Shown here: positions 1-64,000 of the stretch, piece after piece | How the letters are laid out: the number at the start of each line of letters is the position of its first letter | Position numbering within the stretch: position 1 is the stretch's first letter | NCBI GenBank assembly: GCA_016187415.1 | Contig: JACPJT010000004.1 | Coordinates: 169,392-233,391 of the forward strand | Direction: 5' to 3' | Length of the DNA: 64,000 bases | DNA from: Candidatus Aenigmatarchaeota archaeon | GTDB taxonomy: Archaea > Aenigmatarchaeota > Aenigmatarchaeia > CG10238-14 > SCSR01 | The notes under the pieces: generated by a model | The model's database searches: none | What the model saw: only the letters and a program-made list of their open reading frames with translations | Told to the model about the DNA's origin: nothing | Position numbers and translations under genes: made by a program

Positions 1-1223
1 GTTGACACGTTTCCCTTGGACTGGGCCGCTATCGCAAACACCGAGAATCCAGGCGTAGCTGCCTCATAATAGAAGTTATCAGTGTCTTCTGCTGACTTTG
101 ATGTGACCAGCTTGTTCCAAGTACTGGAGGAATATCGATATAGAGAAACTGTGGAATCGTCCATGTTATTAGCGGTTATCCAGCTTTTCGGGACTTTGAA
201 TTTTATAGTCGCGCTGCTGACGCTTGTGTCATCCAAGTTCGTCTTGTCGAATTGTACATAATTGTAGACTGTTCCTGTAACATCCTGCGAGATTGACGAC
301 GGCTTGCTTGCAAGTTTTGAAACTGTGATCTGTGCGTTAACTACGGAATTTCTGGCACTGACAACCACCTGCGTGACCGCCATGTCCTCTGTCGTGTTTA
401 TGCTTGCCGTTGCCGAACTTCCAGACGATATGGTTGGGATGGTTATCACAGCCGAGCCTTTAGTTGTCGCGACCTGTACGCCCGACGTGCTTGTGCTCGT
501 GCTTGTCGACGTGGATGTGGTTGTTGATGATGAAGATGAAGAAGTGCAATTGCTACATGTGACTGTTGTTGAGAATGCATTTGAATTATCACCAACTTGG
601 AAGCTTATCGTAGCCGATGATGCAGTGCCTCCGATAGTCACGGTCCATGAAAGTGATGTCGATGAGCCTGCGGCTATGGTTGTCGCTGAACTGGAAGTTG
701 GACTGCCGCTGCATGTGAACCCGCTCGGGCATGTCAAGGCATAAGAAGTTGTCACCGCACTTGAACTGGGATTCGATATGGTCATGGATTCTGTGAATGT
801 AGCCTGAGAATTCCCGCTTGTCGATGATGGCGATCCGGACACAGTCAATGTCGAGGCGTCAACATAGTTTATTGTCTGTGTTGTGGACGGCGTCCCTCCT
901 GAAGTCACGTAATATGAATATGTGTTGGCAGAACCCGCGCTTATCGTGAATGTCTTGCTTACCGGCGATGTTGATAATGAGACGCTCTGGTATTGTCCAC
1001 CGGACGGATCGGAGACTGTTATTCCTGCCGGCGATGTAATGATGGAAGCGCTCTGTGTTTCTGTTGTGCTGTCTGTTATGCTTGCCGTGATGGTCACGCT
1101 TGTCCCTGTCGTCGCTGTAGTCGCGGAAGCAGATGTCGTCACAGAACTGACTGACGCGCTTGCGGAAACTATAGAAAACAAGAGTGACACTATCAGCGAA
1201 ACCATGATGATTTTATTTTTCAT
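1..1223 (-). CDS. PGF-pre-PGF domain surface protein, 3' end truncated by the window edge
   Basis: Hand translation from ATG at 1223 (not in the ORF track): signal peptide MKNKIIMVSLIVSLLFSIVSASA, Ser/Thr-rich body, then FKVPKSWI...WNKLVTSKSAEDTDNFYYEAATPGFSVFAI typical of PGF-pre-PGF; starts 2 nt after the upstream stop. Confidence 0.85.
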   Translation of the reverse strand, partial: MKNKIIMVSLIVSLLFSIVSASASVSSVTTSASATTATTGTSVTITASITDSTTETQSASIITSPAGITVSDPSGGQYQSVSLSTSPVSKTFTISAGSANTYSYYVTSGGTPSTTQTINYVDASTLTVSGSPSSTSGNSQATFTESMTISNPSSSAVTTSYALTCPSGFTCSGSPTSSSATTIAAGSSTSLSWTVTIGGTASSATISFQVGDNSNAFSTTVTCSNCTSSSSSSTTTSTSTSTSTSTSGVQVATTKGSAVITIPTISSGSSATASINTTEDMAVTQVVVSARNSVVNAQITVSKLASKPSSISQDVTGTVYNYVQFDKTNLDDTSVSSATIKFKVPKSWITANNMDDSTVSLYRYSSSTWNKLVTSKSAEDTDNFYYEAATPGFSVFAIAAQSKGNVS

Positions 1224-1225
1224 TT

Positions 1226-4200
1226 TTATCCTGTCCTAAAGATATTCGCAGCGTATATCTGCTGGCTGTCTGCCCCGTTTGTCAAATATGCATTGGCGAA
1301 TACCGGCGGTGCGAATCCTGAAGCGGAAGGCCAGCTGGTCAATTGTCCCGGACCGATGTTGAATAGTCCGCATCCACCTGGACCGACTTTGACATCTGTA
1401 CCAGTCGCGTTTGTATTGTTCATCAATTCATATACCGTAAGCGTCTTGACTGTGCCGCCTTGGGACCAGTCTTGGCTTGTAACATTATTGACAACCATTG
1501 ATGTTAACGGTGTTGGCGGATTTCCAGCGAATGTCTGGCCGCATACTGATATTGTAACATTCTGCGTCGCATTCCTGACATTTATTACGCCGCTCTGGAA
1601 GTTGTCGCTTTTGTAAATAAGGATGGTCTGATTATTAGCGCTGGTGCTGCCGGTGGTGGTGTTAGGAGTTATCCAAGCCACTAGATAATTAGTTCCAGAT
1701 AAACTGTATGTTTGGTTGGTGAATTGCGCCGATCCCGGTGCTCCAGGAGTACTTGTTGTAGGAGAATTGAAATTCATCGCGAACTTTGTGTCGGTTGTAT
1801 TGTATTCAACATACAAGGTACCGTCAGCTGTTGTTGCGGTACCATTAAACGCCGCAGTTGAAGACGCCATTGCACCTGTACCACTGGCGTTATTGTAAAG
1901 TGTGACTCTGTATATGCCATTTCCATTGACTACATTCGTATAGGCGTTGAATGCCCTAGCCTCGAAAAATGTTGCGCTGCTAAAGTCAGCCGCGTCTTGC
2001 GTGCCGCTTATCGTTGTGTTCCAAAACGCCACGAAATTGCCTGACGTAGTGACATTAAGAGTTATGAAAGCTACTCCATTGGCATCTGTTGTTGAACTAT
2101 TTGCTATATAACCTGTTCCTGGAGTTAATTTACCTGTAAATCCGAATCCTCCGTTCTTGCCGGAATTCTGCTGGCCAACTCCTTTAATGCTAATCGGCGC
2201 GCCAGATTGGAATGTTGGATTACTGGCGCTTCCCAATGCTATCACATAAGGTATTGTAAAGTTCGTGTTTTTCTGGTGCGATCCACCGTAGCTTTGTACA
2301 AATGACCCTTGTGGCGCCAACGAATTCTTTGTGGTGTTCACGACAGTGAAGTAGCCGCAGTTCTGTATTTCCCATAAGTATACGCCACCTGTTCCGCCAG
2401 CAGCTGTGATATTTCTTTGGGACGAGTTCAATATTACTATGGTGCCTGCCGGAGATGAACTGCTTGTCTCATTAAGTACAACTGTATCATAAGTCCCTGC
2501 TGTGTTTCTGTCGATTACCATTACTTTTGTGAGTCTGTCTGTTACATTGATAGGTATTTTCGTAGGCTGCCCCATTCCATATCGTGTCGAGTTGAACTCG
2601 TTCTTCACGCATACATTCCCGCCTACAGAATTGACACTGTAATTCACAGCGAGGAAAGTGATGTTCCAGCTTCCAAATGCCGTGCTGCTTACATTTCCTC
2701 TAGGATCATTTGTTCCATTGTACTGTATGCCGTATCCATCAAATGGCGAACCATTTGACTGGTCACCAACGCCTTCCTGAGAAGGAATGACTATATTGTA
2801 CTTGGCGACACTCAACCCAAGAGGCACGGTCACTTGACCGAAACCGGATGTGCCGTTCGTCGACGCGTTCACAGTTATTGTCAGCATAGCAAATCCTTTC
2901 TTGACGGTAGTTGGTATGACATAACTTATATTCCATCTTTCGAATGGACCGCCTTGACCAAAACTGAAACTAGATGAGTTGGCTGTGTAATTCCATCCGT
3001 CGCTCAGCAAAGTTGCATTAACGCCAGTTAATTGTGTCAGATCGCCTTCCCATGGTCTGCCTACGGATATGTTGACTAGTGTGTTGTTTGCTCCCGAATA
3101 ATACGTGCTGTTCCACTCGCCACCGACACCGGTATTGTAAGTTCCATTGGCCTGTATATCTATAATTGTACTCGTAACCGAACCTACGGAAACCGAACCG
3201 AAACCGAAGCTTTCTGGGAATGCATTAAATGGCACCACCATAAACCCGCCGTGTCCTGTATCGCTGAGCAGGCTTGTGGTTCCTGTTACTCCAGCCGTCA
3301 ATGAAACTCTGACATCAAAGAATCCTGTCGGCCATTGCGTCAAGGCGACACCGCCTGCAGAAAAGTTCTGCGGGTATAACAGCAAAGTCGCGTTCATCGT
3401 GCTTGATGTGTTAGTGAAAGTCACCTGCAATGGTGTGTTGTTGACTAGAATCTTCATAGATCCTGTGGACGGGTTAAAGTTGAATATTTTTGTGACGCTC
3501 AAGACGCTTGATGTGTTTATCAACGAGCCTGTCATGTTTGTAGTGTTCGACAAAGTAAGGTTCAATCCCGAACTTGGCGATACAAAGAATCCCATGCTTG
3601 ATGTGCTGCCGATTGTTGTTATCTGCGGGAATCCTATGTTCAGATTCTTGCAGCTGAAGAATCCTGGCACGCCTGCTGAAACATTTTTATAAGTTGCATT
3701 CAAAATCATAAAGTAATCGCCAGAGAAGCTGTAACTAACAGGACTGAATGTGACATTGGCTGTCAGTGTTCCCGAACTGCTGCTTGCAGTTGAACCGGCT
3801 ATGCTTAGGAATGAACTTACATCCTTTCCGCTCTCTGCTTCCCTTGCCTGCAATACACCGACTATAGTGGCACCCTGCGCGGCAACATTCGTAGCTGCAT
3901 CCTGAACCATGCCGTTAAATGTCTGTGTACCCGAACACAGCATGCCACTTCCACCCTGCGGACCGCCTTCTTTTGATCCGGCACCCGCTCCTCCCGGACC
4001 CCCTCCCACAGAAATATCCTGTGTCGACATGCCGCCCATCAAATAATTAGCTACTATGAATGCATTGCCTGTCGTTGCCTGTCCACTGACAGTAGCTTGA
4101 AGTTTAATTAAAAGTGGTCCAAGCATGCTACTTGGTATTACCATATTTATTGTAGGGTCTGTTGATGTTGGGTTGTCTCCATTCACACTGGTTTGAGTCA

Positions 4201-5776
4201 CGTTTGTGGTTTCATTGGTGCCTCCTGTGAATTGCATCGGCAAAATAGAAGTAACTGTAAAGCTCGTTATATTCTGAGGTGTAATCGATGTGCCATCTGT
4301 GGTATTAACCGCCTTTAATGATATTGTCAAGTTGGAACCCGGCGCAACAACTTGCATGAAGTCGTCTTCACCGCCCAAGGATATGACTGGCGTAGCTTTT
4401 AAGAAAACACCCTGTATGGAGAAAAACCCTTCTATAACATGCGACTCTGATCCGAGAGTTACATTTACCCTTGCCCTATAAACACCGCTGGTTGACAGAT
4501 TGCTGGCTCCTGTACTATTGCCAAGTTTTATCGAACACAAACTCCCGGATGGTGTCGTTGTCAGGAGGAACGAATAAGCATAAACCGTGTTAAGCACTGA
4601 AGTGCCGTTGGCGAAAGAAAGATCTGAAAGTGTATAGTTGGAGGCTGGGCAAGTCGATTGAATCATTGTGCTTCCGTCTGTCAGGTTTATAGAAACTATG
4701 TCCATTATGAAAGTCGAATTTGGCTTGAAAGAACCCTGTCCTCCCCATTCAAAGAAAAAGTTTTTCTGCGGCTGCAGGCTTGCTGTAAATCTCTGGGTAT
4801 TAAAGATACCATTGCTTATTACAGTCGACCCGCTAATCGTGGCTGTTATTTTTATTTTATACGACCCAGATGCGGATGTGTCGGTAAATGTATTGTTATA
4901 TGATCCTACAGTAGTCGGATGCGCGGATAATGTGATGGATGACGATACTGTTCCATTCGGGTATGTGACAACCGCAGTTACAGTGGCTCCAGTCACAGGA
5001 GTTCCGCTGGTATCCCTCACCTTTGCGAGAATATTGACAGTAGAGCTCGGGGAGAAAAACGATGATACTTCATCCGACGTGCTTAATGATTGTACTGCCA
5101 CTACATAATTCGAGCCGACCCCGAAAGTAGAAACAAGGGCACCGTTATCTACTACAATGGCATAAGTCCCAGCCGATGCACCTGATGGCACTGTGATGTT
5201 GAACTGTATCAAACCGTTTGAATCGGTTGCATTTGTGTCGTTAACAATCGTCCATGTTGTCTGGTTTGCACCGTTAGCAGCATACACATTCACCTGAGGA
5301 AGCACACCTTGCAATGCAGTCGTTCCGTTCTTCAAAGTTATGTTTATCGTGAAAGTTGTCCCAGCCACAAATGGCGGGAATTTTCCTGTATATGCTACAC
5401 TGCTTGACGAAGCCGTTTCGTTTGCGACTTGAATTGTAAATGCCTTGTTGATAAGGGATGATGAATTGGTAAATATCGTCAAGTTATAAATGCCAACTGT
5501 TGACGGCGCTGTTACGCTTATATTGAACAAGCCAGAAGCGGGTGTTACATTATAATTCCAATTGCTGCTGGTGTTTGCGGTGACATTTATTCCAGATATT
5601 GTATCAGAAGTGGTTGTGTTGCCTATGCTTCCTGTGACGTTAATCACTGCGCCGGGTTGCACTACTGGATTTACAGAGACATTGAGATAAGTCGATGCGA
5701 ATGCGATGTTTACTAAGAAGAGTACCGAAAATACTGCAACTAACGGTAAAATTAAATTTCTCCCCACGTATGTCAA
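1226..5776 (-). CDS. Large secreted surface/S-layer-like glycoprotein (1516 aa, beta-rich Ig-like modules)
   Basis: N-terminal signal peptide, Thr/Ser/Asn/Gly-rich, very many N-x-S/T sequons, no C-terminal TM helix. Confidence 0.75.
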   Translation of the reverse strand: MTYVGRNLILPLVAVFSVLFLVNIAFASTYLNVSVNPVVQPGAVINVTGSIGNTTTSDTISGINVTANTSSNWNYNVTPASGLFNISVTAPSTVGIYNLTIFTNSSSLINKAFTIQVANETASSSSVAYTGKFPPFVAGTTFTINITLKNGTTALQGVLPQVNVYAANGANQTTWTIVNDTNATDSNGLIQFNITVPSGASAGTYAIVVDNGALVSTFGVGSNYVVAVQSLSTSDEVSSFFSPSSTVNILAKVRDTSGTPVTGATVTAVVTYPNGTVSSSITLSAHPTTVGSYNNTFTDTSASGSYKIKITATISGSTVISNGIFNTQRFTASLQPQKNFFFEWGGQGSFKPNSTFIMDIVSINLTDGSTMIQSTCPASNYTLSDLSFANGTSVLNTVYAYSFLLTTTPSGSLCSIKLGNSTGASNLSTSGVYRARVNVTLGSESHVIEGFFSIQGVFLKATPVISLGGEDDFMQVVAPGSNLTISLKAVNTTDGTSITPQNITSFTVTSILPMQFTGGTNETTNVTQTSVNGDNPTSTDPTINMVIPSSMLGPLLIKLQATVSGQATTGNAFIVANYLMGGMSTQDISVGGGPGGAGAGSKEGGPQGGSGMLCSGTQTFNGMVQDAATNVAAQGATIVGVLQAREAESGKDVSSFLSIAGSTASSSSGTLTANVTFSPVSYSFSGDYFMILNATYKNVSAGVPGFFSCKNLNIGFPQITTIGSTSSMGFFVSPSSGLNLTLSNTTNMTGSLINTSSVLSVTKIFNFNPSTGSMKILVNNTPLQVTFTNTSSTMNATLLLYPQNFSAGGVALTQWPTGFFDVRVSLTAGVTGTTSLLSDTGHGGFMVVPFNAFPESFGFGSVSVGSVTSTIIDIQANGTYNTGVGGEWNSTYYSGANNTLVNISVGRPWEGDLTQLTGVNATLLSDGWNYTANSSSFSFGQGGPFERWNISYVIPTTVKKGFAMLTITVNASTNGTSGFGQVTVPLGLSVAKYNIVIPSQEGVGDQSNGSPFDGYGIQYNGTNDPRGNVSSTAFGSWNITFLAVNYSVNSVGGNVCVKNEFNSTRYGMGQPTKIPINVTDRLTKVMVIDRNTAGTYDTVVLNETSSSSPAGTIVILNSSQRNITAAGGTGGVYLWEIQNCGYFTVVNTTKNSLAPQGSFVQSYGGSHQKNTNFTIPYVIALGSASNPTFQSGAPISIKGVGQQNSGKNGGFGFTGKLTPGTGYIANSSTTDANGVAFITLNVTTSGNFVAFWNTTISGTQDAADFSSATFFEARAFNAYTNVVNGNGIYRVTLYNNASGTGAMASSTAAFNGTATTADGTLYVEYNTTDTKFAMNFNSPTTSTPGAPGSAQFTNQTYSLSGTNYLVAWITPNTTTGSTSANNQTILIYKSDNFQSGVINVRNATQNVTISVCGQTFAGNPPTPLTSMVVNNVTSQDWSQGGTVKTLTVYELMNNTNATGTDVKVGPGGCGLFNIGPGQLTSWPSASGFAPPVFANAYLTNGADSQQIYAANIFRTG

Positions 5777-5875
5777 AAACTAATTGGTATTTTTACCAAA
5801 TAAAGCTATTTTCAACGTTGTTTTTATCACTATCGAATAAGAAATCCGTTTAAATCACGCCGCCAATAATTAATT

Positions 5876-6694
5876 ATGGTGCGTGTAACCAAATTTGACG
5901 GGACATTGCAGCCGTTTGACAGGAAAAAGGTGATCAACACGTGCCTGAAGCTGCATGGCAATCCCGAGCAGGCCAGCGACGTTGCGAACCATGTAGAAAA
6001 GGATATTTTTGACGGGATAAAAACGAAAGAAGTACTGCGGCTGATTTTCAAATACATGAAAGGACACAGGGACGAGATAAAATATCACATCGACTTGAGG
6101 ACAGCCATCAGCCTGCTGAGGCCCAAACCCGATTTCGAACATTTCATAGGTCTGATCCTGAAAGATATGGGATATGCAATCGAAATGAACAGGTTTGTAA
6201 GGGGGCAGTGCGTGGAACACGAGGTGGATGTCATCGCCAAAAATGGAAATGAAACTGCTTTTGTTGAAGTCAAGCACCATGTGAATCCGCACATTTATGT
6301 CGGCATGGAAACATTCCTTGAATATTGGGCGGCTTTTGAGGATGTTAAAAACACAAAGAATAACAATTATGACTTCACCTCTGTAACGATTGCATCCAAT
6401 GCAAAAGTGTCGGACTATTCAAAGAAATACGCCGCATGCAAAGGCATTAATTACATCGCGTGGAATTCGCCGGCAAACAGTATGGAAAAAATTGTGAACG
6501 AGAAAAAACTTTACCCGATTACATTCATCAAAAATCTTGACAGGAACCTGCAAGGAAGGCTAGGAGATGCCGGGATTGTCACATTGAAACAGGTTCTGGA
6601 AACCGACATGCAGAAATTGAAATCGATTACAGGCGTCTCGCAAGGAAAATTAGAAGACGTTAGAACCATCGCGTCCAGAATCTTAGGCGTCTGA
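5876..6694 (+). CDS. ATP-cone + Mrr-like PD-(D/E)xK restriction endonuclease domain + C-terminal HhH-like protein
   Basis: N-terminal VTKFDGTLQPFDRKKV (ATP cone); EHEVDVIAK...FVEVKHH nuclease motif. Confidence 0.8.
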   Translation: MVRVTKFDGTLQPFDRKKVINTCLKLHGNPEQASDVANHVEKDIFDGIKTKEVLRLIFKYMKGHRDEIKYHIDLRTAISLLRPKPDFEHFIGLILKDMGYAIEMNRFVRGQCVEHEVDVIAKNGNETAFVEVKHHVNPHIYVGMETFLEYWAAFEDVKNTKNNNYDFTSVTIASNAKVSDYSKKYAACKGINYIAWNSPANSMEKIVNEKKLYPITFIKNLDRNLQGRLGDAGIVTLKQVLETDMQKLKSITGVSQGKLEDVRTIASRILGV

Positions 6695-8221
6695 TTTCTT
6701 CTCGCCGCCCTTTTTCTCAGGTTCCCTTAAGAAGAGCGCCCAGAACAAGATTATCAACACCACTGCGGCCACTATGGCTATCCCCAAGTATGTCAAATTA
6801 TTGCTCAGCGCCAACCTGCCCGATCCTGCAGTTACTTGCTCCGTCACATTGATTTTAACGGATGCGGACGCATTCAACTTGTCGCTCGAATACGCATTCG
6901 ACAATGCCACAAAATGCACATCCGACGGCGCTGTGTAATTAAGCGCCGAAACAGACACTACGAACTTCTGGGAACTGCCTTTGTTCACATCAACCGTCGA
7001 CGGCTCTATGGAAATCCAGCTTTCCGGAAACCCTGTGAAATAAAGACTGATATTCTGTATGTCAACGTCTCCTGTATTTGTGACGGTGACGAGGAAATCC
7101 TTTGTCGTATTGAATGGGACCACTACCGCATCAGTCGCCTGCAATTCTATTGACGCTTTCTTCTCAGGCTCCTGAGATTTTACCGGCTTTGGCAATTCAG
7201 TTACGACATTCAGCAAAGAACCGTCGCTTAGTTTCTTTCCGCCGGCTGTGTAAGTCGCAATTACTGTCCACTTACCGGTTACTTCTGTCGTATATACATT
7301 ATCAGCAAACACTCCCTTGGCTTCTTTATCAATACTGAACGTGGAACTCTTTGTGACATCCTTCAAGTTATCGTAAATGTCGCTCGACCATGCTGTAAGT
7401 GTGATGGGTGTGTTTGGCAAAGCCGTATCGTTGCTCAACTTCAATTGTATATAACTGACATCGGACTGTTTGACATCCACCTTAATTATTTTTTCAACAC
7501 TGCTACCAGAGGCTTTGATTTCCTGGCTGCCTTCTGTCTTCAACTTTATTGTGAAAGTCTTTACCCCGTTGTCGGAAGCTTGGAACGTGTAATCAGATGG
7601 CAATATTGCCAATGGGTCGGATGAAGAGAATTTAACTGTTCCTGTATAATCCGGCTTTACGTTTCCATTTTGGTCCAATGCTGTTACAGTAAGCTGGAAT
7701 GGTGTTCCGGCGGTAGGTGTGTTCAATGTCGCTACACCGAAACTTGTCAGCACTGGGTTGAAATTTGTCACTGATATTTTACCAAAGCCCTCAACGCCTT
7801 TCAGATCGACTGCGGTAGTCTGAAATTCAAATTTTCCGCCCTCGCTCGGCGAGACCGCAACAAAATTGAAATTAAGTGAATTGCCAGCGGATATGCCTGA
7901 ACCGGCGGTTGACCATATGACTTTGAAAGGCGATGCGCCAACAGAACTCCTTGTCTCATAAGTCCAACCGGCAGGCGTGCCAATCTCCTTAAGCATGTAT
8001 GCCGGCAGGCTGTCCTGCTGTGGAAGCATCATCTCGATTTTGTTCACATTGTCTCCTGCGAGATTGCTGACGGAAAGTGAAAAATCAATAGGACGATTTG
8101 GTTGAGTTTGAGCAGGACTCATATTAACCTGAACCACTGCGGCGAATGAAGATGATACGACAACAATGAGCGAAATTAAAAACGCCGAAATTAAAAGAGA
8201 TTTCCTCGAATACGAATGCAT
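6683..8221 (-). CDS. Membrane-anchored surface protein with Ig-like/CARDB-like domains
   Basis: Signal peptide (likely start MHSYSRK at 8221), VTNTGDVDIQNISL CARDB-like motif, C-terminal TM helix followed by a charged tail. Confidence 0.75.
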   Translation of the reverse strand: MHSYSRKSLLISAFLISLIVVVSSSFAAVVQVNMSPAQTQPNRPIDFSLSVSNLAGDNVNKIEMMLPQQDSLPAYMLKEIGTPAGWTYETRSSVGASPFKVIWSTAGSGISAGNSLNFNFVAVSPSEGGKFEFQTTAVDLKGVEGFGKISVTNFNPVLTSFGVATLNTPTAGTPFQLTVTALDQNGNVKPDYTGTVKFSSSDPLAILPSDYTFQASDNGVKTFTIKLKTEGSQEIKASGSSVEKIIKVDVKQSDVSYIQLKLSNDTALPNTPITLTAWSSDIYDNLKDVTKSSTFSIDKEAKGVFADNVYTTEVTGKWTVIATYTAGGKKLSDGSLLNVVTELPKPVKSQEPEKKASIELQATDAVVVPFNTTKDFLVTVTNTGDVDIQNISLYFTGFPESWISIEPSTVDVNKGSSQKFVVSVSALNYTAPSDVHFVALSNAYSSDKLNASASVKINVTEQVTAGSGRLALSNNLTYLGIAIVAAVVLIILFWALFLREPEKKGGEKKSDA

Positions 8222-8302
8222 ACTTAAGAGTAAGTGATGAAAGAATTTAAGATTATAAATCAAAACCTTTTAAATACGCATGGGAAAAGGATAAAAAGGT
8301 TG

Positions 8303-9367
8303 CTAATTCGTAGAGTTTTTCGGTGTTGGTTGTCCGTTAACATCAAAATCGGCCAAGTTGTTGTCAGTATCCGCGGTAACTGACTTTCTTTGCAGACTAC
8401 TTCCCGAATCGGGCGGTATTGCAGGTGAATTTTCAAAAACATATGCAGGATTACCCCATCCGACAGCGTCAATCCTTCCGTTTTTAGCGTCTTCGCTCGT
8501 CTTGGTCCTTGGATCGAACGGGAAGACCGCAATCGAACCGTTGTTACTGATTTGCCCCAGAGAATACGGGCTTCCGCTAGATGTCAGCACGGTCCAATCC
8601 GAATTGCTCGTGTTGAAAATGTTTATCAAAAAGAACTTTCCGTGGCTCAGGATTGTTGCATTCGGAAACGCCCAGTTCCTGTATGTGTTGTTCCAGTCCC
8701 GGCTTGAAGAAAAATATGACAAATACCATCCTGTAACATTTACATCTGCGGCGGTTGGGTTGTACAATTCCACAAACTCGTTCGGCGCATTTTGCACCTC
8801 ATATACGATTACATGGGACAATGTTTGAGTTGTTTGATCCGATGTTGTATTCGTTGCGGTTGTTGTCTGGTTTGTTGTGACGCTCTGATTACTTGGAGAT
8901 TGTGTCTGGGACGATGTTGACGGTTGCGTCTGCTGCACAGTAGCAGGAATAATTATTGGACACTGACCGCAATCATCTACGCACGAAGAACAATTTTCAA
9001 CGGGTTCGCATATGCTATTTCCGCAACAGTCCTTAACTACTCTGCTCAAGCAATTGCCGGATGCACAAACATTCACAGCACATGTACTTGGACTACCCCA
9101 ACATTCCTTTGAGATGCCGTTTACAGGAGTATGCGAGCACAGGCTGTTGCTTGTCTCATTGCACCAATCGTCAGTGCAGGGATTTTTATCGTCGCATGTC
9201 GCTGGGCATTCCGTATCGCTTGAGGCATTGTTAGATGCATACTCATCAGAACTATTGGAGATACTGGATGAAACAAAATAGCCGGTAGGATTGAACTGCA
9301 CGAAAAGCGCAGAAATGCCTACAGTCAAAAGTATGGCTGCTGGTATGACCAAATAACTGATTTTCAT
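8303..9367 (-). CDS. Secreted/anchored protein with Cys-rich repeat region and lamin-tail domain
   Basis: CDDKNPCTDDWC and CCGNSICEPVENCSSCVDDC repeats, Thr/Ser/Gln linker, VIVYEV...EFVELYNPTAADVNVTGWYL (LTD). Confidence 0.75.
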   Translation of the reverse strand: MKISYLVIPAAILLTVGISALFVQFNPTGYFVSSSISNSSDEYASNNASSDTECPATCDDKNPCTDDWCNETSNSLCSHTPVNGISKECWGSPSTCAVNVCASGNCLSRVVKDCCGNSICEPVENCSSCVDDCGQCPIIIPATVQQTQPSTSSQTQSPSNQSVTTNQTTTATNTTSDQTTQTLSHVIVYEVQNAPNEFVELYNPTAADVNVTGWYLSYFSSSRDWNNTYRNWAFPNATILSHGKFFLINIFNTSNSDWTVLTSSGSPYSLGQISNNGSIAVFPFDPRTKTSEDAKNGRIDAVGWGNPAYVFENSPAIPPDSGSSLQRKSVTADTDNNLADFDVNGQPTPKNSTN

Positions 9368-9458
9368 TTAATATTTATTAGCATATTAAAGAATATCCTT
9401 TGTCCATTTCATCTTATGTCAATGGAATTCAATATAGTGTATCGGTCTGTGCCTAGGG

Positions 9459-10064
9459 GTGAGTATCTTGATTAAAGCAATTGTATTTGATTTTGGTGGC
9501 GTGGTCAGAAAACCCGGAATAATGAAACATATTTACACGGCTGTGGGAAAGAAATATGGTATTGACAGGCAAATCGTAAGAATGCAATTCCACAAGCTTG
9601 AACAGCCTGTTATTACAGGGAAAATTTCAATGAAACAATTCTGGCTGAGGCTTGGCGAGCTTCTCGGGGTTGAGTGGAAAGGACTTGAAAGGGTTTGGAT
9701 TAGAACTTATGCAAAAGGAGTGGGAATGAACAAAAGGGTTTTGCAGATTTTAGGACGCATCAAGAAGAAAGGCTACAATCTGTCCCTCCTCTCGAATGAG
9801 ATACCATCGCATGCAGAATTTAATGAGAGGCACGGCTATTATAAAAGTTTTCAGAATGTTTTTCTATCACACAGTGTTGGACTAAAAAAACCAGACAGAA
9901 GAATTTTCATTCATGTTCTTCACAAATTAAAAATCAAACCCGCGGATTGCTTGTTCATTGACGACCACGTAGAAAACATCGCAACAGCTGAAAAACTAGG
10001 CATCAGGTCCATACTGTTTGAAAATACTTCCAAGTTCGAAAAAGACATCAAGAATTATCTGTGA
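9459..10064 (+). CDS. HAD-superfamily phosphatase
   Basis: FDFGGV motif I, LSN motif II, KKPD motif III, FIDD motif IV. Confidence 0.9.
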   Translation: MSILIKAIVFDFGGVVRKPGIMKHIYTAVGKKYGIDRQIVRMQFHKLEQPVITGKISMKQFWLRLGELLGVEWKGLERVWIRTYAKGVGMNKRVLQILGRIKKKGYNLSLLSNEIPSHAEFNERHGYYKSFQNVFLSHSVGLKKPDRRIFIHVLHKLKIKPADCLFIDDHVENIATAEKLGIRSILFENTSKFEKDIKNYL

Positions 10065-10084
10065 TTCCATGGTTTCAAAACAAT

Positions 10085-11128
10085 TTAATTTTCATATAAC
10101 TTGAATAGTTTTTCTTTTTTTCGCAGAAGAGTGAAATTAACAGTATCTCTAAATCTAAGTATATTCTCCTTTCCATAAATGTTAACATAATAAACGTAAT
10201 ACGAATAACGTCGAGGTGATTTGAAATTTTTGTAATACTTTTTGAAACTTGTGTTTATTCTTAATTTGGTTAACAGTTTGGTTACGCCTAATAATCCTTT
10301 TCCATTTACACTGTCACATGTAATGAAGTTTCTTGCGACACATCCTTCACTATCAAAAAAACCTCTCAAAAAAGAAGAAATTATATCTTTATTCCTACTC
10401 GTCATTATTATTTGAGGAACACGCCATTTTCTTACTCCAAATTTCCCAATCGATAGCAAATCATTACAAATAAACTCAGGTGAAATGTAAGCTGCAAATG
10501 TATTTCTTTTGGGACGAAAGTTATAATTAAAACCAAGTCCATATACATCCTTAAAACATTTAATAAAGAATTTTATGAAATCTTCATCTTTTTTATTGAT
10601 TTCCAATTGAACAAAATCTTCATTAATGTGGCCATCCCCACAAAGAACTCCAAGAATGTACGCCTTTTCAGATGTTATTTTTTTAAAAGGTTTTGGTGGG
10701 ATGATTAATCTAAAATTACGTAAGAAAGTCTTAACCCTTTTTGTGTTCATGGATTCTTTTTTATTCCTCAAGACAACATTGTACTTAGTTAGCCATTTCC
10801 GAACAGTATTGCCTACTACATTAAATTTTTTACTTATCTCTGTGGGGCTCATACCTTTTTCCAAATAAAGGTTTAGTAAAATATCCCTTTTAGGTGGTTT
10901 TCTAGGTTTGAACCAAGTTGACTTGTTTCTACCAGGTATTCTATCATTATATAACCAATTCGAAATTGTAATCTCTGGTATCAATATTTTGTGTCTTGAT
11001 TTAATCAATCTTGAAATAAGTCTAGAACCAATCTTCTCTTTATTATATAACTGGACTGCAATTCTATGAAATTGCGATTTCTCTTTATCTGATATTTCTG
11101 CATACCTCAACATATATAGCAATAGCAT
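10085..11128 (-). mobile_element. Free-standing LAGLIDADG homing endonuclease with N-terminal HTH
   Basis: Two LAGLIDADG helices (YILGVLCGDGHI, FLRGFFDSEGCV); AT-rich; not inside another gene. Confidence 0.85.
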
Positions 11129-11193
11129 GCTTTGAGTATTTATAGGTGTTATATAAATTAAACCTTAAATAAGATAATCGCTAATGAGAAAGC

Positions 11194-14025
11194 ATGACCA
11201 ATAACATAGCGCAAAATAGTGGAATATTTGAAAGTCTTGACCCTAAAGTAATCGAACTGATAAGAAAATTTGGACTGAAAGAACCGACTCTCATACAAGA
11301 AAAGGCTATTCCAATAATTTCATCTGGATTAAATGCCTTATTAATTTCACAGACTGGAACAGGAAAAACACTTGCAACCTTTTTGCCTATTTTTGATTTG
11401 TGGTTAAAAACAGAACCGAAACCAATAAGTGTTATTTATGTTAGTCCGCTTAAAAGCTTAAACCGAGACATGGTCGAACATTTAATTCGTTGGGGACAGA
11501 AATTAGGAATCGAGGTGGATGTAAGGCATGGTGACACATCCCAACATGAAAGGAAAATGCAAGTTGAATTTCCTCCAGATATAATGATAACCACTCTAGA
11601 ACAACTGCAACCAATGTTGACTGGGAAGAACCTTAGAGAACTGTTGAGAAACATCAAGTATGTTGTAGTCGACGAGGTGCACGAGATAGTGGACTCCAAG
11701 CGCGGTGTGCAACTTTCGCTGGCATTGGAGAGGATAAGAGAACTGTGCGGTGATTTCCAGCTTATAATGCTGTCGGCCACCGTCTCCGATCCAGAATATG
11801 TCGCGGGATTTTTTGCCGGAGGAAAACCAACAAAAGTTGTAAGGGCGGATACCGATAAGGGATTTGAAATAAAAGTGATTAATCCTAAAGCGAGCGCGGA
11901 AGACGATGAAATAGCTCAAAAAATATTTTCATCGGAAGAAACTGCGGCCAGAGTCAGGGTGCTGATGGACCTTATAAAAGAATCGCGATCTACTTTAACT
12001 TTCACCAACACAAGGGACTTTGCAGAAATACTCACATCCAGAATAAAGTCCATAGACCCGAAATTCCCGGTCGAGATACATCATGGCTCATTAAGCAAGG
12101 AAGTCAGGATAAAAGCCGAGAAGGATTTCAAAGAGGAAAAAATCAAGTCTCTGATATGCACCAGCAGCCTGCAGTTGGGCATAGACATAGGCTCTGTTGA
12201 CATGGTTGTCCAATACATGTCGCCGCGGCAAGTGAGCCAATTGATACAAAGGGTGGGGAGGAGCGGGCATGAATTATCAAAGACCAGCAAAGGCGTGATA
12301 ATTACAACCGATGACGACGATATTTTCGAGTCGTCTGTTATTGCGCGGAAAGCTCTTGCCGGGGAAATAGAAAAGTCCACATTCCACGATAACTCGTACG
12401 ATGTCCTGGCGCACCAGTTAATAGGCTTGACATTCGATTTCGGGAGAATCGAAACTGAGAAGGCTTACAGCATAGTGAAACGAGCATACCCCTATAGAAA
12501 TCTGAGTCGTCAGGAATTCATGGACGTGTGCAAACAGCTGGAAAGACTTGGTCTGGTGTTCCTCGATGGGTATATTAAAAAACGTTTGCGCGGTTTCCAG
12601 TATTACTTCGAGAATCTCAGCACAATCCCCAACATAAGACAGTACCGGGTTTTCAACATGCTGGATAGGAGTTATGTCGGTGTTTTGGACGAAGAATTTG
12701 TCGCTGTGCATGGAGAAGCGAATACCACATTCATTGTCAAGGGTCAGCCTTGGAGGATTGTGTCTGTGGAAGATGATAAGGTGCTGGTTGAGCCGGTTGA
12801 AGATATAGAGGCTGCCATACCGGGATGGGAAGGCGAACTGATCCCCGTGTTGGACGATGTTACCGAAGAAGTCGGCAGGCTGAGAAGATTGATAGCCGGG
12901 AAAGTGGAAAAGCTGCCCCAGAACGAAACCGTGAAAGAAATACAAAAATTGTACCCGGTTGATGAAAATTCCGCCAAAAATATGATCAAGACTATCCAAA
13001 ACCAGCTGAAATTTGGCGTGATACCGGATGACAAAACCATCCTTGTCGAAGATTATGATGACTTGGTTGTCATACACTCGTGTTTTGGCAACAATGTCAA
13101 TGAAACTCTGGGAAGATTCCTCACAGCATTATTAACCAGCAGAGTTGGTTCAGTCGGATTGAAAACAGATCCTTACAGGATAATGATCCAGTTCCAGAAA
13201 AAGAATATTGATCTGCTGAAAGAAACTTTGCTGAAAACCAATCCGGAACATCTGCAGAGTTATTTGGAAATGAGCTTGTCTAACAGCGAATTGTTCGCGT
13301 GGAAGTTTGTCCACGTCGCAAAAAGATTCGGCGCCATCACAAGAGACGCGGAGTTCGGCAATGTCAAGATAAAAAAGATCATCGAAGACTATGTTGGGAC
13401 ACCTATATACAAGGAAACGTTGAAGGAACTGGAGACTGAAAAATTTGATATTGAAAAAGCGGTCGACATACTCAAGCGCATACAGAAGAACGAGATCAAG
13501 CTTGTCTTCAGGAACGGGCTGTCCTATATCGGGAAGATTGGCGTGCAGCACAAGTATGCCGAAGTTGTTGGACCCGAAAAACCTGAAATGGAGATATTCG
13601 AGTTGTTTAAGCAACGCCTGCTGAACACACAGGTCAGGATGATATGCGTAAATTGCGGCGACTGGGACAGGGTTTTCACTGTCAAGGACGTTGATGACAA
13701 ACTAAAATGCGGCAAATGCGACTCAAGACTGTTGGCGGCCATGAGGAAGGAATGGGCTGTACCTAGCAAAATCATAAAGAAGGGATTCAGAAAATCCAAG
13801 ATGACGGATTCCGACAAGAAGATGTATGAGAACATGAAGGAGAGGGCTGACCTGTTTATGAATTACAGGTCAAAAGCCGTCAAGACATTGGTGGGAAAGG
13901 GCATCGGTCCTACAACAGCAAAAAGAATTTTGGGAAAATACCATAAAGATGAGGAAAGTTTCTTAAGAGACATTCTTGAGGCGGAGAAGCAATTCGTCAG
14001 GACTAAAAGGTTTTGGTCGCTATAA
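11194..14025 (+). CDS. lhr: Lhr-family ATP-dependent DEAD/DEAH helicase
   Basis: TGTGKT Walker A, DEVH, SAT, HHGSLS, QRVGRSGH; C-terminal CxxC...CxxC zinc motif. Confidence 0.9.
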   Translation: MTNNIAQNSGIFESLDPKVIELIRKFGLKEPTLIQEKAIPIISSGLNALLISQTGTGKTLATFLPIFDLWLKTEPKPISVIYVSPLKSLNRDMVEHLIRWGQKLGIEVDVRHGDTSQHERKMQVEFPPDIMITTLEQLQPMLTGKNLRELLRNIKYVVVDEVHEIVDSKRGVQLSLALERIRELCGDFQLIMLSATVSDPEYVAGFFAGGKPTKVVRADTDKGFEIKVINPKASAEDDEIAQKIFSSEETAARVRVLMDLIKESRSTLTFTNTRDFAEILTSRIKSIDPKFPVEIHHGSLSKEVRIKAEKDFKEEKIKSLICTSSLQLGIDIGSVDMVVQYMSPRQVSQLIQRVGRSGHELSKTSKGVIITTDDDDIFESSVIARKALAGEIEKSTFHDNSYDVLAHQLIGLTFDFGRIETEKAYSIVKRAYPYRNLSRQEFMDVCKQLERLGLVFLDGYIKKRLRGFQYYFENLSTIPNIRQYRVFNMLDRSYVGVLDEEFVAVHGEANTTFIVKGQPWRIVSVEDDKVLVEPVEDIEAAIPGWEGELIPVLDDVTEEVGRLRRLIAGKVEKLPQNETVKEIQKLYPVDENSAKNMIKTIQNQLKFGVIPDDKTILVEDYDDLVVIHSCFGNNVNETLGRFLTALLTSRVGSVGLKTDPYRIMIQFQKKNIDLLKETLLKTNPEHLQSYLEMSLSNSELFAWKFVHVAKRFGAITRDAEFGNVKIKKIIEDYVGTPIYKETLKELETEKFDIEKAVDILKRIQKNEIKLVFRNGLSYIGKIGVQHKYAEVVGPEKPEMEIFELFKQRLLNTQVRMICVNCGDWDRVFTVKDVDDKLKCGKCDSRLLAAMRKEWAVPSKIIKKGFRKSKMTDSDKKMYENMKERADLFMNYRSKAVKTLVGKGIGPTTAKRILGKYHKDEESFLRDILEAEKQFVRTKRFWSL

Positions 14026-14056
14026 GATTTGCACATAAAGTAGTTTTACTGGTATG

Positions 14057-15121
14057 CTAATAGGTTTCATGTAATTGTCTTATTTCCTTAATAATTTTTT
14101 TTCTCAACTTGTAGGTATTCCCGTGCATGACATAACCGAACCAGCCTTCAAGCATCTTGCTTGCCTTGTCGCCAATTGTCCCCCCCCCATTGACGCATAG
14201 ATTGTTTAGCTTCCTTTCAAATTTATCCAGATTGCTCTTTCTTGGAAGTTTGTAGTGGTAGAACACCCTGAACCCCAGAAGGGTCACGCCATTGTGCAAC
14301 GGGACAATCTTTGACTTGCCCGGATGGAGCTCGAGATTTAGTCTCTGCTTTAAAAAATTAGTTATCAGCCATTTGTATAACAGAAGCCTTTCTTTTGAGT
14401 CGTGCAATATGACGAAATCGTCAACATAACGGATATAGTATTTTGCTTTCAGGTTGTGCTTGACATAATAGTCCAATTCGTTCAGATATATGTTGGCGAA
14501 GAACTGGCTTGTCAGATTGCCTAGAGGCATTCCCTTATTTGATATTTTAAAATCATAATTACCAAGGATTGTTTTTATCAACTGCAGGGTATTCTTGTCT
14601 TCTATTTTCTTTCCTATAATTTTCATCAGGATTCCTATATCGATCGTGTCGAAGTAGTGTCTGATATCGGCTTTTAATGCATATCCGACAACCATATTCT
14701 TATCCTTGGCGTTCCTTGTTAACCGACCGTTGTTTGCAACTTTCCTCTTGAACTCATCGAATCGTTTCAATCCTGCATGAACTCCCTTGTTTTTCCTGTT
14801 GGCATAAGTGTCGTGAATAAAGATTTTTTCGAATATAGGCTCTATTAAGTTACATATTGCGTGATGTATCACCCTGTCTCTGAAAGCTGAAGCATGAATC
14901 ACGCGTGTTTTTGGGTCTCTGACAATGAATCTCTTTAATGTTCTGGGTTTGTATGTTTGTGTTTTCAGTTCTTGTTTTAATTTTGTTAATTCGTCATCCA
15001 AGTTGGATTCAAACTCTTGTACATACCACTTCTTGCTTTTCCCTTTCTTGGCTTTCTTGAACGCTAGTCTGAGATTTTCAAAGGAGCACAATTTGTCGAA
15101 TAGATTGTTATAGGTTTTCAT
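14057..15121 (-). CDS. DGR-type reverse transcriptase
   Basis: FRDRVIHHA, KADIRHYFDTID, GMPLGNLTSQFFANIYL (SQ signature), YIRYVDDF; 354 aa with no endonuclease or maturase extension; adjacent TR/VR pair. Confidence 0.95.
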   Translation of the reverse strand: MKTYNNLFDKLCSFENLRLAFKKAKKGKSKKWYVQEFESNLDDELTKLKQELKTQTYKPRTLKRFIVRDPKTRVIHASAFRDRVIHHAICNLIEPIFEKIFIHDTYANRKNKGVHAGLKRFDEFKRKVANNGRLTRNAKDKNMVVGYALKADIRHYFDTIDIGILMKIIGKKIEDKNTLQLIKTILGNYDFKISNKGMPLGNLTSQFFANIYLNELDYYVKHNLKAKYYIRYVDDFVILHDSKERLLLYKWLITNFLKQRLNLELHPGKSKIVPLHNGVTLLGFRVFYHYKLPRKSNLDKFERKLNNLCVNGGGTIGDKASKMLEGWFGYVMHGNTYKLRKKIIKEIRQLHETY

Positions 15122-15450
15122 AAAAATCCTGGGCCATCTGGGTTATTCAAAACAGAACCCCTGTTGGAGTTCAGGTCTGTTGAAGATTTCCTGTTCTCAG
15201 GCTCCCTGTTCGAATTCAGGTTCGGCCTTTCGCGACTCACATTCTCACGGTCCCTGAAGTTCCAGATGAGAGCTTGAAGTTAGCCTAATCCACCAAACTT
15301 GCACTGCGATTTTAGTATTCGTTCATCACTACTAACTATCACCGCTGTATTTCATGGCTAAACGGAAAAAGCCCTAATGCACTATGGAAAGGCATGTAGC
15401 CCAGACTTTGCTGTCATCTGCAGTCAAGCACAGCCCAGGAATATAGAATT
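15122..15450 (-). ncRNA. Putative DGR RNA (about 170-nt leader + TR + 20-nt spacer before RT); ends approximate
   Basis: No ORF of 60 aa or more; TATA-like TTTAAAT at 15455-15461; leader segments 15433-15440 and 15400-15405 are complementary to spacer segments 15127-15134 and 15137-15142. Confidence 0.65.
15142..15273 (-). repeat. DGR template repeat (TR), 132 nt
   Basis: Aligns to VR 15917-16015 over 99 nt with 15 mismatches, all at TR adenines on the coding strand; rich in AAC/AAT; two extra segments of 15 and 18 nt. Confidence 0.95.
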
Positions 15451-15475
15451 GTGAATTTAAATATTAAAATCTGAT

Positions 15476-16318
15476 TTATATTTCTGTAATAGGTACGCCT
15501 GCTCTTTTAGCCAACTCTTGCAATCTTTCGTATTGCGTGCGTGGCACTCTAACATTGACAAAATCTTCTGCTTCTCGGCTAGGCATCGTCGGCCATGCGA
15601 GAATTCCGCTTGATCTCACCCAACAACTTTTCCATATGCCGTCTCTTAATCCCCTGTAGGCATCTCTCACTTGTTTCTCTTTCAAGCCCTCTCCGCTTTC
15701 GAATCTTTTAACCTCGTCTCCCATCCACTGTTTGCTCGGTTCTTCTGGCTGGACGAATGCGGCTATTCTATTCACATCTTGTTCGTCAGAATTTACCAAA
15801 CCGTTCTTTTGAACGTATAATTGCGTCTCCCACAAATCTTCGCCTCTTAGTGCCACTTCAGGCTGGACGAAATAGCCAATGCCAGGTATTTTTATACGGC
15901 CTTCGCCTTCGGCGACGCTACCCAAAACAGAACCCCTGTCGGAGTACCCGTACTCAGGCTCCCTGCCCGAATCCAGGTCCGGCCTCTCACGGCCCCCGAA
16001 GCCCCAGATGAGAGCCCTTAATCCTTCATATAATTCTGGATTTGAATTTGTCCAGACATAAGTATTATCTGCTTTTAATGGTTTTACTGCATCTCGAGGC
16101 ACCAATAAATTCATCATTTCAGGCGTTATCGTTCCGTTTTGTCTCACCCAATTTACTTGTTTGAATGGATTGTCCATGCCCTCTAAATTAATCCTATAAT
16201 CCCTGTTTGCCCTGTTGACATCATCTACTCTATAACTAGAAATTATGATAGGGCTTCCATTTCTTGGAAGTTCCGCGCCTGTTATTCTTGGTGAGTATGA
16301 TTGAACAGCCGTTGCCAT
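15476..16318 (-). CDS. DGR target (variable) protein, probable CLec-like domain with a C-terminal extension
   Basis: Contains the VR in frame (ALIWGFGGRERPDLDSGREPEYGYSDRGSVLGS); preceding YVW...P...GL pattern resembles DGR CLec targets. Confidence 0.9.
   Translation of the reverse strand: MATAVQSYSPRITGAELPRNGSPIIISSYRVDDVNRANRDYRINLEGMDNPFKQVNWVRQNGTITPEMMNLLVPRDAVKPLKADNTYVWTNSNPELYEGLRALIWGFGGRERPDLDSGREPEYGYSDRGSVLGSVAEGEGRIKIPGIGYFVQPEVALRGEDLWETQLYVQKNGLVNSDEQDVNRIAAFVQPEEPSKQWMGDEVKRFESGEGLKEKQVRDAYRGLRDGIWKSCWVRSSGILAWPTMPSREAEDFVNVRVPRTQYERLQELAKRAGVPITEI
15903..15915 (-). promoter_or_regulatory. DGR retrohoming hairpin with GAA triloop
   Basis: TCGCC-GAA-GGCGA on the coding strand, 1 nt after the VR 3' end; matches the GRA-loop hairpins described for archaeal DGRs. 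Confidence 0.75.
15917..16015 (-). repeat. DGR variable repeat (VR), 99 nt / 33 codons
   Basis: 13 A>G and 2 A>T differences versus TR; no mismatch at non-A positions. Confidence 0.95.
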
Positions 16319-16333
16319 GATTTAATAGAGTAT

Positions 16334-16348
16334 AGTAAAGGATTTAAA
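16334..16348 (-). promoter_or_regulatory. TATA-containing promoter motif TTTAAATCCTTTACT of the DGR target
   Basis: Identical 15-mer at the same distance from the ATG upstream of gene 46338-47102. Confidence 0.75.
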
Positions 16349-16500
16349 CGTTATGCTTAATAGCTTAATAAAAATTTTTTGCTTGTATAAGATATTCGAC
16401 AGTTGCATATTTTTATAAAGAAGTCCAGAGATAAAAGTTATTTTAGGTGCAAAGCCGTAGCTGTAAACAACTATTTATTTGATTAACTCTTTTAACAATT

Positions 16501-17136
16501 ATGCCCGCCATTGTAATCAGCATAGACGGACCGGATTTTTCCGGCAAGTCGACTATAGCAAATCTTCTCGTAGAGGTTCTGAGGAAAAGCAATAAAAATA
16601 TAATTTTCAAGCGTACGGAATTGCCCAGCATACTGACCACTGGTGCATTCACCAAGATACTGAGGAACTCGATGGACCATGTTTCTTCAGAAGTGTTCGC
16701 ACTGGCGTATGCTGCGGACCATGTGCACCATTATGAAACTGTCATAAAGCCCGTGAAAGAATCCAAGGAAAACTTTGCAGTCATCCAAGAGAGGTCCCTT
16801 CTTTCAACCTACATTTATCAAAGTCTGATTGGAAAGACGGATTTGAAATGGCTGAGAGAAATCAACAGGTTTGACAAAAACGTACCTGATCTCACTCTCG
16901 TGTTGAAGGTTCCTGCAGAAGAAATACACAAAAGAAGCCAGTTGGAGAAAAGAGGGTTTGATAAGTTTGAGACAACCGAGCATCTCGATAAAGAACTGAG
17001 CGTGTATTACAATTTGCCGCAAGACATGGTAGAGGAATTCAATGTCGAGTATATAGATGCAGGCGGTGATGCTGAGAATGTTGCTCGGGCATGCGCAGAA
17101 AGGATTCAAAAAGAGATACAGTCGAAATTCAAATAA
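16501..17136 (+). CDS. tmk: Thymidylate kinase
   Basis: IDGPDFSGKST P-loop, QERSLLSTYIYQ motif. Confidence 0.85.
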   Translation: MPAIVISIDGPDFSGKSTIANLLVEVLRKSNKNIIFKRTELPSILTTGAFTKILRNSMDHVSSEVFALAYAADHVHHYETVIKPVKESKENFAVIQERSLLSTYIYQSLIGKTDLKWLREINRFDKNVPDLTLVLKVPAEEIHKRSQLEKRGFDKFETTEHLDKELSVYYNLPQDMVEEFNVEYIDAGGDAENVARACAERIQKEIQSKFK

Positions 17137-17184
17137 TTATTTAAACACTTAGCCTAATTAATCTGTAGAGACTAGTCTAGTTGG

Positions 17185-17862
17185 ATGAATATGGACAAAA
17201 TAACTTGCGAGACTTGCAGTAGAAGATTCAAAACTGCTGAAGCTTTAGAGCAGCACAAAAGCGCCGCGCACAATCGACACATGAAAGAAACAAAGCCGCA
17301 TGGAAAACGAAAGCTCACTAAAACCAAATTAATACTGATGCTTGTTCTTATAGGAGCCATCGGTCTTGTAGGATATGCTATTTATTGGTCTTCTACATCG
17401 GTGGGGCCTGGCACCATAGGTTCGACTCATATACATGCCGATTTCGCGATATATGTTGATGGCAAACAGATAACGCCTCTTCCGCGTCAATATTTTGTAT
17501 TAAGCCCCTATATGCATGTTGAAGAGGGTCCTGGAGCCGGCAGTGTGCTGCACATGCATGCCACCAATGTTCCGCTTAAAATGTTCTTTGAAAGTGCTGG
17601 CATGAAATTGGATTCCAAGTGCCTAGAACTAAATAATTACAACAGCCTTTGTGACGACGGTGTTAACACATTGAAAATGTTTGTAAAGCATTCCAATAGT
17701 ACATGGGGATCCAATTATGAATATGGCGATTATGTTTTCAAGGATTTGGACAAGATATTAATCAGCTACGGTTCGGAAACGCAGGATAAGATAGTGCTAG
17801 AACAGAACAATGTTACCGATTTTTCAAAGGACAATTCTGGGAAAATGATGATAACGAGATAA
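17185..17862 (+). CDS. C2H2 zinc finger + TM helix + extracellular His-motif domain protein
   Basis: CETCSRRFKTAEALEQHKSAAH; TM helix; HIHADF...HVEEG...LHMHA. Confidence 0.75.
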   Translation: MNMDKITCETCSRRFKTAEALEQHKSAAHNRHMKETKPHGKRKLTKTKLILMLVLIGAIGLVGYAIYWSSTSVGPGTIGSTHIHADFAIYVDGKQITPLPRQYFVLSPYMHVEEGPGAGSVLHMHATNVPLKMFFESAGMKLDSKCLELNNYNSLCDDGVNTLKMFVKHSNSTWGSNYEYGDYVFKDLDKILISYGSETQDKIVLEQNNVTDFSKDNSGKMMITR

Positions 17863-17877
17863 AAATTGGGTGATGAC

Positions 17878-19275
17878 ATGAGGAACAAATTAAACATCGG
17901 GAAATTGATCTCGAGCATATCCAAAATAATATTTACTAAAAATCTTACGTTCTTTGCGATTTCTTTGCTAGGGTTCGTCCTTTTGTATTCATTTTTTTAC
18001 GGAATATTCACAATACCTGTCTTGGAAATAGGGTTCTTTAAAGATACGCCGCCGGGCGCATTCGATTATTTTTACATTGTAGCCGCATCGGTATTGTCCG
18101 CATTGATAGTCACGTTGACCAAGTACTCAGTAAAAACAAAATTAGTGTCTAAAGGCGCATCAATTCTGGGCGTATCAGCTGGAGCATTTGCCGCAGTATG
18201 TCCCGTGTGCCTTGGCGTGAACTTTCTTGTCTTGGGAAACTTCATAACCATACCGCTTGTCTTTCTTATACCATATTTGTTTTGGATACAACTTGCGGGG
18301 CTTGCCCTATTGACGTTTGGATTGTGGGTGACTGCCAAATCGTCTTATGAGAATATATGCATCGCGTGCATGACAAATGAAAAAGAAACAAAAGGTGACG
18401 CATCATTATTCGGCGACTTTACTCCGCTCCAGAAATACATTTTCTTCGGGCTAATGCTTGTTGCAATATTGTTGCTTGGTTATCAAATCATACCGCTGGT
18501 TATTGGAAATACTATAGGGGGTGCGGCTGTTGCGACAGGCCACAACACCAATATGAACGTTGATCTTGCTGATGTGACAAACCAGGTGCTTCCTGAAAAC
18601 GGTTTCACTGTAGATGTGAAATGGGGCGACTCTGTAAGCAAGATGGTAAAATCCGGGACCCTGGACGTTAACAAGTTTAATGATATCATGACCAAAAGAT
18701 ACGGCCAGCCTTTGACAGAGGAACAAAAAAAATTGCTGTCTTCAGATTTTTCAGATGAAAAACTGACAATCAATTCCAAGAATGCTGTCTTTATGATGTA
18801 CATTCTATGGGCGATGAGCAAGCAGAACGACAATCAGATTCTGCACGATAGCCCATTCGCACAATATTTCAAAGACTATGACATAGGAGTTGGAAAGACG
18901 GGTTACGGCGACACAAAATTGATCACGTTGACACAAGACCAGCAGGATATCGCAAAGTATGTGGCGATGAATTCCTACAGGCCCTGCTGCGGAAATCCCA
19001 CCGGCCAGCCGGATTGTTCTCATGGTTTCTCTGCATTGGGCTTGGTTGAACTGATGGCGTCACAAGGATATACAAAGGACCAGATATTCGACGCGGTTGT
19101 GAAATTCAATTCATTCTGGTTCCCAGCCACGTATGTGCAGGATGCGCTATACTTTAAGTTGAAGGAAAATAAAGATTGGAGTAATGTTGACAAGGAACTT
19201 GTCGCTGGAAAACAGTTTTCATCCTTATCGGGCTCGTACGCCGTTAAGAAAAGTTTGCAAGATTTAGGACTATAG
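17878..19275 (+). CDS. Multi-pass membrane protein with CPVC motif and C-terminal RPCC...DCSHG domain
   Basis: Several TM segments, AVCPVC and CIAC motifs, YRPCCGNPTGQPDCSHG; function unknown, probably metal or redox. Confidence 0.7.
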   Translation: MRNKLNIGKLISSISKIIFTKNLTFFAISLLGFVLLYSFFYGIFTIPVLEIGFFKDTPPGAFDYFYIVAASVLSALIVTLTKYSVKTKLVSKGASILGVSAGAFAAVCPVCLGVNFLVLGNFITIPLVFLIPYLFWIQLAGLALLTFGLWVTAKSSYENICIACMTNEKETKGDASLFGDFTPLQKYIFFGLMLVAILLLGYQIIPLVIGNTIGGAAVATGHNTNMNVDLADVTNQVLPENGFTVDVKWGDSVSKMVKSGTLDVNKFNDIMTKRYGQPLTEEQKKLLSSDFSDEKLTINSKNAVFMMYILWAMSKQNDNQILHDSPFAQYFKDYDIGVGKTGYGDTKLITLTQDQQDIAKYVAMNSYRPCCGNPTGQPDCSHGFSALGLVELMASQGYTKDQIFDAVVKFNSFWFPATYVQDALYFKLKENKDWSNVDKELVAGKQFSSLSGSYAVKKSLQDLGL

Positions 19276-19285
19276 GAGGTTGAAA

Positions 19286-19477
19286 ATGAACATAAATGTC
19301 GTATTGGTTGTGCTAATGGGAGTGTTGGTGCTGATGGCCGGAATACAAGCGTTCCAGCTGGTAACACTGTCACAAGCCATATCAGGCGGTGTCGTATCAT
19401 CGAAATCTGTCAGCGGATCATCGTCTGGTGTATTGTCCCAGCTTTCACAAGCTTCGCAAGTTGGCGGATGCGGATAA
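19286..19477 (+). CDS. Small single-TM protein ending in VGGCG
   Basis: GGAGG RBS, TM helix, Ser-rich linker, terminal Cys. Confidence 0.6.
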   Translation: MNINVVLVVLMGVLVLMAGIQAFQLVTLSQAISGGVVSSKSVSGSSSGVLSQLSQASQVGGCG

Positions 19478-19520
19478 ATTTTGAATTTTCTTTAATTTTA
19501 TTTTAATATGAGATGATTGG

Positions 19521-20321
19521 TTGAAAAAACAAAGAGTTGGCAATAAGCTGTATTGGAACATATTTTTGGGACTTGTTGTAGTTCTGATTATAATATACGG
19601 GATAAATATTTTTGCTACCGGCAGTCTTCTCAGTCCTTTGAAGGGGGCTACCGAGAAACAGAGACCGACAAACCTGTATCTGACTCTGATCACAAACAAT
19701 TGCACAAATTGCTTCGACATGAATAGTGTCGTATCGTTTATTAAAAAACAAAATGTGAAAGTATTGCAAGAAAGGAACTTGACATCTTCTGACAAGGAAG
19801 CGCAGGATATCATAATCAAACAGAACATAAGTTCATTGCCCACTCTAGTCATTACAGGTGAGACATTGCATGGAAATATGACATCTATATGGAGGGGACT
19901 TGGCGCACAACCAGTGAACGGCGTTGTAGTTATCGGCGGTTTTCCGCCTTACTACAGCTTAGACAAGCAAAAGGTAGTTGGGGTCGTACAAGTTATAATG
20001 TTGAACGACAGTTCATGCGCAGGGTGCTATAATGTTGAAACCCACCTGCAGATATTGTCGAGGTTTGGCGTCTTTATAAACAAATCGGTGACTTATGACA
20101 TATTATCCAACAATGGAAAAGATTTGTTGCAAAAGTACAACATAACAAAAATACCTACCATAATACTTTCGTCAGACGCTTCTGTATATTCTGCATTAAA
20201 TCAAGTCTGGACACAAGTTGGGACGACTGAAAAAGACGGATATTATGTTTTCAGAGATACTGGACAGATGGGCACTTACAAGGATTTAAGTCAGAGTAAA
20301 GTAATCAATGCTACGGGTTAG
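19521..20321 (+). CDS. Membrane-anchored protein with two CxxC thioredoxin-like repeats
   Basis: N-terminal TM; CTNC and CAGC, each followed later by a LPTL/IPTI cis-Pro-like motif. Confidence 0.7.
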   Translation: MKKQRVGNKLYWNIFLGLVVVLIIIYGINIFATGSLLSPLKGATEKQRPTNLYLTLITNNCTNCFDMNSVVSFIKKQNVKVLQERNLTSSDKEAQDIIIKQNISSLPTLVITGETLHGNMTSIWRGLGAQPVNGVVVIGGFPPYYSLDKQKVVGVVQVIMLNDSSCAGCYNVETHLQILSRFGVFINKSVTYDILSNNGKDLLQKYNITKIPTIILSSDASVYSALNQVWTQVGTTEKDGYYVFRDTGQMGTYKDLSQSKVINATG

Positions 20322-20835
20322 AATGAAAAGAAATGAAAACATAATAGTAATCTTTGCTGTTGTTTTTGGGTCTATTGGTCTATTGCTGGGCGTATACTCT
20401 TTGTTTTCTGTTTCAAGAATAACCGACAATGTTGTTTTACCCAATAAACCTATACATTGGCATCCTAATCTGAGAATAATAATAAAAGGTGAGGAAATTG
20501 GTATACCCGCCAATATAGGTATGGGTACAAGTTATTCGAGTAGCCCATTCTATGATTCGATGATGGGCATGACCAACATGCATACTCATGATGACAGCAG
20601 CACATTACACTGGGAAGTGATGATGCACGCACCAACACGTGAAGATATGTACCTCGGTAATTTCTTCCAAGTTTGGGGAAAGACTTTTAACAAGAACTGT
20701 ATTTTCGAATTTTGCAATGGCTCTGAAGGAAGTGTGAAAATGTTTATAAACAACAAGTTAAACAACAAGTTAAACAACAAGTTTGATAAATACATTGTTA
20801 GAGATGGTGATGAGATAGTTATAGAGTTCATTTGA
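20308..20835 (+). CDS. Membrane-anchored His-motif protein, paralogue of the 17185 C-terminal domain
   Basis: IHWHPNLRIII...MHTHDDSSTLHWE...LGNFFQVWG. Confidence 0.7.
   Translation: MLRVRMKRNENIIVIFAVVFGSIGLLLGVYSLFSVSRITDNVVLPNKPIHWHPNLRIIIKGEEIGIPANIGMGTSYSSSPFYDSMMGMTNMHTHDDSSTLHWEVMMHAPTREDMYLGNFFQVWGKTFNKNCIFEFCNGSEGSVKMFINNKLNNKLNNKFDKYIVRDGDEIVIEFI
20749..20784 (+). repeat. 12-nt tandem repeat x3 (AACAACAAGTTA/T)
   Basis: Encodes NNKL-NNKL-NNKF in frame. Confidence 0.9.
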
Positions 20836-21241
20836 ATGTCTTTGCGCATGCTGAGCAACAAAATGCAGTTTTTTTCCCTTTAATAATTTCGAAGTATGCT
20901 CCATGATATATTTCACAGCCACAGTGTTCACATTTTTCAAGTTTAGATCTGACAGCAGAGTCAATCATATAATTAAATTTAGTTAACATTTCTCTAACGT
21001 AAGATTTACCAGATTTAGTCAACAAATAAGTTTTCTTTTCGCGGGCACCAGATTTTTTAATAATTACAAACTTGTGCTTTCTCAGATACTTTAAAAAAGG
21101 GTATACCTCTCCTGCACTTATTTTCTTACCGTATCTTTTTCCTAGTTCCTTTATTAGTTCATAGCCATACTGCCCTTTCTCATGAAGGAGCAGAAGCGTG
21201 GAAAATTTTATTAAACTTGGGGTTTTTGGTTCTTTTCCCAT
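20828..21241 (-). CDS. PadR-family regulator with C-terminal TRASH-like metal-binding motif
   Basis: YGYELIKEL...GEVYPFLKYL...REKKTYLLTKSG; CEHC...FCCSAC. Confidence 0.85.
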   Translation of the reverse strand: MGKEPKTPSLIKFSTLLLLHEKGQYGYELIKELGKRYGKKISAGEVYPFLKYLRKHKFVIIKKSGAREKKTYLLTKSGKSYVREMLTKFNYMIDSAVRSKLEKCEHCGCEIYHGAYFEIIKGKKTAFCCSACAKTFK

Positions 21242-21264
21242 AGATTATATATGGAAAAGATTTA

Positions 21265-21287
21265 AATATATCAAAATTCGATATATT
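21265..21287. promoter_or_regulatory. Inverted repeat AATATATC-N7-GATATATT, candidate operator
   Basis: Overlaps the TATA box in the 47-nt divergent padR/21289 intergenic region. Confidence 0.5.
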
Positions 21288-21288
21288 A

Positions 21289-21564
21289 TTGATGGCTAAA
21301 TTAAATTTGACAATAACAGCATTAGCATTAGCGGTTACATCGGCGATAGCCTATGTTGCCTGTGTATTGTTAATAGCTGTCTTTGGACAACCAGTGGTTT
21401 CGCTGTTTGGAACTATTTTCCACGGGATTGACATAACAAAGATAGCTACAACGGGCACATCGCTGACGGATATAGCGACAGGGTTTGTTGTGATATTCGT
21501 CTTGGCATTGTTTGCCGGCGCTTTATTTGCTAAGGTCTACAATTGGTTTGCAAAAGGCAAGTAA
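21289..21564 (+). CDS. Small membrane protein (DUF5676-like)
   Basis: Two to three TM segments, IFHGID motif, metal-island context. Confidence 0.65.
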   Translation: MMAKLNLTITALALAVTSAIAYVACVLLIAVFGQPVVSLFGTIFHGIDITKIATTGTSLTDIATGFVVIFVLALFAGALFAKVYNWFAKGK

Positions 21565-21590
21565 AAATAAAACACAAACCGATTTGAGAC

Positions 21591-22694
21591 TTGATGTATA
21601 TCGGTGATTTGATTAGAAGGCAAATTACAAAGAACAAACAACCAACATTAACAGAAGCGGAAAGAAAATTTAGAACAACTCTTGTTATTTCTGCCTTTGT
21701 GCTTTTTATCATAGTCTTATTCGGGTTTATTTATGTCGCAACAACTCCTGCTACAACCGCCACTCTTTTGTTAAGTTTTGCGGGCGGTATTTCTAACATC
21801 GTGCTTCCATGCACTTTACCGTTAGTTTTTATCATCGTCCCGCTTGCGATGGTAGCTGGGAGAAAGGGCTTATTGATGACATTGTTCTTTGGTCTGGGAT
21901 TGGTAATAACACTGAGTGTATACGGAGGAGTTATTGCCGAGGTTGGAAAATATCTGGGACTTGACAGTGCAACAAGAATAATGTACTCTCTTGCAGGATT
22001 GGCTTCTCTCATTTTTGGATTGAGCGAACTTAAACTCATCCGATTTAGCCTTCCCAGCTATGCTGGTATGCCACAATTTATCCAAAACCAAGGAGATTAC
22101 ATAAAAGTTTTCCTTCTTGGATTGTTGCTGGGCAATGCTGGTGTCGGTTGCCCGAACCCTATAACTTATGTTATTCTGACATTGGCAGCGACGACGGGTG
22201 ATATAATCAAGGGGATTGTTTTGATGGCCATGAATGGTATTGGAAGAGTTGTCCCCCTACTGCTTTTGACCGCCCTAGGAATGCTTGGGATCAATTACAT
22301 CACATGGTTGACAAAGAGAATACAATCGATCACGAAATTCACGGCTTGGGCGCTCATTGCTCTTGGATCGTTCATACTGCTTAATGGATTGTTTGGTCAC
22401 CTGTGGTATGAGGGAGGGATATTCCATGAAGGATTAAATGCCGCATTTATGTCTGTCGGCGGTAAAATGCTCGGAGAGGCTGATATACCAATAGAAGAGA
22501 TAGAAGAAAAAGTCCCGTTCGTTGAATACGGCTCATGGGCTAATCTCGTCATAACAACTATTCCTGTTTTCTGGTATTGGCGAATGTTTCCAAGAGCACG
22601 CAAAGAAGTACTGATAGTTCTTTTGATTTTCCTTATTTGGAATTTGATGTTGTTTAATTTTGGTTTAGATGCAATGGGATGGCTCGGGCTTTGA
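21591..22694 (+). CDS. ccdA: CcdA/DsbD transmembrane electron transporter
   Basis: VLPCTLP and GVGCPNP conserved Cys motifs; many TM helices. Confidence 0.85.
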   Translation: MMYIGDLIRRQITKNKQPTLTEAERKFRTTLVISAFVLFIIVLFGFIYVATTPATTATLLLSFAGGISNIVLPCTLPLVFIIVPLAMVAGRKGLLMTLFFGLGLVITLSVYGGVIAEVGKYLGLDSATRIMYSLAGLASLIFGLSELKLIRFSLPSYAGMPQFIQNQGDYIKVFLLGLLLGNAGVGCPNPITYVILTLAATTGDIIKGIVLMAMNGIGRVVPLLLLTALGMLGINYITWLTKRIQSITKFTAWALIALGSFILLNGLFGHLWYEGGIFHEGLNAAFMSVGGKMLGEADIPIEEIEEKVPFVEYGSWANLVITTIPVFWYWRMFPRARKEVLIVLLIFLIWNLMLFNFGLDAMGWLGL

Positions 22695-22814
22695 AAAGGA
22701 GATTATATGAAAGAAGAACTTAGGATAACCAAATGGAAGTTGACTTTAGGTGTGGTATTTGTATTTTTGGCAGGGTTCCTGTTTGCACGGATGCTAAGTT
22801 AGGAGGTGAAAAAA

Positions 22815-23015
22815 ATGAAACAAAATTTAGGCAGGCTTGATAGAATTTTCCGTTTTGCTCTAGCAGTTTGGTGGCTTGGACCTTTTGCTCCAAACTTCGC
22901 AGCCGCATGGGCAAATTGGATAATAGTCGCTGTGGGTTGGATTTCACTTGCTGAGAGTCTTCTTGGTTACTGTTGGCTACACAAGTGGTTCGGTATCAAT
23001 AATAAAAACCAATAG
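22815..23015 (+). CDS. DUF2892/YgaP-like membrane protein
   Basis: QNLGRLDRIFR...LLGYCWL..FGIN. Confidence 0.8.
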   Translation: MKQNLGRLDRIFRFALAVWWLGPFAPNFAAAWANWIIVAVGWISLAESLLGYCWLHKWFGINNKNQ

Positions 23016-23035
23016 CTCATAGAGGAGGGAGAAAG

Positions 23036-23176
23036 ATGGTAACAGATCCAGTCTGTGGAATGAAAGTGGATGAAAAGAAAGCTGTTAAGAAAAGCTACAA
23101 AGGTAAGACGTATTATTTGTGCAGTCCGTCGTGCCAATGGGCGTTCGAGCAGAATCCAGAGCAATTTGCAAAGTGA
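23036..23176 (+). CDS. YHS-domain metal chaperone-like protein (46 aa, below the ORF cutoff)
   Basis: Hand translation MVTDPVCGMKVDEKKAVKKSYKGKTYYLCSPSCQWAFEQNPEQFAK; GGAGG RBS. Confidence 0.9.
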   Translation: MVTDPVCGMKVDEKKAVKKSYKGKTYYLCSPSCQWAFEQNPEQFAK

Positions 23177-23181
23177 ATAAT

Positions 23182-23409
23182 ATGGTGAAGGTACAAATAC
23201 TGACAACCCCGGGATGTGGTGGATGTGCAACTGTAGAAAGCATGTTAAATAAATTGAAGGTCAAGTACACAGTGATAGATGTGACGAAGAATCCAAAGAT
23301 GCTACAGAAATACCCTATACTGACAGCGCCCGGTGTGGTAATTAACGGGAAACTGGAGTTTATGGGAGTTCCGAAAGAAAGTGATTTAAGGAAAAAACTG
23401 GAGAAATAG
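23182..23409 (+). CDS. Glutaredoxin/thioredoxin-like protein
   Basis: TTPGCGGC, TAPGVVINGK. Confidence 0.85.
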   Translation: MVKVQILTTPGCGGCATVESMLNKLKVKYTVIDVTKNPKMLQKYPILTAPGVVINGKLEFMGVPKESDLRKKLEK

Positions 23410-23416
23410 GGATTTT

Positions 23417-24106
23417 GTGTACGAATATCTGGTTGGCTCGCTTGGATTGCTTGTCATTTGGTTGATCATTTTCTTAAAATCGCCGAAGCTACGGGGTGAA
23501 ATGCTGCTATCGGGTTCTATCATGCTACCTCTGGCATTAACAGAACCTCTTTTTGTACCAGAATATTGGAACCCTTCGACATTGTTTAACCTTGCAAGCA
23601 CTACGGGATTCGATTTGGAAAGTTTTATTTTTGTTTTTGCGGTCGGCGGATTTATTGCAGTACTTTATGAGACTATATTCAAAACTGAACATGAAAAGAT
23701 TTCTCACAAAGAAATGCATAGTAAAAGGCATAGATTTCATAGGTTAGTTTTAATAACGCCTTTTATAACTTTTGGATTGCTGTATTTCTTTACGAATTTC
23801 AATCCTATTTATTCTGGTGCAATCGCATCTGTTCTAGGTGCCATAGCAACATACTTCTGCAGACCAGACTTGGTTAGAGAAATGCTGGGTGGAGGCGCTT
23901 TGTTTTTAATTTTGTATTTTTCCTTCTTTTTGATGCTCCATTTAATATTCCCAGATTTCATAGACAGCACATGGAATTTTGGAGCTATATCAGGGATAAA
24001 AATATTTGGTGTACCGGCTGAAGAATTAATGTTCGCTTTAACATTTGGTATGTTCTGGTCAAGCTTTTACGAGCATGTGAAATGGTATAAATTAAAAGAA
24101 ATGTGA
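23417..24106 (+). CDS. Lycopene-cyclase-domain-like membrane protein
   Basis: PEYWNP, DLESFIF, GVPAEELMF motifs; duplicated TM module. Confidence 0.65.
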   Translation: MYEYLVGSLGLLVIWLIIFLKSPKLRGEMLLSGSIMLPLALTEPLFVPEYWNPSTLFNLASTTGFDLESFIFVFAVGGFIAVLYETIFKTEHEKISHKEMHSKRHRFHRLVLITPFITFGLLYFFTNFNPIYSGAIASVLGAIATYFCRPDLVREMLGGGALFLILYFSFFLMLHLIFPDFIDSTWNFGAISGIKIFGVPAEELMFALTFGMFWSSFYEHVKWYKLKEM

Positions 24107-24110
24107 TTCA

Positions 24111-24851
24111 GTGATCCCTTACAAAATATTTCCAACGTTTCACATTGGACCGATTCACATCAGTATGTACGGCGTAATGTTTGCTCTGGGTGTTTTGGTA
24201 GCTTATTATGTTGCCAAGTATCTTGCGAGGAAAAAAGGAATTGACGAAAAAATAATTTCAGATATTGCTATTTATATCATTCTGTCTGGAATAATTGGAG
24301 CTAGGTTGTTGTACGTTATTCTTAATCTGGATTATTTCCTACGAAATCCTTTTGATATTCTAAAAATTTGGGAAGGTGGGTTAGCATATTTTGGCGGATT
24401 GATAGCCGCAATTATAACTGGTTATATTTATGTGAAAAGGAAGGATCTGGACTTCTTTCTGTTCGCAGATCTGATTGCAATCCCGTTAGTTATAGGTCAC
24501 ATATTCGGCAGAATCGGAGATTACTTGACTGGTGGTCATCCGGGAACGGTTACTAACCTACCTTGGGCGATACTTTTGGAGGGTGCTTTAAGGCATCCTG
24601 TGGTGATTTATGAAATTTTAGGTCTGTTCGCCATTTTAGGTATTCTATTTCTGATTAAAAATCGTATTGGGAAAGGTGAATTATTCCTGAGTTATCTCAT
24701 GTTATATTCTGTTCAAAGATTTGCATTGGACTTTTTCAGAGAAGAAATGGCCTTATTCGGATTGAAATCAGCTCAGTATATAACACTCATTTTATTTATT
24801 GTTGCGATGATGACATTAATTATAAGAAGGGTCAAAAAGGTGAATGAATAA
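24111..24851 (+). CDS. lgt: Prolipoprotein diacylglyceryl transferase family protein
   Basis: GARLLYV, IWEGGLAYFGG, GRIGDYL, HPVVIYE. Confidence 0.85.
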   Translation: MIPYKIFPTFHIGPIHISMYGVMFALGVLVAYYVAKYLARKKGIDEKIISDIAIYIILSGIIGARLLYVILNLDYFLRNPFDILKIWEGGLAYFGGLIAAIITGYIYVKRKDLDFFLFADLIAIPLVIGHIFGRIGDYLTGGHPGTVTNLPWAILLEGALRHPVVIYEILGLFAILGILFLIKNRIGKGELFLSYLMLYSVQRFALDFFREEMALFGLKSAQYITLILFIVAMMTLIIRRVKKVNE

Positions 24852-26966
24852 ATGGCTAAAGATGTCATCTGCGGAATGTATGTTGATGAAAATAAAACTC
24901 CATTCAAAGCTGAACAAGAGGGGATGAAATACTATTTCTGTAGCAGCAATTGTTTGGACACTTTTCTTAAACCCCAAAAAGAAATCAGAAATCTGAAATA
25001 TATTACAATTTTCAGTCTGACTGTAGGTACACTGACTGCATTCTTTGAATACATTTACCCAGTTTCGTGGTTTGGTATACATAATTACATCTGGTTGTTT
25101 TTCCTAGCTACTTCTGTCCAGTTTATTGGCGGGTGGAGATTCTACAGAGGAACTTTAGATGCCGTCAGAGCTAGGCAAGCCAACATGGATAGTTTGATCG
25201 CAATAGGCACATCAGCGGCTTGGATTTACAGCACAATTTATACATTCCAAGGGATTCTGTGGTCGCAGATATTCCCTAAAGTTACAATGGGTGGTCCGGA
25301 AGTGTACTTCACAGAATCTGGTTTAATCATAGGGTTCATCCTGCTTGGAAAATACTTCGAGCACTTGGTCAAAGGAAGAGCGTCACAAGCAATTAGAAAA
25401 TTAATCGACTTGCAACCAAAGTTAGCAACGGTTATCAGAAATGGAAAAGAGCAACAAATTCCGGTTGAAGAAGTAAAAGTTGGTGATATTTTCATCGTAA
25501 AACCAGGTGAAAAAATAGCCGTTGATGGTGTTATTGTAGAAGGTTATTCAGCTGTTGACCAGTCGATGATTACAGGTGAATCAATGCCTGTTGGCAAGAA
25601 AGTTGGTGATGAAGTCATAGGTGCAACAATCAATAAAAGCGGGTTATTGAAAGTGAAGGCAATTAAAGTAGGTGCGGATACAACTCTGTCACAAATTGTA
25701 AAAATGGTGCAGGAAGCAATAGCAAGCAGGGCACCTATGCAAAGATTAGCTGATTTGGTATCCGCGTATTTCGTTCCAGCTGTAATAGCTATATCCATTT
25801 TATCGTTCTTGTTTTGGTATTTTGTGATTGGTTTACCATTTTCATTAGCTCTTACTATTTTAATTGCGGTTCTGATAATCGCATGTCCATGCGCTTTGGG
25901 AATAGCTACACCATCGGCTATAATGATTGGTGCAGGTAAAGGTGCGCAAAACGGTATTTTGATTAAGAGTGGTGAATATTTGGAGAAGGCGCATAAGTTG
26001 ACATCAATCATTTTTGACAAGACTGGAACACTAACTAAAGGAGAACCTTCTGTTACTGATGTCATTCCGATAGATTCTACAGAAAAAGATGTGATTGAAT
26101 TGGCGGCTGTAGCCGAAAAGGGTTCCGAGCATCCTCTGGGACAGGCTGTAATAAAAAGGGCTAAAGAAATGAAACTAGCATTGCGCGAAGGGAAGTCATA
26201 CGAAACTGTTGCCGGAAAGGGAATTAGAGCAACTTATCAGAATAGAACAATCTTGGTTGGCAATAGAATGTTCATGAAAGACAATAACATACCGACTGCA
26301 AAATTCGAAGAGCAGATACAAAAATTGGAAAATGAAGGAAAGACTGTTGTAATTGCTGCGTATAATAAAAAAATCATTGGGTTGGTTGCAATCGCTGATA
26401 CATTGAAGGACTTTTCAAAAGAAGCTGTTGGAGAATTGAAAAAAATGGGTAAAGAAGTCTGGATGATTACTGGCGATAACGAAAGAACGGCAAAAGCAAT
26501 TGCAACTCAAATAGGAATTGATTATGTGATGGCTCAAGTTTTACCTCAGGATAAAGCTGACAAGGTTAAAGAATTACAAAAATCTGGGGCAATTGTAGCT
26601 ACTGTAGGTGACGGTATCAATGACGCACCCATGTTAGCACAGGCAGATGTAGGTATAGCTGTCGGAGCTGGCACAGATGTTGCAAAAGAAACTGGTGGCA
26701 TAGTTTTGATTAAAAACGATCTACGCGATGTTGTAACAGCTATTGATTTGAGTAGAAAGACTGTGAACAAAATGAAACAGAACCTCTTCTGGGCATTCTT
26801 TTATAATATCTCATTGATTCCTGTGGCTGCTGGTTTGTTATATCCATTCTTTGGAATTTTACTCAACCCCATCTATGCTGCTATAGCTATGGCTACAAGC
26901 TCCATTAGCGTTGTTGGGAATGCGATGCTTTTGAACAGATATAAGCCACCGATAGAGATTAAATAA
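24852..26966 (+). CDS. copA: Cu(I)-translocating P1B-type ATPase with N-terminal YHS domain
   Basis: DVICGM...YFCSSNC, TGES, CPC, DKTGT, SEHP, GDGIND, YN and MATSS motifs. Confidence 0.95.
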
Positions 26967-26998
26967 TGCTTAAATACTCTAACTTTGAATTGTCAGAT

Positions 26999-27484
26999 AT
27001 GAAACTAGTTTCAATTAACTATTCTGGCATTTTGGTGTCAGTTGTATCTATCACAACCTTTGTGATTTTGCTAACTGTATCGCTTGAGTATGCAAGTATA
27101 TCACATTCTCTGTGCGGGTCGCCTCTTTGCACAATAACAAACCATATACCCATGCAATCATACGCCGGTTTTGCACTGCTGATAGTTTCTGCCGTGGTAG
27201 GCGGCTATTTGGCGTTCCGTCCTCAAAAAATTGAAAAATCTGTTCAGGCGATTCCAAAATCTAAATTGAACAAGCTGATAGAAAACTTGCAGGATGACGA
27301 GAAGAAAGTATTTGATGGTATAGTGAAAAATGACGGATCCGTCTTCCAGAATGATTTGATTGGTTCAACTGGTTACTCGAAAGTCAAAGTAAGCAGGTTG
27401 CTTGACAGATTGGAAACTAAAGGTCTAGTAGAAAGAAGAAGACGTGGTATGGCTAATCTTATATTGTTGAAGTATGGTGAATAG
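26999..27484 (+). CDS. Membrane-anchored winged-helix (MarR-like) regulator
   Basis: Two TM helices then QNDLIGSTGYSKVKVSRLLDRLETKGLVERRRRGMANLI; ORF track start 26966, ATG at 26999 also plausible. Confidence 0.8.
   Translation: MKLVSINYSGILVSVVSITTFVILLTVSLEYASISHSLCGSPLCTITNHIPMQSYAGFALLIVSAVVGGYLAFRPQKIEKSVQAIPKSKLNKLIENLQDDEKKVFDGIVKNDGSVFQNDLIGSTGYSKVKVSRLLDRLETKGLVERRRRGMANLILLKYGE
27000..27013. promoter_or_regulatory. Perfect palindrome TGAAACTAGTTTCA, copy 1
   Basis: Identical copy at 27969-27982. Confidence 0.65.
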
Positions 27485-27967
27485 ATGGAAACAGAATATT
27501 GCAACTTCCTTGGTAAGACTAATGATGATGGTAGTATAACAATAAGACATCTCGGCATCGCCAAAAATGAAATTAATCAACCTATGGCCACAGGGTGGAA
27601 CGATATTATCACGGAAATTGTCATAGACGAGAACTACATGAAAGGATTTGATGGTATAGAAAATTATTCACATGTGATTGTGATTTACTGGTTTGATAAA
27701 GAGCATGAATGCCACATTAAACACCATCCACAAGGAAATAAAGACGTACCATTTGTTGGAATATTCTCATGCCGATGTCCTCAAAGGCCTAATCCGATTG
27801 GCATGTCGACTGTGGAGTTGGTAGAAAGGAAAGATAACGTGATAAAAGTAAAAGGATTGGATATACTGAATGGCACACCTATCTTGGATGTAAAGCCTTA
27901 TTCACCACAGTATGACGCAGTAAAAGAATGTAGAACTCCTGAATGGATTTATAAACTGAAATACTGA
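27485..27967 (+). CDS. trmO: TrmO/TsaA-like SAM-binding protein (tRNA methyltransferase family)
   Basis: GIFSCRCPQRPNPIGMS, GLDILNGTPILDVKPY. Confidence 0.85.
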   Translation: METEYCNFLGKTNDDGSITIRHLGIAKNEINQPMATGWNDIITEIVIDENYMKGFDGIENYSHVIVIYWFDKEHECHIKHHPQGNKDVPFVGIFSCRCPQRPNPIGMSTVELVERKDNVIKVKGLDILNGTPILDVKPYSPQYDAVKECRTPEWIYKLKY

Positions 27968-27968
27968 T

Positions 27969-27982
27969 TGAAACTAGTTTCA
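27969..27982. promoter_or_regulatory. Perfect palindrome TGAAACTAGTTTCA, copy 2
   Basis: Intergenic, just upstream of a TATA-like CTTATAAG and gene 28007. Confidence 0.65.
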
Positions 27983-28006
27983 TCCCAATACTTATAAGCT
28001 GTTTCT

Positions 28007-28447
28007 TTGAGCTTATTTTTGATAAAATTGAGAATCAACACGTGGGTTGTAAGCATAGGAATTGTTGCCTTGTTGCTTGGTGTAGTGGCATTTATAGGAT
28101 ACAATCTTTACGCCCCTAAAACTGGTTATGTGGGTTACACGCCCCCGCAAGATCTTAATGTGTTCACAGGCAAAATAACAAATGCCAAAGTCGCCCCAGG
28201 AAGAATCGAAGGCACAAGCGCATACGATAGAAACTGCATTGGCGACAGTGTAACCGAATGTGACGGTGGAATACTAACTAAAGAATACGGTCTGGTGAAT
28301 TTCCATTATTTTCATGAGATGGCAGTACAACCTTGCATCCATATGTTTGGCTCGGAAAAAATGATAGTAGAAGTCCTTGATTCGGACGGGAACGCAAAAG
28401 TAACAAGAACACAAGACTTTGGTAGCATGGCGGGGCATCATGGTTAG
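28007..28447 (+). CDS. Membrane-anchored Cys/His protein, unknown function
   Basis: TM helix; DRNC...TECDGG...FHYFHEM...PC; ends GHHG. Confidence 0.65.
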   Translation: MSLFLIKLRINTWVVSIGIVALLLGVVAFIGYNLYAPKTGYVGYTPPQDLNVFTGKITNAKVAPGRIEGTSAYDRNCIGDSVTECDGGILTKEYGLVNFHYFHEMAVQPCIHMFGSEKMIVEVLDSDGNAKVTRTQDFGSMAGHHG

Positions 28448-28595
28448 CCTATTCGGTTTTGGTAAACAGAAATGCACCCAATGTAAAATGGAATTGAAAG
28501 GAGATACTTACGAATGGGAAAACAAGAAATTCTGTTGCCAAGATTGCAAACGCTCTTACCGAGTCGGAAGCAAGGGTGAAAAGAGTTGTCATTGA
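28440..28595 (+). CDS. Small TRASH-like metal-binding protein (51 aa, below the ORF cutoff)
   Basis: Hand translation MVSLFGFGKQKCTQCKMELKGDTYEWENKKFCCQDCKRSYRVGSKGEKSCH; overlaps both neighbours. Confidence 0.8.
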   Translation: MVSLFGFGKQKCTQCKMELKGDTYEWENKKFCCQDCKRSYRVGSKGEKSCH

Positions 28596-29098
28596 GAACA
28601 GTTTTGGTTTCCTTCATTTCATTATTCATTTTAATTCCAAGTGCATTTGCACACTGCCCATTATGCACAGCTGCAACAGGAGCAGCAGTAGCCGTAACGA
28701 GACTATATGGTCTTGATGATTCTATTGTTGGTGTGTTTGTAGGAGGAATGGTAGTCGCGACGGGGCTGTGGATCAGCAATCTGCTAAAAAGAATCAACGG
28801 GAATAAAGAATACGTAAAATTTCAACCAGCTATCACACTTCTTCTTTCGTTCATCCTTACCATAGTCACACTGTATTTTGCGAACCTTGTGGGCCCGAAC
28901 AATCCTTTCAAGATTCTAGGCATTGATAGAATTTTATTCGGTACGCTTGTAGGAATAGGAATCTCATTCATGTCTTTCAAAGTCCACAATCTACTTCGGA
29001 TATACAACAAAAATAGAAACTTCATACCGTATCAATCTATCTTGATTCTTATCGTATCGTTGGCAATAAGCTCGTCGATATTGTATATGTTGATGTGA
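28586..29098 (+). CDS. Membrane protein with HCPLC motif
   Basis: SAFAHCPLCT followed by four TM segments. Confidence 0.7.
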   Translation: MSLRTVLVSFISLFILIPSAFAHCPLCTAATGAAVAVTRLYGLDDSIVGVFVGGMVVATGLWISNLLKRINGNKEYVKFQPAITLLLSFILTIVTLYFANLVGPNNPFKILGIDRILFGTLVGIGISFMSFKVHNLLRIYNKNRNFIPYQSILILIVSLAISSSILYMLM

Positions 29099-29443
29099 AT
29101 GACTGCGATCATTTACTATGTATTGCTGACGATGATAGGAGTCTATTTTGCATGGCTGGTTTTAAACAACTTGATTAAAAAAGCATTCGAATTCAAGATT
29201 TGCGCGATATGTGCAACTGTAGTATCAACCTGGTCTGGATTATTGATATTGAAGTTATTCGGATATACTATCGACCTAATTATAGTTGCCGTGTTAATGG
29301 GGCAGTCTGTCGCAGGATTCATGTATTTTATAGAAAGGAGAGCCGACTCGACTAAAAACAAAAGATTGCTCTTGGTCAAACCGTTGGTGATTCTTTTCGG
29401 GACTTTGATCGTGTATTTGGTATTATCGGGTGTGTATCAATGA
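29099..29443 (+). CDS. Membrane protein with CAIC motif
   Basis: KICAICAT...GQSVAG. Confidence 0.7.
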   Translation: MTAIIYYVLLTMIGVYFAWLVLNNLIKKAFEFKICAICATVVSTWSGLLILKLFGYTIDLIIVAVLMGQSVAGFMYFIERRADSTKNKRLLLVKPLVILFGTLIVYLVLSGVYQ

Positions 29444-29508
29444 AAAGAATCAAGAAAATATTTAAAATCATAATAAGAGCGATTGAAGAGTGTTGCAAGA
29501 ATGGCTAA
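29440..29508 (+). CDS. Possible 22-aa Cys-Cys peptide
   Basis: MKRIKKIFKIIIRAIEECCKNG; ATGA overlap upstream, stop overlaps the next ATG. Confidence 0.4.
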   Translation: MKRIKKIFKIIIRAIEECCKNG

Positions 29509-30202
29509 AAAGACTTTTCAAGACAGGTCAGTAATTCACGGTATTTTATCAAGTCTATCGCTTATCCTAGTGTATTTCACTATTGTGGGATTGTTTCAAG
29601 GGATGGCATATGCTATTAACAGGTTCGTTGAACTCTGGTATTTGATGACACCTCTTGTAGCAGGATTCGGTTTCCAAATTGGTCTTTTCTCGTACATTAG
29701 AAATTTCATGATGATGAAAGCAGGAACGGTCGGCATATCGGGAGGTGCATCTGCGATTTCAATGGTGGCATGCTGCGCACATCACATAACAGATGTGATA
29801 CCAATTCTCGGCGTATCCGCATTGGGCATATTTCTGCTTGAGTACCAGCCTCTTTTTCTTGTTCTTGGTATAATCTCGAATTTAGCGGGCATCTTCTTTA
29901 TGATGGATGTCGCAAAGAAAGGTGGCGTGAAATTCAGAAACGGTATTTTAAAAAATATCATCAGGTATGATTACGGCAAGTTGTTTAAGATTACAATTAT
30001 TGCCGGTATTTTTGTGTTAATTGTGAGCGCATTGTTCATAGGATATCAATGGTATCAAAAGTATTATGGAAAAGGTTACAGTAGCGCTGTATCATCTGAA
30101 CTGGAAAATAAGTGTGCTACACCCCCGGGATATACGGACGAATCGTGGAGAGAGCATATGGGCCACCATCCTGATAGGTATAAAGAATGTTTAGGAGGTT
30201 AA
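29501..30202 (+). CDS. Membrane protein with CCAHH and WREHMGHHP motifs
   Basis: SMVACCAHH in the TM region; C-terminal KCATP...WREHMGHHP...EC. Confidence 0.7.
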   Translation: MAKKTFQDRSVIHGILSSLSLILVYFTIVGLFQGMAYAINRFVELWYLMTPLVAGFGFQIGLFSYIRNFMMMKAGTVGISGGASAISMVACCAHHITDVIPILGVSALGIFLLEYQPLFLVLGIISNLAGIFFMMDVAKKGGVKFRNGILKNIIRYDYGKLFKITIIAGIFVLIVSALFIGYQWYQKYYGKGYSSAVSSELENKCATPPGYTDESWREHMGHHPDRYKECLGG

Positions 30203-30276
30203 CAAATGCCGGGTGTTGTGGGTACAAGAAATGTAAGCATTATCAATAATATAAACTCCAGAGAGATGTATTGATT

Positions 30277-30789
30277 ATGAAAAACGCATGGATGATTATA
30301 ATTGTCGGTATTCTAGTTTTGGCTAGCTCTGCATATGCGCATATGGGCGTGTCCTCTGTTGAAGATGTGATGAATTCTATGATGTCTTTGCAAAATGTGA
30401 ACAATACGGCACAATTGGACTGCAATAAAATACCCGATAGCGAATTTACAGAACTTGGAGATGCCGTAATGGGACGTATGGTTGGAAATACTGAACTACA
30501 TGAACAAATGGACAATATGATGGGAGGCGAAGGTTCCGCTAGTCTAAACCAGATGCACCTTATCATGGGTAGGAACTGGATGGGATGTAACAGTACTAAT
30601 TTTCAAGGAATGATGGGAACGTACATGATGCCTGGGATGATGAGGGTGATGGGCAATTATTATCCCGGATACTACAACAGCTACAGTACTGCACTAATAT
30701 TTGCCGTGATTGGATGGATTTTGTTCTTATTCACTCTTGTGATTTTAATCCTAGTTTTTGCGGGACAGATAAAAATCCGTAGAAAGTAA
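30277..30789 (+). CDS. Met-rich exported protein with C-terminal anchor
   Basis: Signal peptide, HEQMDNMMGGEGS, MMGTYMMPGMMRVMG, terminal TM helix. Confidence 0.7.
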   Translation: MKNAWMIIIVGILVLASSAYAHMGVSSVEDVMNSMMSLQNVNNTAQLDCNKIPDSEFTELGDAVMGRMVGNTELHEQMDNMMGGEGSASLNQMHLIMGRNWMGCNSTNFQGMMGTYMMPGMMRVMGNYYPGYYNSYSTALIFAVIGWILFLFTLVILILVFAGQIKIRRK

Positions 30790-30907
30790 TTTTGATTTTG
30801 GGCGCTGCAACAGGTTAGCACCTGAGAGATTGCCGCGAGCCGGTATTTTTACCTATGGGGAGATGATCTGCGGTGATAAGGATAAGTATATTCAAACCCA
30901 ATTTTAA

Positions 30908-31444
30908 TTGATGGCAAAAAGAAAACACTTGGATAAGCTTGTTTCTGTGCTGCAGTTTGTACTTATAGCCACGTTAATTCTAAGACTGTTCTATGCATAT
31001 GAATGGCTGAACTCAGGAATAGGCAAGATACAGGAAATAACCAAAGACGCACAGGGGTATTTCGCAAGAATGAATCCTGTAATATCAAAAGCGTGGACAG
31101 ACGGTTCCCAAACTACAAAAGCCAATCCATATACGTTTATGGTAAGTTTCTTGAAAGATGTAGTATCGCCTAATATTGGAACATTTTTGACATTGACTGC
31201 GATAGCTGAAGCTTCGGTGGGAATATGCTATCTGCTCGGATTCCTAGTCAGACCCGCTGCCATCGTAGGCATGCTGCTGAGTTTAACGTTCTTCCTTGCA
31301 GCAGGGCATACATCACCTTCCACTGCCGGTATAAACATACTTATGTTCGGCGGTCAACTTTTCCTGTTCCTAGTCTCTGCAGGAAGGGCATATGGGTTGG
31401 ATGCAGTGTTAAATAAAAGATTCAAAAACCTAAATATATTCTAG
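30908..31444 (+). CDS. DoxX/DoxD (TQO small subunit-like) membrane protein
   Basis: LRLFYAYEWLNSGIGK, AEASVGICYLLG, AGRAYGLD. Confidence 0.8.
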   Translation: MMAKRKHLDKLVSVLQFVLIATLILRLFYAYEWLNSGIGKIQEITKDAQGYFARMNPVISKAWTDGSQTTKANPYTFMVSFLKDVVSPNIGTFLTLTAIAEASVGICYLLGFLVRPAAIVGMLLSLTFFLAAGHTSPSTAGINILMFGGQLFLFLVSAGRAYGLDAVLNKRFKNLNIF

Positions 31445-32557
31445 ATGATATTCGAAGATTTGATTTACAAGACGAAACTGTTTTTCCATTTTGTTAAATT
31501 TGCGCTTAAGTACTGGCAGACAGTGGGCGGCTTGGAACAAGCCAAAAAGGAAAAAATGAAAGAGCGGTTTATAGTTCCGAAGCTTGGGAAGAAAAATTAT
31601 GACTTGATTATTATCGGGTGCGGCCCTGCAGGACTCGCTGCCGCCATATACGCCGCGAGACAAAAGCTGGACTTCTGCGTGATATCAAAGGATATCGGCG
31701 GGCAGACAAACATCAACACATATCCTATAGAGAATTATCTTGGTTATCATTACATCACTGGTGTTGAACTGGAACAGAAGTTTGAGGAACACTTGAAAGA
31801 CTTTAACGTTGACATTAAATCGGAAGAAATAAAAAAAATAGCACAAATTAAAAACGGTTTTAACATTGCAACTAGCAGTTCTATGTATTTTACGAAGGCG
31901 TTGCTTGTAGCAAGCGGCAGAGTCAATCAGACATTGAATGTTCCCGGTGAGCTGGACTTCCAGGGAAGAGGCGTGTCATTTTGCGCGCATTGCGACGGAC
32001 CATTGTTCAAGAATAAAGTCGTTGCCGTAATTGGCGGCGGAAGGTCCGGCCTTGATTCTGCATCTCAACTGGTTAATCTGGCGTCAAAGGTTTACTTGGT
32101 TGAACTATCCGGTGAAATAAAACATCTGGGACCGACAATGGAATATGTAAAGAACAACCCGAAAATTGAGATACTTACAAAAACCAAACCGCTGGAAATT
32201 TCTGGAGACCAAGTTGTAAGAGGTATCACTGTTTCCCAGAACGGGAAGGAAAGAAAAATGAACGTTGATGCTGTTTTCGTTAATATTGGGTATAAGCCCA
32301 GCACGGAGTTTCTTAAAGGTGTTGTGAAGATGAATGAAAGAGACGAGATTATAATTGATAAGAATAATCACACCAGCATTTCTGGTATATTTGCTGCCGG
32401 GGATTGCACCGTTATAGGCGAAAAGCAGGTAAGTGTTGCTGCTGGCGAGGGTGCGCAGGCTTTCATTGCGGCATCAGAATATTTGACAAGATTAAAAGGT
32501 AAGAACAAGGAAATAGTGGCTAAAGTTTATGGCACTAGACAAGAGAGCGGTCTTTAA
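31445..32557 (+). CDS. Thioredoxin-reductase/AhpF-like FAD oxidoreductase
   Basis: GCGPAG, GVSFCAHCDG, GGGRSG, FAAGDC. Confidence 0.9.
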   Translation: MIFEDLIYKTKLFFHFVKFALKYWQTVGGLEQAKKEKMKERFIVPKLGKKNYDLIIIGCGPAGLAAAIYAARQKLDFCVISKDIGGQTNINTYPIENYLGYHYITGVELEQKFEEHLKDFNVDIKSEEIKKIAQIKNGFNIATSSSMYFTKALLVASGRVNQTLNVPGELDFQGRGVSFCAHCDGPLFKNKVVAVIGGGRSGLDSASQLVNLASKVYLVELSGEIKHLGPTMEYVKNNPKIEILTKTKPLEISGDQVVRGITVSQNGKERKMNVDAVFVNIGYKPSTEFLKGVVKMNERDEIIIDKNNHTSISGIFAAGDCTVIGEKQVSVAAGEGAQAFIAASEYLTRLKGKNKEIVAKVYGTRQESGL

Positions 32558-32819
32558 AGAACTGGAGAAAGTTTTGGATCCAGAGTTGAATGTATCCATA
32601 GTGGAATTAGAGCTTGTGGACAAGATAGAAATCAAGAATGGTAATGTCACAATAAGTTTTCATTTGACTGCGCCGTATTGCCCGCCTATGCTTGCGCTGA
32701 AGATGGCATACGACATAAAGGAAGTTGTATCGCGTATGCCAGACGTAAAATCAGTAAAGTTGAACATGAGCGGGCATTATCTTTCTGCTGATTTGAACAA
32801 AGAAGTTAACAAAAACTAA
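32529..32819 (+). CDS. DUF59/SufT-like metal-sulfur cluster assembly protein
   Basis: DPELNVSIVELELV, LTAPYCP. Confidence 0.85.
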   Translation: MALDKRAVFKELEKVLDPELNVSIVELELVDKIEIKNGNVTISFHLTAPYCPPMLALKMAYDIKEVVSRMPDVKSVKLNMSGHYLSADLNKEVNKN

Positions 32820-32820
32820 A

Positions 32821-33114
32821 TTATAGAGATCTCGTCAAACCGACAATAAATCCTACGATAAATCCAATCAGTAACAATAACAACCCTAAAGATGAAATGA
32901 CCAAAAATGTAATACCCAAGCCGTAACTCTTTCGTCTTATCAATTTGATGCTATAAACGATTGTTATAATAAAAGCCACTAGATACACAAACTCTGCAAC
33001 TAATTTAAGGAGAATTGATGGGACGATTACATCTGCTATAACCCCAATCATTCCTATCGTAAAAAACGTAATCGCTTTGCTTCTAATTTTGGGCAAATCT
33101 TTTGCTTGTGCCAT
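32821..33114 (-). CDS. Hypothetical membrane protein
   Basis: Three hydrophobic segments. Confidence 0.55.
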   Translation of the reverse strand: MAQAKDLPKIRSKAITFFTIGMIGVIADVIVPSILLKLVAEFVYLVAFIITIVYSIKLIRRKSYGLGITFLVISSLGLLLLLIGFIVGFIVGLTRSL

Positions 33115-33169
33115 TTATTCTCTTATTGTAATATTAATGATTCTGTATTTAAACATGTTGACAAAAAAA

Positions 33170-34159
33170 CTAAATCGAGAGATTCACATTTACGCCTTTG
33201 TCATTGATTTTCCGCTGTTCAACCAAAAAGTCCTTGTAACGTTCATCTGCTTCGCTTAACCTATGAAGCATGTCATTTTCAACATATTCTGGGTCGACGT
33301 AGCGGAATTTCTTTTTCTTTATGGTTTGTGGGGCATCTTCATTCGGCAAAAGAGTTTTTTTGGACGATAAAATATTCAACATTTTATTTATTTCCAAGTT
33401 TTTGCCTGCTTTCAATTTTCCGATGACGTGACTGTCATCATGGTAAAAATCTTCCATGAAAATTATTTTCTCATCTAATCCTATCTTCAAAAGTTTTGAG
33501 AACAGATGATACCTCACTACTGTATCTGTCGAACCCCAATGTTCCATTTGGCATCTCATGAAATTCCTGCCAAATGCTTCTGCGGCAGCTTTTGAACTAA
33601 AAACCATCTTTCCGTCATATATCCTCAGACTATCAAGACATAATTTTACTATTTCCGGATTCGTCCAATAATGAAATTCTTTCAGGGCGTAATCCACACG
33701 GTCTGCACATAAGTTAGGCAGCTCACTTTCGAGCAAACTGTATTTCTCGATATCCGTGACAGACATATCAAAACCAAACTTTGATAATATTTCTGGGATT
33801 TCCGATTTGGATATCATCTCTTTGTGTGTCTTGTCCTGGAAATCCTCCTTGTCCGGATCGCCGATAACCCAGTCTATGACATGCGAGAATGCTGTATGTG
33901 AAACGTCATGCAATAATCCTGCTACTTGTTCTTCTAGAGATGCGCCAAGCTTCCGCAATAACAGCATGGCTCCCACACAATGGTCATACCGACTGAAACC
34001 CGGGAAGAGGTAGTATTCTTTTGGTATGCCATATTGCTCTATGTTTTTTAATCGTTGCAGCGGCTTGGACTCTATCAGTGCGATTAAAACAGGCTCGTTA
34101 ACTTCGACTGATTCGTATACAACATCATTAATTTTCATGTAACCTATTGAAATGTCCAA
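33170..34159 (-). CDS. HD-domain phosphohydrolase
   Basis: SRYDHCVG, LLHDVSHTAFSH, ADRVDY. Confidence 0.9.
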   Translation of the reverse strand: MDISIGYMKINDVVYESVEVNEPVLIALIESKPLQRLKNIEQYGIPKEYYLFPGFSRYDHCVGAMLLLRKLGASLEEQVAGLLHDVSHTAFSHVIDWVIGDPDKEDFQDKTHKEMISKSEIPEILSKFGFDMSVTDIEKYSLLESELPNLCADRVDYALKEFHYWTNPEIVKLCLDSLRIYDGKMVFSSKAAAEAFGRNFMRCQMEHWGSTDTVVRYHLFSKLLKIGLDEKIIFMEDFYHDDSHVIGKLKAGKNLEINKMLNILSSKKTLLPNEDAPQTIKKKKFRYVDPEYVENDMLHRLSEADERYKDFLVEQRKINDKGVNVNLSI

Positions 34160-34220
34160 ATCTTTAAAGATAAGTACGTCATGTGGAAATCGGGAAGAAA
34201 AGAAAAAACAAAAGAAACGT

Positions 34221-34622
34221 TTAAGCTTTTCTTGCTAGTAAGTAGACTTCCTTTATAGCTACTATTACTGCAGCTGGCGCAACGAATGTTGATATGTTGG
34301 CCAATATCGCGGAAAGGTAACCACCGATTACAGGCAAGACACTGTATAATCCAGTGTAGCCTGTTGAAGCGCCTCCATAACCTGCCACGCCTGCAATAAG
34401 CAAGGCTATAGCCGCCAGGAGAAATGAATTAGATTCTCTTGCGCTAACGTTAACCAGTCCAACAATAATGCCTAGTACGACTAGGACTGCTGTTACTGTA
34501 GCTGCCGGAATTACTGTTTCACTTGGGAATAACCCAAGTATTACTGCTAGCAATAATCCAACTAGAAAAGCCCATTCGCCAACTTTAGGAGCGGCTTGTG
34601 AGCTTCGTTTTGCTTTTGGCAT
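34221..34622 (-). CDS. Conserved-looking four-TM membrane protein
   Basis: GEWAFLVG...GLVNVSARE..FLLA...FVAPAAVIVA. Confidence 0.65.
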   Translation of the reverse strand: MPKAKRSSQAAPKVGEWAFLVGLLLAVILGLFPSETVIPAATVTAVLVVLGIIVGLVNVSARESNSFLLAAIALLIAGVAGYGGASTGYTGLYSVLPVIGGYLSAILANISTFVAPAAVIVAIKEVYLLARKA

Positions 34623-34709
34623 AATAGAATTATTTGGAATTATTATATTAAAGGTATCTAATTAGTTGGAGATAATTGAATATAAATAACATTACTGCCA
34701 TTTGTAAAC

Positions 34710-35129
34710 ATGGAAGAAAGAGAAACAAGAATTACACGACATATTAGAAAAATATTAGGTGATGGTTATTTTGTGACAGAAACCCCGTTAGGAAGAGCCG
34801 AACATGTTTATATACAAAAGAAGGGTGAATTTTTCAGACATCCCCCACAACAACCGCTGGATATATTGATTAAGGAAATATTCCCAGACGTGTCCTACAA
34901 TTTGAAAGTTTTCCCAGATGGTTTCTTTGATACTTCTTCCCCAGAGAAAGATGAACTGGTCCTGACATTTGGCTATCCATCAAACTATACTGGACATTTC
35001 GTTGTATTTGGAAATGATAATCATGTTATGTTGGGTTTGGTGCGGAGAGGGAGATATCCGACAAGAATACAGAGTAAAAGGTATGTTGATCTAGTTACTA
35101 GAATCTTCTCAGGGTTTTATCAAAAATAG
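34710..35129 (+). CDS. Hypothetical protein
   Basis: ORF with ATG, fills the gap between neighbours. Confidence 0.55.
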   Translation: MEERETRITRHIRKILGDGYFVTETPLGRAEHVYIQKKGEFFRHPPQQPLDILIKEIFPDVSYNLKVFPDGFFDTSSPEKDELVLTFGYPSNYTGHFVVFGNDNHVMLGLVRRGRYPTRIQSKRYVDLVTRIFSGFYQK

Positions 35130-35143
35130 ATACTAATCAGTTG

Positions 35144-35347
35144 TTATTTTTTCTGATAAGGTCCTAAAGAACCATCAGCTTGATGTTCATCATCAATAAA
35201 TCTTATACCAAGCGCTCTACGAATTTTAACCGTACGCTGACTGGAAAGAAAATACACTGCGCCCATAAATAATCCTCCCGCGATAACAATCCCGCCAGCT
35301 AACGTATATGGAGTAAAAACCGCTTTGAGATATTCACCCACTCCCAT
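35144..35347 (-). CDS. Small hypothetical membrane protein
   Basis: Single TM helix. Confidence 0.45.
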   Translation of the reverse strand: MGVGEYLKAVFTPYTLAGGIVIAGGLFMGAVYFLSSQRTVKIRRALGIRFIDDEHQADGSLGPYQKK

Positions 35348-35368
35348 GATTATATATTAGCTCAAAAC

Positions 35369-35641
35369 TTATTTAAAGATGTGAAATTCCTCGAACTCTT
35401 TCTTAGGTTCTTCTTCCCTGACTTCAATCTTATCAACTACAGCAAGCAGCGGCCCTTTCTTGCATTTCTCTATAATCTCGGATATCGTATTCTCATTGCC
35501 TTCGAACACGGCTTCAACTGTACCGTCCAGATTATTCTTCACCCATCCTGTCAATCCAAGCTCCTTTGCATGTTTCCTTACAAAATTTCTAAAACCCACG
35601 TTCTGCACGATGCCGTATATCCTGGCGGTTACCCGTTTCAT
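35369..35641 (-). CDS. acyP: Acylphosphatase
   Basis: IYGIVQNVGFR, GWVKNNLDGTVE, GP. Confidence 0.92.
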   Translation of the reverse strand: MKRVTARIYGIVQNVGFRNFVRKHAKELGLTGWVKNNLDGTVEAVFEGNENTISEIIEKCKKGPLLAVVDKIEVREEEPKKEFEEFHIFK

Positions 35642-35781
35642 GAAAATTAAGGGATTGTTCAAGTTTTTATTCTTTGAAACCGAATTACTTCAACATGAAA
35701 TCAAAAACGAAATCCAGAGAGAAAGAAGATTCATGCGAATGCGGAAACAAGCACGGCTGCTGCTAGTGTTGAAATGTTAAA

Positions 35782-36192
35782 TTACTTCTCGATTGACTTT
35801 TCAAACCATTTGAAGGGAACGAGAATTATTAAAATCAAAATAGTTGATGCGATAGCTATATAATATTCGCCCAATCCTACCAGTACACCTATGGCAGCCA
35901 GTGTCCAGATTTCTGCGGCGGTTGTCATACCCTTGACCTTATTCTTTGATTGAAATATAGACCCTGCACCAAGAAATCCTATTCCAGTCACAATTCCAGG
36001 CAATAATTTAGATACTTCAGTATCGCCCAAACCAAGCGCTGCCAGTGTGAAAAGGCACGAGCCAAGTGCAACCAGAGAATGCGTTCTTAATCCTGCTGGT
36101 TTTTTATGTACGCCTCTTTCGAGGCCTATCAACATGCCTAAAAGAGTTGATATTAGAAGCTTGATCAATATCCCGGTTTCAAGTGCTACCAT
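35782..36192 (-). CDS. MgtC/SapB-family membrane protein
   Basis: GLERG..KKPAGLRTH, GIGFLGAG, GMTTAA. Confidence 0.9.
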   Translation of the reverse strand: MVALETGILIKLLISTLLGMLIGLERGVHKKPAGLRTHSLVALGSCLFTLAALGLGDTEVSKLLPGIVTGIGFLGAGSIFQSKNKVKGMTTAAEIWTLAAIGVLVGLGEYYIAIASTILILIILVPFKWFEKSIEK

Positions 36193-36218
36193 TAACTGTA
36201 TTATGGCTTTTATTTTTA

Positions 36219-37388
36219 TTAAGATTTCTCCAGAACTGCTTTCACAATGCTTTCCTTTATCCCTGCATCGGTCATCTTTGGTATGATGTACTCCTCATTT
36301 AGTTTGTCGGCTGGAATATAGTCCGCAAGCGCATACGCTGTAGCCAGTCTCATTTCATCGGTTATCTTTTTTGCTCCGCTGTCGAACACCGCCCTGAAAA
36401 GTGCGGGAAACGCCAAGCTGTTGTTAACCTGGTTCGGAAAATCGCTCCTGCCTGTTGCAACAATTCGCGCACCTGCGTCTTTTGCATCGTTGGGATTTAT
36501 ATCGGGCTCGGGGTTGCTCAATGCGAAGACTATAGGATCGCTTGACATGGAACTGACCATTTCCTTTGTTATGAATCCCTGTTTTCCCGTGACCGCTATC
36601 AACACATCCGCATTTTCAACCGCATCTTCAATTCCGCCTTTGATGTTCTCGGGATTTGTGATGTTCGCCAAATTTTCCTTGTACGGATTCATGTTCTCGG
36701 TTCTTCCCCGGAATATCACGCCTTTGGAATCGGTGACTAGAATATTTTTAGCGCCAGCTTTCAACAGAATTTTTGTTATGCCGACACCGGCCGCGCCAGC
36801 CCCAGCAATGATAATCTTAACGTCACCCATGTCTTTTTTCACGATTTTCAGCGCGTTAATTAGTGCCGCAAGCGCGACTATTCCTGTTCCGTATTGGTCA
36901 TCATGAAAAACGGGTGTATCCAATTCTTTCTCAAGCCTGTCAACAATCTCGAAGCATCTGGGAGAATCTATGTCTTCGATGTTTATCCCGCCAAAAGTCG
37001 GCGAGATCTTTTTAACGATGTTTATTATCTCTTCTGTATCCTGGGTGGCTAGGCATATCGGTATCGCATCGACACCACCAAATACCTTGAACAAAAGCGC
37101 CTTCCCTTCCATCACAGGCAGCGCGGCTTCGGGTCCTATGTCGCCCAGCCCCAAAACCCTTGAGCCGTCGGTGATTATTGCTATCGTGTTCCATTTTGAC
37201 GTGTATTCATATGCAGACTCTTTGTTTTTGAAAATTTCCATCGACACCGCTGCCACGCCTGGCGTATAAAGGAGCGCCAAATCGTCCAAAGATTTTACAG
37301 GATATTTGCTGTTGATTTCGATTTTTCCTCTCAGTTTCTTATGCAGCTCTAAAGCCCGCTCACTTATGTCCATATCATCTGATTGCAT
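36219..37388 (-). CDS. NAD(P)-dependent malic enzyme
   Basis: YTPGVA, PVMEGKA, INIEDI, FHDDQYGT, GAGAAG, QVNN. Confidence 0.92.
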   Translation of the reverse strand: MQSDDMDISERALELHKKLRGKIEINSKYPVKSLDDLALLYTPGVAAVSMEIFKNKESAYEYTSKWNTIAIITDGSRVLGLGDIGPEAALPVMEGKALLFKVFGGVDAIPICLATQDTEEIINIVKKISPTFGGINIEDIDSPRCFEIVDRLEKELDTPVFHDDQYGTGIVALAALINALKIVKKDMGDVKIIIAGAGAAGVGITKILLKAGAKNILVTDSKGVIFRGRTENMNPYKENLANITNPENIKGGIEDAVENADVLIAVTGKQGFITKEMVSSMSSDPIVFALSNPEPDINPNDAKDAGARIVATGRSDFPNQVNNSLAFPALFRAVFDSGAKKITDEMRLATAYALADYIPADKLNEEYIIPKMTDAGIKESIVKAVLEKS

Positions 37389-37417
37389 ACATTTGTTTAT
37401 AAAACGAAAATATACTT

Positions 37418-37579
37418 ATGCCAAAAAAGCTTCCAGCGAAAAAAATTATATACAAATGCAAAATTTGCGGGTTTGGGTACAATGATGAAAAGATGGCGCA
37501 AAAATGTCATGGCTGGTGCAGCAAACATAAAAGCTGCAACCTTCAGATAACAAGAAATGCCGTATATTTTCCTAAATGA
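37418..37579 (+). CDS. Small Cys-rich zinc-binding protein (53 aa, below the ORF cutoff)
   Basis: Hand translation ...YKCKICGFGYNDEKMAQKCHGWCSKHKSCNLQITRNA. Confidence 0.7.
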   Translation: MPKKLPAKKIIYKCKICGFGYNDEKMAQKCHGWCSKHKSCNLQITRNAVYFPK

Positions 37580-37653
37580 ATTGAAATACTTTAATATCTA
37601 TAAAGGAAAGATATATCTTAACCAAAAAATCATAAGATATAAGGGGTCATAAA

Positions 37654-37902
37654 ATGGTCAAGGTTCAACTGGTTTATACAAAAAGTTGTGTATACTGTCC
37701 TATCGCGAAGGGTTTGTTCAAGGACTTGAAAAAGCAGTACAAGTTTGACTATGAAGAGATCGATGCCATGTCGCCCGAAGGGCAGAAGATGGCTTCCAAA
37801 TTCTCAATAATGTCCGTGCCTACAATAGTTGTTGACGGCAAGGTTCAATGGGTCGGCGTGCCTCAGAAGGACAAGGTCATATCCGTGATTTCAGGTAAGT
37901 GA
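37654..37902 (+). CDS. Thioredoxin/glutaredoxin-like protein
   Basis: TKSCVYCP, SVPTIVVDG. Confidence 0.88.
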   Translation: MVKVQLVYTKSCVYCPIAKGLFKDLKKQYKFDYEEIDAMSPEGQKMASKFSIMSVPTIVVDGKVQWVGVPQKDKVISVISGK

Positions 37903-37903
37903 A

Positions 37904-38047
37904 ATGGCTGAAGACCAAGACGATGAAAAAGAATCTGCTGGAAAATATACGAGACTTGTTTTTGAGTGCGCAGTATGCAAAAAGGTTTACAAGAAGCCCG
38001 GCGTTTGTAAAATCTGTGACACTATACTAAAACCTTCGGGTGGTTAG
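37904..38047 (+). CDS. Small heavy-metal/zinc-binding protein (47 aa, below the ORF cutoff)
   Basis: FECAVC...KKPGVCKICDTILKP; sits between trx and trxB and overlaps the trxB start. Confidence 0.7.
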   Translation: MAEDQDDEKESAGKYTRLVFECAVCKKVYKKPGVCKICDTILKPSGG

Positions 38048-39056
38048 CTTCTCTGAAGAAAATATCTACGATGTGATTATAGTTGGCGGCGCTGCTGCTG
38101 CTTTGACAGCTGCGATTTATGCCGCCAGAAGAGCGATGAAAACTCTTGTCATTGCCAAAAGCATCGGTGGCCAGGCGACTATGACGGATTCTATCGAGAA
38201 TTATCCGGGCTTCCTGAGAATCGGTGGAGTGCCGCTGATGAATAAAATGCTGAAGCAGGCGATGAAATCTGGCGCTGAAGTTTTTTATGAAGAGGTCAAC
38301 GGTGTAGAGGAAATACAGAAGGGTAATGTGGACAAACCGTTGTTTCTTGTCAAGACGACTGCCGGCAACAAGTACAAATCAAAATCAGTTATACTCGCAT
38401 ATGGCAAGACCCCGAGAACTTTGGATGTTCCTGGTGAAGGTGAATTTGGCGCGAAGGGCGTGTCTTATTGCGCAACTTGCGACATGCCGCTTTATGCCGG
38501 CAAGAATGTCGCAGTGGTTGGCGGCGGCAATTCTGCATTGGAGGCCGCCGAATACGGAAGCAAAATTTGCAAAAAGGTTTACCTAGTCCACAGAAGAGAT
38601 CAGTTCAGGGGATTCGAGTCTCTTGTCGAAGAAGTAAAAAAAAGGAAGAACATTGAAATTCTTTATAACAGCGCTGTGAAGGAAATCAAAGGCGACGGCA
38701 CCGTACATTCTGTAGTAATACAGGATGTGGTGACAAACAAAACCAGAGAAATCCCGGTCAATGGCGTGTTTGTTGAAATCGGGTCTGTTACTAAAACCGA
38801 ATTTGTAAAGAATCTGGTGAAATTGGATCAATTGGGTCAGATAATTGTAACAAACAATGGCAACGCATATTATCCAGGCAGAGATGATATAAGACCGGGT
38901 GTATTTGCCGCCGGGGATTTGACGCAGACGCCGTTCAAGCAATTGGTCGTTTCAGCCGGTGAAGGATGCAAGGCTGCGCTGCAGACATACAACTATCTTT
39001 CAGGGCAACAGGCTACATTCGTAGCTGACTGGGTGTCAAAGAAGAAGAAGTCTTAA
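38040..39056 (+). CDS. trxB: Thioredoxin reductase
   Basis: GGAAAALTAAIY, GVSYCATCD, GGGNSA, HRRDQFR, FAAGD. Confidence 0.9.
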   Translation: MVSFSEENIYDVIIVGGAAAALTAAIYAARRAMKTLVIAKSIGGQATMTDSIENYPGFLRIGGVPLMNKMLKQAMKSGAEVFYEEVNGVEEIQKGNVDKPLFLVKTTAGNKYKSKSVILAYGKTPRTLDVPGEGEFGAKGVSYCATCDMPLYAGKNVAVVGGGNSALEAAEYGSKICKKVYLVHRRDQFRGFESLVEEVKKRKNIEILYNSAVKEIKGDGTVHSVVIQDVVTNKTREIPVNGVFVEIGSVTKTEFVKNLVKLDQLGQIIVTNNGNAYYPGRDDIRPGVFAAGDLTQTPFKQLVVSAGEGCKAALQTYNYLSGQQATFVADWVSKKKKS

Positions 39057-39756
39057 CATATTTTTCAATACCAAGTCTCTTGGCAATCGCATCCGTAAGA
39101 ACAGCATAATACTTGGTTGGGTTTTCAATGACGCCCCATTGTTTTTTGTAAGCTTCATCACCGACCTCAAGATCGTAATACTTGCTATGCTTGCTTATGG
39201 CGTCTTCAATGTCCTTTTTCAGAAGAAAAGTAGGCACCGATAGATTCTTGTATTTTCTATCCCACCAACATCCAAAATAATATATCGTATCTTTGTCGCG
39301 CATTGCAATATGAACTGCTATCAATTTTCCGTCAAGGTATGCGCTTATTGTGCAGCATTTCTGTTTCCACAATTCCAGTCTTCTCGCAAAATCCTTTTTA
39401 TTTTCTTTCCATTGCTTTAGAAACCATTTCTTGCTTTTATCCAGAGCATCCTTTTCATTGTATACAAGTTTTACATCGGCGTTCTTCTTTTCAATCCGCC
39501 TCAAATCTTTCCTCAGGTCATTATCAATCTTCAATTTGTCGAAACTGTCTGGCAGCTTGATTATGTTTGTGTGATCGCTTTTATCCTTTGTCTCGAACCC
39601 TACAGGGCAGTCCGGATGTATCTCTGTCAGGATGAAGGGCGTTGGCAGATTTTTCAAATCCTTTTCTTCAAGCCAGGCATACGGAAGGAACGGCAGATCG
39701 CGCCAAGTCCAATAGAACCATGTTGTTCCGGGTATCTTGATTTTTATGAATTCCAT
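39013..39756 (-). CDS. GNAT-family (Acetyltransf_6/FemAB-like) protein
   Basis: SAYLDGKLIAVH...YYFG..WD..YKNLS..TFL...YYDL..GDEAYKKQWG. Confidence 0.7.
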   Translation of the reverse strand: MEFIKIKIPGTTWFYWTWRDLPFLPYAWLEEKDLKNLPTPFILTEIHPDCPVGFETKDKSDHTNIIKLPDSFDKLKIDNDLRKDLRRIEKKNADVKLVYNEKDALDKSKKWFLKQWKENKKDFARRLELWKQKCCTISAYLDGKLIAVHIAMRDKDTIYYFGCWWDRKYKNLSVPTFLLKKDIEDAISKHSKYYDLEVGDEAYKKQWGVIENPTKYYAVLTDAIAKRLGIEKYVKTSSSLTPSQLRM

Positions 39757-40197
39757 CTAATGTTCCCCAAGCCTGTGCCAGTCCCAGTAAACGATAAGCT
39801 CGTGGCTTCGCCAGTTGCCGCCTATGCTTTCCAGATATTCTTTTTCTTTCTGCGTGGCAACCACATGTGCTTCCGTATCAAGCCGCAATCCGAATTTTTC
39901 CGCAAGAAACTTTTCTATCACCTCGTGAACGCACAATGCTTTGAATGATTTTTTCCTGTCTCTTTCGCCTATTTTGTTGTCGATGAAAACTTCCTTTCTC
40001 CGTCTGCTCCACTCTGCAACATGGTCTTCTTTTTTCATTACAACCTTGTCAGAGATTTTATGACCGAAAAACTGCAAGGAAACTCTGCTGTCAAACACTC
40101 TTGCATTCCTAATAGGCACTCTCATCAGAATCTTGACAAAGGCGTGACGAAGTGCTTCCTCTCGCATGTCGGAGTTGTTTCGTTTGCGTTTCGGCAT
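39757..40197 (-). CDS. Hypothetical protein with HExxE motif
   Basis: LCVHEVIE...AHVVAT, resembles a metal-binding site. Confidence 0.55.
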   Translation of the reverse strand: MPKRKRNNSDMREEALRHAFVKILMRVPIRNARVFDSRVSLQFFGHKISDKVVMKKEDHVAEWSRRRKEVFIDNKIGERDRKKSFKALCVHEVIEKFLAEKFGLRLDTEAHVVATQKEKEYLESIGGNWRSHELIVYWDWHRLGEH

Positions 40198-40206
40198 AAC
40201 TATAAT

Positions 40207-41349
40207 TCATTTTCTGATTTTTAATTTGCCTTTCCACTTCTCTGCCGTCTGGATTCTCTTCAGCGTGACTGGGTGCGTGAAAAACCAGAATTCTACCATG
40301 GGATTTACTGTCAGCTGCGACAGGCTGTAATCCGCCAGTCTTTTTTCTGTGGAAATTTGGGCGACGGGCTTTTTAACATGAACCAGTGCGAATTTGTCCG
40401 CTTCTGACTCCCTCCATCGCGAATGCATATTTAAAATTGGCATCAAAAAGAATTCGATTGTCCCGTAGACCAGTCCTATCAGTGGCAATGAAGCCAGACT
40501 AGATATGCTGGATATTCCGAACATCGGTGAAAGCATTCTAACCAAATAATCGACTACATACAAAGTGGGAAAAACCAGAACGGCGTCCAATACCAATCCC
40601 CTCAAGACATCTTTGCTGGCATAGTGACCAAGTTCGTGTCCTACGACCGTCTCCACCTCGTCCTTCGTGAAACTGTCCAAAAGCGTGTCAAACAATCCTA
40701 TGCTTTTAGAACCGCCAAACCCCATGAAAATCGCATTCGGCCTTACGGATTTTTCACTTTCTTTTATGACCACGATTTTGCGTACACCAGTCACGCCGAG
40801 TGTTCTGCATAATTTTAGAATCTTTTCCTTCATTGATGTGTCCTTGTAGGGTTCTGTCTTCCACATGAAAGGAACTATGACAAAAGGATAGACGTAATTG
40901 AGGAATGCCCAGAAGATTATGTAAAATATCGAAGCGTATATCCACCATTGGCTAAAGGCGCCGATTGTGAAATAAAGAAGGGTTATCATGATCAGCGAAA
41001 TGATGTAGGATATCAGGCTTCCTTTTAAAAGGTCTGCAAGCCATCCTGAAAGGCTGTAACGCGAAATGTTGTACCTGCGGTCGTGGATGTATGTTGAATA
41101 AAACGCCAGCGGCAGGCCCGTTAACGTGAATATTAAAAGCATGGTCAGGCCGTAGATTTGTGTTTGGAGCGGCAGACCTATTATCAGGCTTTTGATTGTC
41201 AGATGAAGACCGCTTACCAGTATGGCTGTCCCTGTGAATAGTGAAATTAGAAATCCCAAAAGGTAGAATATCAGCTTGTCTTTCCTGTACTCTTTTGCGA
41301 TTTTTCTTTTCTGCGGGTCAAATTCATATGGGTATTTGATTTTTGGCAT
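40207..41349 (-). CDS. M48-family (Ste24/HtpX-like) membrane zinc protease
   Basis: PNA.FMGFG, HELGH, ESEADKF, THP. Confidence 0.9.
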   Translation of the reverse strand: MPKIKYPYEFDPQKRKIAKEYRKDKLIFYLLGFLISLFTGTAILVSGLHLTIKSLIIGLPLQTQIYGLTMLLIFTLTGLPLAFYSTYIHDRRYNISRYSLSGWLADLLKGSLISYIISLIMITLLYFTIGAFSQWWIYASIFYIIFWAFLNYVYPFVIVPFMWKTEPYKDTSMKEKILKLCRTLGVTGVRKIVVIKESEKSVRPNAIFMGFGGSKSIGLFDTLLDSFTKDEVETVVGHELGHYASKDVLRGLVLDAVLVFPTLYVVDYLVRMLSPMFGISSISSLASLPLIGLVYGTIEFFLMPILNMHSRWRESEADKFALVHVKKPVAQISTEKRLADYSLSQLTVNPMVEFWFFTHPVTLKRIQTAEKWKGKLKIRK

Positions 41350-41405
41350 GACATCATCTCTTTTAAAAATTAAATAGTGAAGTTCACGTAAATATAATAG
41401 TAACC

Positions 41406-42548
41406 ATGGAACTTGAAAATTTCGCTGATGAGTTCGGTCCGGAATATGTGATTGAAGTTTATGATAAGAAAGTTGGGTTGAAGGGTGTACTGGTTATAGA
41501 CAATACTAATCTTGGTCCGGGTAAAGGCGGCATCAGGATGACCCCTACTGTTGATGTCACTGAAGTTTTCAGGTTAGCCAGAACTATGACATGGAAGAAT
41601 GCCCTTGCTGGACTTCCATTTGGCGGTGCGAAAGCCGGGATTAAAGCATCGCCTGAGGATATTAAAAATAAGGAACGAAAGAAAGCGTTGATACAAGCGT
41701 TTTCCAAAGCGCTGAAGCCGGTTGTTCCGAAGCTGTATATAGCCGGACCTGATATCAATACCGGTGAAGAGGAGATGAAATGGTTCTTTGAAGCCAATGG
41801 TAATTGGAGGGCGTGCACAGGCAAACCCGCTAATGTCTGTATGAAGTTGTTCGGCAAAGGGGGTGAGAAGTGTGGTATACCGCATGAATACGGCTCTACA
41901 GGATTCGGTGTTGCACATGCTACAGTTGCGGCTGCAAATCATATTGGTTTGGATATTAACGGTGCTGCAGTTGCTATAGAAGGATTCGGCAATGTGGGCA
42001 CATTCGCATCGAAGCACTTGTCGGATTTCGGGGCTAAGATAATTGCTGTGAGTGACAGTAAAGGCGTTATTTACAATGAAGATGGTTTGGACACCAAAAA
42101 ATTATACAATATTAAGCAGAGGACAGGAAGCGTGGTGAATTACAAGCCTGGGAAAGTTTTGCCGAACAAGGAGATATTCGAACTGCCTGTTGACATTTTG
42201 ATTCCGGGCGCATTGCCAGATGTTATAACAAAAGACAATTTTGACAAGGTCAAAGCAAAGATTGTGGTTGAAGCCGCAAACATCCCGACAACTCCTGAAC
42301 TGGAGGAGATTATGCACAAGAAGGGAATTTTAGTTGTGCCGGATTTTGTTGCGAATGCCGGCGGCGTCATATCATCTTATGCCGAGTATCGCGGATATAA
42401 TCCAAAGAAGATGTTTGAACTCGTTGAACAGAAAATAAAAAGGAATGTGAAGATTGTTTTGGAGAGGGCTGAGAAAGAGAATGTAAAACCGCGTGATGCT
42501 GCGTTGAAGATCGCAAAAGAAAGAGTTGGCAAAAAATTGAAACATTAA
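41406..42548 (+). CDS. gdhA: Glu/Leu/Phe/Val (glutamate) dehydrogenase
   Basis: GPGKGGIR, GGAKAG, GPDINTG, EGFGNVG, EAAN, PDFVANAGGV. Confidence 0.92.
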   Translation: MELENFADEFGPEYVIEVYDKKVGLKGVLVIDNTNLGPGKGGIRMTPTVDVTEVFRLARTMTWKNALAGLPFGGAKAGIKASPEDIKNKERKKALIQAFSKALKPVVPKLYIAGPDINTGEEEMKWFFEANGNWRACTGKPANVCMKLFGKGGEKCGIPHEYGSTGFGVAHATVAAANHIGLDINGAAVAIEGFGNVGTFASKHLSDFGAKIIAVSDSKGVIYNEDGLDTKKLYNIKQRTGSVVNYKPGKVLPNKEIFELPVDILIPGALPDVITKDNFDKVKAKIVVEAANIPTTPELEEIMHKKGILVVPDFVANAGGVISSYAEYRGYNPKKMFELVEQKIKRNVKIVLERAEKENVKPRDAALKIAKERVGKKLKH

Positions 42549-43178
42549 TTAGAATTCATCACGCGCCTTTAAGCGAGCTAACAGAAATCTGTTTCTAGCG
42601 CCAGCTGATTTACTTCTTCTAGAACCTTTATGAACTATATGAGACACGTTGAGATCTGGAGTTTGGTTCCATACTGGATAATTTGATCTGGCTGGTGTTG
42701 TATCAAGCGGGCTTCTACCATCATAGAAATTTGCCAACATGCCTAAGGCGCGCAGTAACAATCTTGTACCTTTGCCGTGGCTAGACCCGGATAAAACCAT
42801 TACTCTACCTCCTTCTATATGAGAGGGTTTCATTAACATGCTACCGACTTCCCTGTTCTCATCGTCATATAATTTCAAATTTAAGGATGCATCAACCTGT
42901 CCATATCTATTATCCCCTCTTCGTATAAAACGTCCCTTTACTACGCCTATATCCGATATACCTAAACCGCCATAAACAGTTGTGATCTCGGATGATCCGT
43001 ATCTTGTCGTTGTGCAGTCTAGGAATCTTCTAGCTGAACCGATCATATTAGCTATTCTTACAGACTCTAATGATGCCAAATCCGTCCTGTCTACATACAA
43101 ATCTTTATAACCGGGCACTTTGACTAGATCCGGATTTACATAATCGTTTTGATATATTACCATAACTCTATGAGACAC
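42549..43178 (-). CDS. Hypothetical protein
   Basis: ORF only; no recognised motif. Confidence 0.55.
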   Translation of the reverse strand: MSHRVMVIYQNDYVNPDLVKVPGYKDLYVDRTDLASLESVRIANMIGSARRFLDCTTTRYGSSEITTVYGGLGISDIGVVKGRFIRRGDNRYGQVDASLNLKLYDDENREVGSMLMKPSHIEGGRVMVLSGSSHGKGTRLLLRALGMLANFYDGRSPLDTTPARSNYPVWNQTPDLNVSHIVHKGSRRSKSAGARNRFLLARLKARDEF

Positions 43179-43205
43179 ATATACATTTTTATGCCTTTCT
43201 CACGT

Positions 43206-43829
43206 CTAACTCAGGACGCATCTCACGTCTACAATCTTAGCTTCTTTTTCACTAGATATTAATGGGTTTATGTCCAGCTCTTCCATGTTCCTGTATTTCT
43301 GAGGCAACCTAGATATTTTGATCAGAATTTGTTTCAACAGTTTGACATTAATTGGTTTCTGCCCGCGTGTACCTGTAACAAGCCACTGGTTCTTCAAGTC
43401 TGACAGCATGCCTTCTGCATCATTTTCGTCTATGGGGCATACTCTAAATGTAACATCTTTCATCGCTTCCACCAGAATGCCACCAGCGCCAAACATGATG
43501 ACATGGCCGAATGTGGGGTCTTTCTTGATGCCTATGATAAATTCCCTTCCCTTGACATATTCTTGGACTATAATCCCTGTCAATTTCATTTTCTTTGATT
43601 TTACTGTTTTCATGAAGCCGTTTAGAGATTCCTGCGCCTCATGCAAATTGTTCACAACCTTTACGCCGCCTATTTCGGTTTTATGTATGGCCTGAGGCGA
43701 TACAAGTTTCATAACAGCAGGATATTTTTTGATTTTTAACAGTTCCTTGATGTCTTTGACCAGAAAACTTTTGGCAAGCTGCAATCCTTTTAGGAATTTC
43801 TCAGCGTCCTTGCCCAAGAGAACTTTCAT
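43206..43829 (-). CDS. acdB: ADP-forming acetyl-CoA synthetase beta subunit (ATP-grasp)
   Basis: HKTEIGGV, DPTFGHVIMFGAGG..VE..KDV, ELDINPL. Confidence 0.88.
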   Translation of the reverse strand: MKVLLGKDAEKFLKGLQLAKSFLVKDIKELLKIKKYPAVMKLVSPQAIHKTEIGGVKVVNNLHEAQESLNGFMKTVKSKKMKLTGIIVQEYVKGREFIIGIKKDPTFGHVIMFGAGGILVEAMKDVTFRVCPIDENDAEGMLSDLKNQWLVTGTRGQKPINVKLLKQILIKISRLPQKYRNMEELDINPLISSEKEAKIVDVRCVLS

Positions 43830-43947
43830 ATAGATGATTTGATTTTCAATTGCTTATTCTTTAGTGTTTTAGTGATAGAACCTGTTGTAACAGTATGCCT
43901 TTCAAATTATCTCAAGCTTATAAAATTTAATGTTCATTTAAAAATGA

Positions 43948-45735
43948 ATGTCAGAAACTGTTCGGTTTAAACAAAAGAGATGGGACTTATCAGATGTACT
44001 TCCTACAAGTTCTGGTCCAGAGTTTGATGCTACTCTAAAAGAACTCTATAGCGACGTAGACCAATTTGAATTGTTAAGAGAAAAACTAAACTCGTTTTCA
44101 AAAGATGATATGGTGAAAGCTTTACAACTTTATGAAAGGATAGAAAGGTTGACATCTAGACCAGTATGTTATGCGTCACTGAGACTTTCCGAAGATACGC
44201 AAGCGCAAGAGTCTAGAGTGCTTGAGAACAAGATGGGAGAACTGAAAAGTGATGTGACAAATAAAATGTTATTTTTCAGGCTGTGGTGGATGTCCCTTGA
44301 TGAAAGTCGCGCTCAGGAACTAATGCCAGAGAATGGAGATTGGAAACGCTTTCTTACCCAACTAAGGAAGGATAAGCCTTATATGCTTGACGAAAATGTG
44401 GAACAAGCTATTGCAATAAAGGATGGGACTGGTATGTCTGCATGGACTAATTTTTATAGCCAGCTCACAAATAAGTTCACGTATGTTGTCAGAGTTGATG
44501 GGCAAACTTTAAAAGACGAAGGGGGCAGTAGAACAAGAAGGTTTACGCGCGGTGATTTAATAAGCCTCATAATGGGTGTAGATCCAAAAGAAAGAGAAGC
44601 GGCATATCGGTCACTCTTGAGGACATATGCTGAGCATGGAGATGAGTTGGGTGAGATTTACAGAACTATTGTGAGAGATTGGAGAAACGAACATATAAAT
44701 CTCAGACATCATAAATCTCCGATAGCAGTAATGAATGTAGTAAATGACATTCCTGATGAAGCAATAGATGCTCTTCTCTCAGTTTGCAGAGAAAATACCA
44801 GTGTTTTTCAAGACTTCTTTAGGAAAAAGGCTGGACTTTTGGGTATGAGTAAGATGTCGCGCTATCATATTTATGCACCACTCCAACCGAAAGACAGGAC
44901 AATACCGTACTCTGATGCTGTAGAATTTGTATTAGATGCTTTTGATTCATTTGACAGAGGGTTTGGAAAATTGGCGAGAAGGGTTTTTGAACAGGACCAT
45001 GTTGACGCTGAAATAAGGCAAGGTAAAGAATTCGGGGCGTTCTGCAGTAATGTTGCACCTGATATAGTGCCTTATTTGCAACTTAACTATGCAGGAAAAA
45101 CGCTGGATGTGGTTACAATTGGGCACGAGAGTGGTCATGCTGTTCATACACAAATGGCTTCCAGACATTCTCCGTTGACATATCTCCCCTCAATTCCAAT
45201 GGCAGAGACGGCATCTGTCTTTGGTGAGATGTTACTATTCGATAGGATGGTAGAACAAGAAAGGGATCCTCAGGTGAAAAGAGACTTGTTAGTCGCGGAA
45301 CTCGGTAACCTGTATGGTACAATACAGAGACAAGCATACTTCACGCTTTTTGAGATAGACGCACATGATTCAATTGGTAAACATGCAACAGTAGATAAGC
45401 TATGTGAACTTTGGTCTTCAAACTTAAAAGAACAATTTGGGAGTGCCGTAACAGTGCCTCGTGAATTTGAATGGGAATGGACAACCATACCCCATATCTA
45501 TGGCGCGCCATTTTATTGTTACTCATATCCATTCGGTACTCTCTTAACCCTTGCACTATACGACCAATACAGGAATGAAGGCAGGTCATTCGTACCAAAA
45601 TACTTAGAAATATTGTCAGCAGGCGGTTCAGAGAGTCCGGCAAGAACATTAGGCAGGGTTGGAATAGATATTAAAGATCCTAGATTCTGGCAGAATGGCT
45701 TCAATGTGATAAGGGATATGGTCCACAAACTTTAG
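43948..45735 (+). CDS. pepF: M3-family oligoendopeptidase F
   Basis: WDLSD, HESGHAVH, AETAS, HIY..PFYCYSY. Confidence 0.9.
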   Translation: MSETVRFKQKRWDLSDVLPTSSGPEFDATLKELYSDVDQFELLREKLNSFSKDDMVKALQLYERIERLTSRPVCYASLRLSEDTQAQESRVLENKMGELKSDVTNKMLFFRLWWMSLDESRAQELMPENGDWKRFLTQLRKDKPYMLDENVEQAIAIKDGTGMSAWTNFYSQLTNKFTYVVRVDGQTLKDEGGSRTRRFTRGDLISLIMGVDPKEREAAYRSLLRTYAEHGDELGEIYRTIVRDWRNEHINLRHHKSPIAVMNVVNDIPDEAIDALLSVCRENTSVFQDFFRKKAGLLGMSKMSRYHIYAPLQPKDRTIPYSDAVEFVLDAFDSFDRGFGKLARRVFEQDHVDAEIRQGKEFGAFCSNVAPDIVPYLQLNYAGKTLDVVTIGHESGHAVHTQMASRHSPLTYLPSIPMAETASVFGEMLLFDRMVEQERDPQVKRDLLVAELGNLYGTIQRQAYFTLFEIDAHDSIGKHATVDKLCELWSSNLKEQFGSAVTVPREFEWEWTTIPHIYGAPFYCYSYPFGTLLTLALYDQYRNEGRSFVPKYLEILSAGGSESPARTLGRVGIDIKDPRFWQNGFNVIRDMVHKL

Positions 45736-45926
45736 ATAGTATACGTCTTTTTTTCAAGTCCTTATCAAACTCCACTGGATAATCTTCTGAAATCTTTTAA
45801 TGCGACTAAAATCTGATGTGAATATTGCCCAATATCTTGGCAGAAATAGTATACCATCTTATAGGGATGCACCCAAACCTTGATACCAAAGTTTCTAATA
45901 ATGTGCCTTATCACAACCTTTGATTT

Positions 45927-46211
45927 TTATAAGAGTTTATAAAATCCTTCGTTTTTGAGTCTTTCGCTGAGGGATTTACCCTTTCCGGTCGATCTGAAAT
46001 AATAGGCTTTTCTTCCTTCATGCGAAGCCACTTCTATTAATCCAGCCGAGGCTAAAAGGTATACCTCAAGAGGGTACTTTGTATCCCACATATATTCTCC
46101 ATTGACTATTGCTCGTAGCGTACGCTTTGTTTGTGTTACAAAATTATCGTTTGACGCTATGCCTTTTGCTAGAGAATCTAAAAGCTCTTCCTGCGCATTC
46201 ATGTTTGACAC
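45927..46211 (-). CDS. Small hypothetical protein, possible winged helix
   Basis: C-terminal GLIE...YYFRSTGKG wing-like pattern. Confidence 0.5.
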   Translation of the reverse strand: MSNMNAQEELLDSLAKGIASNDNFVTQTKRTLRAIVNGEYMWDTKYPLEVYLLASAGLIEVASHEGRKAYYFRSTGKGKSLSERLKNEGFYKLL

Positions 46212-46337
46212 TTCTTTCTAAGGTTTTTATCTCTTTCTAACATCTCCACACCCGATAGTGTTCATAGTACATTTGAAATTTCCATTATGTAGTCCGTGCT
46301 CATCGCCAGGACAGATAGAAATCGTGAATTTAGAAGC

Positions 46338-47102
46338 TTACTTATATTTAATTGGGGCGTCTGCTCCTATACCCAGAACCCCGCCGTCATACCTGCCCAA
46401 CGGCCCGCCCGCAACCGCGCCGAGACCCAGCACGCCAGAGCCCCAGCCGCACCCGACAGTAGATATACCGTTTTCATCGGGATAATTACCAGCCCAGTAG
46501 GAAATTTCCTTAGCATCGGGTCTTTCTTCAAATATATCATCATCGACAGGTATATCCCCTGAAATCGTGGTGAAAAATCCTGTTTTGGTAGGAATCACTA
46601 TATTTTTGGTGCTGTATCCACTAAGCGACCGTCTGTCTCTAGTTATCAATTGACCTGTTCCAGATGCGGATGGGTCTATTGGAAGTGCCAGAGCTTTCAT
46701 AATGGCTGTGTCATTGCTTAATCTTATAAGTTGTCCTGTTCTCGTCCACCAGGGCACCAGCACATTTTGCTTGTATGGCTGACCCTCATTGGAATAAGCC
46801 GCAGCTTTGTTCTCAGCAAATCTGACATGCTTCAGTCGCAAATCATCCGTTGATAATAAATCAAGTATACCGAAATCTTCTTCTGATGTTAATGCATAGA
46901 CTACCATCTCGCGTTTAGTATAGCTTCTACCGTCTGTAGTTCTTATTTCTCTTGAAACTCTTAGCGGATAAGGATGGATTTTAGCAACGGTGCCATTGCC
47001 TAGAGGAACTAGAAGAAACTCCGATTCTTTGGGGCGTATTGCATATTCAACTATCGCTTCTACAACTTGATCAGGTGATATTGTCAACGCCTTGGTTGCC
47101 AT
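46338..47102 (-). CDS. Probable remote DGR target protein with C-terminal VR-like region
   Basis: Tail SYWAGNYPDENGISTVGCGWGSGVLGLGAVAGGPLGRYDGGVLG parallels the target 1 pattern; 46371-46457 has 3 A in 87 nt; same promoter 15-mer and MAT start as target 1. Confidence 0.65.
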   Translation of the reverse strand: MATKALTISPDQVVEAIVEYAIRPKESEFLLVPLGNGTVAKIHPYPLRVSREIRTTDGRSYTKREMVVYALTSEEDFGILDLLSTDDLRLKHVRFAENKAAAYSNEGQPYKQNVLVPWWTRTGQLIRLSNDTAIMKALALPIDPSASGTGQLITRDRRSLSGYSTKNIVIPTKTGFFTTISGDIPVDDDIFEERPDAKEISYWAGNYPDENGISTVGCGWGSGVLGLGAVAGGPLGRYDGGVLGIGADAPIKYK

Positions 47103-47117
47103 GATTAATTAGTAAAC

Positions 47118-47132
47118 AGTAAAGGATTTAAA
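47118..47132 (-). promoter_or_regulatory. TTTAAATCCTTTACT promoter motif, copy 2
   Basis: Identical to 16334-16348, same offset from the ATG. Confidence 0.75.
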
Positions 47133-47136
47133 GAGT

Positions 47137-47385
47137 TCAATCCAGCTCTATTTCCACCCGTTCTTCCGACTTCCTGCCGTTCAACACCAGTGTGAAAATG
47201 ATATACGGCAGATCTGAACCGGTGTCGACCATGGCGTCCAATTTTCCTATATACTTACCGGCATGTTCCAATGACCACGACCCTCTCCCGCATGGCCTGT
47301 AATGAAGTTTATTGCCGTACTGCTTTAGCAGCTCTGCTGTCTTTTGCGCCCTTGGAAGATAAGACTGTACGTCTTCTAGCCCCAT
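47137..47385 (-). CDS. Small hypothetical protein
   Basis: ORF with ATG. Confidence 0.5.
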   Translation of the reverse strand: MGLEDVQSYLPRAQKTAELLKQYGNKLHYRPCGRGSWSLEHAGKYIGKLDAMVDTGSDLPYIIFTLVLNGRKSEERVEIELD

Positions 47386-47424
47386 GAAACAAACAAATAT
47401 CTAAAAGATTTAAATATAATAGTA

Positions 47425-48786
47425 ATGGCACTGGACAAATTCTTCAACGCTAAAAGCATAGCAGTCATAGGCGTTTCCAGGGATCCGAACAAGGTGGGCC
47501 ATGTCATTTTCAGGAATTTCGTGGACGGCGAGTACAAGGGAAAGATATACGTTGTCAATCCGAATGCCGAAAGCATACTGAATCACAAGGCGTATCCGTC
47601 AGTTCTTGATATAGATGACGACATCGAGCTTGCCATAGTCGCCGTGCCTGCCGAAATTGTGCCGAAAGTCTTGGAGGAATGCGGCAAAAAGAAAATCCGC
47701 CATGTGATCATCGATACCGCTGGCTTCAAGGAAATTGGCAACTACCAGCTTGAAAGCAAACTGGAAAATGTCATCAAGAAATACAAATTAAAAGTGATCG
47801 GACCCAACGCATTGGGCGTGTATGACGCCTATTCGAAAATCGATTCGTTGTTCCTGCCGAGATTTAGGATGAGCAGGCCGAAAGAAGGAGTCATTTCATT
47901 TGTCTGCCAGTCGGGAGCGGTGGGCTCCTCCATAGTCGACTTGGCCACAGCCGAAGGATACGGCTTCGCGAAATTCATAAGCTACGGCAATGCGGTTGAT
48001 GTGGACGAGTCCGACCTGATTGAATACCTTGGCGATGACGAGAAGACGAGAGTCATCTGTGTTTATATAGAAGGCGTGAGAAACGGGAGAAAGTTCCTAG
48101 ACGTATGCAGGAAAGTATCCAAGAAGAAACCGATAATCGCGATAAAAGGCGGCGTGACGGAAGCCGGCGCAAAAGCAACTTTATCTCACACGGGCTCGCT
48201 GGCCGGCAGCGCTGAAATTTATTTCGGCGCCTTCAAGCAGGCCGGAATTCTAAGGGCTGAAAATCTGGAGGATTTGTTCAATTATGCCAAGATACTGGAG
48301 AAATGCATAGCGCCGAAAGGCGGGAAAATGCAGATAATAACAAACGGCGGAGGTTACGGCATACTGGCAACGGATGCCACCGCGAAAAACGGGATAAAAC
48401 TCGCGGAATTTTCAAAAGAAATAAAATCGGAACTGAGAAAGCAGCTTCCGCAGTTGATAAACATCGTCAATCCATTGGATCTTGTGGGCGACGCCACAAG
48501 CGGGAGATACAGGCTGTCCATAAATGCGTGCATGCGGGACAAAAATATCGATATACTGCTTGTGATTGTCCTTGTCCAGACCCCGTTGATAGCCACGGAT
48601 ATTGTAGATGTTATTACGGAAGCGAATGACTTGAAGAAAAAGCCCATCATAGTTGTTTCGGCTGGCGGCGAGTTTACAGAAATCATGCGAAGGAATCTGG
48701 AGAGCAATGGCATACCGACATACACCTATCCTGAAGACGCTGTTAGGGCTGTGCAGCAACTGGCGAAGTACTACAAAAATAAATAG
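47425..48786 (+). CDS. acdA: ADP-forming acetyl-CoA synthetase alpha subunit
   Basis: SIAVIGVS, IGPN, QSG, SHTGSLAG (phospho-His), TNGGG.G, NPLDLVGDA. Confidence 0.92.
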   Translation: MALDKFFNAKSIAVIGVSRDPNKVGHVIFRNFVDGEYKGKIYVVNPNAESILNHKAYPSVLDIDDDIELAIVAVPAEIVPKVLEECGKKKIRHVIIDTAGFKEIGNYQLESKLENVIKKYKLKVIGPNALGVYDAYSKIDSLFLPRFRMSRPKEGVISFVCQSGAVGSSIVDLATAEGYGFAKFISYGNAVDVDESDLIEYLGDDEKTRVICVYIEGVRNGRKFLDVCRKVSKKKPIIAIKGGVTEAGAKATLSHTGSLAGSAEIYFGAFKQAGILRAENLEDLFNYAKILEKCIAPKGGKMQIITNGGGYGILATDATAKNGIKLAEFSKEIKSELRKQLPQLINIVNPLDLVGDATSGRYRLSINACMRDKNIDILLVIVLVQTPLIATDIVDVITEANDLKKKPIIVVSAGGEFTEIMRRNLESNGIPTYTYPEDAVRAVQQLAKYYKNK

Positions 48787-48808
48787 ATTTGAGGTCAATT
48801 TTTTAGAA

Positions 48809-49093
48809 ATGACTGAATGGATTGTAAGCACTTATCCCTTGGATCGTGCCGTTCTAGACAGAATCGTATTCCTATACGAACTTGATTACAAGCCTTCTCT
48901 ACCATCTCTAATCATGAAAAATCTAAAAACGAATGACAACATCACGGGTCGGTTTAACGTTGGCACGCAGCCTATAAAAGCCAAAGATGTCATAGATAGT
49001 TTAAATCTTTTGCAACTATACGGATATGTCGAGAGAATCGGTCAATGTTACAAACCTACACCGCAAGCTCGCATATACCTACGAAGAAATTAA
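48809..49093 (+). CDS. Small hypothetical protein, possible winged helix
   Basis: ATG at 48809; DSLNLLQLYGYVE...YKPTPQA. Confidence 0.5.
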   Translation: MTEWIVSTYPLDRAVLDRIVFLYELDYKPSLPSLIMKNLKTNDNITGRFNVGTQPIKAKDVIDSLNLLQLYGYVERIGQCYKPTPQARIYLRRN

Positions 49094-49094
49094 T

Positions 49095-49913
49095 TTAATA
49101 CACAGTTTTTGGTGAGATATTATAATAAATAGATTTTGGATTATGCCCATAGCTACTTAATATATCTTCCAATTTCTTATTCTTTCTCGCTATGGAAAAT
49201 CCTATTTTATTTTTAAACATCTCTAAATTAATCTTACTACCTATTCTTAGTCTGAAACACACTGTGTGACCGGTAAACCCACCAATCTTTTTGTCTATGT
49301 TCTGAACTTTTATTCCCACTGCCTCTAACAGAACTTTAACTAAACGTATCAACTCTTCATCTGTATTAAAAAGAGCTACAAACCTGGTTGATGTTCTCGG
49401 GGTGTTTAAGTTAGATCCTGACACATTCCCTTCTGAATCAAACATACCTCGTAAAAAATTAACTTTTATTTCTTCATTGGCATTGACTAAATCAGATATA
49501 TCGAACTCTTTTAAAAATTCGGCAGCCCTTAAAGAGTAAAGTTGTACTGTGTACAAACCTTTGTTTTCATTAAAATCAAATTGAGCTTTTAATCCACTCC
49601 ATTTTTCTAATTGGTTGTGAAATGTTTGTGCAAAGTCTTTATCCTTCACTTCTAATCCTATCTGACCCTTTGTACCTTTTGCTTTGATACTGACATAACC
49701 ATCACCCATTAAAACACCTCTGATATATCCGAGTTCGGAGGAAAGTTTATTAAAATTGGATTTCAGAAAATGTCCTTTAGGGATTTTCCCTCTCTTAACC
49801 CAATCAATAATTGTACCTGGATAAGCAACGTTAAGTTTTTTTGATATTTCTTTGTAAGTAAATCCTTCCTTTCTTAATTCAAATGCTCTTTCATACTGTT
49901 CTTTTGTGTACAT
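49095..49913 (-). mobile_element. Free-standing LAGLIDADG homing endonuclease with N-terminal HTH
   Basis: YIRGVLMGDGYV and FLRGMFDSEGNV; likely start MYTKEQ; AT-rich. Confidence 0.85.
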
Positions 49914-49987
49914 TGTTAACTCGCTAATTTTACTTAAAATACCACAAGAATTATATATTAAATAAATTCCAAACATTAAGTGATTAT

Positions 49988-50251
49988 ATGGAAGAATTAT
50001 TATTCTTCACGGGAAGAGAATGTCCACATTGCAATGATATGAAACCTCTAGTTCAAAAACTAGAAAAGGAAGAGGGCGTGAGACTTAAAGAAATAGAGGT
50101 TTGGCACAACGCGGCAAATGCGAAAATGATGGAACAGTACGACAAGAACTACTGCGGTGGCGTCCCCTTCTTTATCAACACGAAAACTGGCAAGTGGATT
50201 TGCGGCTCGACCGATTACGAGAGTCTAAAGAAATGGGCTCTAGGAAAGTAA
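49988..50251 (+). CDS. Thioredoxin-family protein
   Basis: ECPHC, GVPFF. Confidence 0.88.
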   Translation: MEELLFFTGRECPHCNDMKPLVQKLEKEEGVRLKEIEVWHNAANAKMMEQYDKNYCGGVPFFINTKTGKWICGSTDYESLKKWALGK

Positions 50252-50253
50252 GT

Positions 50254-51153
50254 TCACTGCACTATTAGTCGAGATGATTCGACTGTTTTGATCGGCATAT
50301 GCTCTTCCAGAGGAAGTTCTTCTAGTTTAATCTCTTTTAATTTGTATCCAAAAATACTAGCAAACTTTTCTTTCATGGTTTTCCTAACATCACTCATTGG
50401 AAGTGATTTACCCGTTATCTTGGCTAGGGATGTTTCTTCTATGTCTAATCCGCAAGGATATATCAGTTCACTAAGCTCTAAAGAGTTGTTAACATTAAAA
50501 GCGAGCCCGTGCATTGTAATCAACATGCCATCATAAGATTTTGTTTCTACTCCAAGTGATCCTACTTTTCGCATTCCAGATGCGTCTTTATACCATACTC
50601 CAGGATGCCTAAGAACTCCGCTCGCTGGCAAACCTTTTACATCGGTCAATAATCCATTTACATCGGGTGTCCCAGTTATCGTAAAACTGCGAATTCTTTT
50701 CAGCATAATGTCAATTGTATTGTTTCTTACTAGATCTATGCCATATGTACTGGCTGTTTGTATCATCGTTTCTTCTAAAGCGCTAACGTACCTAGCTGCA
50801 AGTGTGACTCTCTCCGCTAGAGATAAAATATGCGCTCTATCGGTAGAATCGCGCAGATTTAAAATCGGGTAGGATACTAGTTGTCCTGGTTCATGATAGG
50901 TGATATATCCTCCTCTTCCAACATCATAAATTGGGGCTTTCTTTCCAAGTTCTTCTAATGAAACCTTAGCCATTCTTCTTTTGCGGTCTAGTGTATGTGC
51001 GTTCTTGCCGAAAGTAATTGATGACGGGTGCTCCAATAGTACAAGAGTATCTCCTATCGCATCAACTTGTCTTAGATACGACAACCTTTCTTGAAGCTTT
51101 AAAGCTTCGTAATAGTCTGTGAGACCAAGATCGAACACATAAGCTGTTTTCAT
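50254..51153 (-). CDS. lipB: Octanoyl/lipoyl transferase LipB with insertions
   Basis: LLEHPS..T.G, RGGYITYHEPGQLVSYPI, PGVW...RKVGSLG, MHGLAFNV, IYPCGL. Confidence 0.88.
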   Translation of the reverse strand: MKTAYVFDLGLTDYYEALKLQERLSYLRQVDAIGDTLVLLEHPSSITFGKNAHTLDRKRRMAKVSLEELGKKAPIYDVGRGGYITYHEPGQLVSYPILNLRDSTDRAHILSLAERVTLAARYVSALEETMIQTASTYGIDLVRNNTIDIMLKRIRSFTITGTPDVNGLLTDVKGLPASGVLRHPGVWYKDASGMRKVGSLGVETKSYDGMLITMHGLAFNVNNSLELSELIYPCGLDIEETSLAKITGKSLPMSDVRKTMKEKFASIFGYKLKEIKLEELPLEEHMPIKTVESSRLIVQ

Positions 51154-51191
51154 ATTTATATGACTCCATTTTATTTATTAAAAGATGTTAT

Positions 51192-52082
51192 ATGGCAATA
51201 GCAACGCGTGGAAAACCATCCTGGTTGAAAATCAAAATACCGGAAAAAACTCGACGCATATTAGAATTGCGCGAGATTTTAAGAGAGCATGGTATGGTAA
51301 CTGTTTGCGAAGAAGCGCATTGCCCTAATATTCCAGAATGTTGGAATGGTGGAACGGCAACTTTCATGGTTCTAGGCGACACTTGTACCAGAGGCTGTAG
51401 ATTTTGTAACGTGGCAAAATCAAGGAATCCTCTACCGGTGAATTCATGGGAACCGAAGATGCTTGCTATGGCTGTTAGAGAACTTAAGTTGGATTATGTT
51501 GTGATCACGTCAGTTGACAGAGACGATTTGCCGGATCAAGGCTCAGGACATTTCGCAGAATGCATACGTGCCGTAAAGGAGCAGGATCCCAATGTTATTG
51601 TCGAGGTTCTAATTCCTGATTTCCGTGGTGATATCGAATGTCTGAAGAAGGTTATTGGAGCCGAGCCGAACGTTATAGCTCATAATATAGAAACTATTCG
51701 TAGGCTTCAAAGTAAAATAAGGGATAGAAGAGCAGGATATGAACAATCGTTGCAAGTTTTGAGCAATGTAAAAAAAATGGATTCAAAAATATTTACGAAA
51801 TCTTCAATAATAGTTGGTTTCGGGGAAACTCAGGACGAAGTTGTTGGTGCTATGAAAGATTTGAGGGGCGTCAATGTAGATTTCCTTACAGTGGGGCAGT
51901 ATCTCAGACCGAGCTCAAAACACATAGAAGTTTCGGAATTCATACCACCAGAAAAGTTTGAATTTTATAAAAAATACGGGGAAAAATTAGGATTCAAGTA
52001 TGTCGCCTCTGGACCATTTGTCAGAACCTCTTATCGTGCAGGGGAGTTCTTCACAAAAAGTATTATACGGACTCAAATTTGA
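51192..52082 (+). CDS. lipA: Lipoyl synthase
   Basis: CEEAHCPNIPEC, CTRGCRFC, RTSY. Confidence 0.95.
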   Translation: MAIATRGKPSWLKIKIPEKTRRILELREILREHGMVTVCEEAHCPNIPECWNGGTATFMVLGDTCTRGCRFCNVAKSRNPLPVNSWEPKMLAMAVRELKLDYVVITSVDRDDLPDQGSGHFAECIRAVKEQDPNVIVEVLIPDFRGDIECLKKVIGAEPNVIAHNIETIRRLQSKIRDRRAGYEQSLQVLSNVKKMDSKIFTKSSIIVGFGETQDEVVGAMKDLRGVNVDFLTVGQYLRPSSKHIEVSEFIPPEKFEFYKKYGEKLGFKYVASGPFVRTSYRAGEFFTKSIIRTQI

Positions 52083-52121
52083 GAATGCTGATATTAAACA
52101 TGTGATAATGCGAGTTTATCA

Positions 52122-52898
52122 TTAGGCGATGTCTATTTCTTTGTAAATACTAATATCCTCTTCTTCTGCATTTTTCCACATATTTTCAAAGTATTTTCTA
52201 TAATCATCAGAGACATCTTCAGATTCTATAACAATTGCGAGAGGGTTTTCCACAGATTCGAGAATTATGGCAACCTTGTTTCCGTAAATCCATGTTGATG
52301 TCGGCGTGTAATATTCTTTAGGTATTTCTCTCACATGAAATAAATTTTTATAAATTTTCATGCCATAAATTCTAGGTGTGTTTAAGGCATCACCTCTGGC
52401 TTTTATCATTCTTGCAAAAAGTTTTTTTCGTATGCGCTCACGTATCCATTGTTGAAAATAATAACCAACAACCTTTGCTATATTTGAACTTATACCGAAT
52501 GCATCGTACATTTTATAATTGTTTATATCTCTTAAAACCGCCTTTATACCTTCCCTTCCTTTGAAGTGTTGAATTTCTTGCTTGGATTTTTTTTGATTAT
52601 AAATTGCTTCAAGTTCAGGAAGTATTTTGCTTAGTTCATTTTCTTTTTCTCTGAGAATGGCATGCAAATTCGTGGGCGGTGCACACTCAAAGTATTTCTT
52701 ATTCACGCGTAGAACACTGGCGACAAGACCCCTTTCCATTAACTTCTCTAAGGCATCGTAAACGTTTGCACGATGTATTTCACTTTTGCGCATAATTTCT
52801 GTGGCAGATGCAGAACCCAATTTGAGTAATGCTATATAAACCTTTATTTCATTCGTTGAAAGTCCCAAACTCTTTAACACTTCCATATCCATTCTCAT
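52122..52898 (-). CDS. TrmB-family transcriptional regulator
   Basis: LGLSTNEIKVYIALLKLGSASATEI...VYDALEKLMERGLV; divergent from the NAD operon. Confidence 0.88.
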   Translation of the reverse strand: MRMDMEVLKSLGLSTNEIKVYIALLKLGSASATEIMRKSEIHRANVYDALEKLMERGLVASVLRVNKKYFECAPPTNLHAILREKENELSKILPELEAIYNQKKSKQEIQHFKGREGIKAVLRDINNYKMYDAFGISSNIAKVVGYYFQQWIRERIRKKLFARMIKARGDALNTPRIYGMKIYKNLFHVREIPKEYYTPTSTWIYGNKVAIILESVENPLAIVIESEDVSDDYRKYFENMWKNAEEEDISIYKEIDIA

Positions 52899-53001
52899 AA
52901 TACAATGTGCAATTTAGATTATTTATATTTATAGTAGTGATAACTACAACAAAAGTTGAAGTACATTCGTATTCTTAAAATTTACATGAGGTGTAATATC
53001 C

Positions 53002-53649
53002 ATGAGAATATTTTACGATGTTGACAATCAAAATGATTTTATAAAAGGCAGTGGTGCACTACCTGTTCATGGTGCGGAAGCTCTAATACCTAATCTAGAA
53101 GCATTGACCCGCTATGCAGAGCGACATGGTATCCCTATTTTAGGTTCTGTTGATAGGCACTTCGGTACTAGGAGTTATAAAAATAAAGAGGAGGAGGAAT
53201 TGTCTATCTGGGGAGGACCATTTCAAAATCATTGCATGGATGGAACAGAAGGCCAGAAAAAGATTCCGGGAACATTGCTTAGAGATGTCGTTTACATAGG
53301 TAGTCCGAGAGGACTCCTATCCAGAAAATTGGATGCTCAACAGGTAATTTTTGAAAAACAATCATATGATGTTTTCCATTCGCCTGGAAATTTGGGGGGA
53401 AATAGAAACATAGCGAGAGCATTAAGGATGCTGGATGCCACAGAAGCTGTATTGTACGGTGTTGCCACAGACTACTGTGTCAAAGCTGCTGCACTAGGAA
53501 TGAGAAGATTACTGGGGAAAAAAATTGATTTGTATGTAGTTACGGACGCAATAAAACCTGTTAGCCCTGAAACGGAAAAAGAAGCCTTAAATGCAATGGG
53601 AAAAGTTAACGTTCAGTTTGTTACGGCTAAAGATGTTATAGGAAATTGA
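53002..53649 (+). CDS. pncA: Nicotinamidase (isochorismatase family)
   Basis: DVDNQNDF..GSGALPV, DRH, HC..GTEG, EK, GVATDYCV. Confidence 0.88.
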   Translation: MRIFYDVDNQNDFIKGSGALPVHGAEALIPNLEALTRYAERHGIPILGSVDRHFGTRSYKNKEEEELSIWGGPFQNHCMDGTEGQKKIPGTLLRDVVYIGSPRGLLSRKLDAQQVIFEKQSYDVFHSPGNLGGNRNIARALRMLDATEAVLYGVATDYCVKAAALGMRRLLGKKIDLYVVTDAIKPVSPETEKEALNAMGKVNVQFVTAKDVIGN

Positions 53650-53650
53650 A

Positions 53651-54553
53651 ATGAAACGGGGACTTTTTATTGGAAGATTTCAGCCCTTTCATTTGGGGCA
53701 TTTTTATGTAGTCAATGATATGGAGAAATCTGATGTAAACGAGCTCGTAATAGGTATTGGGAGTGCTCAAATAGGGTACACTGCGTATAATCCGTTTACA
53801 GCCGAAGAAAGAGGACAGATGATAAAGAGAAGTTTATCTTTAGAAATTCCGTATCACATTGCTAGGATAAATGACATAAACGATTACCCCAGATGGGTAA
53901 CGCATGTGAAATCATTAACACCAGAATTTCACGTTGTTTATTCAAGCAATGGTATTGTAAAGAGACTTTTTGAGGAATGTGGTTATGAAGTAAGACCAGT
54001 AACTCACGTATCCATGATTTCTGCAACTGAAATAAGGCAATTAATGGTAACGGGTGGCAATTGGCAGGATTACGTTCCACTAGGAACGCGGGATGTGATC
54101 TTCGAAGTTAACGGAATCGAAAGACTCAAGGAAATTACTGGGAAGTATATGAATCCTGCCGTTACTGCGGATATAATAATAAATTATAAGGGTAGAGGAA
54201 TTGTCCTCATTAGAAGACGACACGAACCTTTCAGAGGATACTGGGCACTTCCAGGTGGCTTTCTCAACACAGGACAAGAATCGCTTGAAACAACAGCTAG
54301 AAGAGAAGTGAAAGAGGAGACATCCTTAACAATAGAATGTTTGGAATTGGTGGGTGTTTATTCGAATCCTGAAAGAGATCCAAGAGGACCTGTTGTTTCT
54401 GTTGCTTATTCCACCGATGTTAATGAAGGTGAACCGAAAGCAGATGACGACGCAAGTGAAGTGGCCGTATTTGACAAAATACCTGAAAATCTTGCATTCG
54501 ACCATGGAAAGATGTTAAGTGATTATTTCAGACATAAGGAGAGAGCGAAATGA
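53651..54553 (+). CDS. nadM: Bifunctional NMN/NaMN adenylyltransferase + Nudix ADP-ribose pyrophosphatase
   Basis: GRFQPFHLGH, NPFTAEER, ISATEIR; Nudix box LPGG...ESLETTARREVKEETSL. Confidence 0.9.
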   Translation: MKRGLFIGRFQPFHLGHFYVVNDMEKSDVNELVIGIGSAQIGYTAYNPFTAEERGQMIKRSLSLEIPYHIARINDINDYPRWVTHVKSLTPEFHVVYSSNGIVKRLFEECGYEVRPVTHVSMISATEIRQLMVTGGNWQDYVPLGTRDVIFEVNGIERLKEITGKYMNPAVTADIIINYKGRGIVLIRRRHEPFRGYWALPGGFLNTGQESLETTARREVKEETSLTIECLELVGVYSNPERDPRGPVVSVAYSTDVNEGEPKADDDASEVAVFDKIPENLAFDHGKMLSDYFRHKERAK

Positions 54554-55455
54554 AAACTTCTGATATAGTTATTGTTCCAAAAATAAGCAAATATGAATTT
54601 GATATTCGCACATACGGGGCAACCCACGAAGAGATTGTTGCAAAGTATAGAAGGGAAGGAGTTGATGTGGAAGTTGTTCTGGAAAGCCATAAAAGACAGA
54701 AAGAATCGTTGGGAAGAATGAGAGGATACTTTGGTGATAACCAATTTATCTCTAGAGAGAAACTCGGAAAAGATATCGTAAGAAATACTAGATTTGTCGT
54801 TGCTCTAGGAGGAGACAACCACTTCCAATATGTTTCTCATTTTGTAGATTCGGCATTAATGATAGGGATTAATTCTGACCCCACAACAAGCGAAGGCGCG
54901 TTAACGTATTACCGAGCCGCAGATATCGAAGCTATACTTACGAGACTTGAGAATGGAGATTTTAATGTCGAAGAATGGACAAGATTAGAAGCTCGTGTAA
55001 ACGGCAACCTCGTTGCATTGGCCATGTGTGAATATTTTCTAGGCGAAGCACAAAGGAAGAACATGTCTAGGAATATAATAAAACTTGGTGATGTAAAAGA
55101 AGAACAAAAATGTTCTGGATTACTGGTAACTACTGGTGCCGGATCAACTGGATGGTATGATTCTGAATGCAAATATCTTTATCCTAAGGGAAACAGGTTT
55201 CCCAAAACAGAAAAAATAGCTAGATTTTTAGTTACAGCACCTTATACTGGAAAATTAAATCGTCCTACTGTGTTAGAAGGCGCCATAAGAGAAGGTGAAG
55301 AATTGACAATCCACTCTTTGAATGACAGCAACGGTGTAGTGACTAGCGATTCTTTGGAAGAATATGAATTCGGGAGAGGTGTACATGCAGTAATAAAAGT
55401 TTCCGATAATCCGTTAAAAGTCGTGAGAATCCACGGGTGTGAACATGGGAGATAG
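54550..55455 (+). CDS. NAD kinase-like protein (divergent)
   Basis: LGGDNHF, GINSDP, TGAGSTGW. Confidence 0.75.
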   Translation: MKTSDIVIVPKISKYEFDIRTYGATHEEIVAKYRREGVDVEVVLESHKRQKESLGRMRGYFGDNQFISREKLGKDIVRNTRFVVALGGDNHFQYVSHFVDSALMIGINSDPTTSEGALTYYRAADIEAILTRLENGDFNVEEWTRLEARVNGNLVALAMCEYFLGEAQRKNMSRNIIKLGDVKEEQKCSGLLVTTGAGSTGWYDSECKYLYPKGNRFPKTEKIARFLVTAPYTGKLNRPTVLEGAIREGEELTIHSLNDSNGVVTSDSLEEYEFGRGVHAVIKVSDNPLKVVRIHGCEHGR

Positions 55456-57007
55456 AAAACCGAATCTCTTGGGACTTAATCCTAATATATTAGCCGGTTT
55501 GAAGGACCATTATGAAACTACTATGCTTGATACAAATGTTGTGGCGGGCGTGGCTGGAAGAAAATCTGTCTTTAATGTTGCTGTAAGGGGATTAAGAAAT
55601 CATAAAGTCATAAAAGAGAAAACGATCGGAGATGAAAATGGCGAATGGCAAAGTTATTTGGCACAACCTGATAATTATTTGCTGAGTGCAGGGCTGGAAC
55701 AAATACTTGCCGCAATTCAAAATTGGAAGATGAATGATAGATTATTACAGTTATACAATGCTAAGGGAATATCCCCCGGGGCTGTAAAATACTTAAAAAA
55801 TAGAAGCCCTCAACTGACCATAAGTGCAATTCCTGAAGGTGTCCCTATTTTTGGGCACGAACCTGCATTGAGCGTCGAGGGCACTTTTGAAGAATGCCAG
55901 CTAATAGAGGGATTATTACTTGGGATATGGGGTTACCAGACTGCTGTTGCTACGCAAGCAAGTTATGTTAAAAATATATTACGCGAGTTTAACAGGCGTG
56001 ATATAATTACTCTTGAAGGTGGCCTTAGAAGAACTTACCCCGGTGCAGCACTTGCAGCAAGTAGGGCTGCATTAATAGGCGGATTTGATGGTACATCACT
56101 CGAACAAATAGGCGTGGAATATCCCGAACTTAGAGAAGGCGTTGGGGGAAGTTCTGGACATTCAGAGGTTCTCCATATAGGTAATGACGAGGGAGCATTT
56201 GAAATGCAACTGAGAGCTCATTATAGAATACGTGATGGTGACGATGAAGAAACCATAAGAAGAAAAATAGCCGGTTCGACCAGATCCATGCTGACTTTTT
56301 TGATTGATACGTTTGATTCCAATGAAGGTGTAGAAGCCGCTATTAGAGTGATGAATAAATATGGCATTCCGTGTCAGATTCGAAATGATAGTGGGAATCA
56401 GTCGGAAAGGGTACGCTATATCAGGACGCGGTTGGATGAAGAAAGATTGTATAAAGCCAAAATTATGATATCGGATGATTTGAGACCATGGATGATATAT
56501 GAACTGCTGGAACATGGTGCAAGGCTTGATTTAGTAATGATGGGGACCTATCTGGTTAATCCTTACAAGCTTCCAGGCGCTGTTTATAAAATTGCTGCCG
56601 ACCAAAGGGTGTTCGGAGATCCGCAACTAGAGCCTGTTTGCAAAGTTTCTTTCAACAATCCTGCAAAAGGTACGCTTCCTGGAAAATTGGATGTGTATAG
56701 AGTTATCGGTAAAGATGGTAAAGCAGATAGAGATGTTGTTATCGCAAGAGATTTAGAAAGTATTGACAGATATTTGAGAACTGATGATGAGGACCATATT
56801 AAACTCAATCAAACAGTAATGGTTGGTAGAGAGTTAAATTATGATATCCTTGACATGAATGGAGTTATAGCTAACGCTAGATATCATTTGGAACTATTGA
56901 GAGACGAACATAAGAAATTCAGAGATGCTAAACCTTATCCTGTCATAATTTCCGACGTTGTTCAACGGGTGAGAGACGAATTTGCTCAAAAATATCGAAG
57001 GTGTTGA
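55445..57007 (+). CDS. pncB: Nicotinate phosphoribosyltransferase
   Basis: DHYETTM, PEG..IF.HEP, GGLRR, GFDGTS, GH, LIDTFD, RNDSG, GAVYK, KGTLPGK. Confidence 0.88.
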   Translation: MGDRKPNLLGLNPNILAGLKDHYETTMLDTNVVAGVAGRKSVFNVAVRGLRNHKVIKEKTIGDENGEWQSYLAQPDNYLLSAGLEQILAAIQNWKMNDRLLQLYNAKGISPGAVKYLKNRSPQLTISAIPEGVPIFGHEPALSVEGTFEECQLIEGLLLGIWGYQTAVATQASYVKNILREFNRRDIITLEGGLRRTYPGAALAASRAALIGGFDGTSLEQIGVEYPELREGVGGSSGHSEVLHIGNDEGAFEMQLRAHYRIRDGDDEETIRRKIAGSTRSMLTFLIDTFDSNEGVEAAIRVMNKYGIPCQIRNDSGNQSERVRYIRTRLDEERLYKAKIMISDDLRPWMIYELLEHGARLDLVMMGTYLVNPYKLPGAVYKIAADQRVFGDPQLEPVCKVSFNNPAKGTLPGKLDVYRVIGKDGKADRDVVIARDLESIDRYLRTDDEDHIKLNQTVMVGRELNYDILDMNGVIANARYHLELLRDEHKKFRDAKPYPVIISDVVQRVRDEFAQKYRRC

Positions 57008-57008
57008 A

Positions 57009-57905
57009 ATGAAAGCACAAACATTTAGCATTTTGGCTGGAAGCGTTGCATGCAATGCACGATGCCCATTTTGCGTATCAAAAATGACACCGTCCAGAGG
57101 GATTAGATTAAAAGAGCCTGGGGTAAATTGGGAAAAATTCAAAAGAGCTGCAGCTTATGCACGAGAACACGGCACAGAAACAGCAATGATAACCGGCAAA
57201 GGAGAACCAACACTCTTTCCCAAACAAATTACAAAATATCTAGATGTTATGAGCGGCTTTGGCTTCAGACATATAGAACTTCAGACAAATGGCATTAGAA
57301 TAGCGGATGAACCAAATGTATACGAACAGCATTTAAGTGACTGGTATGAAAGAGGATTGGATCTTATAGCAATATCTATAGTTCATTATGACGCCGAGAG
57401 AAACAGACAAATATATCTACCTTACAGGAAAAATTATATAGATTTACCAAGTTTGGTTGAAAATTTAAATGACAGGAAAAGAAAATTTAAAGTCAGACTT
57501 GCGTGCATCGCACTTGATGGTTTTATAGACAGCTCATCAAGACTTGCAGATCTAATTGAATTCGCAAGAAAAAACGGAGCAGAACAACTAACAGTAAGAC
57601 CCGTAAATAAAACAGACAGAGTTGATAATGGTGATCCGGAAGTAGAAAAGGCTGCAGTATTTATCAACAAATATCACTTGAAAGATGGACAGATTGATGA
57701 TATGAGGAATTATCTGGCAAGAAACGGGAGGCATATTCGTGAACTTCATTATGGTGCAACTATTTACGATGTTAATGGACGGAGCGTGTGTCTGACGAAT
57801 TCTCTAACGCGTGATTTGAATCCTAATTATTTGAGACAGCTAATCTTCTTTCCAGAAGGTCGCCTTCTGACGGATTGGCAATATGAGGGGGAGGTACCAT
57901 TATGA
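57009..57905 (+). CDS. Radical SAM protein, unknown function
   Basis: CNARCPFC motif, ITGKGEPTL, LQTNG. Confidence 0.88.
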   Translation: MKAQTFSILAGSVACNARCPFCVSKMTPSRGIRLKEPGVNWEKFKRAAAYAREHGTETAMITGKGEPTLFPKQITKYLDVMSGFGFRHIELQTNGIRIADEPNVYEQHLSDWYERGLDLIAISIVHYDAERNRQIYLPYRKNYIDLPSLVENLNDRKRKFKVRLACIALDGFIDSSSRLADLIEFARKNGAEQLTVRPVNKTDRVDNGDPEVEKAAVFINKYHLKDGQIDDMRNYLARNGRHIRELHYGATIYDVNGRSVCLTNSLTRDLNPNYLRQLIFFPEGRLLTDWQYEGEVPL

Positions 57906-58933
57906 AAAAACTCGAGACGATGAAAGCTGTCTATAGTTACTTCTTTCCTGAAGTAAGACGCCTCGTACACATGTCAGACAAATTGCCCGACAAATTGTTT
58001 CTCATATCAACTCCTGTAGAAGAAGCGAGAGAAATGATTGCGAGTTTATTTAGAACACCATTAGACTTGACTGCTACTGCTGACGGAAAAGTAGATCTGG
58101 ACATGGTTCATGAACCCGTCATCGACAGAATAATCAGTGCATATGGTACTGCTATTCCACGGTTAAAAGATTTTTCATATAGATATCCTACATCAGGATC
58201 AAGTGAAGGTATATTCAAAAATTTAGCTATGTTAAAAGTCGGTGGTGTTGATTGGATTTACGTATTAGAGGGAGAATACGAAGGCTATAAAGAATATGGG
58301 AAAACTTTGGGGATAAGAACAATAGAAATTAACCCGCAAAAAACAGATGTTAGAAAACTTAAACCGGGAATTTGGTTTATTTCGAATCCTTCTGCACATG
58401 ACGGCAATATATTACCGGATAATTTTGTGGGTGAGATTTGTGATAGTGGGAATAAAGTATATTTAGACTTGGCTTATGTAGGATCTACCAGAGATTATAC
58501 ATTTGATGTGAGTCATGACAATATTCCCGCTGTGTTTTTATCTTTCAGCAAACCTTATGGTGTGTTTAGATTTAGAATAGGTTTCACTTTTAGCAGAGCC
58601 GAGATACCATCATTGTACGGAAATAAGTGGTTTAAAGATATACCAAGGCTCTTCACTGCTCTCAGACTTGCTGAAGATATTGGACCTTCTAAACTTTACA
58701 GAAGTTATAGACATGTTCAAGAATCGGTAATAGAACATATAAATGAAGATTTTGGATTGTGTATGAAAACTAGCGATGCTGTTCTTCTGGGAAATTTAAC
58801 ACTTGATAGTGCAAGAAAACTTGATCCTTATCAGCTAAAAATGATAGCCCCATTCCAAAGAGGGGAAGGTTATAGATTTTGCTTAACGCCCTATTTTGAA
58901 AAAGTAGAGATGAAAATACTCAAAGGTCCGTGA
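57902..58933 (+). CDS. PLP-dependent fold-type-I enzyme (aminotransferase-like)
   Basis: GSSEGI, SNP..DGN, DLAY, SFSKPYG..RFRIG. Confidence 0.8.
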   Translation: MKKLETMKAVYSYFFPEVRRLVHMSDKLPDKLFLISTPVEEAREMIASLFRTPLDLTATADGKVDLDMVHEPVIDRIISAYGTAIPRLKDFSYRYPTSGSSEGIFKNLAMLKVGGVDWIYVLEGEYEGYKEYGKTLGIRTIEINPQKTDVRKLKPGIWFISNPSAHDGNILPDNFVGEICDSGNKVYLDLAYVGSTRDYTFDVSHDNIPAVFLSFSKPYGVFRFRIGFTFSRAEIPSLYGNKWFKDIPRLFTALRLAEDIGPSKLYRSYRHVQESVIEHINEDFGLCMKTSDAVLLGNLTLDSARKLDPYQLKMIAPFQRGEGYRFCLTPYFEKVEMKILKGP

Positions 58934-58970
58934 TTTAAAACACTTAAAATATCATAATAAATAAATTAAT

Positions 58971-60029
58971 ATGCCAAAGAACGATATCAGAATAAATTTT
59001 GAACTGTTCCAGATTCTCAACGAAGACGGCAGGATTGTAAACACGAGAGACATGCCGCAGCTGAAGAATGACGACATCAAGAGAATGTATGAATTGATGG
59101 TTCTTGCACGCGTGTTTGACGATACGGCGTTGAAATTGCAGAGGGAAGGAAGACTGCTGACATATGCGTCCCTTCAGGGGCAGGAGGCGTCGCAAATAGG
59201 TTCCGCAATCGCGCTGCAGAAGGAAGACTGGTTTGTCCCGTCTTATCGCGAGAACGGCGTGTTTATTGCCCGCGGCCATCCTATGGACATGCTTTACCAG
59301 TATTGGGCTGGCGACGAGAGGGGGATGGACAAACTGGATTCTATAAACGGGCTGCCTGTCGCAATTCCCGTAGGAAGCCAGATACCGCATGCTGTCGGGA
59401 TAGCATGGGCGAATAAATTACTGGGCAAGAGGTCTGTTGCCGCTGTTTACTTTGGCGATGGCGCAACAAGCAAGGGCGACTTCCATGAAGGTGTTAATTT
59501 TGCCGGAGTGTTCCAAGTGCCTTGCGTGTTCATATGCCAGAACAACCAGTGGGCGATATCCGTTTCAAGAAAGAAGCAGACTGCAAGCGAGACGATAGTG
59601 CAGAAAGCAATAGCATACGGCATCGAGGGTGTTCTTGTTGACGGGAATGATGTTTTTGCGGTATTCAAGGTTGTGAGGGATGCTGTTGAAAGGGCAAGAT
59701 CTGGGAAAGGGCCGACATTAATCGAGTGCTATACTTACAGGATGCAGAATCACACTACAGCGGACGACTGGAAGAAATACCGCTCCGAAGAGGAAGTTGA
59801 AAGGTGGAAACAGAAGGATCCGATTGAGAGACTTAAGAAGTATATGGAAAGTGAAGGCATATGGGATGAAAATTATGAGAAGATGGTCTGGGACGATGCG
59901 AGAACTCAAGTCTCCGAAGCCACGAGAAAATTCGAGTCTGTCGAGCCGCCATCTCCGTTGGACATGTTCAAAGATGTTTATGGGAAACTGCCGCCTGAAA
60001 TAGAGGAGCAGAGGAAGGATTTCGAGTGA
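58971..60029 (+). CDS. pdhA: Pyruvate dehydrogenase E1 alpha
   Basis: GQEASQIG, PSYRE, GDGATS...NNQWAIS, YRMQNHTTADD. Confidence 0.93.
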   Translation: MPKNDIRINFELFQILNEDGRIVNTRDMPQLKNDDIKRMYELMVLARVFDDTALKLQREGRLLTYASLQGQEASQIGSAIALQKEDWFVPSYRENGVFIARGHPMDMLYQYWAGDERGMDKLDSINGLPVAIPVGSQIPHAVGIAWANKLLGKRSVAAVYFGDGATSKGDFHEGVNFAGVFQVPCVFICQNNQWAISVSRKKQTASETIVQKAIAYGIEGVLVDGNDVFAVFKVVRDAVERARSGKGPTLIECYTYRMQNHTTADDWKKYRSEEEVERWKQKDPIERLKKYMESEGIWDENYEKMVWDDARTQVSEATRKFESVEPPSPLDMFKDVYGKLPPEIEEQRKDFE

Positions 60030-60033
60030 TGAT

Positions 60034-61008
60034 ATGACAAGGATGAATTTGGTTCAAGCGATTAATCTTGCGCTGAAGCAGGAAATGGAAAGAGACTCGA
60101 CTGTTGTCCTTATGGGCGAGGATGTCGGCAAAGATGGCGGTGTGTTCAGGGTAACGGAAGGTTTGTGGCAGCAATTCGGAGACAGCCGTGTTATTGACAC
60201 GCCATTAGCTGAAGTTGGAATAATTTCTGTTGCGATTGGCATGGCGATTGCCGGAATGAAGCCTGTGACTGAAGTCCAGTTTGATGGATTTTCATTGCCG
60301 ATGTTGGACCAGCTGTACAATCATGCAGGAAGAATGAGAAAAAGGTCGCAAGGAAAATATCATGTGCCTTTGGTCTTGAGGATCCCGCACGGCGGAGGGA
60401 TAAGAGCTTTAGAGCATCATTCTGAATCTTTGGAAACATTCTTCACTCATATACCTGGAATTAAAGTCGTCGCGCCGTCGGGACCATATAATGCAAAGGG
60501 TTTATTGGTTTCATCGATTCGCGATCCTGATCCGGTTGTTTTCTTGGAACCTAAAAGGGTTTACCGTGCGATAAAGGAGGAAGTCCCAGAGGAAGAGTAT
60601 GAGATTCCGCTGAACAAGGCTGAAGTCGTGCAGGAGGGAAGCGATATTACCGTCATTGCATGGGGTGCTATGCAGAAGATTGTCCGTGAAGCGATTGAAC
60701 AATTGAACGGAAAATATTCTATTGAAATTATTGATCTGCTCACGCTGTATCCTCTTGACAGGAATACCGTAATAGATTCTGTGAAGAAGACCGGGAGATG
60801 CGTTGTCGTGCAGGAAGCTCCGAGGACATGCGGATATGGTGCAGAGTTGATTGCAACAATTAATGAGAAGGCTTTGCTGAGTTTGGAGGCGCCTGTGCAG
60901 AGAGTCACAGGATATGACGTGCCTATGCCGTTGCCGAAGCTGGAGAATTATTACATTCCTGATGCGACGAGAATCAATAAAGCGATTGAAACTGTCATGA
61001 GTTTTTAA
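60034..61008 (+). CDS. pdhB: Pyruvate dehydrogenase E1 beta
   Basis: GEDVG..GGVFR, DTPLAE, EHHSES, FLEPK. Confidence 0.93.
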   Translation: MTRMNLVQAINLALKQEMERDSTVVLMGEDVGKDGGVFRVTEGLWQQFGDSRVIDTPLAEVGIISVAIGMAIAGMKPVTEVQFDGFSLPMLDQLYNHAGRMRKRSQGKYHVPLVLRIPHGGGIRALEHHSESLETFFTHIPGIKVVAPSGPYNAKGLLVSSIRDPDPVVFLEPKRVYRAIKEEVPEEEYEIPLNKAEVVQEGSDITVIAWGAMQKIVREAIEQLNGKYSIEIIDLLTLYPLDRNTVIDSVKKTGRCVVVQEAPRTCGYGAELIATINEKALLSLEAPVQRVTGYDVPMPLPKLENYYIPDATRINKAIETVMSF

Positions 61009-61031
61009 AGTTTTCTAACATAATAACTGTC

Positions 61032-61688
61032 ATGGCGCTTAATCCGATAAGTGAGTATTTAGATAAACCTCTTTTAAGAACTTATAGGAAAATTGGCAAG
61101 ATATGGGAAGATAGAGGACATAGTATTTATTCACTTTCTTCTATCATTGGTATACCTAGCTTCTGGGGATTAATATATAGTTTGGGTACGCTTGCAGAAG
61201 GTAGTATAAAACCGCCATTCTTAGGTTTTGGTAATGGTGCTCTAAATGGCTGTGATTTATTCTATAATCTGAGGGGTATAACAGGACTAATAAAAGGCGA
61301 TTATAATACAGATGTCATAGTTATAGACCCTATGACCAACTTCGATAGAAAAATAAACAGACTTGTCAGAGTGCCTGAATTTCTAGCAGGACTCGGTTTT
61401 GTTGCAAAGGCAAGTTACGATATCTTTAGATCTGTTACATCAAACGAGCCGTTAGATCCTAATGCGGGTTTGTATTTTGGTACGGGATTATCATTTCTTG
61501 GTTTATCCTCTTCAATGTATCTTAAAGACAAGGATCCGAAATTACTTCAAAAAGAACCGAGCATACTTAAAGCTGGGATAAAAAAAATGGCAAACAAAAT
61601 AAAAGATTTGCTTCCAGAACCTACTCCAGTTCCTAAACCGGCTTTTTCGAGTGCGTCTGAACTACAAACACAACTATATACAATTTAA
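61032..61688 (+). CDS. Hypothetical membrane protein
   Basis: Hydrophobic segments; C-terminal PEPTPVP. Confidence 0.55.
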   Translation: MALNPISEYLDKPLLRTYRKIGKIWEDRGHSIYSLSSIIGIPSFWGLIYSLGTLAEGSIKPPFLGFGNGALNGCDLFYNLRGITGLIKGDYNTDVIVIDPMTNFDRKINRLVRVPEFLAGLGFVAKASYDIFRSVTSNEPLDPNAGLYFGTGLSFLGLSSSMYLKDKDPKLLQKEPSILKAGIKKMANKIKDLLPEPTPVPKPAFSSASELQTQLYTI

Positions 61689-61718
61689 AAATAAAACCAT
61701 TTAAAATGTGATGAGTTT

Positions 61719-62444
61719 TTAAGCGGTAATTGGCAGTCCCCTTAAATTATATGCGGCTGTTCTATAGGGAATGTTTCTCCTATCTACCATTTTAGTTGTG
61801 GTGACTAGACTATCCATATCCGTAATATTTAGAGCTTGTATGGCTCTTCTGATAAAGTCTGGAGTACTTTCACCGTCCTGTTGTAAACGAGGTTGTCCGC
61901 ATTGTAGTCCTAGAGTTTCATTCTTATGAAGTAAATTGAATAATTCTAGATGTTGGACTGCGGCTTTCAATACTCTATCGTATCCGAACTGCTCTAAAAG
62001 AGTATTGATCCATTCATTTGAATATTGAGGATACCTTCGAGCTAAATCTTGATAAGTTCTGAAATTCTCTTCCAATTTACCCGCGGCTACTTGAACTAAA
62101 TAATAAGATGCATGGCAAGCAATTGCACCATCTTCTGCATCTGCTTCAGATAGAATTTTTATTAATTGTTTGATAGGTTCACGGAGTTGCGGATCAAATG
62201 CAGGTGTTTGATGGTCTGGAGTTCTTAAAGTTGTTAATAATCGTTCATAAACTCTAGATATATCATCCGAAGGAAATACTGTAGTCCATGGTACTTCAAC
62301 ACGGCCACTATCGTATTGATATAATACAGCACTTGCACTTTCGATTGCAACTGCTCTGGGGTAATGTCTAAAAACTTCTTTCGCTTTTTCTCCAATAGGC
62401 GCAAGCCACTCATTTGAGGTGTATCTACTAGTGTCGAAACCCAT
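61719..62444 (-). CDS. Hypothetical protein
   Basis: ORF only. Confidence 0.55.
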   Translation of the reverse strand: MGFDTSRYTSNEWLAPIGEKAKEVFRHYPRAVAIESASAVLYQYDSGRVEVPWTTVFPSDDISRVYERLLTTLRTPDHQTPAFDPQLREPIKQLIKILSEADAEDGAIACHASYYLVQVAAGKLEENFRTYQDLARRYPQYSNEWINTLLEQFGYDRVLKAAVQHLELFNLLHKNETLGLQCGQPRLQQDGESTPDFIRRAIQALNITDMDSLVTTTKMVDRRNIPYRTAAYNLRGLPITA

Positions 62445-62467
62445 AGTTTAACTAACAAATTTAAAGC

Positions 62468-62677
62468 TTAAAAAACTAATTTCTCTTCTAAAATAGTCGC
62501 GTTGCCACCAGACTTTTTGATGAAGGTTGCTATTTCTACCAATTTTGATAAATCACTGTGTTTCCAAACAGAATGCTGTATCATTTTTGAATCTATTTTA
62601 ATTAAATCGCGCCAGACCTTTACTGCTATTCTATGTTGTCCTCTAGGTATGTCGAAAATTAACACAAATTCTTTCAT
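62468..62677 (-). CDS. Small Cas2-like/PaaX-central-domain-like protein
   Basis: VLIFDIP...IQHSVW; no CRISPR array or cas1 in the window. Confidence 0.65.
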   Translation of the reverse strand: MKEFVLIFDIPRGQHRIAVKVWRDLIKIDSKMIQHSVWKHSDLSKLVEIATFIKKSGGNATILEEKLVF

Positions 62678-62739
62678 GTAATGTGATACGTATCACATCG
62701 AGATAAACTTTTCTATACTTTGAAACACAAGAAATAATA

Positions 62740-63907
62740 ATGCCTAAAGAGTTCAAGTTCCCCGACATTGGTGAAGGGATAGAAGAAGGAGAAATCGTCA
62801 AGTGGCTTATCAAGGAAGGCGACAAGGTAGAAGAGCACCAGGTTGTTGGCGAAGTGGAAACCGACAAGGCTGTTGCAGAGATACCGTCTCCCTATACGGG
62901 AACTGTATTGAAGATTAATTTTAAGGAAGGCGAAACCGTAAAAGTCGGCCAAGTGTTGTTTGTCATCGGCGATCAAGGAGAGAAAGTTTCTGAAACTATG
63001 CCCGAAGTTAAAGCCGAGACGAGGCAACCTGTGTTCAAAGCCGCTGGTGCAGTGGGTTATCTCGAAGAGGCGCCTGAAGAGGATGAAATAAGACCATCAA
63101 CTATGGTAACAAAAACCGTTAGTGCAGAGAAACGAATTCTTGCGACACCGATTGTAAGAAATCTCGCAAAACAATTGAATATCGATTTGACAAAAATAGC
63201 AGGTAGTGGCCCTGATGGAAGAATAATAGAGGATGATGTAAGGAAAGCGGTGCAGGGCGGACAAGAACCCGCGCCAGAAATAAAAATCGAGAAGAAATAC
63301 GATGTCTGGGGCTATGTTGACCATATTCCATTAAGGGGACTTAGAAAGGCCATCGCAAAACACATGGTAGAATCGGTGAAACACATTCCGCATGTGACAA
63401 CAATGGACGAGATGGACGCGACTGAATTGGTTGCTGTAAGGGAGCGGGAAAAGGCGAATGCGGAGGAAAAAGGAATCAAGCTGACATATCTCTCTTTTAT
63501 AATCAAGGCGTGTGTTGCTGCTCTGAAAGAATTTCCGCTGTTGAATTCTTCGATGGACGAGGAAAGGGGAGAAATCGTGGCCAAGAAATATTACAGCATC
63601 GGATTTGCAGTCGATGTTGACGGGGAAGGCCTGGTGGTGCCGGTGATAAAATACGCCGACAACAAGAATATTCTGGATATAGCCAAAGAAGTACAGGATC
63701 TGGCAGAAAAGGCTCGCCAGAGAAAACTTGACTTGAACGACATGCAGGGCTGAAAAGCCGCTGGCCGTAGACGGCAAGATAGAAATCAGGAAAGTGCTGC
63801 CGCTGTCACTGGTGTTCGACCACAGGATTGCAGACGGCGCTTATGCGCAACGGTTTCTGAATAGCATAATATCAAATTTAAAAGATCCGACAAAACTATC
63901 GGGTTAA
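62740..63907 (+). pseudogene. pdhC: Dihydrolipoamide acyltransferase (PDH E2) with an internal deletion and frameshift in this sequence
   Basis: Lipoyl ETDKA and E3-binding domains intact; stop at 63751-63753 after DMQG; EKPLAVDGKI...FDHRIADGA tail continues in another frame to 63907. Confidence 0.8.
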
Positions 63908-63944
63908 CGAAAACCTTTTAAATCTTCTTTTCATTTCTGATTAT

Positions 63945-64000
63945 ATGTACAGCAACGGAAATCGTATACGTGTCGAGTTGACAGATCACGCTGCAAGACG
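63945..64000 (+). CDS. Possible start of a gene running off the window (MYSNGNRIRVELTDHAARR)
   Basis: ATG downstream of a TATA-like CTTTTAAAT; too short to assign. Confidence 0.35.
   Translation, partial: MYSNGNRIRVELTDHAAR

Follow-up and report, generated by a model that had tools for sequence, protein, structure and literature searches.

We found that the window, the whole 64,000-nt stretch of DNA that was analyzed, carries a genuine DGR of an Aenigmarchaeota-like DPANN archaeon, and that the template copy of its repeat (TR) contains two short segments that are missing from the variable copy (VR) in the target gene. The parts of the element are those of a DGR, its two repeat copies differ at adenines only, and segments of the same kind in related loci share a conserved geometry and are missing from every VR. 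Because the two intron-shaped TR pieces never reach the variable gene, comparison of the sequences suggests that splicing of the template RNA probably precedes its copying. We consider it rather likely that this is a working DGR whose TR segments are spliced out before mutagenic copying into the VR. On balance, we also lean slightly toward a wider proposal: that DGR templates of DPANN archaea are natural tRNA-splicing substrates, with relaxed bulge-helix-bulge mini-introns of 15 to 48 nt that must be excised, and the ends ligated, before mutagenic reverse transcription; the VR would then be a genomic record of the spliced RNA, and the target an unrecognized, circularly permutable fold distinct from C-type lectins. 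DGRs of DPANN archaea are already known, and the element itself is a further member.

Layout of the element and its reverse transcriptase

The target gene, TR, and reverse transcriptase (RT) gene lie in tandem on the minus strand (Table 1), as described in the earlier note on this DNA, every coordinate of which we confirmed. No ORF lies between these intervals, and the TR end is separated from the RT start by 20 nt. Named relatives of the element belong to the Aenigmarchaeota and other DPANN archaea. TATA-like AT-rich boxes are found upstream of both the target gene and the RT-16 RNA. We considered a translated TR coupled to the RT, for which the window offers an ATGA overlap, and dropped it because the frame differs in the related locus L008.

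Table 1. Features of the element and their positions in the window
Feature	Position	Strand	Remarks
RT gene, DGR-type, 354 aa	14057..15121	minus	RVT_1, phrog_1423, LGNLTSQ and YVDD motifs
Long-range closing helix, 3' strand GCCCAGGA	15127..15134	minus	Partner TCCTGGGC at 15440-15433; 6 nt upstream of RT start codon
TR, 132 nt, 3' end IMH*-like GAATAAC (15148-15142)	15142..15273	minus	Adenine-only mismatches in VR alignment
TR-only segment B, 18 nt, ATCTTCAACAGACCTGAA, candidate mini-intron	15170..15187	minus	Missing from VR
TR-only segment A, 15 nt, AATGTGAGTCGCGAA, candidate mini-intron	15229..15243	minus	Missing from VR
RT-16 RNA (Rfam RF03019)	15275..15439	minus	88.1 bits; directly 5' of TR
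RT-16 box GUCUGGGCUA	15406-15397	minus	Can pair with TR 3' end and IMH* (UAACCCAGA)
Target (variable protein) gene, 280 aa, ORF 16318..15476	15476..16318	minus	Contains VR; no Pfam family
Hairpin TCGCC-GAA-GGCGA, inside target gene	15903..15915	minus	Just 3' of VR
VR, 99 nt, residues A102-S134, 3' end IMH-like GGGTAGC (15923-15917)	15917..16015	minus	Aligned to TR

The RT matches Pfam RVT_1 (7.9e-19) and phrog_1423 (9e-114), and its LGNLTSQ and YVDD sequences are ones we take to be diagnostic of a DGR-type enzyme. Its best PDB match, at 179 bits, is 8ub7_A, a 328-aa RT that is presumably the Bordetella phage enzyme; group II intron RTs score 91 bits and retron-type RTs 80 bits. By this comparison of scores the RT belongs with the DGR enzymes and not with those of group II introns or retrons, which bears out its original classification. 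Among phage proteins, the best match comes from the archaeal virus ANMV-1, whose RT is 41.6% identical. A scan of viral contigs with the RT as the query returned nothing, and one with a 14-mer from RT-16 gave chance matches only.

The element had been described as a complete archaeal DGR. It is a DGR, with RT, TR/VR pair, and IMH, but "complete" is too loose a word: an Avd gene is absent from the cassette, and the conserved RT-16 RNA had been overlooked. A Pfam scan of 20 of the 25 small nonoverlapping ORFs of the window likewise gave no Avd-family match. The Bordetella phage DGR requires Avd; the protein is not universal among DGRs.

The repeat pair and the target protein

The TR can be aligned to the VR only by leaving two of its stretches, 15 and 18 nt long, without a counterpart. 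Both intervals had been listed correctly in the earlier note, at 132 and 99 nt, but the 33-nt difference between them was passed over, and TR and VR are not collinear. Pairwise alignment of 15142-15273 with 15917-16015 shows no mismatch at any of the 71 non-A positions. Gap placements that avoid non-A mismatches give 15 to 17 changed adenines out of 28 to 30 (13 or 14 to G, 2 to T, and 0 or 1 to C); at the placement we favor, with cuts two nucleotides past each helix strand, the count first reported, of 15 changes at 28 TR adenines (13 to G, 2 to T, none to C) beside 71 identical non-A positions, is recovered exactly. With 28 A sites among 99 positions, all 15 mismatches would land on adenines by chance with a probability of 1.7e-10. 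On the 5' side another 2 nt may be homologous (AAGCTC in TR, GGGCTC in VR), and an A-masked k-mer scan of the whole window detected no further VR.

Besides these adenine-only differences, the VR lies inside an ORF and the TR adjoins the RT gene. The VR ends in the IMH, which differs from the IMH* of the TR, and a hairpin follows downstream. Most related loci checked show this contrast, GAAT(A) in the TR versus GGGT(A) in the VR, and a GAA-triloop hairpin also follows the IMH in L002, L012, L016, and L017. This bears on the mutational spectrum, since the fixed IMH*/IMH difference AATAAC to GGTAGC, which is found in most related VRs checked, accounts for 3 of the 13 A-to-G changes; target residues G133 and S134 are invariant across all 13 homologues. 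The remaining changes, 10 to G and 2 to T, are compatible (P = 0.15) with the spectrum of the whole clade (66% G, 29% T, and 5% C), which was drawn from VRs already past selection. The earlier description of mutagenesis as "strongly A-to-G-biased" thus goes too far; the A-to-G excess is partly an artifact.

The target protein belongs to no Pfam family. Among 5.8 billion proteins we found 13 homologues, which share a hypervariable block of constant length (residues 105-131) and vary mainly at adenine-encoded positions. With a profile search the set grew to 59 relatives, and circular permutation puts the VR at the C terminus in many of these; the VR of the window is in midprotein because its protein is circularly permuted. 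An AF2 model built from 40 sequences reached a pLDDT of 91.9 and a pTM of 0.84 (an earlier model from 13 sequences, with a pLDDT of 59.7, was discarded). In this model the VR forms three predicted β-strands (100-106, 114-119, and 128-134), and the sites of the two TR-only segments, E111|R112 and a point inside Y125, coincide with the two loops that join the strands. Foldseek comparison of the model with PDB and BFVD gave no match with E < 0.6 (query TM-scores, ≤0.17), and a profile search of PDB sequences found nothing. The model shows neither a C-type lectin nor an FGE-sulfatase-like fold, with the proviso that a very divergent domain could escape Foldseek. As modeled, the target matches no known fold, C-type lectins included; such a protein, with a confident model and no known fold relative, would widen the set of scaffolds that DGRs vary.

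The TR-only segments and their removal

Of 15 related archaeal loci in which a VR could be detected, 12 have TR-only segments; none of the 7 complete bacterial DGR loci (CPR and other) fetched with the same RT query has one (Fisher P ~0.001). Where a locus has several VRs, all of them lack the segments (both in L012 and all three in L016), and VR length is identical in all 13 target homologues. The motif of segment A consists of CGTG (15249-15246), AGA, ATGTGAGT, CGCG (15234-15231), and AAA; L008, L009, L011, and L065 carry it in the equivalent position, and their helices show compensatory changes (CACG/CGTG, GGTG/CATC, CGCG/CGCG). Segment B, made up of CAGG (15193-15190), AAA, TCT-tcaac-AGA, CCTG (15175-15172), and AAC, has homologues in the Nanoarchaeota locus L012 and the Woesearchaeota loci L016 and L032 (CTCG/CGGG, CTCG/CGAG, TTC/GAA). 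The TR of L011 has no segment B and resembles the spliced form at that site. The VR of L064 retains a segment homologous to one that is missing from the VR of L010.

All 22 segments, which are not independent because they represent only about five homologous sites, have the same design: a 4-bp helix strand, 3 unpaired nt, a hairpin of variable size, the other helix strand, and then 3 nt. The 3-nt spacing is exact, since each of the 22 segments is 7 nt longer than its hairpin. In register, 84 of 88 cells of the central helix are paired, versus 10 to 39 of 88 when one strand is slid; for the inner hairpin the corresponding values are 58 of 66 and 20 to 31 of 66. With cuts placed two nucleotides past the strands, the helix is perfect in 18 of 22 segments and has at least three of four pairs in all 22 (shuffles: mean, 1.7; maximum, 7), three to four segments having just three.

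These features correspond to the HBh' half of an archaeal bulge-helix-bulge motif: each strand of a central 4-bp helix precedes a cut site, a 3-nt bulge at the 5' cut is followed by an inner helix, and, by the offsets that the VRs permit, the cut falls after the second bulge nucleotide on both sides. An offset of 2 is the sole value common to all VRs, an intersection set by one segment (in L010) with three of four helix pairs, and by helix counts an offset of 3 is nearly its equal. An offset of 2 is also the canonical one: in tRNA, splicing occurs at 37/38 and the first two anticodon bases lie within the 4-bp helix (PMC4090602), so two bulge nucleotides remain on the 5' exon. The exon-exon helix at the 3' cut (the hBH half) has no single register, with at best 38 to 41 of 66 pairs versus about 25 by chance; segment B of the window has GAG/CUC across a 2x2 loop beside this cut. 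Because this outer helix is weak and irregular, we rejected a strict bulge-helix-bulge and regard the motif as a relaxed form. [quoted passage not shown] A kink-turn was rejected as well: no tandem G-A pairs follow the bulge. For segment B, the minimum-energy fold contains this helix with its 3-nt bulge and hairpin. Shuffled sequences fold about as stably as the two window motifs themselves (z ~-0.6), a comparison that is uninformative at such lengths. No splicing endonuclease gene was seen in the window, and we found no paper in the searchable literature that links DGR TR segments with an archaeal splicing endonuclease.

Instead of being spliced out, the segments might be skipped by an RT that jumps over folded stretches (perhaps RT-binding elements) during cDNA synthesis, with no cleavage of RNA; we think this unlikely, though it deserves serious consideration. 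Specific RT deletions can arise from template RNA structure (PMC5737552), and TR/VR length differences elsewhere have been ascribed to template slippage near AAC (PMC5758913). Both junctions in the window have short repeats (GAA...GAA at segment B), and the motifs are confined to the clade that bears RT-16. However, removal does not take out the whole hairpin: what goes is the inner hairpin together with 3 nt and a single strand of the 4-bp helix; the landing site would therefore be inside the structure, and the helix would have to be unwound anyway. Furthermore, junction microhomology is absent in L012 and L016, the RT of L064 evidently reads through a similar segment, and the symmetric two-nucleotide offset, which has no obvious meaning for a polymerase, fits a two-fold symmetric endonuclease.

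It is improbable that the segments are optional exons, with the TR used both spliced and unspliced, or serving longer VRs elsewhere, to produce loop-length variants. The window segments would suit this role, being multiples of three without a stop in the VR frame and located at interstrand loops; 14 of the 22 segment lengths are divisible by three, one segment is kept in the L064 VR, and a relative, P0134, has 4 additional VR residues, situated near site A. Yet a segment-bearing VR is absent from the window, from the multi-VR loci, and from the 13 homologues, and segments of 16, 25, 28, 28, and 31 nt would break the frame. Such lengths exclude a pure in-frame constraint, and L019, L033, and L065 rule out the notion that all segments are multiples of three.

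An ordinary DGR, maybe inactive now, whose TR and VR have drifted apart by indels is a very remote prospect. Although TR and VR differ in length in about 7% of the DGRs surveyed (PMC5758913), drift does not sit well with the absence of any non-A mismatch or with segments whose place and structure are conserved, with compensatory changes, across DPANN phyla; moreover, each round of cDNA would insert the segments into the VR, and no VR has them. Finally, the idea that this is a group II intron, retron, or defense RT beside a coincidental repeat is effectively refuted by the adenine-only mismatches and the RT scores: the top NCBIfam model is indeed a group II RT/maturase (TIGR04416) and some sources call relatives "retron-type," but that model scores 152 bits, under its cutoff of 300, no group II RT scores more than about half as high as 8ub7, Rfam shows no intron RNA domains, and the adenine-specific repeat, IMH, and hairpin are all there.

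RT-16, the proposed mechanism, and comparison with known systems

Weinberg et al. (2017) defined the RT-16 family by its proximity to RT genes; its function was not given, and a DGR role was proposed only for RT-10 (PMC5737381). The match in the window exceeds the gathering score of 50 and spans full model positions 1-158. RT-16 lies beside the RT in 25 related archaeal loci; in 24 of these it is upstream on the RT strand, immediately 5' of a TR. An equivalent of the closing helix, of 7 to 13 bp and with compensatory changes, is present in 12 of 17 loci compared, and pairing between the RT-16 box and IMH* covaries in L013, L015, L017, and L040. Covarying partners of the RT-16 5' strand and of its GGGCUA box lie 3' of the TR, outside the Rfam model. 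We also looked by eye for a bulge-helix-bulge within the closing helix, as for excision or circularization; nothing was evident. These observations give an orphan Rfam family a place, as a structured RNA 5' of the TR in an archaeal DGR clade, and its covarying contacts mirror, in permuted order, those of the Bordetella phage DGR.

We propose that one RNA carries RT-16, the TR, and probably the RT message. Its 5' end would pair with sequence immediately downstream of the TR, and the RT-16 box with the TR 3' end; together, these putative priming contacts would place a structured RNA beside the cDNA start site, and RT-16 would do the job of the Bordetella phage downstream spacer in permuted order. 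The two TR segments would fold as relaxed bulge-helix-bulge (HBh') motifs. Before copying, an enzyme, most likely the tRNA-splicing endonuclease of the host, would excise them by cutting two nucleotides beyond either strand of the 4-bp helix, after which a host RNA ligase would join the ends. If the element is active today, as we infer, its RT would copy the spliced 99-nt template, misreading adenines mostly as G. The IMH and the GAA-loop hairpin would then guide replacement of the VR by the cDNA.

Should the TR-only segments indeed be endonuclease introns, this would make a retroelement dependent on host tRNA-splicing enzymes, which would gain a new class of substrate, and some TR/VR length differences so far blamed on RT slippage would be accounted for. 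The segments would also be a natural counterpart of the engineered-intron proof of an RNA intermediate. DGR finders that expect collinear repeats would miscall or miss such elements.

The closest known systems are the DGRs of Nanoarchaeota (DUSEL4) and other DPANN archaea, which share the RT clade; we retrieved the AAA011-G17 locus, L012, at 63% RT identity. They also share the contrast of GGGT in the IMH with GAAT in the IMH*, a GRA-triloop hairpin inside the target gene (PMC4372165), and a cellular rather than viral context. In contrast, the target here is of an unrelated family, with no C-type lectin match and with its VR in midprotein. L012 has TR-only segments; Paul et al. (2015; PMC4372165) do not mention them, and the words "insertion," "deletion," and "gap" do not appear in that paper.

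With the DGR of Bordetella phage BPP-1 (mtd-avd-TR-Sp-brt), the element shares adenine-specific transfer from TR to VR, the logic of the IMH, the hairpin after the VR, and a related RT (179 bits to 8ub7, probably the BPP-1 enzyme). It differs in having no Avd, in carrying RT-16 5' rather than 3' of the TR, and in the two segments within its TR. The substitution spectra also differ, with 66% G, 29% T, and 5% C among VRs here versus approximately 34/43/22 for BPP-1 in vitro. In the Bordetella phage element, TR:Sp and upstream:downstream duplexes have been described (bioRxiv 10.1101/2023.10.23.563531); likewise, the structured RNA here has the potential to pair with the TR 3' end, and the sequences flanking the TR could form a duplex.

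Archaeal bulge-helix-bulge introns, which occur in tRNA, rRNA, and a few mRNAs and are processed by EndA and RNA ligase, resemble the segments in their 4-bp central helix, the inner helix that comes after a 3-nt bulge, cuts two nucleotides past the strands, small and variable size, and, in this data set, restriction to archaea. Unlike the strict motif, the helix at the 3' cut is poorly formed here (relaxed HBh'/BHL type), with cleavage predicted, and the carrier would be a retroelement template, a class unreported in the searchable literature. Guo et al. in 2008 reportedly engineered a self-splicing intron into the BPP-1 TR, and its loss on transfer to the VR is said to have shown an RNA intermediate. 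In contrast to that construct, reportedly an artificial group I intron, the interruptions described here are natural and tiny, and would be of the protein-dependent archaeal type.

The cassette and its substitution spectrum

The earlier note placed a diversity-generating retroelement (DGR) here, and the element is real and correctly located. All parts lie on the minus strand in the order target, RT-16 (an Rfam RNA family), template repeat (TR), and reverse transcriptase (RT). Genes for an Lhr-type helicase and a thymidylate kinase flank the cassette, which is chromosomal, on a ∼252-kb contig; the named relatives of both target and RT come from Aenigmarchaeota and other DPANN archaea.

Features of the DGR cassette (window coordinates)
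Feature	Position	Strand	Length	Remark
Target ORF	16318-15476	minus	280 aa	
VR (variable repeat)	16015-15917	minus		within target ORF
Spacer, target to RT-16		minus	36 nt	
RT-16 match (Rfam)	15439-15275	minus	165 nt	88 bits vs gathering score of 50
TR	15273-15142	minus		
TR-only segment A	15229-15243	minus	15 nt	
TR-only segment B	15170-15187	minus	18 nt	
Spacer, TR to RT		minus	20 nt	
RT	15121-14057	minus	354 aa	

Realignment of TR and VR gave no mismatch outside adenines (P = 1.7e-10 for all 15 mismatches falling on adenines). Depending on gap placement, 15 to 17 of 28 to 30 adenines are changed: 13 to 14 to G, 2 to T, and 0 to 1 to C; the counts first reported correspond to one of the valid placements. 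We found no further VR in the 64-kb window. By score, the RT is more distant from group II intron and retron-type RTs, which reach 91 bits and 80 bits, respectively, than from its best solved relative, 8ub7_A (179 bits), a 328-aa RT that is probably that of the Bordetella phage. Its top phage match is the RT of archaeal virus ANMV-1, followed by those of known DGR phages. A group II maturase identity was rejected, since the curated model scored 152 bits, far under its cut-off of 300. The RT gene contains a run of nine Gs (minus strand, 14180-14188), of a type liable to slippage or sequencing error; it encodes NGGGT, and the reading frame is intact.

At the 3′ end, the VR reads GGGTAGC and the TR GAATAAC, and the GGGT/GAAT difference recurs in most related VRs examined. 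This pair fits the 3′-end motifs (IMH in VR, IMH* in TR) of Nanoarchaeota DGRs, TGGGGT/TGGAAT, as does a GAA-triloop hairpin (TCGCC-GAA-GGCGA) directly 3′ of the window VR (PMC4372165). The cassette has no gene for Avd, the accessory protein of the Bordetella phage DGR, and a Pfam search of 20 of the window's 25 small ORFs detected none. In the related locus L066, a 124-aa DUF7718 protein (1131-1505) directly follows the RT and could be an accessory factor of that branch; nothing similar neighbors the window RT.

The mutagenesis had also been described as strongly A-to-G biased. This claim needs softening: 3 of the 13 changes to G are the fixed IMH difference, encoding G133 and S134, which are unchanged in 13 of 13 target homologues, and the rest (10 G and 2 T outside the IMH) does not differ from the spectrum of the clade (P = 0.15). 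Among adenines pooled from 21 clade VRs, 193 were kept, 186 changed to G, 83 to T, and 14 to C; G thus makes up 66% of substitutions, although this is not a clean enzyme spectrum because the VRs have already passed through selection. The Bordetella phage enzyme in vitro gives, in sense-strand terms, ∼34% G, 43% T, and 22% C (PMC7826257); richness in G and scarcity of C thus characterize the archaeal clade.

Elsewhere in the window, two genes downstream of the RT gene, is a free-standing ORF (10085-11128, minus strand) that resembles LAGLIDADG-type homing endonucleases and has an N-terminal helix-turn-helix; L065 likewise has a LAGLIDADG ORF near its DGR. A 1,516-aa ORF with an MG2 (alpha-2-macroglobulin-type) domain (1226-5776, minus strand) and a 354-aa ORF with a lamin-tail domain (8303-9367, minus strand) probably encode surface proteins.

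The target protein

No Pfam or NCBIfam family covers the target, and only 12 to 13 proteins are close homologues. Homologues on other Aenigmarchaeota contigs (L001 4001-4837; L002-L004; L005-L007) have ribosomal-protein and other housekeeping genes (S6e, S11, RNA polymerase subunit D, amino-acid kinase) as neighbors and lack an RT within 4 kb, and represent remote targets of a DGR or else orphaned copies; three of the contigs with RT-less homologues stop ∼220 bp past the gene. A profile search found 59 relatives. Many have their halves swapped (residues ∼140-247 first, VR half last; for example, P0140, P0143, and P0145), placing the VR at the extreme C terminus as in classical DGR targets. The window target is therefore a circular permutant, which explains its mid-protein VR.

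An AlphaFold model of the target (40 sequences; pLDDT 91.9, pTM 0.84) had no match with E < 0.6 in PDB or BFVD, so a C-type lectin fold is not supported. Inspection by eye revealed no signal peptide or membrane segment; lacking an evident signal peptide, the target may be intracellular. Its last ∼30 residues (∼250-280; 15476-15560, minus strand) resemble a ribbon-helix-helix DNA-binding motif, with a subthreshold match to Pfam RHH_3 (E = 0.0075) and small Foldseek matches to CopG-like viral proteins; this tail is found in only some homologues.

Intron-like segments of the TR

The TR exceeds the VR by 33 nt, which form two TR-only segments of 15 and 18 nt. Among archaeal loci retrieved with the RT as query, 12 of the 15 with a detectable VR have such segments (n = 22, 15 to 48 nt), which are missing from both VRs of Nanoarchaeota L012 and all three VRs of Woesearchaeota L016; VR length is identical across all 13 target homologues. 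In seven complete bacterial DGR loci found with the same query, the repeats are collinear. TR-only segments are a systematic feature of the related archaeal loci.

All 22 segments share one architecture: the first strand of a 4-bp helix, 3 nt, a hairpin whose length varies, the second helix strand, and 3 nt. Segment A reads CGUG-AGA-AUGUGAGU-CGCG-AAA and segment B CAGG-AAA-UCUucaacAGA-CCUG-AAC. In register, 84 of 88 helix cells are paired across the 22 segments, compared with 10 to 39 when one strand is slid; for the inner hairpin the values are 58 of 66 and 20 to 31. Compensatory changes are plain in both the helix (CGUG/CGCG, CACG/CGUG, GGUG/CAUC; CAGG/CCUG, CUCG/CGGG) and the inner hairpin (UCU/AGA, UUC/GAA). 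Only one cut position is compatible with all the VR sequences, two nucleotides beyond either helix strand; there the helix is perfect in 18 of 22 segments and has at least three of four pairs in every one, whereas for shuffled sequences the mean was 1.7 and the maximum 7.

The substrate of the archaeal splicing endonuclease is a 4-bp helix between two 3-nt bulges, and the TR-only segments match archaeal bulge-helix-bulge introns in the geometry of helix, bulge, and predicted cut. In pre-tRNA, the 4-bp helix includes the first two anticodon bases and the cut falls at 37/38; therefore, two bulge nucleotides stay on the 5′ exon (PMC4090602). Around the 5′ cut, helix, bulge, and inner helix form an intact half-motif. 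Beside the 3′ cut, the outer helix is irregular and weakly formed, so the motif would be of the relaxed half-motif (HBh′) or bulge-helix-loop form; efficient cutting of the relaxed form is limited to the (alpha-beta)2 and epsilon2 types of enzyme, which have been described in Nanoarchaeum and ARMAN (PMC6379350). Judged from these sequences, splicing of the TR-only segments is a well-supported candidate mechanism.

Optional use of the segments is also suggested: both window segments are in frame and without stop codons, in the model they map onto the two loops joining three VR beta-strands (at the E111/R112 junction and inside Y125), the L064 VR keeps one such segment, and the P0134 VR is 4 residues longer. 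However, segments of 16, 25, 28, and 31 nt occur, and a long-form VR was seen for none of the TRs compared. It is possible that the RT jumps over the folded motif during copying, but the piece lost is the inner hairpin plus one helix strand rather than the entire hairpin, and junction microhomology is missing in L012 and L016. In L064 (∼530-560), the homologue of a 15-nt segment that is TR-only in L010 (5849-5863) is kept in the VR and carries A-to-G changes. The helix of this segment forms just three of four pairs in both loci, and the segment may be a case of exon-intron switching.

A large DGR survey found that TR and VR differed in length in 7% of elements and suggested that slippage at AAC repeats was the cause (PMC5758913). 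Our literature search found no link between DGRs and either the splicing endonuclease or bulge-helix-bulge motifs. What gives the locus its value is these intron-like segments, the position of RT-16, and a target whose fold is unclassified.

Proposed RNA contacts around the TR

In 25 archaeal loci, an RT-16 match accompanies the RT; 24 of them have it immediately 5′ of the TR and on the same strand as the RT, and in the sole exception, metagenomic L038 (1779-1961), it is on the opposite strand. The RT-16 5′ end TCCTGGGC (15433-15440) can pair with GCCCAGGA, which lies 6 nt ahead of the RT start codon; 12 of 17 loci compared have an equivalent 7- to 13-bp helix, in which compensatory changes are many. 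A conserved box, GUCUGGGCUA, can pair with the 3′ end of the TR, UAACCCAGA; covariation is seen in L013, L015, L017, and L040. The 5′ strand has two candidate partners: the internal one of the Rfam model (15397-15410), with four pairs flagged as noncanonical in the window, and the post-TR one, with 8 perfect pairs. The constancy of the box, together with covariation of the other two strands, suggests alternative conformations.

In Bordetella phage particles, the spacer that follows the TR takes part in two duplexes, a primer duplex with the 3′ end of the TR and another with the sequence that precedes the TR (bioRxiv 10.1101/2023.10.23.563531). By analogy, the archaeal RNA seems to make both contacts, with their order permuted.

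Follow-up and report, generated by a model that had tools for sequence, protein, structure and literature searches.

BHB-type inserts in the template repeat of a DPANN diversity-generating retroelement point to a probable splicing of the template RNA before reverse transcription

We analysed a diversity-generating retroelement (DGR) of the Aenigmarchaeota type, from the DPANN archaea, in which the template repeat (TR) carries two segments that the variable repeat (VR) lacks, both lying within RNA motifs that resemble archaeal bulge-helix-bulge (BHB) introns. The explanation that we favour, with a probability of roughly 0.75, is that the host tRNA-splicing endonuclease and a ligase splice the TR RNA ahead of reverse transcription. 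We also consider it likely that in many DPANN the tRNA-splicing pathway of the host acts on DGR template RNA, with BHB mini-introns removed before mutagenic reverse transcription, spliced sequence passing routinely into the chromosome, and the introns persisting as homology breakers that shield the master copy. The searchable literature suggests that a DGR template with BHB introns has no earlier description, and a prior mention is possible.

The cassette lies on the minus strand of the window, that is, the whole stretch of 64 kb that was analysed, and has the following parts:

14057..15121, minus strand: DGR-type reverse transcriptase (RT), 354 aa, motif LGNLTSQ (Pfam RVT_1)
15142..15273, minus strand: TR, 132 nt with the two inserts and 99 nt without them (alignment to VR)
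15148..15142, minus strand: IMH*-like site GAATAAC at the 3' end of the TR (sequence)
15275..15439, minus strand: RT-16 RNA (Rfam RF03019), a structured 5' domain abutting the TR (cmscan)
15476..16318, minus strand: target gene, an ORF of 280 aa (ORF list and translation)
15903..15915, minus strand: hairpin TCGCC-GAA-GGCGA with a GRA triloop, just 3' of the VR (sequence)
15917..16015, minus strand: VR, 99 nt, target codons 102-134 (alignment to TR)
15923..15917, minus strand: IMH-like site GGGTAGC at the 3' end of the VR (sequence)

The identity of the element as a DGR is established by these parts. The RT protein matches Pfam RVT_1 (E = 8e-19), contains the DGR motif [I/L]GxxxSQ in the form LGNLTSQ, and has more than 7500 homologues, mostly from DPANN; the pattern P[LI]GNLTSQF is common to its relatives and was used to retrieve them. 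A putative IMH (GGGTAGC) and IMH* (GAATAAC) pair is present, together with the hairpin downstream of the VR, and the 195 nt between the target gene and the TR are occupied by the RT-16 RNA, which scores 88.1 bits in cmscan against a gathering score of 50 and adjoins the TR in 18/20 related loci. No small ORF that could encode Avd appears in the ORF list for the cassette, and no Avd gene adjoins it; Avd is not universal among DPANN DGRs. TR and VR are not colinear, and colinearity is restored only when both TR inserts are removed.

The target protein represents a small Aenigmarchaeota family, with 13 homologues of which two are named Candidatus Aenigmarchaeota, and it has no match among Pfam, NCBIfam or PDB sequences. 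Its AlphaFold model, with a mean pLDDT of 59.7, was too poor for a fold search. An alignment of the target protein gave no matches against genome contigs, and only 3 short loci against metagenomes. Several of the homologues have no adjoining RT or TR and are thus uninformative on TR structure.

With two gaps, the TR and VR align over 99 positions and differ at 15, all of which are TR adenines (15/15, with 0 mismatches elsewhere); that only TR adenines differ had been reported in the first-pass annotation of this DNA. The spliced TR contains 28 adenines. In the alignment register, the first TR-only segment spans 15243..15229 (15 nt, AATGTGAGTCGCGAA) and the second 15189..15172 (18 nt), the latter corresponding to 15187..15170 in the BHB register. 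Both segments had been recognised in the first-pass annotation, and the approximate edges proposed there (15216-15245 and 15172-15190) were close to these. A repeat finder, applied independently, returned three TR/VR blocks at spacings of 742, 757 and 775, with differences of 15 and 18. The presence of two TR-only segments is far beyond chance.

Each segment lies in a motif of the BHB type: a central helix of 4 bp encloses a 3-nt bulge and an inner hairpin, a second stretch of 3 nt follows, and both junctions sit exactly 2 nt 3' of a helix strand. The two candidate introns are:

15229..15243, minus strand: TR intron 1, 15 nt, A-AUGUGAGU-CGCG-AA, within a BHB-like motif at 15249..15228
15170..15187, minus strand: TR intron 2, 18 nt, A-UCUUCAACAGA-CCUG-AA, within a BHB-like motif at 15193..15169

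In the motif of intron 1, the 5' strand of the helix (H5') is CGUG (15249..15246), followed by the bulge AG|A and the inner element A(UGUGAG)U, and the 3' strand (H3') is CGCG (15234..15231), followed by the bulge AA|A. The inner helix is only 2 bp long here and the lowest-energy fold is a 5-bp hairpin. In the motif of intron 2, H5' is CAGG (15193..15190) with the bulge AA|A and the inner hairpin UCU(UCAAC)AGA, and H3' is CCUG (15175..15172) with the bulge AA|C. The hairpins suggested earlier for both inserts do exist. The global lowest-energy fold of RT-16 plus TR was uninformative (z = -1.7). The predicted cut site at intron 2 also makes moot an earlier concern that mutagenesis of an AAA codon in this insert might create a stop: one of the three adenines would be intronic, and the other two would form part of the codon AA|C once spliced.

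To evaluate the geometry across relatives, TR/VR pairs were aligned at a gap cost of 16 and retained if they scored 80 or more and showed 5 or more A-mismatches and no more than 3 mismatches of other kinds. A BHB scan made blind matched both the position and the length of 21/25 TR-only inserts of at least 10 nt (16 loci). The chance of a fit is about 0.003-0.007 per insert, so that around 0.2 would be expected; the corresponding binomial tail of 7e-42 makes the evidence look stronger than it is, since it treats related loci as if they were independent. The scanner alone is unspecific (368 hits in 5.7 kb of TR) and is useful only as a gap-coincidence test. Among individual cases, intron 1 of locus L007 and the insert of L092b fitted the rule after re-alignment, the 20-nt insert of L024 lay off it with offsets of 1 and 3, and L096b retained 3/4 helix pairs only.

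The central helix is also maintained across relatives. In 23 distinct introns, 91/92 positions are paired, vs 6-35/92 when the 3' partner is slid. The pair types vary within homologous classes: CGUG/CGCG of intron 1 is replaced in relatives by CACG/CGUG, CGCG/CGCG or GACG/CGUC, and further class variants are AUGC/GCAU and ACGC/GCGU, as well as CUCG/CGAG, CUCG/CGGG and UUCG/CGGA. RNAalifold, unaided, predicted the helix of intron 1, with 2 sequences carrying pair-keeping changes on both sides, so the covariation that the first-pass annotation had proposed to look for in the TR fold is present in related DGRs. For intron 2, the frame CAGG-AAA...CCUG-AAN recurs with differing inner hairpins over 18-33 nt in L007, L093, L094, L012 and L018. 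The helix registers were chosen by hand by the analyst and are independently constrained by the junction data.

These junction data indicate where the putative cuts would fall. The registers (2,2) and (3,3) were inseparable by an offset grid because the gaps can slide, and the decision came from the VR junction bases. In 18/18 informative VR junctions, position 3 behind the copied H5' matches position 3 of the 3' bulge and is never A; at position 2, VR and bulge agree in 0/8. The two bulge nucleotides on the exon side are treated like any other part of the template: A varies, and G and T are copied without change. The VR junction bases thus pin the putative cut sites of the motif: each bulge would probably be cleaved behind its second nucleotide, which is where BHB introns are canonically cut, as known from tRNA 37/38 introns and the A-I pair.

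The same junctions bear on the main rival, in which the RT itself skips structured segments of an unspliced TR RNA and yields a discontinuous cDNA with no RNA cleavage, and which we regard as unlikely. The inserts are indeed structured, template switching is known among the relatives of group II intron RTs, and sequence data alone cannot say who removes a segment. However, where a hairpin blocks a polymerase, both arms ought to be missing from the copy, and here the 5' arm is copied and the 3' arm is lost: the H5' strand is present in the VR and its pairing partner H3' is not, as expected of an intron and not of hairpin bypass. The landing points of the RT would, moreover, need to lie 2 nt 3' of both strands of a 4-bp helix in 18/18 informative junctions from four intron classes unrelated in sequence, a specificity that is that of the archaeal splicing endonuclease and not a known property of any RT; and DGRs of the phage type, whose RTs are related, carry such inserts in 0/48 cases. 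The retention of H5', the loss of H3' and the position of the junctions 2 nt 3' of each strand thus favour BHB splicing over RT skipping. The first-pass annotation had proposed skipping of structured loops and a discontinuous template; the insert-free outcome was right, and the geometry speaks for BHB splicing instead of RT skipping.

A different way to arrive at insert-free VRs with A-mutations would be a cDNA made from unspliced RNA, whose extra segments loop out on pairing with the VR and are trimmed to VR length by loop repair. Little is understood of how DGR cDNA is integrated, which leaves room for such a process, but we consider it quite improbable: it leaves the covarying 4-bp helix, the exact 3-nt bulge and the fixed junctions unexplained, loops in a heteroduplex would need no RNA-type structure, and the A-mutated nucleotides immediately beside the junctions are kept, so that the repair would need high precision.

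Throughout the set, intron length ranges from 15 to 38 nt and the inner sequence is free, while the BHB core is constant. In 21-23/24 introns the 5' bulge is exactly 3 nt and the inner helix is stacked directly on H3'. The h' helix is present in at least 21/24, and the adjacent h mostly has just 0-2 bp, where a strict hBHBh' motif calls for flanking helices of at least 2 bp. In many lowest-energy folds the outer helix is offset by 1-2 nt, and because of this offset the 3' 'bulge' is frequently an open stretch or an internal loop of 2x2 to 2x4. Since the outer helix is weak or offset in most cases, the motifs correspond to relaxed, HBh'-like forms (the BHB motif and its relaxed HBh' class are defined in PMC3978253), which would need an endonuclease of broad specificity. 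A length divisible by three is found in only 16/24 introns and was rejected as a requirement; the observation that both inserts of the window are multiples of 3 is correct and appears incidental.

Evidence for activity comes from a second VR allele of the same gene, found in other samples (L097/L098). It has the same length as the window VR and differs from it at 12 positions, 12/12 of which are adenines of the spliced TR, which indicates that the element is active and that an insert-free template is used. Likewise, L013 and L079 each have two VRs per TR, with a common junction and independent A-substitutions. The simplest reading of the window alone would be a historical accident, in which the TR gained insertions or the VR lost segments after the last homing of a now inactive element; the first-pass annotation had listed late gain of the inserts among its hypotheses. 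The data contradict this reading, to which we give almost no weight: diverged cassettes (RT identity of only 70-80%) have kept inserts at identical positions, each with a short, A-mutated VR, and the two alleles of the window VR, both lacking the inserts, differ at TR adenines only. An invariant VR, which would have marked the element as inactive, is thus not what these samples contain.

Six relatives with RTs 70-80% identical to that of the window have TR inserts at the same places; the TR architecture of the window recurs in L007, L093, L094, L095 and L096, and intron 2 is absent from the TR of L095. Inserts occur in 7/7 loci of the window's own clade and, with lengths of 15-38 nt that are often not multiples of 3, in 9/47 other DPANN DGR loci. 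No such insert was detected among 48 phage-type DGRs with related RTs (9/47 vs 0/48, Fisher p = 0.0012), and all insert-bearing loci are labelled archaeal. One of them, L013, is the published SCGC AAA011-G17 contig, the TR of which carries an 18-nt insert of the BHB type. Indels of 3-12 nt in AAC runs were seen in both DPANN and phage DGRs.

These comparisons also weigh on the proposal that the TR serves other, longer VRs elsewhere, so that the inserts would be optional residues by which loop length varies. Both window inserts are multiples of 3, our search for VRs covered 64 kb of the genome, and in relatives the target genes are remote from any RT, which makes the use of a TR on distant targets plausible. 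Nevertheless, this reading is very improbable: the VR is short in 13/13 homologues of the target family, the window contains no second VR on either strand and hence no colinear one, and the positionally homologous inserts of relatives measure 16, 17, 19, 21, 31 and 33 nt, many of which would shift the frame, as would the homologous inserts of 16, 17, 19, 22, 26, 31 or 38 nt recorded across relatives. Taken together, the earlier interpretation of this locus is partly supported.

In the splicing reading that we prefer, EndA, the tRNA-splicing endonuclease of the host, would cleave the RT-16 plus TR transcript in the two bulges, and the exons would be joined by the RtcB ligase or, alternatively, bridged by an RT template switch across the cut. 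The DGR RT would then copy the spliced 99-nt template with adenine-specific errors, and the cDNA would take the place of the VR, with the IMH (GGGTAGC) and the GAA-triloop hairpin as guides. A Pfam scan of 26 window ORFs found neither EndA nor RtcB, a result that says nothing either way, as the window covers just 64 kb of a larger genome. In L093, RtcB and archease are encoded close to the DGR. ARAGORN reported no tRNA at L095. As to the role of the introns, our best guess is that they split the TR/VR homology into blocks of at most 45 nt, and such a break-up would guard the master copy against gene conversion or self-homing. The introns could equally be tolerated passengers.

If this reading is true, BHB introns, which otherwise occur in tRNA, rRNA and a small number of mRNAs, would gain a new kind of host RNA in the template of a retroelement, and the element would be a natural case of spliced RNA information returning into DNA. 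It would amount to nature's own intron-loss experiment, with sequence-level evidence for an RNA intermediate in archaeal DGRs; to our knowledge, no archaeal DGR has been studied experimentally. DGR activity would be tied to host RNA processing, which raises testable questions of regulation and of what shields the TR against the cDNA copied from it. There would also be practical consequences for annotation. DGR finders that use gapped BLAST at ordinary penalties (such as gapopen 6 and gapextend 2 in PMC8144416) would cut TR/VR pairs short at the introns, so that errors would arise in the TR boundaries, in the IMH sites and in the estimated potential for diversification; about 1/5 of the sampled DPANN DGRs, including that of Nanoarchaeota AAA011-G17, would be affected.

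The prototype DGR is that of Bordetella phage BPP-1. In work attributed to Guo et al. in 2008, a self-splicing group I intron was reportedly engineered into the BPP-1 TR and proved the RNA intermediate. The loss of that TR intron from the VR after homing follows the same spliced-RNA logic; however, the intron was an artificial ribozyme in a phage DGR, whereas the introns proposed here would be natural, protein-dependent and archaeal. Published DGR descriptions present the TR and VR as colinear, with no introns or splicing, and the string 'splic' is absent from a 2022 review (PMC8867640). Differences in TR/VR length were found in about 7% of 372 DGRs and explained by slippage of the RT on AAC repeats (Wu et al. 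2017, PMC5758913); those indels are short, lie in AAC runs and affect either repeat, whereas inserts of the window type are 15-38 nt long, restricted to the TR, structured, fixed in junction geometry and conserved between lineages. The DGRs described from Nanoarchaeota and other DPANN (Paul et al. 2015, PMC4372165) resemble ours in their DGR-type RT, upstream non-coding TR, adenine-specific VR differences, an IMH that differs from the IMH*, and a target-site hairpin with a GRA triloop inside the target gene; their IMH/IMH* sites are TGGGGT/TGGAAT, compared with GGGTAGC/GAATAAC in the window. With the archaeal BHB introns known from tRNA, rRNA and some mRNAs, which EndA cuts and RtcB joins, the candidate introns share the 4-bp helix, the 3-nt 5' bulge, the predicted cut position, the inner hairpin, the short length and the restriction to archaea; they differ in their outer helix, which in most cases is weak or displaced, and in the RNA that harbours them, a retroelement template whose spliced sequence would be written back into DNA.

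The window carries a complete diversity-generating retroelement (DGR) on its minus strand, among ordinary neighbours (an Lhr-type helicase and a thymidylate kinase) and with target-gene homologues named Candidatus Aenigmarchaeota. Its components are:

16318..15476, minus: target gene, 280 aa (ORF list and translation)
16015..15917, minus: variable repeat (VR), within the central part of the target gene (TR/VR alignment)
15903-15915, minus: hairpin TCGCC-GAA-GGCGA with a GAA triloop, after the VR (sequence)
15439..15275, minus: RT-16 RNA (Rfam RF03019), 165 nt, 88 bits (gathering score, 50)
15273..15142, minus: template repeat (TR) (TR/VR alignment)
15243..15229, minus: TR-only segment 1, 15 nt (TR/VR alignment)
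15189..15172 (alignment register) or 15187..15170 (splice register), minus: TR-only segment 2, 18 nt
15121..14057, minus: reverse transcriptase (RT), 354 aa (RVT_1, E = 8e-19; motif LGNLTSQ)

The repeats end differently at their 3' sides, with GGGTAGC in the VR (15917-15923) and GAATAAC in the TR (15142-15148). The AA-to-GG difference (TCGAATA in the TR, TCGGGTA in the VR) is fixed: both known VR alleles and nearly all DPANN loci show it. It therefore reflects the IMH/IMH* distinction, not random mutagenesis; IMH/IMH* and GRA-triloop features were described in nanoarchaeal DGRs by Paul et al. (PMC4372165). Next to the Lhr helicase gene is a free-standing ORF (10085-11128, minus) that encodes LAGLIDADG and HTH domains, and a LAGLIDADG_3 ORF lies close to the DGR of a related cassette, L096 (6786-7074).

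The end of RT-16 coincides exactly with the TR start in the window as well as in 18 of 20 scanned DPANN DGR loci (L007, L012-L015, L018, L019, L024, L028, L031, L047, L066, L079, L092-L096), and RT-16 appears to form the structured 5' part of the DPANN DGR RNA. In the lowest-energy fold of RT-16 plus TR, the 5' end CCUGGGC (about 15433-15440) forms a helix with GCCCAGG, located immediately 3' of the TR (about 15126-15135, minus), where the related locus L007 has GCCCGGG; this predicted pairing competes with Rfam's P1 and could close the DGR RNA. Target-gene homologues in L004, L006 and L010/L011 are surrounded by housekeeping genes, lack an RT or TR in their vicinity, and are decayed cassettes or remote targets; in L006 (4868-4969) RT-16 is truncated to its first ~100 nt, followed by an amino-acid kinase gene.

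The first-pass annotation had noticed two TR segments without VR counterpart, with all other differences at TR adenines, and both observations held. Once two gaps (15 and 18 nt) are introduced, 99 nt align with 15 mismatches, 15/15 at TR adenines, and a repeat finder independently splits TR and VR into three blocks, spaced 742, 757 and 775 apart, placing the same gaps. No additional VR, insert-bearing or insert-free, was found in the window. A second allele of the target gene (P0134) occurs in two other samples (L097 3001-3843 and L098 886-1728; Logan SRR12113383/4), and is identical over 843 nt save 12 positions (10 residues), all 12 in the VR, each at a spliced-TR adenine; the length is unchanged. 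This population evidence shows that the DGR is active, since the allele differs solely at such positions; the VR is not invariant, and both A-mutated alleles lack the inserts, so the template in use is the insert-free one. Likewise, in L013 and L079 one TR serves two VRs that share the same junction and carry independent A-substitutions beside it.

Comparison with relatives shows that the inserts are not recent and that they occur beyond this locus. L007, ~85% identical to the window over RT-16 and TR, carries both inserts at the same sites in its TR and neither in its VR. Five further cassettes, with RTs 70-80% identical to that of the window, have these TR-only inserts:

L092: 21 + 19 nt
L093: 15 + 21 nt
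L094: 15 + 21 + 18 nt
L095: 15 nt only
L096: 16 + 31 nt

The VR is insert-free and identical in length in 13/13 target-family members. This uniformity, together with frame-breaking insert lengths in relatives, contradicts the earlier proposal that the TR serves longer VRs, and the conserved, active cassettes (related RTs, second VR allele) contradict the proposal that the inserts were acquired after the last retrohoming.

For a wider survey, 80 DPANN DGR loci were retrieved by RT alignment, and TR and VR were aligned with TR adenines as wildcards and long TR-only gaps permitted. Among 47 clean pairs, nine had 17-38 nt inserted in the TR alone (L012, L013, L014, L015, L018, L019, L024, L031, L079), L013 being the published Nanoarchaeota SCGC AAA011-G17 contig, compared with no insert of at least 10 nt in 48 clean IMG/VR pairs, mostly phage-type DGRs with RTs 30-57% identical (Fisher p = 0.0012). 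In the remaining DPANN pairs, TR and VR are colinear or differ by indels of 3-12 nt within AAC runs. Such short indels in AAC/AAT runs, in either repeat, occur in DPANN and phage DGRs alike (L017, L022, L023, L030, L036, L059, L063, L064, L074; L153, L154, L173); they are the slippage-type variation already described, distinct from the introns. TR/VR length differences in ~7% of DGRs have been attributed to RT slippage at AAC (PMC5758913).

The inserts share one layout. From 5' to 3', a 4-nt strand (H5') is followed by 3 unpaired nt and a hairpin; next comes H3', a stretch of 4 nt able to pair with H5', and last another 3 nt. The TR/VR junction (^) falls after the second nt of each 3-nt stretch:

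Window intron 1: CGUG-AG^A-AUGUGAGU-CGCG-AA^A
Window intron 2: CAGG-AA^A-UCU(UCAAC)AGA-CCUG-AA^C

A blind search for this layout recovered the exact position and length of 21/25 observed inserts, at a chance rate of ~0.003-0.007 per insert. Intron 1 of L007 and insert L092b also fit after alignment ambiguity is resolved, and insert L096b forms 3/4 helix pairs. The one clear exception is the 20-nt insert of L024 (2392-2411), whose inner hairpin is good and whose helix is CGAU/AUCG, but whose junction offsets are 1 and 3 rather than 2 and 2; its TR/VR pair also has 3 non-adenine mismatches. The central helix is paired at 91/92 positions, versus 6-35/92 with a slid partner, and the folding and covariation check proposed earlier was positive within positionally homologous classes:

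Class 1 (variable): CGUG/CGCG, CACG/CGUG, CGCG/CGCG, GACG/CGUC
Class 2 (variable): AUGC/GCAU, ACGC/GCGU
Class 3 (invariant): CAGG/CCUG, with inner hairpins differing in sequence and introns 18-33 nt long
Class 4 (variable): CUCG/CGAG, CUCG/CGGG, UUCG/CGGA

RNAalifold on five TRs independently predicted the intron-1 helix, with pairing kept via both-side changes in two sequences, and local lowest-energy folds show the helix, 3-nt bulge and inner hairpin, often with an outer helix offset by 1-2 nt. By published definitions, which include a relaxed HBh' class (PMC3978253), the inserts are predicted bulge-helix-bulge (BHB) motifs, mostly of that relaxed kind.

Gap sliding by itself permits junction offsets of (2,2) and (3,3). 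In the VRs, the third position after the H5' copy matches the third nt of the 3' bulge in 18/18 junctions (those with a non-A third nt there) and is never A, while the second position matches the bulge's second base in 0/8 informative cases; the two exon-side bulge nt act as template, A varying between VRs and G and T being copied. Both junctions therefore fall after the second nt of each stretch. The archaeal splicing endonuclease cuts after the second bulge nt (tRNA 37/38 introns, anticodon-intron pair), and the deduced TR junctions coincide with this position.

The most economical reading of these sequence patterns is that the host tRNA-splicing machinery splices the TR RNA before reverse transcription: endonuclease and ligase would process the RT-16 plus TR transcript, and the spliced RNA would then be copied; in a variant, the RT would bridge the two cleaved exons by template switching. 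The main rival, proposed in the first-pass annotation, is that the RT jumps across the insert structures, which fits poorly with retention of H5' while its partner H3' is lost, with fixed 2-nt offsets across four unrelated intron classes, and with the lack of such inserts in phage-type DGRs. Looping out at integration would leave the conserved RNA-type structure unexplained. Under the splicing reading, we tentatively favour the idea that the introns shield the TR, either against recombination with the VR or against its own cDNA, because they split the homology into exon blocks of 30, 41 and 28 nt. The TR of L095 (2864-2980), a close relative, keeps intron 1 and precisely lacks intron 2; introns are therefore gained or lost among sister cassettes, loss conceivably occurring by homing of spliced cDNA into the TR. 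A 100-nt tRNA match in L095 (4692-4791; Rfam, 37.8 bits), uncalled by ARAGORN, probably represents an intron-containing tRNA against which the BHB motifs could usefully be compared within the same genome. In L093 (5477-7053), genes for RtcB (an RNA-splicing ligase) and archease lie ~1.4 kb downstream of the DGR RT, which may be coincidence.

Archaeal DGRs are already documented (PMC4372165), and it is textbook knowledge that tRNA, rRNA and some mRNAs carry BHB introns (PMC3978253). No paper in the searchable literature, a search that did not extend to Paul et al. 2017, combines DGRs with BHB motifs or the splicing endonuclease in this way, and a 2022 review of these retroelements (PMC8867640) never mentions splicing. 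BHB-type introns in a DGR template would thus be new relative to described DGRs and BHB introns. Known TR/VR length differences are attributed to slippage at AAC (PMC5758913), whereas the DPANN inserts are 15-38 nt long and have BHB geometry.

Follow-up and report, generated by a model that had tools for sequence, protein, structure and literature searches.

A conserved long-range RNA junction probably clamps the template region of an Avd-less DGR from a DPANN-type archaeon

What positions the template RNA of a DGR whose cassette holds no avd gene? DGRs reach their greatest abundance in nano-sized archaea and bacteria, and to our knowledge their mechanism is known solely from one Avd-dependent phage element. 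A survey by Wu et al. 2018 found avd in 74% of DGRs, leaving about a quarter without Avd, and suggested an Avd-independent mechanism for the latter (PMC5758913). The DNA analysed here, a stretch of 64,000 nucleotides hereafter called the window, is a low-GC (~41%) archaeal chromosome segment whose genes include an Lhr helicase, a thymidylate kinase and regulators of the TRASH and TrmB types. It contains a compact DGR on the minus strand, made up in order of a target gene, a 201-nt noncoding leader, a template region, a 21-nt spacer and a reverse transcriptase (RT) gene.

15476..16318, minus strand: DGR target gene, 280 aa, orphan family (ORF list)
~15917..16015, minus strand: variable region (VR), placed by alignment to the template region
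15903..15915, minus strand: GC hairpin UCGCC-GAAG-GCGA just 3' of the VR, read from the sequence; the expected DGR target-recognition element
15142..15273 (5' end ~15273), minus strand: template region (TR), placed by TR/VR alignment
14057..15121, minus strand: DGR reverse transcriptase, 354 aa, Pfam RVT_1 (E 7.9e-19, 68.6 bits), with LGNLTSQ and YVDD motifs

DGR reverse transcriptases carry a [LIV]GxxxSQ signature motif, and an RT domain with a motif of this type adjoins the TR. All substitutions between TR and VR (17/17) fall at TR adenines, and the element has therefore been active. The VR is placed mid-protein in the target, not C-terminally, and 13 target homologues display hypervariable columns at the same place; a hairpin GCGCC-GAAG-GCGC likewise lies 3' of the VR in loci L009 and L010. 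Homologues of the RT number in the thousands, those with a named source being DPANN archaea (Aenigmatarchaeota, Nanoarchaeota, Woesearchaeota and Pacearchaeota).

The target belongs to a small family (13 homologues of 240–280 aa) in which the VR is followed by a conserved LLGS..EG..RLKI.GIDYFVQPEV block, and some members end in a ribbon-helix-helix-like tail (Pfam RHH_3, E=0.0075, below the cut-off). A Pfam scan of the 280-aa protein returned no domain above cut-off, its AlphaFold model was poor (mean pLDDT 59.7) and a Foldseek search of that model against the PDB gave nothing below E=0.7. Two further observations concern the RT and its surroundings. The RT coding sequence contains a G9 homopolymer (14188-14180, minus strand, codons NGGGT), a site at which L002, L003, L004 and L021 have a frameshifted or truncated RT; many database homologues of the RT measure just 317–324 aa, and the RT gene of L006 has a G11 run elsewhere. 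The G9 run could be a slippage on/off switch or an assembly error. A free-standing LAGLIDADG_3 protein, often accompanied by an HTH, is encoded ~0–3 kb downstream of the RT in the window (10085-11128, minus strand) and in the unrelated loci L055 (7446-8591) and L062 (6133-7368), which may be coincidence or may reflect an element-linked nuclease.

An earlier note on this DNA, written from the sequence, had reported that the usual avd position, a gap of about 200 nt, holds no suitable ORF and that no Avd is recognisable in the window. Both observations held. Neither strand of the 201-nt stretch from the target stop (15476) to the TR contains an ORF that reaches 40 aa, and Pfam and Avd HMM searches of the 64 kb were both empty: neither bAvd (PF22296) nor 23S_rRNA_IVP (PF05635) matched at E≤1 among 31 selected non-overlapping window ORFs of 60–215 aa, and the best hit of the Avd HMM in the six-frame translation had E=3.7, in a search that covered 64 kb out of the contig's ≥252 kb for a protein whose sequences are poorly conserved. 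The target's own C-terminal half, considered as a possible hidden Avd-like domain, matched neither Avd nor any solved structure in its sequence.

The leader and the spacer were also said to be complementary in nested order. The segments concerned, together with the elements between and before them, are as follows.

15433..15440, minus strand: outer helix 5' strand UCCUGGGC; covaries in relatives
15127..15134, minus strand: outer helix 3' strand GCCCAGGA; ends 5 nt before the RT start codon
15406..15432, minus strand: linker separating the 5' strands of the two helices, with a short local hairpin (CUGU..ACAG); it forms the third arm of a three-way junction
15397..15405, minus strand: inner helix 5' strand UCUGGG-C-UA, continuing into the invariant CUACAYGC motif (motif-anchored windows)
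15137..15145, minus strand: inner helix 3' strand UAACCCAGA; the TR contributes its last 4 nt and the spacer its first 5 nt
15455..15461, minus strand: TATA-like box TTTAAAT, read from the sequence, ~22 nt before the outer 5' strand

On the minus strand, all four segments form perfect Watson–Crick pairs as claimed. The outer strand at 15440-15433 pairs exactly with 15134-15127 and can be lengthened to 11 bp if two G-U pairs are admitted (15440-15430 opposite 15137-15127); nested within it, UCUGGG (15405-15400) pairs exactly with CCCAGA (15142-15137). Across one C.A mismatch the inner helix continues with the CUA of CUACAUGC (15399-15397) opposite UAA (15145-15143), so that it reaches into the 3' end of the TR. 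Mononucleotide shuffling of the leader yielded nested perfect stems with the real spacer, one of ≥8 bp and one of ≥6 bp, in 23 of 20,000 trials. When 15442-15122 was folded, the MFE structure held the outer helix and the centroid held both. The pentamer GGCUA occurs twice on this strand, at the start of the leader core (15401-15395, GGGCUACA) and at its end before the TR (15287-15281, AGGCUAAC); judged by its sequence, the second copy could be a weaker alternative partner for the TR end.

Evidence from relatives is more extensive. Sixty-two loci were fetched, and a leader-core profile matched 34 of them; once redundancy is removed, 26 distinct sequences are left in addition to that of the window. 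Both helices recur in these 26 further distinct DPANN-archaeal loci with many compensatory changes, so that the check for retention of the pairing, like the large loop said to enclose the TR, came out in favour of the earlier reading; the loop consists of the TR and the leader core. Each of the 26 has an inner helix abutting the end of the TR, and 0–7 nt beyond that helix lies the sequence with which a 5' strand from near the beginning of the conserved region pairs. The linker between the 5' strands spans 5–80 nt in relatives and often forms a clear hairpin (L005, L038, L061). The outer helix appears as UCCUAGGC/GCCUAGGA, ACGGUAGU/ACUACCGU, GUCUUGGCC/GGCCAAGAC and CCCUAGAGG/CCUCUAGGG, and the inner helix as UCCCAGG/CCUGGGA, AUAGGGUUA/UAACCCUAU and CUGAAACUA/UAGUUUCAG.

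For the inner helix, windows of 9 nt were anchored solely on the CUA of CUACAYGC and on the U of the TR-terminal AAU, and the alignment is therefore free of complementarity bias. Pairing was found in 86.0% of its cells versus 68.5% after shuffling, a value reached in none of 500 shuffles; double changes occupied 53 cells versus 17.6 expected, and sliding the partner by 1–3 columns left 21–46% paired. Across the 27 distinct sequences, both helices together were 88.9% paired versus 55.9% in shuffled sets, a figure inflated in its outer part, where windows were picked by complementarity. The outer helix is therefore better judged by ungapped leader–spacer stem scores, which averaged 24.3 for cognate and 16.9 for non-cognate combinations (sd 3.9). 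These scores and the motif-anchored alignment replaced RNAduplex energies of long leader windows against spacers, which were too noisy. The outer helix is ambiguous or bulged in L056, L057, L061 and L062, and L003 retains both long-range helices with entirely different sequences.

Two unusual layouts separate the helices from the RT gene. In L025, 117 nt lie between the TR end and the RT start codon, ~100 of them past the outer helix; in L031 the leader and TR form a unit (~1680-1975 on the minus strand of that locus) divergent from the RT, followed by an unrelated translation-factor-like gene, with both helices kept. The helices thus stay with the end of the TR rather than with the start of the RT, and the L031 arrangement indicates that the template RNA can be its own transcription unit. 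These layouts bear on the proposal that the TATA-like box drives a separate transcript. The box exists, and most relatives have an A/T-rich block ~22–27 nt upstream of the outer 5' strand; as for the transcript, one beginning at the outer helix is plausible from the sequence and from L031.

The leader itself corresponds to a described RNA family.

15275..15439, minus strand: Rfam RF03019, RT-16 RNA (leader), 88.1 bits versus a gathering score of 50, E 6e-14

The match is full-length (model positions 1-158 of 158), RT-16 also scored above cut-off in the leaders of 20 related loci tested, and it was not found in 14 RT loci that are more distantly related (from CPR bacteria, from Legionella and from other metagenomic contigs). 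RT-1 to RT-19 were described merely as motifs near RT genes, just RT-10 being tied to a DGR, as the BPP-1 spacer (Weinberg et al. 2017, PMC5737381). Like the family as described, the window leader adjoins an RT gene; the family has no assigned function, whereas here it sits upstream of a DGR TR, and the Rfam model draws its first stem, P1, as local, whereas here both ends of that stem are re-paired with sequence beyond the TR.

The discrepancy over P1 admits a rival explanation, namely that the two leader segments pair with each other as a local 5' hairpin and that the spacer match is a by-product of the near-palindromic CCUGGG. The Rfam alignment of the window does pair CCUGGGCUGUGCUU with ACAGCAAAGUCUGGG, and a local leader stem of 8 bp with 2–3 G-U pairs can be drawn in the window, L002, L004 and L021, as can a perfect one of 6 bp in L055. 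That stem nevertheless needs its G-U pairs, whereas the long-range helices are purely Watson–Crick; as modelled by Rfam, P1 in the window contains two mismatches and three G-U pairs and is poorly paired in relatives, being full of non-canonical pairs in L003, L005, L008 and L058. In the other 22 of the 27 loci the local stem shrinks to 3–7 bp (3–5 bp in 19), and L003 has no local pairing option, yet both long-range helices are present. We regard the hairpin explanation as very improbable and conclude from the sequences that what Rfam draws as the 5' strand of P1 corresponds to the outer 5' strand, and the 3' end of P1 to the inner 5' strand, with a variable linker hairpin between them. Since the two leader strands can inter-pair in the window subgroup and in L055, an alternative conformer is possible there.

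The distribution of RT-16 was compared with that of Avd by means of an HMM built from seven Avds of loci without RT-16 and run on stop-to-stop six-frame translations. As a control, it recovered 13 of the 14 loci without RT-16 at E≤4e-32, including two outside the training set, and 7 of 8 candidate ORFs beside the RT in such loci scored above the bAvd cut-off. In the 26 RT-16 loci it gave nothing better than E=0.16. Ten RT-16 loci yielded no Avd match among ORFs of 65–200 aa around the RT, and precomputed Pfam annotation of eight further ones showed no Avd family within 5 kb; these eight lie in unrelated genomic contexts, the target gene being their sole shared neighbour. RT-16 and Avd are therefore mutually exclusive across the 40 sampled loci, in keeping with the conclusions of Wu et al. 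(PMC5758913). Small ORFs between RT and target in nanoarchaeal DGRs have been called Avd-like on pI and mass alone (Paul et al. 2015). Locus L005 derives from the single-cell genome of that study, and its RT–target interval is RT-16.

Taking these results together, the reading to which we give moderate preference is that an Avd-less DGR of a DPANN-type archaeon has its template RNA clamped by a long-range junction, the studied interval comprising both flanks of that RNA. The RNA would probably start at ~15442, just past the TATA-like box. Its first 8–11 nt and the 6–9 nt before CUACAYGC would pair with ~20 nt overlapping and following the TR 3' end, and both helices and the linker hairpin would form a three-way junction that encloses the RT-16 core and the TR as one domain. 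This arrangement would bring the last bases of the TR (AAUAAC) beside CUACAYGC. We infer that reverse transcription begins at this junction, with a priming hydroxyl supplied by a leader nucleotide beside the inner helix and the RT held by the RT-16 core; synthesis would then proceed through the TR and halt at the core's closing stem, 8–10 nt before the TR. The RNA scaffold would thereby probably do the positioning job that Avd does in BPP-1.

A boundary at the inner helix is also visible in the target. The codons under AAUAAC encode an invariant Gly-Ser in 13/13 target homologues, and every locus compared has a fixed difference at the 3' boundary, GGAAUA(A/G) in the TR versus GGGGUA(G/U/C) in the VR (15147-15142 versus 15922-15917 in the window). 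Information transfer therefore stops at the inner helix. The fixed GGAAUA/GGGGUA difference behaves like IMH* versus IMH, unlike random adenine mutagenesis.

The same helices could instead serve as a processing or stabilising stem by which the RNA ends are defined, protected or circularised, comparable to archaeal rRNA flank stems, and not as an initiation platform. The position of the 5' strand at the probable transcript start, the U-run that follows the 3' strand in many loci and the stand-alone RNA gene of L031 are all compatible with such a role. The inner helix nevertheless takes in the last TR bases and abuts an invariant motif, as expected of a priming site. A bulge-helix-bulge (BHB) element at the outer/inner junction was considered and rejected, both interruptions lying at one point and forming a three-way junction, and the U-run is absent from L006, L008 and L032, on which ground a conserved terminator after the outer helix was likewise rejected. 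We give the processing stem little credence and retain the clamped template RNA as the preferred reading.

Comparison with the characterised phage element brings out both the common principle and the points of departure. The BPP-1 DGR RNA consists of the avd 3' end, the TR and a 140-nt Sp (Handa et al. 2018; bioRxiv 10.1101/2023.10.23.563531). Its spacer forms adjacent TR:Sp and avd:Sp duplexes, both required for cis-primed synthesis, the former being the template–primer duplex with priming A56 and the latter using a segment upstream of the TR; a flank duplex is predicted for 207 of 278 Avd-bearing DGRs (bioRxiv 10.1101/2023.10.23.563531). Priming in cis by RNAs of the BPP-1 type uses a 2'-OH and depends on Avd. 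In both systems cis elements pair across the TR through two adjacent duplexes, one of which involves the TR 3' end, where information transfer ends, and both have a GC hairpin 3' of the VR and adenine-specific mutagenesis. In contrast to BPP-1, Avd is absent here, the post-TR spacer measures 21 nt instead of 140, and a structured RNA of ~165 nt precedes the TR, whereas in BPP-1 the structured spacer follows it; Rfam RT-10 gave no match at E≤10. Both duplexes share one strand, formed here by the TR end and the spacer and in BPP-1 by Sp, and the loop closed by the duplexes holds a structured domain as well as the TR.

In its order of parts the RNA resembles a retron msr-msd. The layout runs from the outer 5' strand through the linker hairpin, inner 5' strand, CUACAYGC, RT-16 core and TR to the inner and outer 3' strands, and thus shares with retrons a 5' duplex strand, a site of priming (putative here), a structured RT-recognition domain, a template and a 3' strand, with a duplex that would likewise carry the template 3' end to the priming site. 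Retrons are marked by a template that lacks homology to a target gene and by an RT of the retron clade accompanied by an effector gene. The RNA studied here differs from them in that the RT bears a DGR signature and a chromosomal VR copy with adenine-specific differences exists, and neither a retron effector gene nor a conserved neighbour gene accompanies it.

The mutual exclusion of RT-16 and Avd is a correlation consistent with the inference that RNA acts in place of Avd. A second possibility accepts the helices as real and holds that a protein cofactor is still needed, be it a divergent or trans-encoded Avd or a general archaeal RNA-binding protein. The bRT is inactive without Avd (Handa et al.), and the Avd search covered part of the genome. 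Compensatory restoration of avd:Sp pairing in BPP-1 did not rescue activity (bioRxiv 10.1101/2023.10.23.563531), and pairing alone may therefore not be the whole function. Against a cofactor of this kind, no Avd match appeared in any frame of the window or of the 26 relatives, whereas the profile finds Avd in relatives at 33–40% RT identity; RT-16 cassettes lie in unrelated contexts with no shared neighbour besides the target, and for genomes whose DGRs lack Avd, Wu et al. 2018 (PMC5758913) found no copy encoded in trans. We consider the cofactor unlikely and continue with the RNA scaffold as the preferred reading.

The TR raises a further point, being 33 nt longer than the VR in the window by virtue of two inserts.

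15229..15243, minus strand: TR insert 1, 15 nt, absent from the VR, in hairpin CGUG/CGCG; placement ambiguous by -3 to +2 nt
15170..15187, minus strand: TR insert 2, 18 nt, absent from the VR, in hairpin CAGG/CCUG; placement ambiguous by ~±3 nt

Altogether, 37 TR inserts of 15–48 nt were found in 17 loci, and the 8 nt flanking them on each side are free of mismatches other than at adenines. Among the loci compared they occur solely in the archaeal RT-16 clade, and the Avd-bearing bacterial relatives have gapless TR/VR cores bar one 3-nt indel in L018. Every insert lies within a hairpin of which one stem strand is retained in the VR. If the cut is set two bases 3' of each strand of the 4-bp helix, a placement inseparable from three bases because adenines make the boundaries ambiguous, 36 of the 37 fit a central helix of 3–4 bp, a 3-nt bulge and an inner helix of at least 2 bp. 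Pair statistics at the insert boundaries were computed in Python (MAFFT shifted some rows): the central helix was 94.3% paired (44.9% in shuffled sequences), the inner helix 89.5% (49.2%) and the outer exon–exon helix merely 54.3% (41.5%). An A is the first base to be removed in 34 of 35 distinct cases and opens the second bulge in 35/35.

This geometry recalls the BHB introns of archaeal tRNA, rRNA and a few mRNAs, with a 4-bp helix, a 3-nt bulge 3' of each strand and a helix inside (3-4-3); with the cut set as above, the removed segment begins after the second bulge base on each side, and 15–48 nt falls within the known intron range. It differs in the weak outer exon–exon helix. BHB introns are cleaved by the splicing endonuclease and their exons ligated by RtcB, and DPANN splicing endonucleases tolerate relaxed motifs and introns down to 13 nt (PMC3239211). 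Differences in TR/VR length, reported for 7% of DGRs, have been ascribed to slippage at AAC (Wu et al., PMC5758913). Our literature search found no paper linking BHB motifs with DGRs and no report of a BHB intron in a retroelement template. A K-turn reading of the insert bulges was rejected, no tandem G.A pairs following the bulge, and the retention of a single strand of every stem in the VR speaks against bypass of whole hairpins by the RT. On the sequences, either the TR RNA would be spliced or the RT would jump precisely, template jumping being a live alternative.

A joint explanation, which we put forward tentatively as possible though doubtful, holds that this DPANN DGR clade is Avd-free by virtue of a self-scaffolding, retron-like template RNA whose TR inserts are host-spliced BHB introns. 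The upstream RT-16 domain and the two long-range helices would dock the TR end at the priming motif, and the host tRNA-splicing endonuclease and ligase would excise the 15–48-nt inserts before reverse transcription. Were this so, solely the spliced RNA would match the VR, and the TR DNA could never be mistaken for the target.

Of the elements discussed, the leader as an orphan motif, flank pairing as a DGR principle and the existence of Avd-less DGRs are already known. What is new, as read from the sequences, is the link among RT-16, flank pairing and Avd absence, together with a long-range structure that corrects the Rfam model, a permuted layout resembling that of retrons and the mutual exclusion of RT-16 and Avd. 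The orphan Rfam family RT-16 thereby gains a proposed role and a corrected structure. The locus and its relatives provide a concrete object for asking how the Avd-less quarter of DGRs works: a defined RNA of ~320 nt with two covarying, mutable helices and a candidate priming motif in a small two-gene cassette. If the TR inserts are spliced, this would be the first retroelement template to require host RNA splicing, and splicing would explain TR/VR length differences hitherto attributed to polymerase slippage.

What the first reader, a model, noticed from the sequence alone, without database searches (positions are those of the whole stretch)
15476..16318. DGR target has an internal VR and a tail resembling a ribbon-helix-helix domain
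The VR covers about residues 102-134 of 280, leaving about 146 residues downstream. There is no signal peptide or TM helix. The end, FVNVRVPRTQYERLQELAKRAGVPITEI, resembles the strand and first helix of RHH DNA-binding proteins, with the second helix cut short. An FVQPE motif occurs twice in the extension. Inference: a cytoplasmic hypervariable ligand sensor possibly tied to DNA binding or dimerisation.
Basis: partly seen in the sequence, partly recalled or inferred. Interest (0 to 1): 0.6.

Follow-up and report, generated by a model that had tools for sequence, protein, structure and literature searches.

The report
Circularly permuted lectin-fold DGR target
The hypervariable stretch lies mid-gene because this archaeal retroelement target is a C-type-lectin binding fold with its two halves swapped, so most of the supposed extension belongs to the same domain, and only the last 35 residues are a separate, probably dimer-forming tail.

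Summary
The ORF at 15476-16318 (-) is the target of a working archaeal (DPANN-type) diversity-generating retroelement (DGR).

The 146 residues after the VR are not an added output domain. Residues 139-245 are the first half of a C-type-lectin (CLec) fold, and residues 1-138 are its second, VR-bearing half. In 28 of 47 relatives the two halves stand in the opposite order, with the VR at the C-terminus. One such relative folds with pLDDT 93 into a single CLec domain (TaqVP Z 9.7, AvpA Z 9.1). The gene is therefore a natural circular permutant.

The old termini are joined by the linker VAEGEG. Part of it (V-A-E-G) is encoded by the GAA-loop hairpin that follows the VR.

Metagenome contigs differ from the window only inside the VR, at 16 of 16 template-adenine sites, so the internal VR is still being rewritten.

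Only residues 246-280 are an extra tail. Their likeness to RHH is below Pfam thresholds and the second helix is cut short. A homodimer model does pass its controls (0.44 against 0.01). Dimerisation is plausible. DNA binding is untested.

The repeated FVQPE motif is not conserved.

This scan has noted permuted CLec domains before, in phage proteins.

The parts
15476..16318 (-). Target (variable protein) gene, 280 aa: a circularly permuted CLec fold plus a tail
   Evidence: ORF. 13 homologues. BLASTP against the canonical-order relative P0023 gives two swapped HSPs: residues 4-133 match 108-222 (E 1e-25) and residues 138-242 match 8-107 (E 4e-17).
15905..16318 (-). Residues 1-138: the second (C-terminal) half of the CLec fold, ending in the VR
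   Evidence: The Ndom HMM matches the C-terminal part of 28 canonical-order relatives. hhalign of A2 against A3 gives probability 99.9.
15917..16015 (-). Variable repeat (VR), residues 102-134
   Evidence: 14 mismatches to the TR, all at TR adenines. Metagenome contigs differ from the window only here, and 16 of 16 listed sites are TR adenines. Column entropy among homologues peaks at residues 101-130.
15903..15915 (-). GC hairpin TCGCC-GAA-GGCGA just 3' of the VR. It lies in coding sequence and encodes V-A-E-G of the linker that joins the old C- and N-termini
   Evidence: DNA fold. The energy is not significant on its own (z -0.47). Its position and GAA loop match the GRA-loop hairpins inside target genes described for nanoarchaeal DGRs (PMC4372165, discussion read).
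15584..15904 (-). Residues 139-245: the first (N-terminal) half of the CLec fold (beta1, helices, strand)
   Evidence: The Cdom HMM matches residues ~5-110 of canonical-order relatives. The P0023 model aligns over its residues 1-225 to TaqVP (Z 9.7) and over 12-223 to AvpA (Z 9.1).
15479..15583 (-). Residues 246-280: C-terminal tail, a strand (F253-V258) plus one helix (R260-G274) plus PITEI. It resembles a half RHH
   Evidence: Sub-threshold RHH_3 and RHH_1 hits. Helix 260-273 in the model. Homodimer model 0.44 against 0.01. Conservation.
15275..15439 (-). RT-16 RNA motif (Rfam RF03019), directly 5' of the TR
   Evidence: cmscan: 88.1 bits against a gathering score of 50, E 4e-14, model positions 1-158 of 158.
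15142..15273 (-). Template repeat (TR), 33 nt longer than the VR
15229..15243 (-). TR block 1 (15 nt), absent from the VR. It fits a bulge-helix-bulge mini-intron (CGUG / AGA / 8 nt / CGCG / AAA)
15170..15187 (-). TR block 2 (18 nt), absent from the VR. It fits a bulge-helix-bulge mini-intron (CAGG / AAA / 11 nt / CCUG / AAC)
14057..15121 (-). DGR reverse transcriptase, 354 aa, the only RT found in the genome
   Evidence: RVT_1 E 7.9e-19. One match in the own genome. RT loci of relatives carry their own TR/VR pairs.

Best explanation
The gene encodes the variable ligand-binding protein of an active DPANN-archaeal DGR.

How the element works. The RT (14057-15121) copies the TR RNA (15273 to 15142). 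This RNA is preceded by the RT-16 RNA motif and carries two short blocks that never reach the VR. Copying misincorporates at adenines, and the cDNA replaces the VR (residues 102-134).

Why the VR is internal. The protein is a circular permutant of a single C-type-lectin fold. In most relatives the order is [beta1-helices half][VR half] and the VR ends the protein. Here the order is [VR half, residues 1-138][linker VAEGEG][beta1-helices half, residues 139-245]. The linker turns the old terminal strand pair into a hairpin. Part of it (V-A-E-G) is encoded by the GAA-loop hairpin that follows the VR, so that cis element lies inside coding sequence.

The last 35 residues are a strand-helix tail. 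It probably pairs two copies through an antiparallel ribbon, as in RHH dimers, which would give a bivalent receptor.

Shown here: the DGR anatomy, the adenine-specific and still ongoing variation, the swapped order of the halves, and the CLec fold of a canonical-order relative.

Inferred: that the permutant itself folds as a CLec domain, that the tail dimerises in the cell, and what ligand is bound and in which compartment.
For: 1. Swapped halves.
- The profile search found 59 relatives. Many match profile positions 140-247 at their N-terminus and positions 8-133 at their C-terminus.
- Half-domain HMMs found both halves in 47 proteins: 19 in this order and 28 in the opposite order.
- BLASTP against P0023 gives two HSPs in swapped order, E 1e-25 and 4e-17.

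2. One fold.
- The AlphaFold2 model of P0023 (38-row alignment) has pLDDT 93.2 and pTM 0.91.
- VIA-align against 48,161 chains gives TaqVP 5vf4 Z 9.7 (177 aligned, rmsd 3.5, model 1-225) and AvpA 5ioo Z 9.1 (155 aligned, rmsd 3.6, model 12-223). Next comes Bd2740 C-terminal domain (8oks, Z 7.8), then mostly C-type lectins at Z 6-7.6, TvpA Z 6.8 and Mtd Z 6.0.
- The Foldseek top hits are also TaqVP, E 9.8e-3.
- In AvpA the CLec fold begins and ends with paired strands beta1 and beta5 (PMC5006420, passage). The termini are therefore adjacent and a permutation is feasible.

3. Active DGR.
- 14 of 14 TR/VR mismatches are at adenines.
- Contigs of 4 groundwater runs (one study) match 15351-16400 except for 12 letters in each of X1, X2 and X4, and a different set in X3. 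All of those listed lie at 15937-16009, and 16 of 16 are TR-adenine positions.

4. Context.
- A same-genus genome (G100) has an RT 74% identical to this one, next to a canonical-order target.

5. One origin.
- On a tree of the re-ordered halves a single change of order suffices (0 of 500 shuffles as low). Canonical-order proteins form two starred clades.

6. Tail.
- Sub-threshold RHH hits.
- The homodimer model passes its mark: 0.44 against a best control of 0.01, runs agree in at least 96% of contacts, pLDDT 78. The mark was reached by 20 of 30 proteins solved as pairs and 1 of 23 solved as single chains. Contacts 255-257, 254-258 and 253-259 are those of an antiparallel ribbon.
Against: - The protein's own model is poor (pLDDT 64.9, pTM 0.61, 13-row alignment). 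It finds no fold: Foldseek gives nothing at E <= 0.001 and VIA nothing at Z >= 5. The CLec fold of the permutant therefore rests on homology to the modelled relative.
- The branch that unites the permuted proteins has weak support (SH-aLRT 39), and the tree is rooted at the midpoint only. The direction and the number of permutation events are not proven.
- No tandem or longer intermediate form was found (weak evidence).
- The dimer pass may reflect the model's memory of RHH dimers, and an own alignment was used, so the calibration holds only roughly.
- The tail is absent from, or reduced to a few residues in, 6 of 13 close homologues. It is cut off by a TAG and then degenerate in the paralogue on contig C9, so it is dispensable.
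- The runs that show VR alleles may include the sample from which the window was assembled.
Confidence: 0.8

Rival explanations
1. The tail is a working minimal ribbon-helix-helix DNA-binding module. The protein would then be a cytoplasmic regulator with a hypervariable sensor, whose dimeric ribbon reads DNA.
For: - RHH_3, RHH_1 and NikA-like are the only Pfam hits of the protein.
- The predicted dimer has RHH ribbon geometry.
- The alternate strand residues N255 and R257, and then R260, are polar or basic and are conserved in the four close tail-bearing rows of A2. That such residues form the base-reading face of RHH proteins is recalled, not tested here.
- There is no export signal.
Against: - All the hits are below the gathering scores, and the match stops at model position 28 of 39 or 31 of 44, so most of helix B is missing.
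- The tail finds no RHH chain in the PDB by sequence.
- The tail's pI is 6.8 and the whole protein's is 5.3.
- The tail is lost or decayed in many close homologues and in a paralogue of the same genome.
- Variants elsewhere keep only the strand and one helix (L066).
- Canonical-order relatives carry unrelated helical tails at the same end that look like coiled coils by eye. This points to oligomerisation as the shared role.
Confidence: 0.1
2. The tail has no function of its own. It is a decaying or neutral C-terminal appendix, and its RHH likeness is a chance strand-helix pattern.
For: - The Pfam scores are sub-threshold.
- The tail is absent or truncated in 6 of 13 rows of A2.
- In the C9 paralogue a TAG stop is followed by a degenerate tail.
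- No similarity to any RHH chain in the PDB by sequence.
Against: - The 4 close tail-bearing rows of A2 and the fragment P0018 keep about 28 residues and the same stop position at 57-60% overall identity (83% for P0018).
- The homodimer model passes with a wide margin over its controls.
Confidence: 0.2
3. The two halves are independent domains whose order was shuffled (domain swap). This would not be a circular permutation of one fold.
For: - The half-domain HMMs hit separately.
- Fragments holding only one half exist (P0018, P0026, P0040).
- The protein's own model is too poor to decide.
Against: - The high-confidence model of the canonical-order relative aligns over both halves to single CLec domains. 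The match to AvpA spans chain residues 2-210, and the paper gives AvpA's CLec fold as residues 8-209.
- In 18 of 19 permuted proteins the halves abut with no gap and the N-terminal half starts at residue 1 or close to it.
- The one-half proteins have the lengths of contig-end fragments.
Confidence: 0.05

Closest known systems
Canonical-order members of the same family (e.g. P0023; the RT-linked target of same-genus genome G100, L031 6040-6795)
   Same: Both halves are homologous: 42% and 34% identity to P0023. The VR motif is the same (W.F..RE.P.L.S...P......GSLLG). The RT clade is the same (74% identity), and so are the TR with two extra blocks and the RT-16 leader.
   Different: The order of the halves is reversed, so there the VR ends the protein. 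Those proteins have no VAEGEG linker and no RHH-like tail. Some have tails that look like coiled coils by eye.
AvpA, nanoarchaeal DGR variable protein (PDB 5IOO; Handa et al. 2016, PMC5006420)
   Same: It is an archaeal DGR target that is little more than one CLec domain of about 200 residues. Fold match to the modelled relative: Z 9.1, 155 aligned, rmsd 3.6. The GRA-loop hairpin lies inside the target gene (PMC4372165).
   Different: No sequence relation is detectable with either family profile. AvpA has the normal strand order, with beta1 and beta5 at the termini.
TaqVP, Thermus aquaticus DGR variable protein (PDB 5VF4)
   Same: It is the best structural match of the modelled relative: Z 9.7, 177 aligned, rmsd 3.5. 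It is also the Foldseek top hit, E 9.8e-3.
   Different: It is bacterial, 381 residues long, has the normal order with the VR at the C-terminus, and shares 14% identity.
Ribbon-helix-helix proteins (Pfam RHH_1 PF01402, RHH_3 PF12651; CopG/Arc/MetJ type)
   Same: The tail has a strand, then a helix, then a G-x-P turn. The predicted two-fold antiparallel ribbon dimer resembles the RHH dimer.
   Different: The scores are below the gathering cut-offs, helix B is almost wholly absent, the tail is attached to a 245-residue lectin fold, and DNA binding is unknown.
Circularly permuted FGE-type CLec domains noted earlier by this scan in phage proteins (e1-5338206, e1-6084096, e1-6115945; AI notes, unchecked)
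   Same: A lectin-fold binding domain with its parts in rotated order.
   Different: Those are phage proteins of the FGE-sulfatase subclass. In two of the notes the short variable end-piece is moved to the front. Here the protein is archaeal and cellular, of the AvpA/TaqVP-like subclass, cut mid-fold, and the VR is shown to be under active DGR rewriting.

Membership tests
Diversity-generating retroelement (DGR) | A TR/VR pair whose differences fall at TR adenines | tested here: met
   14 of 14 mismatches are at A once the two TR blocks are removed.
Diversity-generating retroelement (DGR) | A reverse transcriptase next to the TR | tested here: met
   RVT_1 E 7.9e-19. The TR ends 21 nt before the RT start codon. 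Homologous RT loci in other DPANN genomes carry their own TR/VR pairs. NCBIfam has no DGR-RT model hit above its cut-off; the best hit is the group II RT at 152 bits against 300.
Diversity-generating retroelement (DGR) | Ongoing VR diversification in the population | tested here: met
   There are three VR alleles: the window, the contigs of X1/X2/X4, and the contig of X3. They differ only at 15937-16009, and 16 of 16 listed sites are TR adenines. All runs come from one study and are contigs, not reads.
Diversity-generating retroelement (DGR) | A GC hairpin 3' of the VR, and an IMH-like VR end | tested here: inconclusive
   The hairpin TCGCC-GAA-GGCGA is present, but its energy is not better than shuffles (z -0.47). 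The VR end TGGGTA against the TR end TGAATA resembles the published TGGGGT/TGGAAT (PMC4372165).
Diversity-generating retroelement (DGR) | The accessory protein Avd | tested here: not met
   There is no ORF of 50 aa or more on the cassette's strand between target and RT. PF05635 gives no match in the own genome, which is 93.9% complete. That Avd is not universal among DGRs is recalled.
CLec-fold DGR variable proteins (Mtd, TvpA, AvpA, TaqVP) | C-type-lectin fold | tested here: inconclusive
   Met for the canonical-order relative P0023 (Z 9.7 and 9.1). The window protein's own model is too poor. Its membership follows from homology of both halves.
CLec-fold DGR variable proteins (Mtd, TvpA, AvpA, TaqVP) | The VR encodes the last strands of the fold and lies at the protein's C-terminus | tested here: not met
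   The VR is the end of the VR-bearing half, as in relatives, but it lies at residues 102-134 of 280 because the halves are swapped. The fold position is kept. The position in the chain is not.
Ribbon-helix-helix (Pfam RHH_1 / RHH_3) | A score above Pfam's gathering threshold | tested here: not met
   15.9 bits against 20.5, and 16.7 bits against 21.6.
Ribbon-helix-helix (Pfam RHH_1 / RHH_3) | A complete strand-helix A-helix B unit | tested here: not met
   The match ends at model position 28 of 39 and 31 of 44. The protein stops 6 residues after the turn.
Ribbon-helix-helix (Pfam RHH_1 / RHH_3) | A two-fold antiparallel ribbon dimer | tested here: inconclusive
   The model supports it: 0.44 against a best control of 0.01, a mark reached by 20 of 30 proteins solved as pairs and 1 of 23 solved as single chains. 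This is a prediction that may rest on likeness to solved RHH dimers.
Ribbon-helix-helix (Pfam RHH_1 / RHH_3) | Sequence-specific DNA binding | not testable with these tools
   Needs EMSA or ChIP-type assays.
Rfam RT-16 RNA (RF03019) | A covariance-model score above the gathering score | tested here: met
   88.1 bits against 50, full-length match at 15275-15439 (-).
Archaeal bulge-helix-bulge (tRNA-type) introns, for the two TR blocks | A 4-bp central helix flanked by two 3-nt bulges, with splice sites that reproduce the VR | tested here: met
   11 of 11 resolvable blocks in 8 TRs have exactly one boundary compatible with adenine-only mismatches at which all 4 central pairs form. The helix shows compensatory changes: CGUG/CGCG, CGUG/CACG, CACG/CGUG, GGUG/CAUC. 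The cleavage rule used (after the second bulge nucleotide) is recalled. The blocks of L048 were not resolved, L056 yielded no block in this test, and L052 has no block.
Archaeal bulge-helix-bulge (tRNA-type) introns, for the two TR blocks | Actual excision from the TR RNA by the splicing endonuclease | not testable with these tools
   No RNA runs hold the stretch (0 rows on record as RNA).

The most novel reading that the evidence does not exclude
A DGR is used here to evolve the sensor of an intracellular regulator. The permuted lectin domain would bind a changing cytoplasmic ligand, such as a host or virus molecule. The minimal RHH ribbon would dimerise the protein and tether it to DNA. That would make it the first hypervariable transcription factor, or DNA-bound receptor, written by a retroelement.
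Probability: 0.1. Interest if true: 0.85.

Novelty: new variant of a known kind. Interest (0 to 1): 0.6.

Why it matters
Surveys treat a C-terminal VR as a near-universal rule for DGR targets. They explain it by the need to keep the cis-acting DNA elements outside coding sequence (PMC8144416, passage). A 2024 survey places 87% of VRs at the gene end (PMC11661182, passage).

This locus is a natural counter-example that is still being rewritten. What is conserved is the place of the VR in the lectin fold, not its place in the gene. The hairpin after the VR can double as the codons of a structural linker.

Three consequences follow:
- It gives an explanation that can be tested for at least some of the "internal VR" cases in catalogues.
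- It warns annotation pipelines that look for a CLec domain ending at the stop codon.
- It shows that the DGR scaffold tolerates a new chain topology, which is useful for engineering DGR-based diversification into internal loops.

I found no paper that describes a permuted DGR target. Paul et al. 2017 could not be read.

Tried and rejected
- Fold search with the window protein's own model. Foldseek on the PDB gave no match at E <= 0.001. VIA wide gave nothing at Z >= 5, only generic helical matches to residues 133-235. The model is poor (pLDDT 64.9), so this shows nothing either way.
- Sequence profiles A2 and A3 against the PDB: no relevant hit at E <= 10.
- Family libraries. Pfam on the 38 canonical-order members gave no relevant family. 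NCBIfam on the target and on P0023 gave none. The ESM Atlas gave no usable hit, and its own model has pLDDT 0.31.
- The tail against the PDB by sequence: only designed helical repeats and unrelated enzymes, no RHH chain.
- The idea that the tail is a leftover of a tandem duplication, that is, a diverged copy of the start of the VR half (DF-HPRII... against DF-VNVRV...). hhalign of the tail against every 34-residue window of A2 and A3 gave probabilities of at most 3.7%, and 0.1% for the windows in question. Rejected for lack of support.
- Search for longer forms (491-2000 aa) that could be tandem intermediates: none. The tool calls this weak evidence.
- FVQPE as an internal repeat: rejected, because the second copy is not conserved.
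- Trans-targeting of the two paralogues. The VR of the C9 copy aligns to the TR with the same two gaps but has several non-adenine mismatches. The VR of the C6 copy aligns poorly. I could not decide whether they are current targets.
- Metagenome scan for more loci in the permuted order: only 3 short contigs, none with an RT.
- Paul et al. 2017 (Nat Microbiol) is not held under its DOI or PMC id. No supplementary file of any paper was opened.
Full report
THE LOCUS

On the minus strand the window holds a compact cassette:
- a 280-aa ORF at 16318-15476
- a 354-nt non-coding stretch
- a 354-aa reverse transcriptase at 15121-14057 (RVT_1, E 7.9e-19)

The non-coding stretch has two parts.
- The first is a full-length match to Rfam RT-16 RNA at 15439-15275 (88.1 bits against a gathering score of 50).
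- The second, directly after it, is a template repeat (TR, 15273-15142) that matches nt 16015-15917 of the ORF.

No ORF of 50 aa or more lies on the cassette's strand between target and RT. The Avd family PF05635 is not found in the genome (735 kb in 10 contigs, 93.9% complete). The RT is the only one in the genome.

RT relatives found in public genomes carry names of Nanoarchaeota, Woesearchaeota, Pacearchaeota and Aenigmatarchaeota. This is therefore a DPANN-type archaeal DGR.

CHECK OF THE OBSERVATION

The VR covers residues 102-134 and 146 residues follow it, as stated.

The TR is 33 nt longer than the VR. Once the two extra blocks (15 and 18 nt) are taken out, TR and VR align without gaps over the 96 nt compared. 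They show 14 mismatches, all at TR adenines: 12 A>G and 2 A>T.

The protein has no hydrophobic N-terminus and no TM-like stretch. The maximum 19-residue Kyte-Doolittle mean is 0.36, and the pI is 5.3. No dedicated signal-peptide tool was available.

The RHH likeness is real but weak.
- The only Pfam hits are RHH_3 (E 0.0075), RHH_1 (E 0.012) and NikA-like (E 0.11).
- All are below their gathering scores, and all stop where helix B should begin.

FVQPE occurs at residues 150 and 188. Only the first is conserved. The second has this spelling in 1 of 13 homologues, so it is not a repeat.

WHAT THE DOWNSTREAM PART IS

A word-based search found 12 homologues of 240-278 aa with the same layout.

A profile of these, run against 1.84 billion representatives, found 59 proteins. 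Many matched in two pieces in the reverse order: profile positions 140-247 at their residues ~9-110, and positions 8-133 at their residues ~112-230.

I built HMMs of the two halves and scanned all 68 proteins held.
- 47 have both halves matched over at least 70 model positions.
- 19 are in the window's order and 28 in the opposite order.
- In the 28, the VR motif (W.F..RE.P.L.S...P......GSLLG) ends the protein or is followed only by a short tail.

BLASTP of the window protein against one of them (P0023, 228 aa) gives two swapped HSPs:
- residues 4-133 against 108-222 (42% identity, E 1e-25)
- residues 138-242 against 8-107 (34% identity, E 4e-17)

IS IT ONE FOLD OR TWO DOMAINS?

P0023, folded with a 38-row alignment of canonical-order members, gave a confident model (pLDDT 93.2, pTM 0.91).

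Aligned to 48,161 PDB representatives, its best matches are two DGR variable proteins:
- TaqVP: Z 9.7, 177 residues aligned, rmsd 3.5, model range 1-225
- the nanoarchaeal AvpA: Z 9.1, 155 aligned, rmsd 3.6, model range 12-223

Next come Bd2740 C-terminal domain (Z 7.8) and a long run of mostly C-type lectins at Z 6-7.6, TvpA (Z 6.8) and Mtd (Z 6.0). Foldseek also ranks TaqVP first, though weakly (E 9.8e-3).

The matches span both halves. In AvpA the CLec fold runs from residue 8 to 209, with the first and last strands paired (PMC5006420, passage). Both halves therefore belong to one CLec domain whose termini touch, and the window gene is a circular permutant of it.

Compared with the canonical form:
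- The cut lies in the loop between the long strand after the helices (P0023 98-107; here 233-241) and the next strand.
- The old termini are joined by LGS-VAEGEG-RIKI.

The window protein's own model is poor (pLDDT 64.9, 13 rows). It finds nothing. Its secondary-structure elements follow those of P0023 in rotated order, by my own comparison. The fold of the permutant itself is therefore inferred from homology.

THE LINKER AND THE CIS ELEMENTS

Right after the VR the DNA forms TCGCC-GAA-GGCGA (15915-15903), which encodes V-A-E-G of the linker.

Its energy is not significant on its own (z -0.47). Two features match what Paul et al. 2015 describe for nanoarchaeal DGRs, namely GRA-loop hairpins inside the target gene and TGGGGT/TGGAAT ends (PMC4372165, discussion read):
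- a GAA triloop hairpin inside the target gene
- a VR end TGGGTA against a TR end TGAATA

Roux et al. 2021 explain the C-terminal position of VRs by the need for these elements to be intergenic (PMC8144416, passage). Here they are coding.

IS THE INTERNAL VR STILL REWRITTEN?

Four groundwater runs of one study hold the stretch, as contigs. Laid on 15100-16400:
- Their contigs match the gene from 15351 to 16400 except for 12 letters in each of X1, X2 and X4, all at 15937-16009.
- X3 has a different set: 9 in one contig, all in the VR, and 4 in the next, of which 3 are listed and lie in the VR.

All 16 listed variant places map to TR adenines, of which there are 24 in the first 92 nt of the block-free TR. 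At least three VR alleles therefore exist on an otherwise identical gene.

Two caveats apply. Contigs hide rare variants, and the runs may include the window's own source sample.

EVOLUTION

In 371 genomes of the phylum the family occurs in 16, and in 12 of 69 genomes of the window's own family.

The loci fetched show the following:
- The opposite order occurs in 8 genomes with both halves found, among them three of the same genus (G100, G102, G104).
- The window's order occurs in its own genome (three paralogues, on contigs C2, C9 and C6) and in G237.

In G100 an RT 74% identical to this one sits next to a canonical-order target, with the same TR layout.

A maximum-likelihood tree of the 47 proteins, with halves put in a common order, needs only one change of order (0 of 500 label shuffles as low). 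Canonical-order proteins form two well-supported clades, at 98 and 97. The uniting branch of the permuted group is weak (39) and the root is a midpoint root. A single derivation from a canonical ancestor is therefore the simplest reading, but it is not proven.

No longer tandem form was found (weak evidence).

THE TAIL

Residues 246-280 lie outside both halves.

They are conserved in the same form, ending TEI/TEV, in four close rows of A2 and in the fragment P0018. In other homologues:
- The tail is divergent but still strand-plus-helix in P0007, P0013 and L066.
- It is absent or reduced to a few residues in six of thirteen rows of A2.
- It is cut off by a TAG and then degenerate in the C9 paralogue.

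A homodimer prediction of residues 244-280 passed the tool's mark.
- The score was 0.44, 0.43 and 0.44 in three runs, against a best control of 0.01.
- At least 96% of contacts were shared between runs, and pLDDT was 78.
- The mark was reached by 20 of 30 proteins solved as pairs and 1 of 23 solved as single chains.
- The contacts (253-259, 254-258, 255-257, 256-256) are those of a two-fold antiparallel ribbon. Helix-helix contacts occur at 266, 269 and 270, and the last six residues lie on the partner's strand.

That is the RHH dimer geometry, and the pass may stem from that likeness.

By sequence the tail finds no RHH chain in the PDB. It shows no relation to any other part of the family.

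Canonical-order relatives often carry other C-terminal extensions, some of which look like coiled coils to my eye. I therefore read the tail as an oligomerisation piece that makes the receptor bivalent. DNA binding remains possible but has no positive evidence.

VERDICT

- The sequence facts hold.
- The "extension" is explained: it is the other half of a permuted lectin fold.
- The RHH-like tail is short, optional and probably a dimeriser.
- Searches for "circular permutation" together with DGR or with C-type lectin found no paper on such a target (listings only).
- Paul et al. 2017 could not be read.
- This scan's earlier notes report permuted FGE-type lectin domains in phage proteins (unchecked AI notes). 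The phenomenon is therefore not unique to this locus. Here it is tied to an active archaeal DGR.

SIDE FINDING

The two TR blocks recur at the same places in related TRs. The block lengths are 15 and 15 in G100, 15 and 21 in G089/L045, 15 in L053, 24 and 21 in L054, 18 in L046 and 18 in L051. Each VR follows its own TR at non-adenine positions. Retrohoming therefore works while leaving the blocks out.

For 11 of 11 resolvable blocks in 8 TRs, one boundary compatible with adenine-only mismatches gives a bulge-helix-bulge motif. That motif has a 4-bp helix with compensatory changes, 3-nt purine-rich bulges and a small capped helix. The blocks of L048 were not resolved, L056 yielded no block in this test, and L052 has none.

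The cleavage rule I used is recalled from memory.

No paper in the library joins "bulge-helix-bulge" with DGRs (0 papers). Wu et al. 2018 report TR/VR length differences in 7% of DGRs and ascribe them to slippage (PMC5758913, passages).

All 11 block lengths are multiples of three. Plain excision does not require that, and I cannot explain it.

Noticed in passing
window 15229-15243 and 15170-15187 (-); also L031, L045, L046, L051, L053, L054: The TR carries two blocks (15 and 18 nt) that are absent from the VR. Homologous blocks occur in related DPANN TRs. 11 of 11 resolvable blocks fit a bulge-helix-bulge (tRNA-type) mini-intron, with compensatory changes in the 4-bp helix. No paper links BHB motifs and DGRs.
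   Followed up: partly
the same TR blocks, in all loci: All 11 block lengths are multiples of three (15, 18, 15, 15, 15, 21, 18, 18, 15, 24, 21). Simple excision before reverse transcription would not require that. Possibly unspliced templates are sometimes used, giving in-frame length variants, or the TR frame is read. In the window the TR frame stays open from a TAA just upstream to a TGA that overlaps the RT's ATG (ATGA).
   Followed up: no
window 15275-15439 (-): The conserved leader between the target's stop and the TR is a full-length Rfam RT-16 RNA (88.1 bits). In the four groundwater runs its summed contig depth is about ten times that of the gene beside it (about 360 against 37 in X1), so many related elements in that community share it.
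   Followed up: partly
L002 1501-2340 (own genome, contig C9) and L003 1477-2211 (contig C6): Two paralogues of the permuted target lie among ribosomal and translation genes with no RT nearby. The C9 copy keeps the hairpin and a TR-like VR with the same two gaps but has non-adenine mismatches. Its tail is cut off by a TAG and is then degenerate. The C6 VR has diverged from the TR.
   Followed up: partly
It is not a member of this family: it was not among the 3 matches when the own genome was searched with the target protein.
   Followed up: no
window 10085-11128 (-) and 11194-14025 (+): A free-standing LAGLIDADG-type homing-endonuclease-like ORF with an HTH, and an Lhr-type helicase, lie just beyond the RT.
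   Followed up: no
window 15117-15275, contigs of X1-X4: A second contig type, with higher summed depth, matches the TR with 15 differences and 3 small gaps. This is a related DGR template from another strain or organism in the same samples.
   Followed up: no
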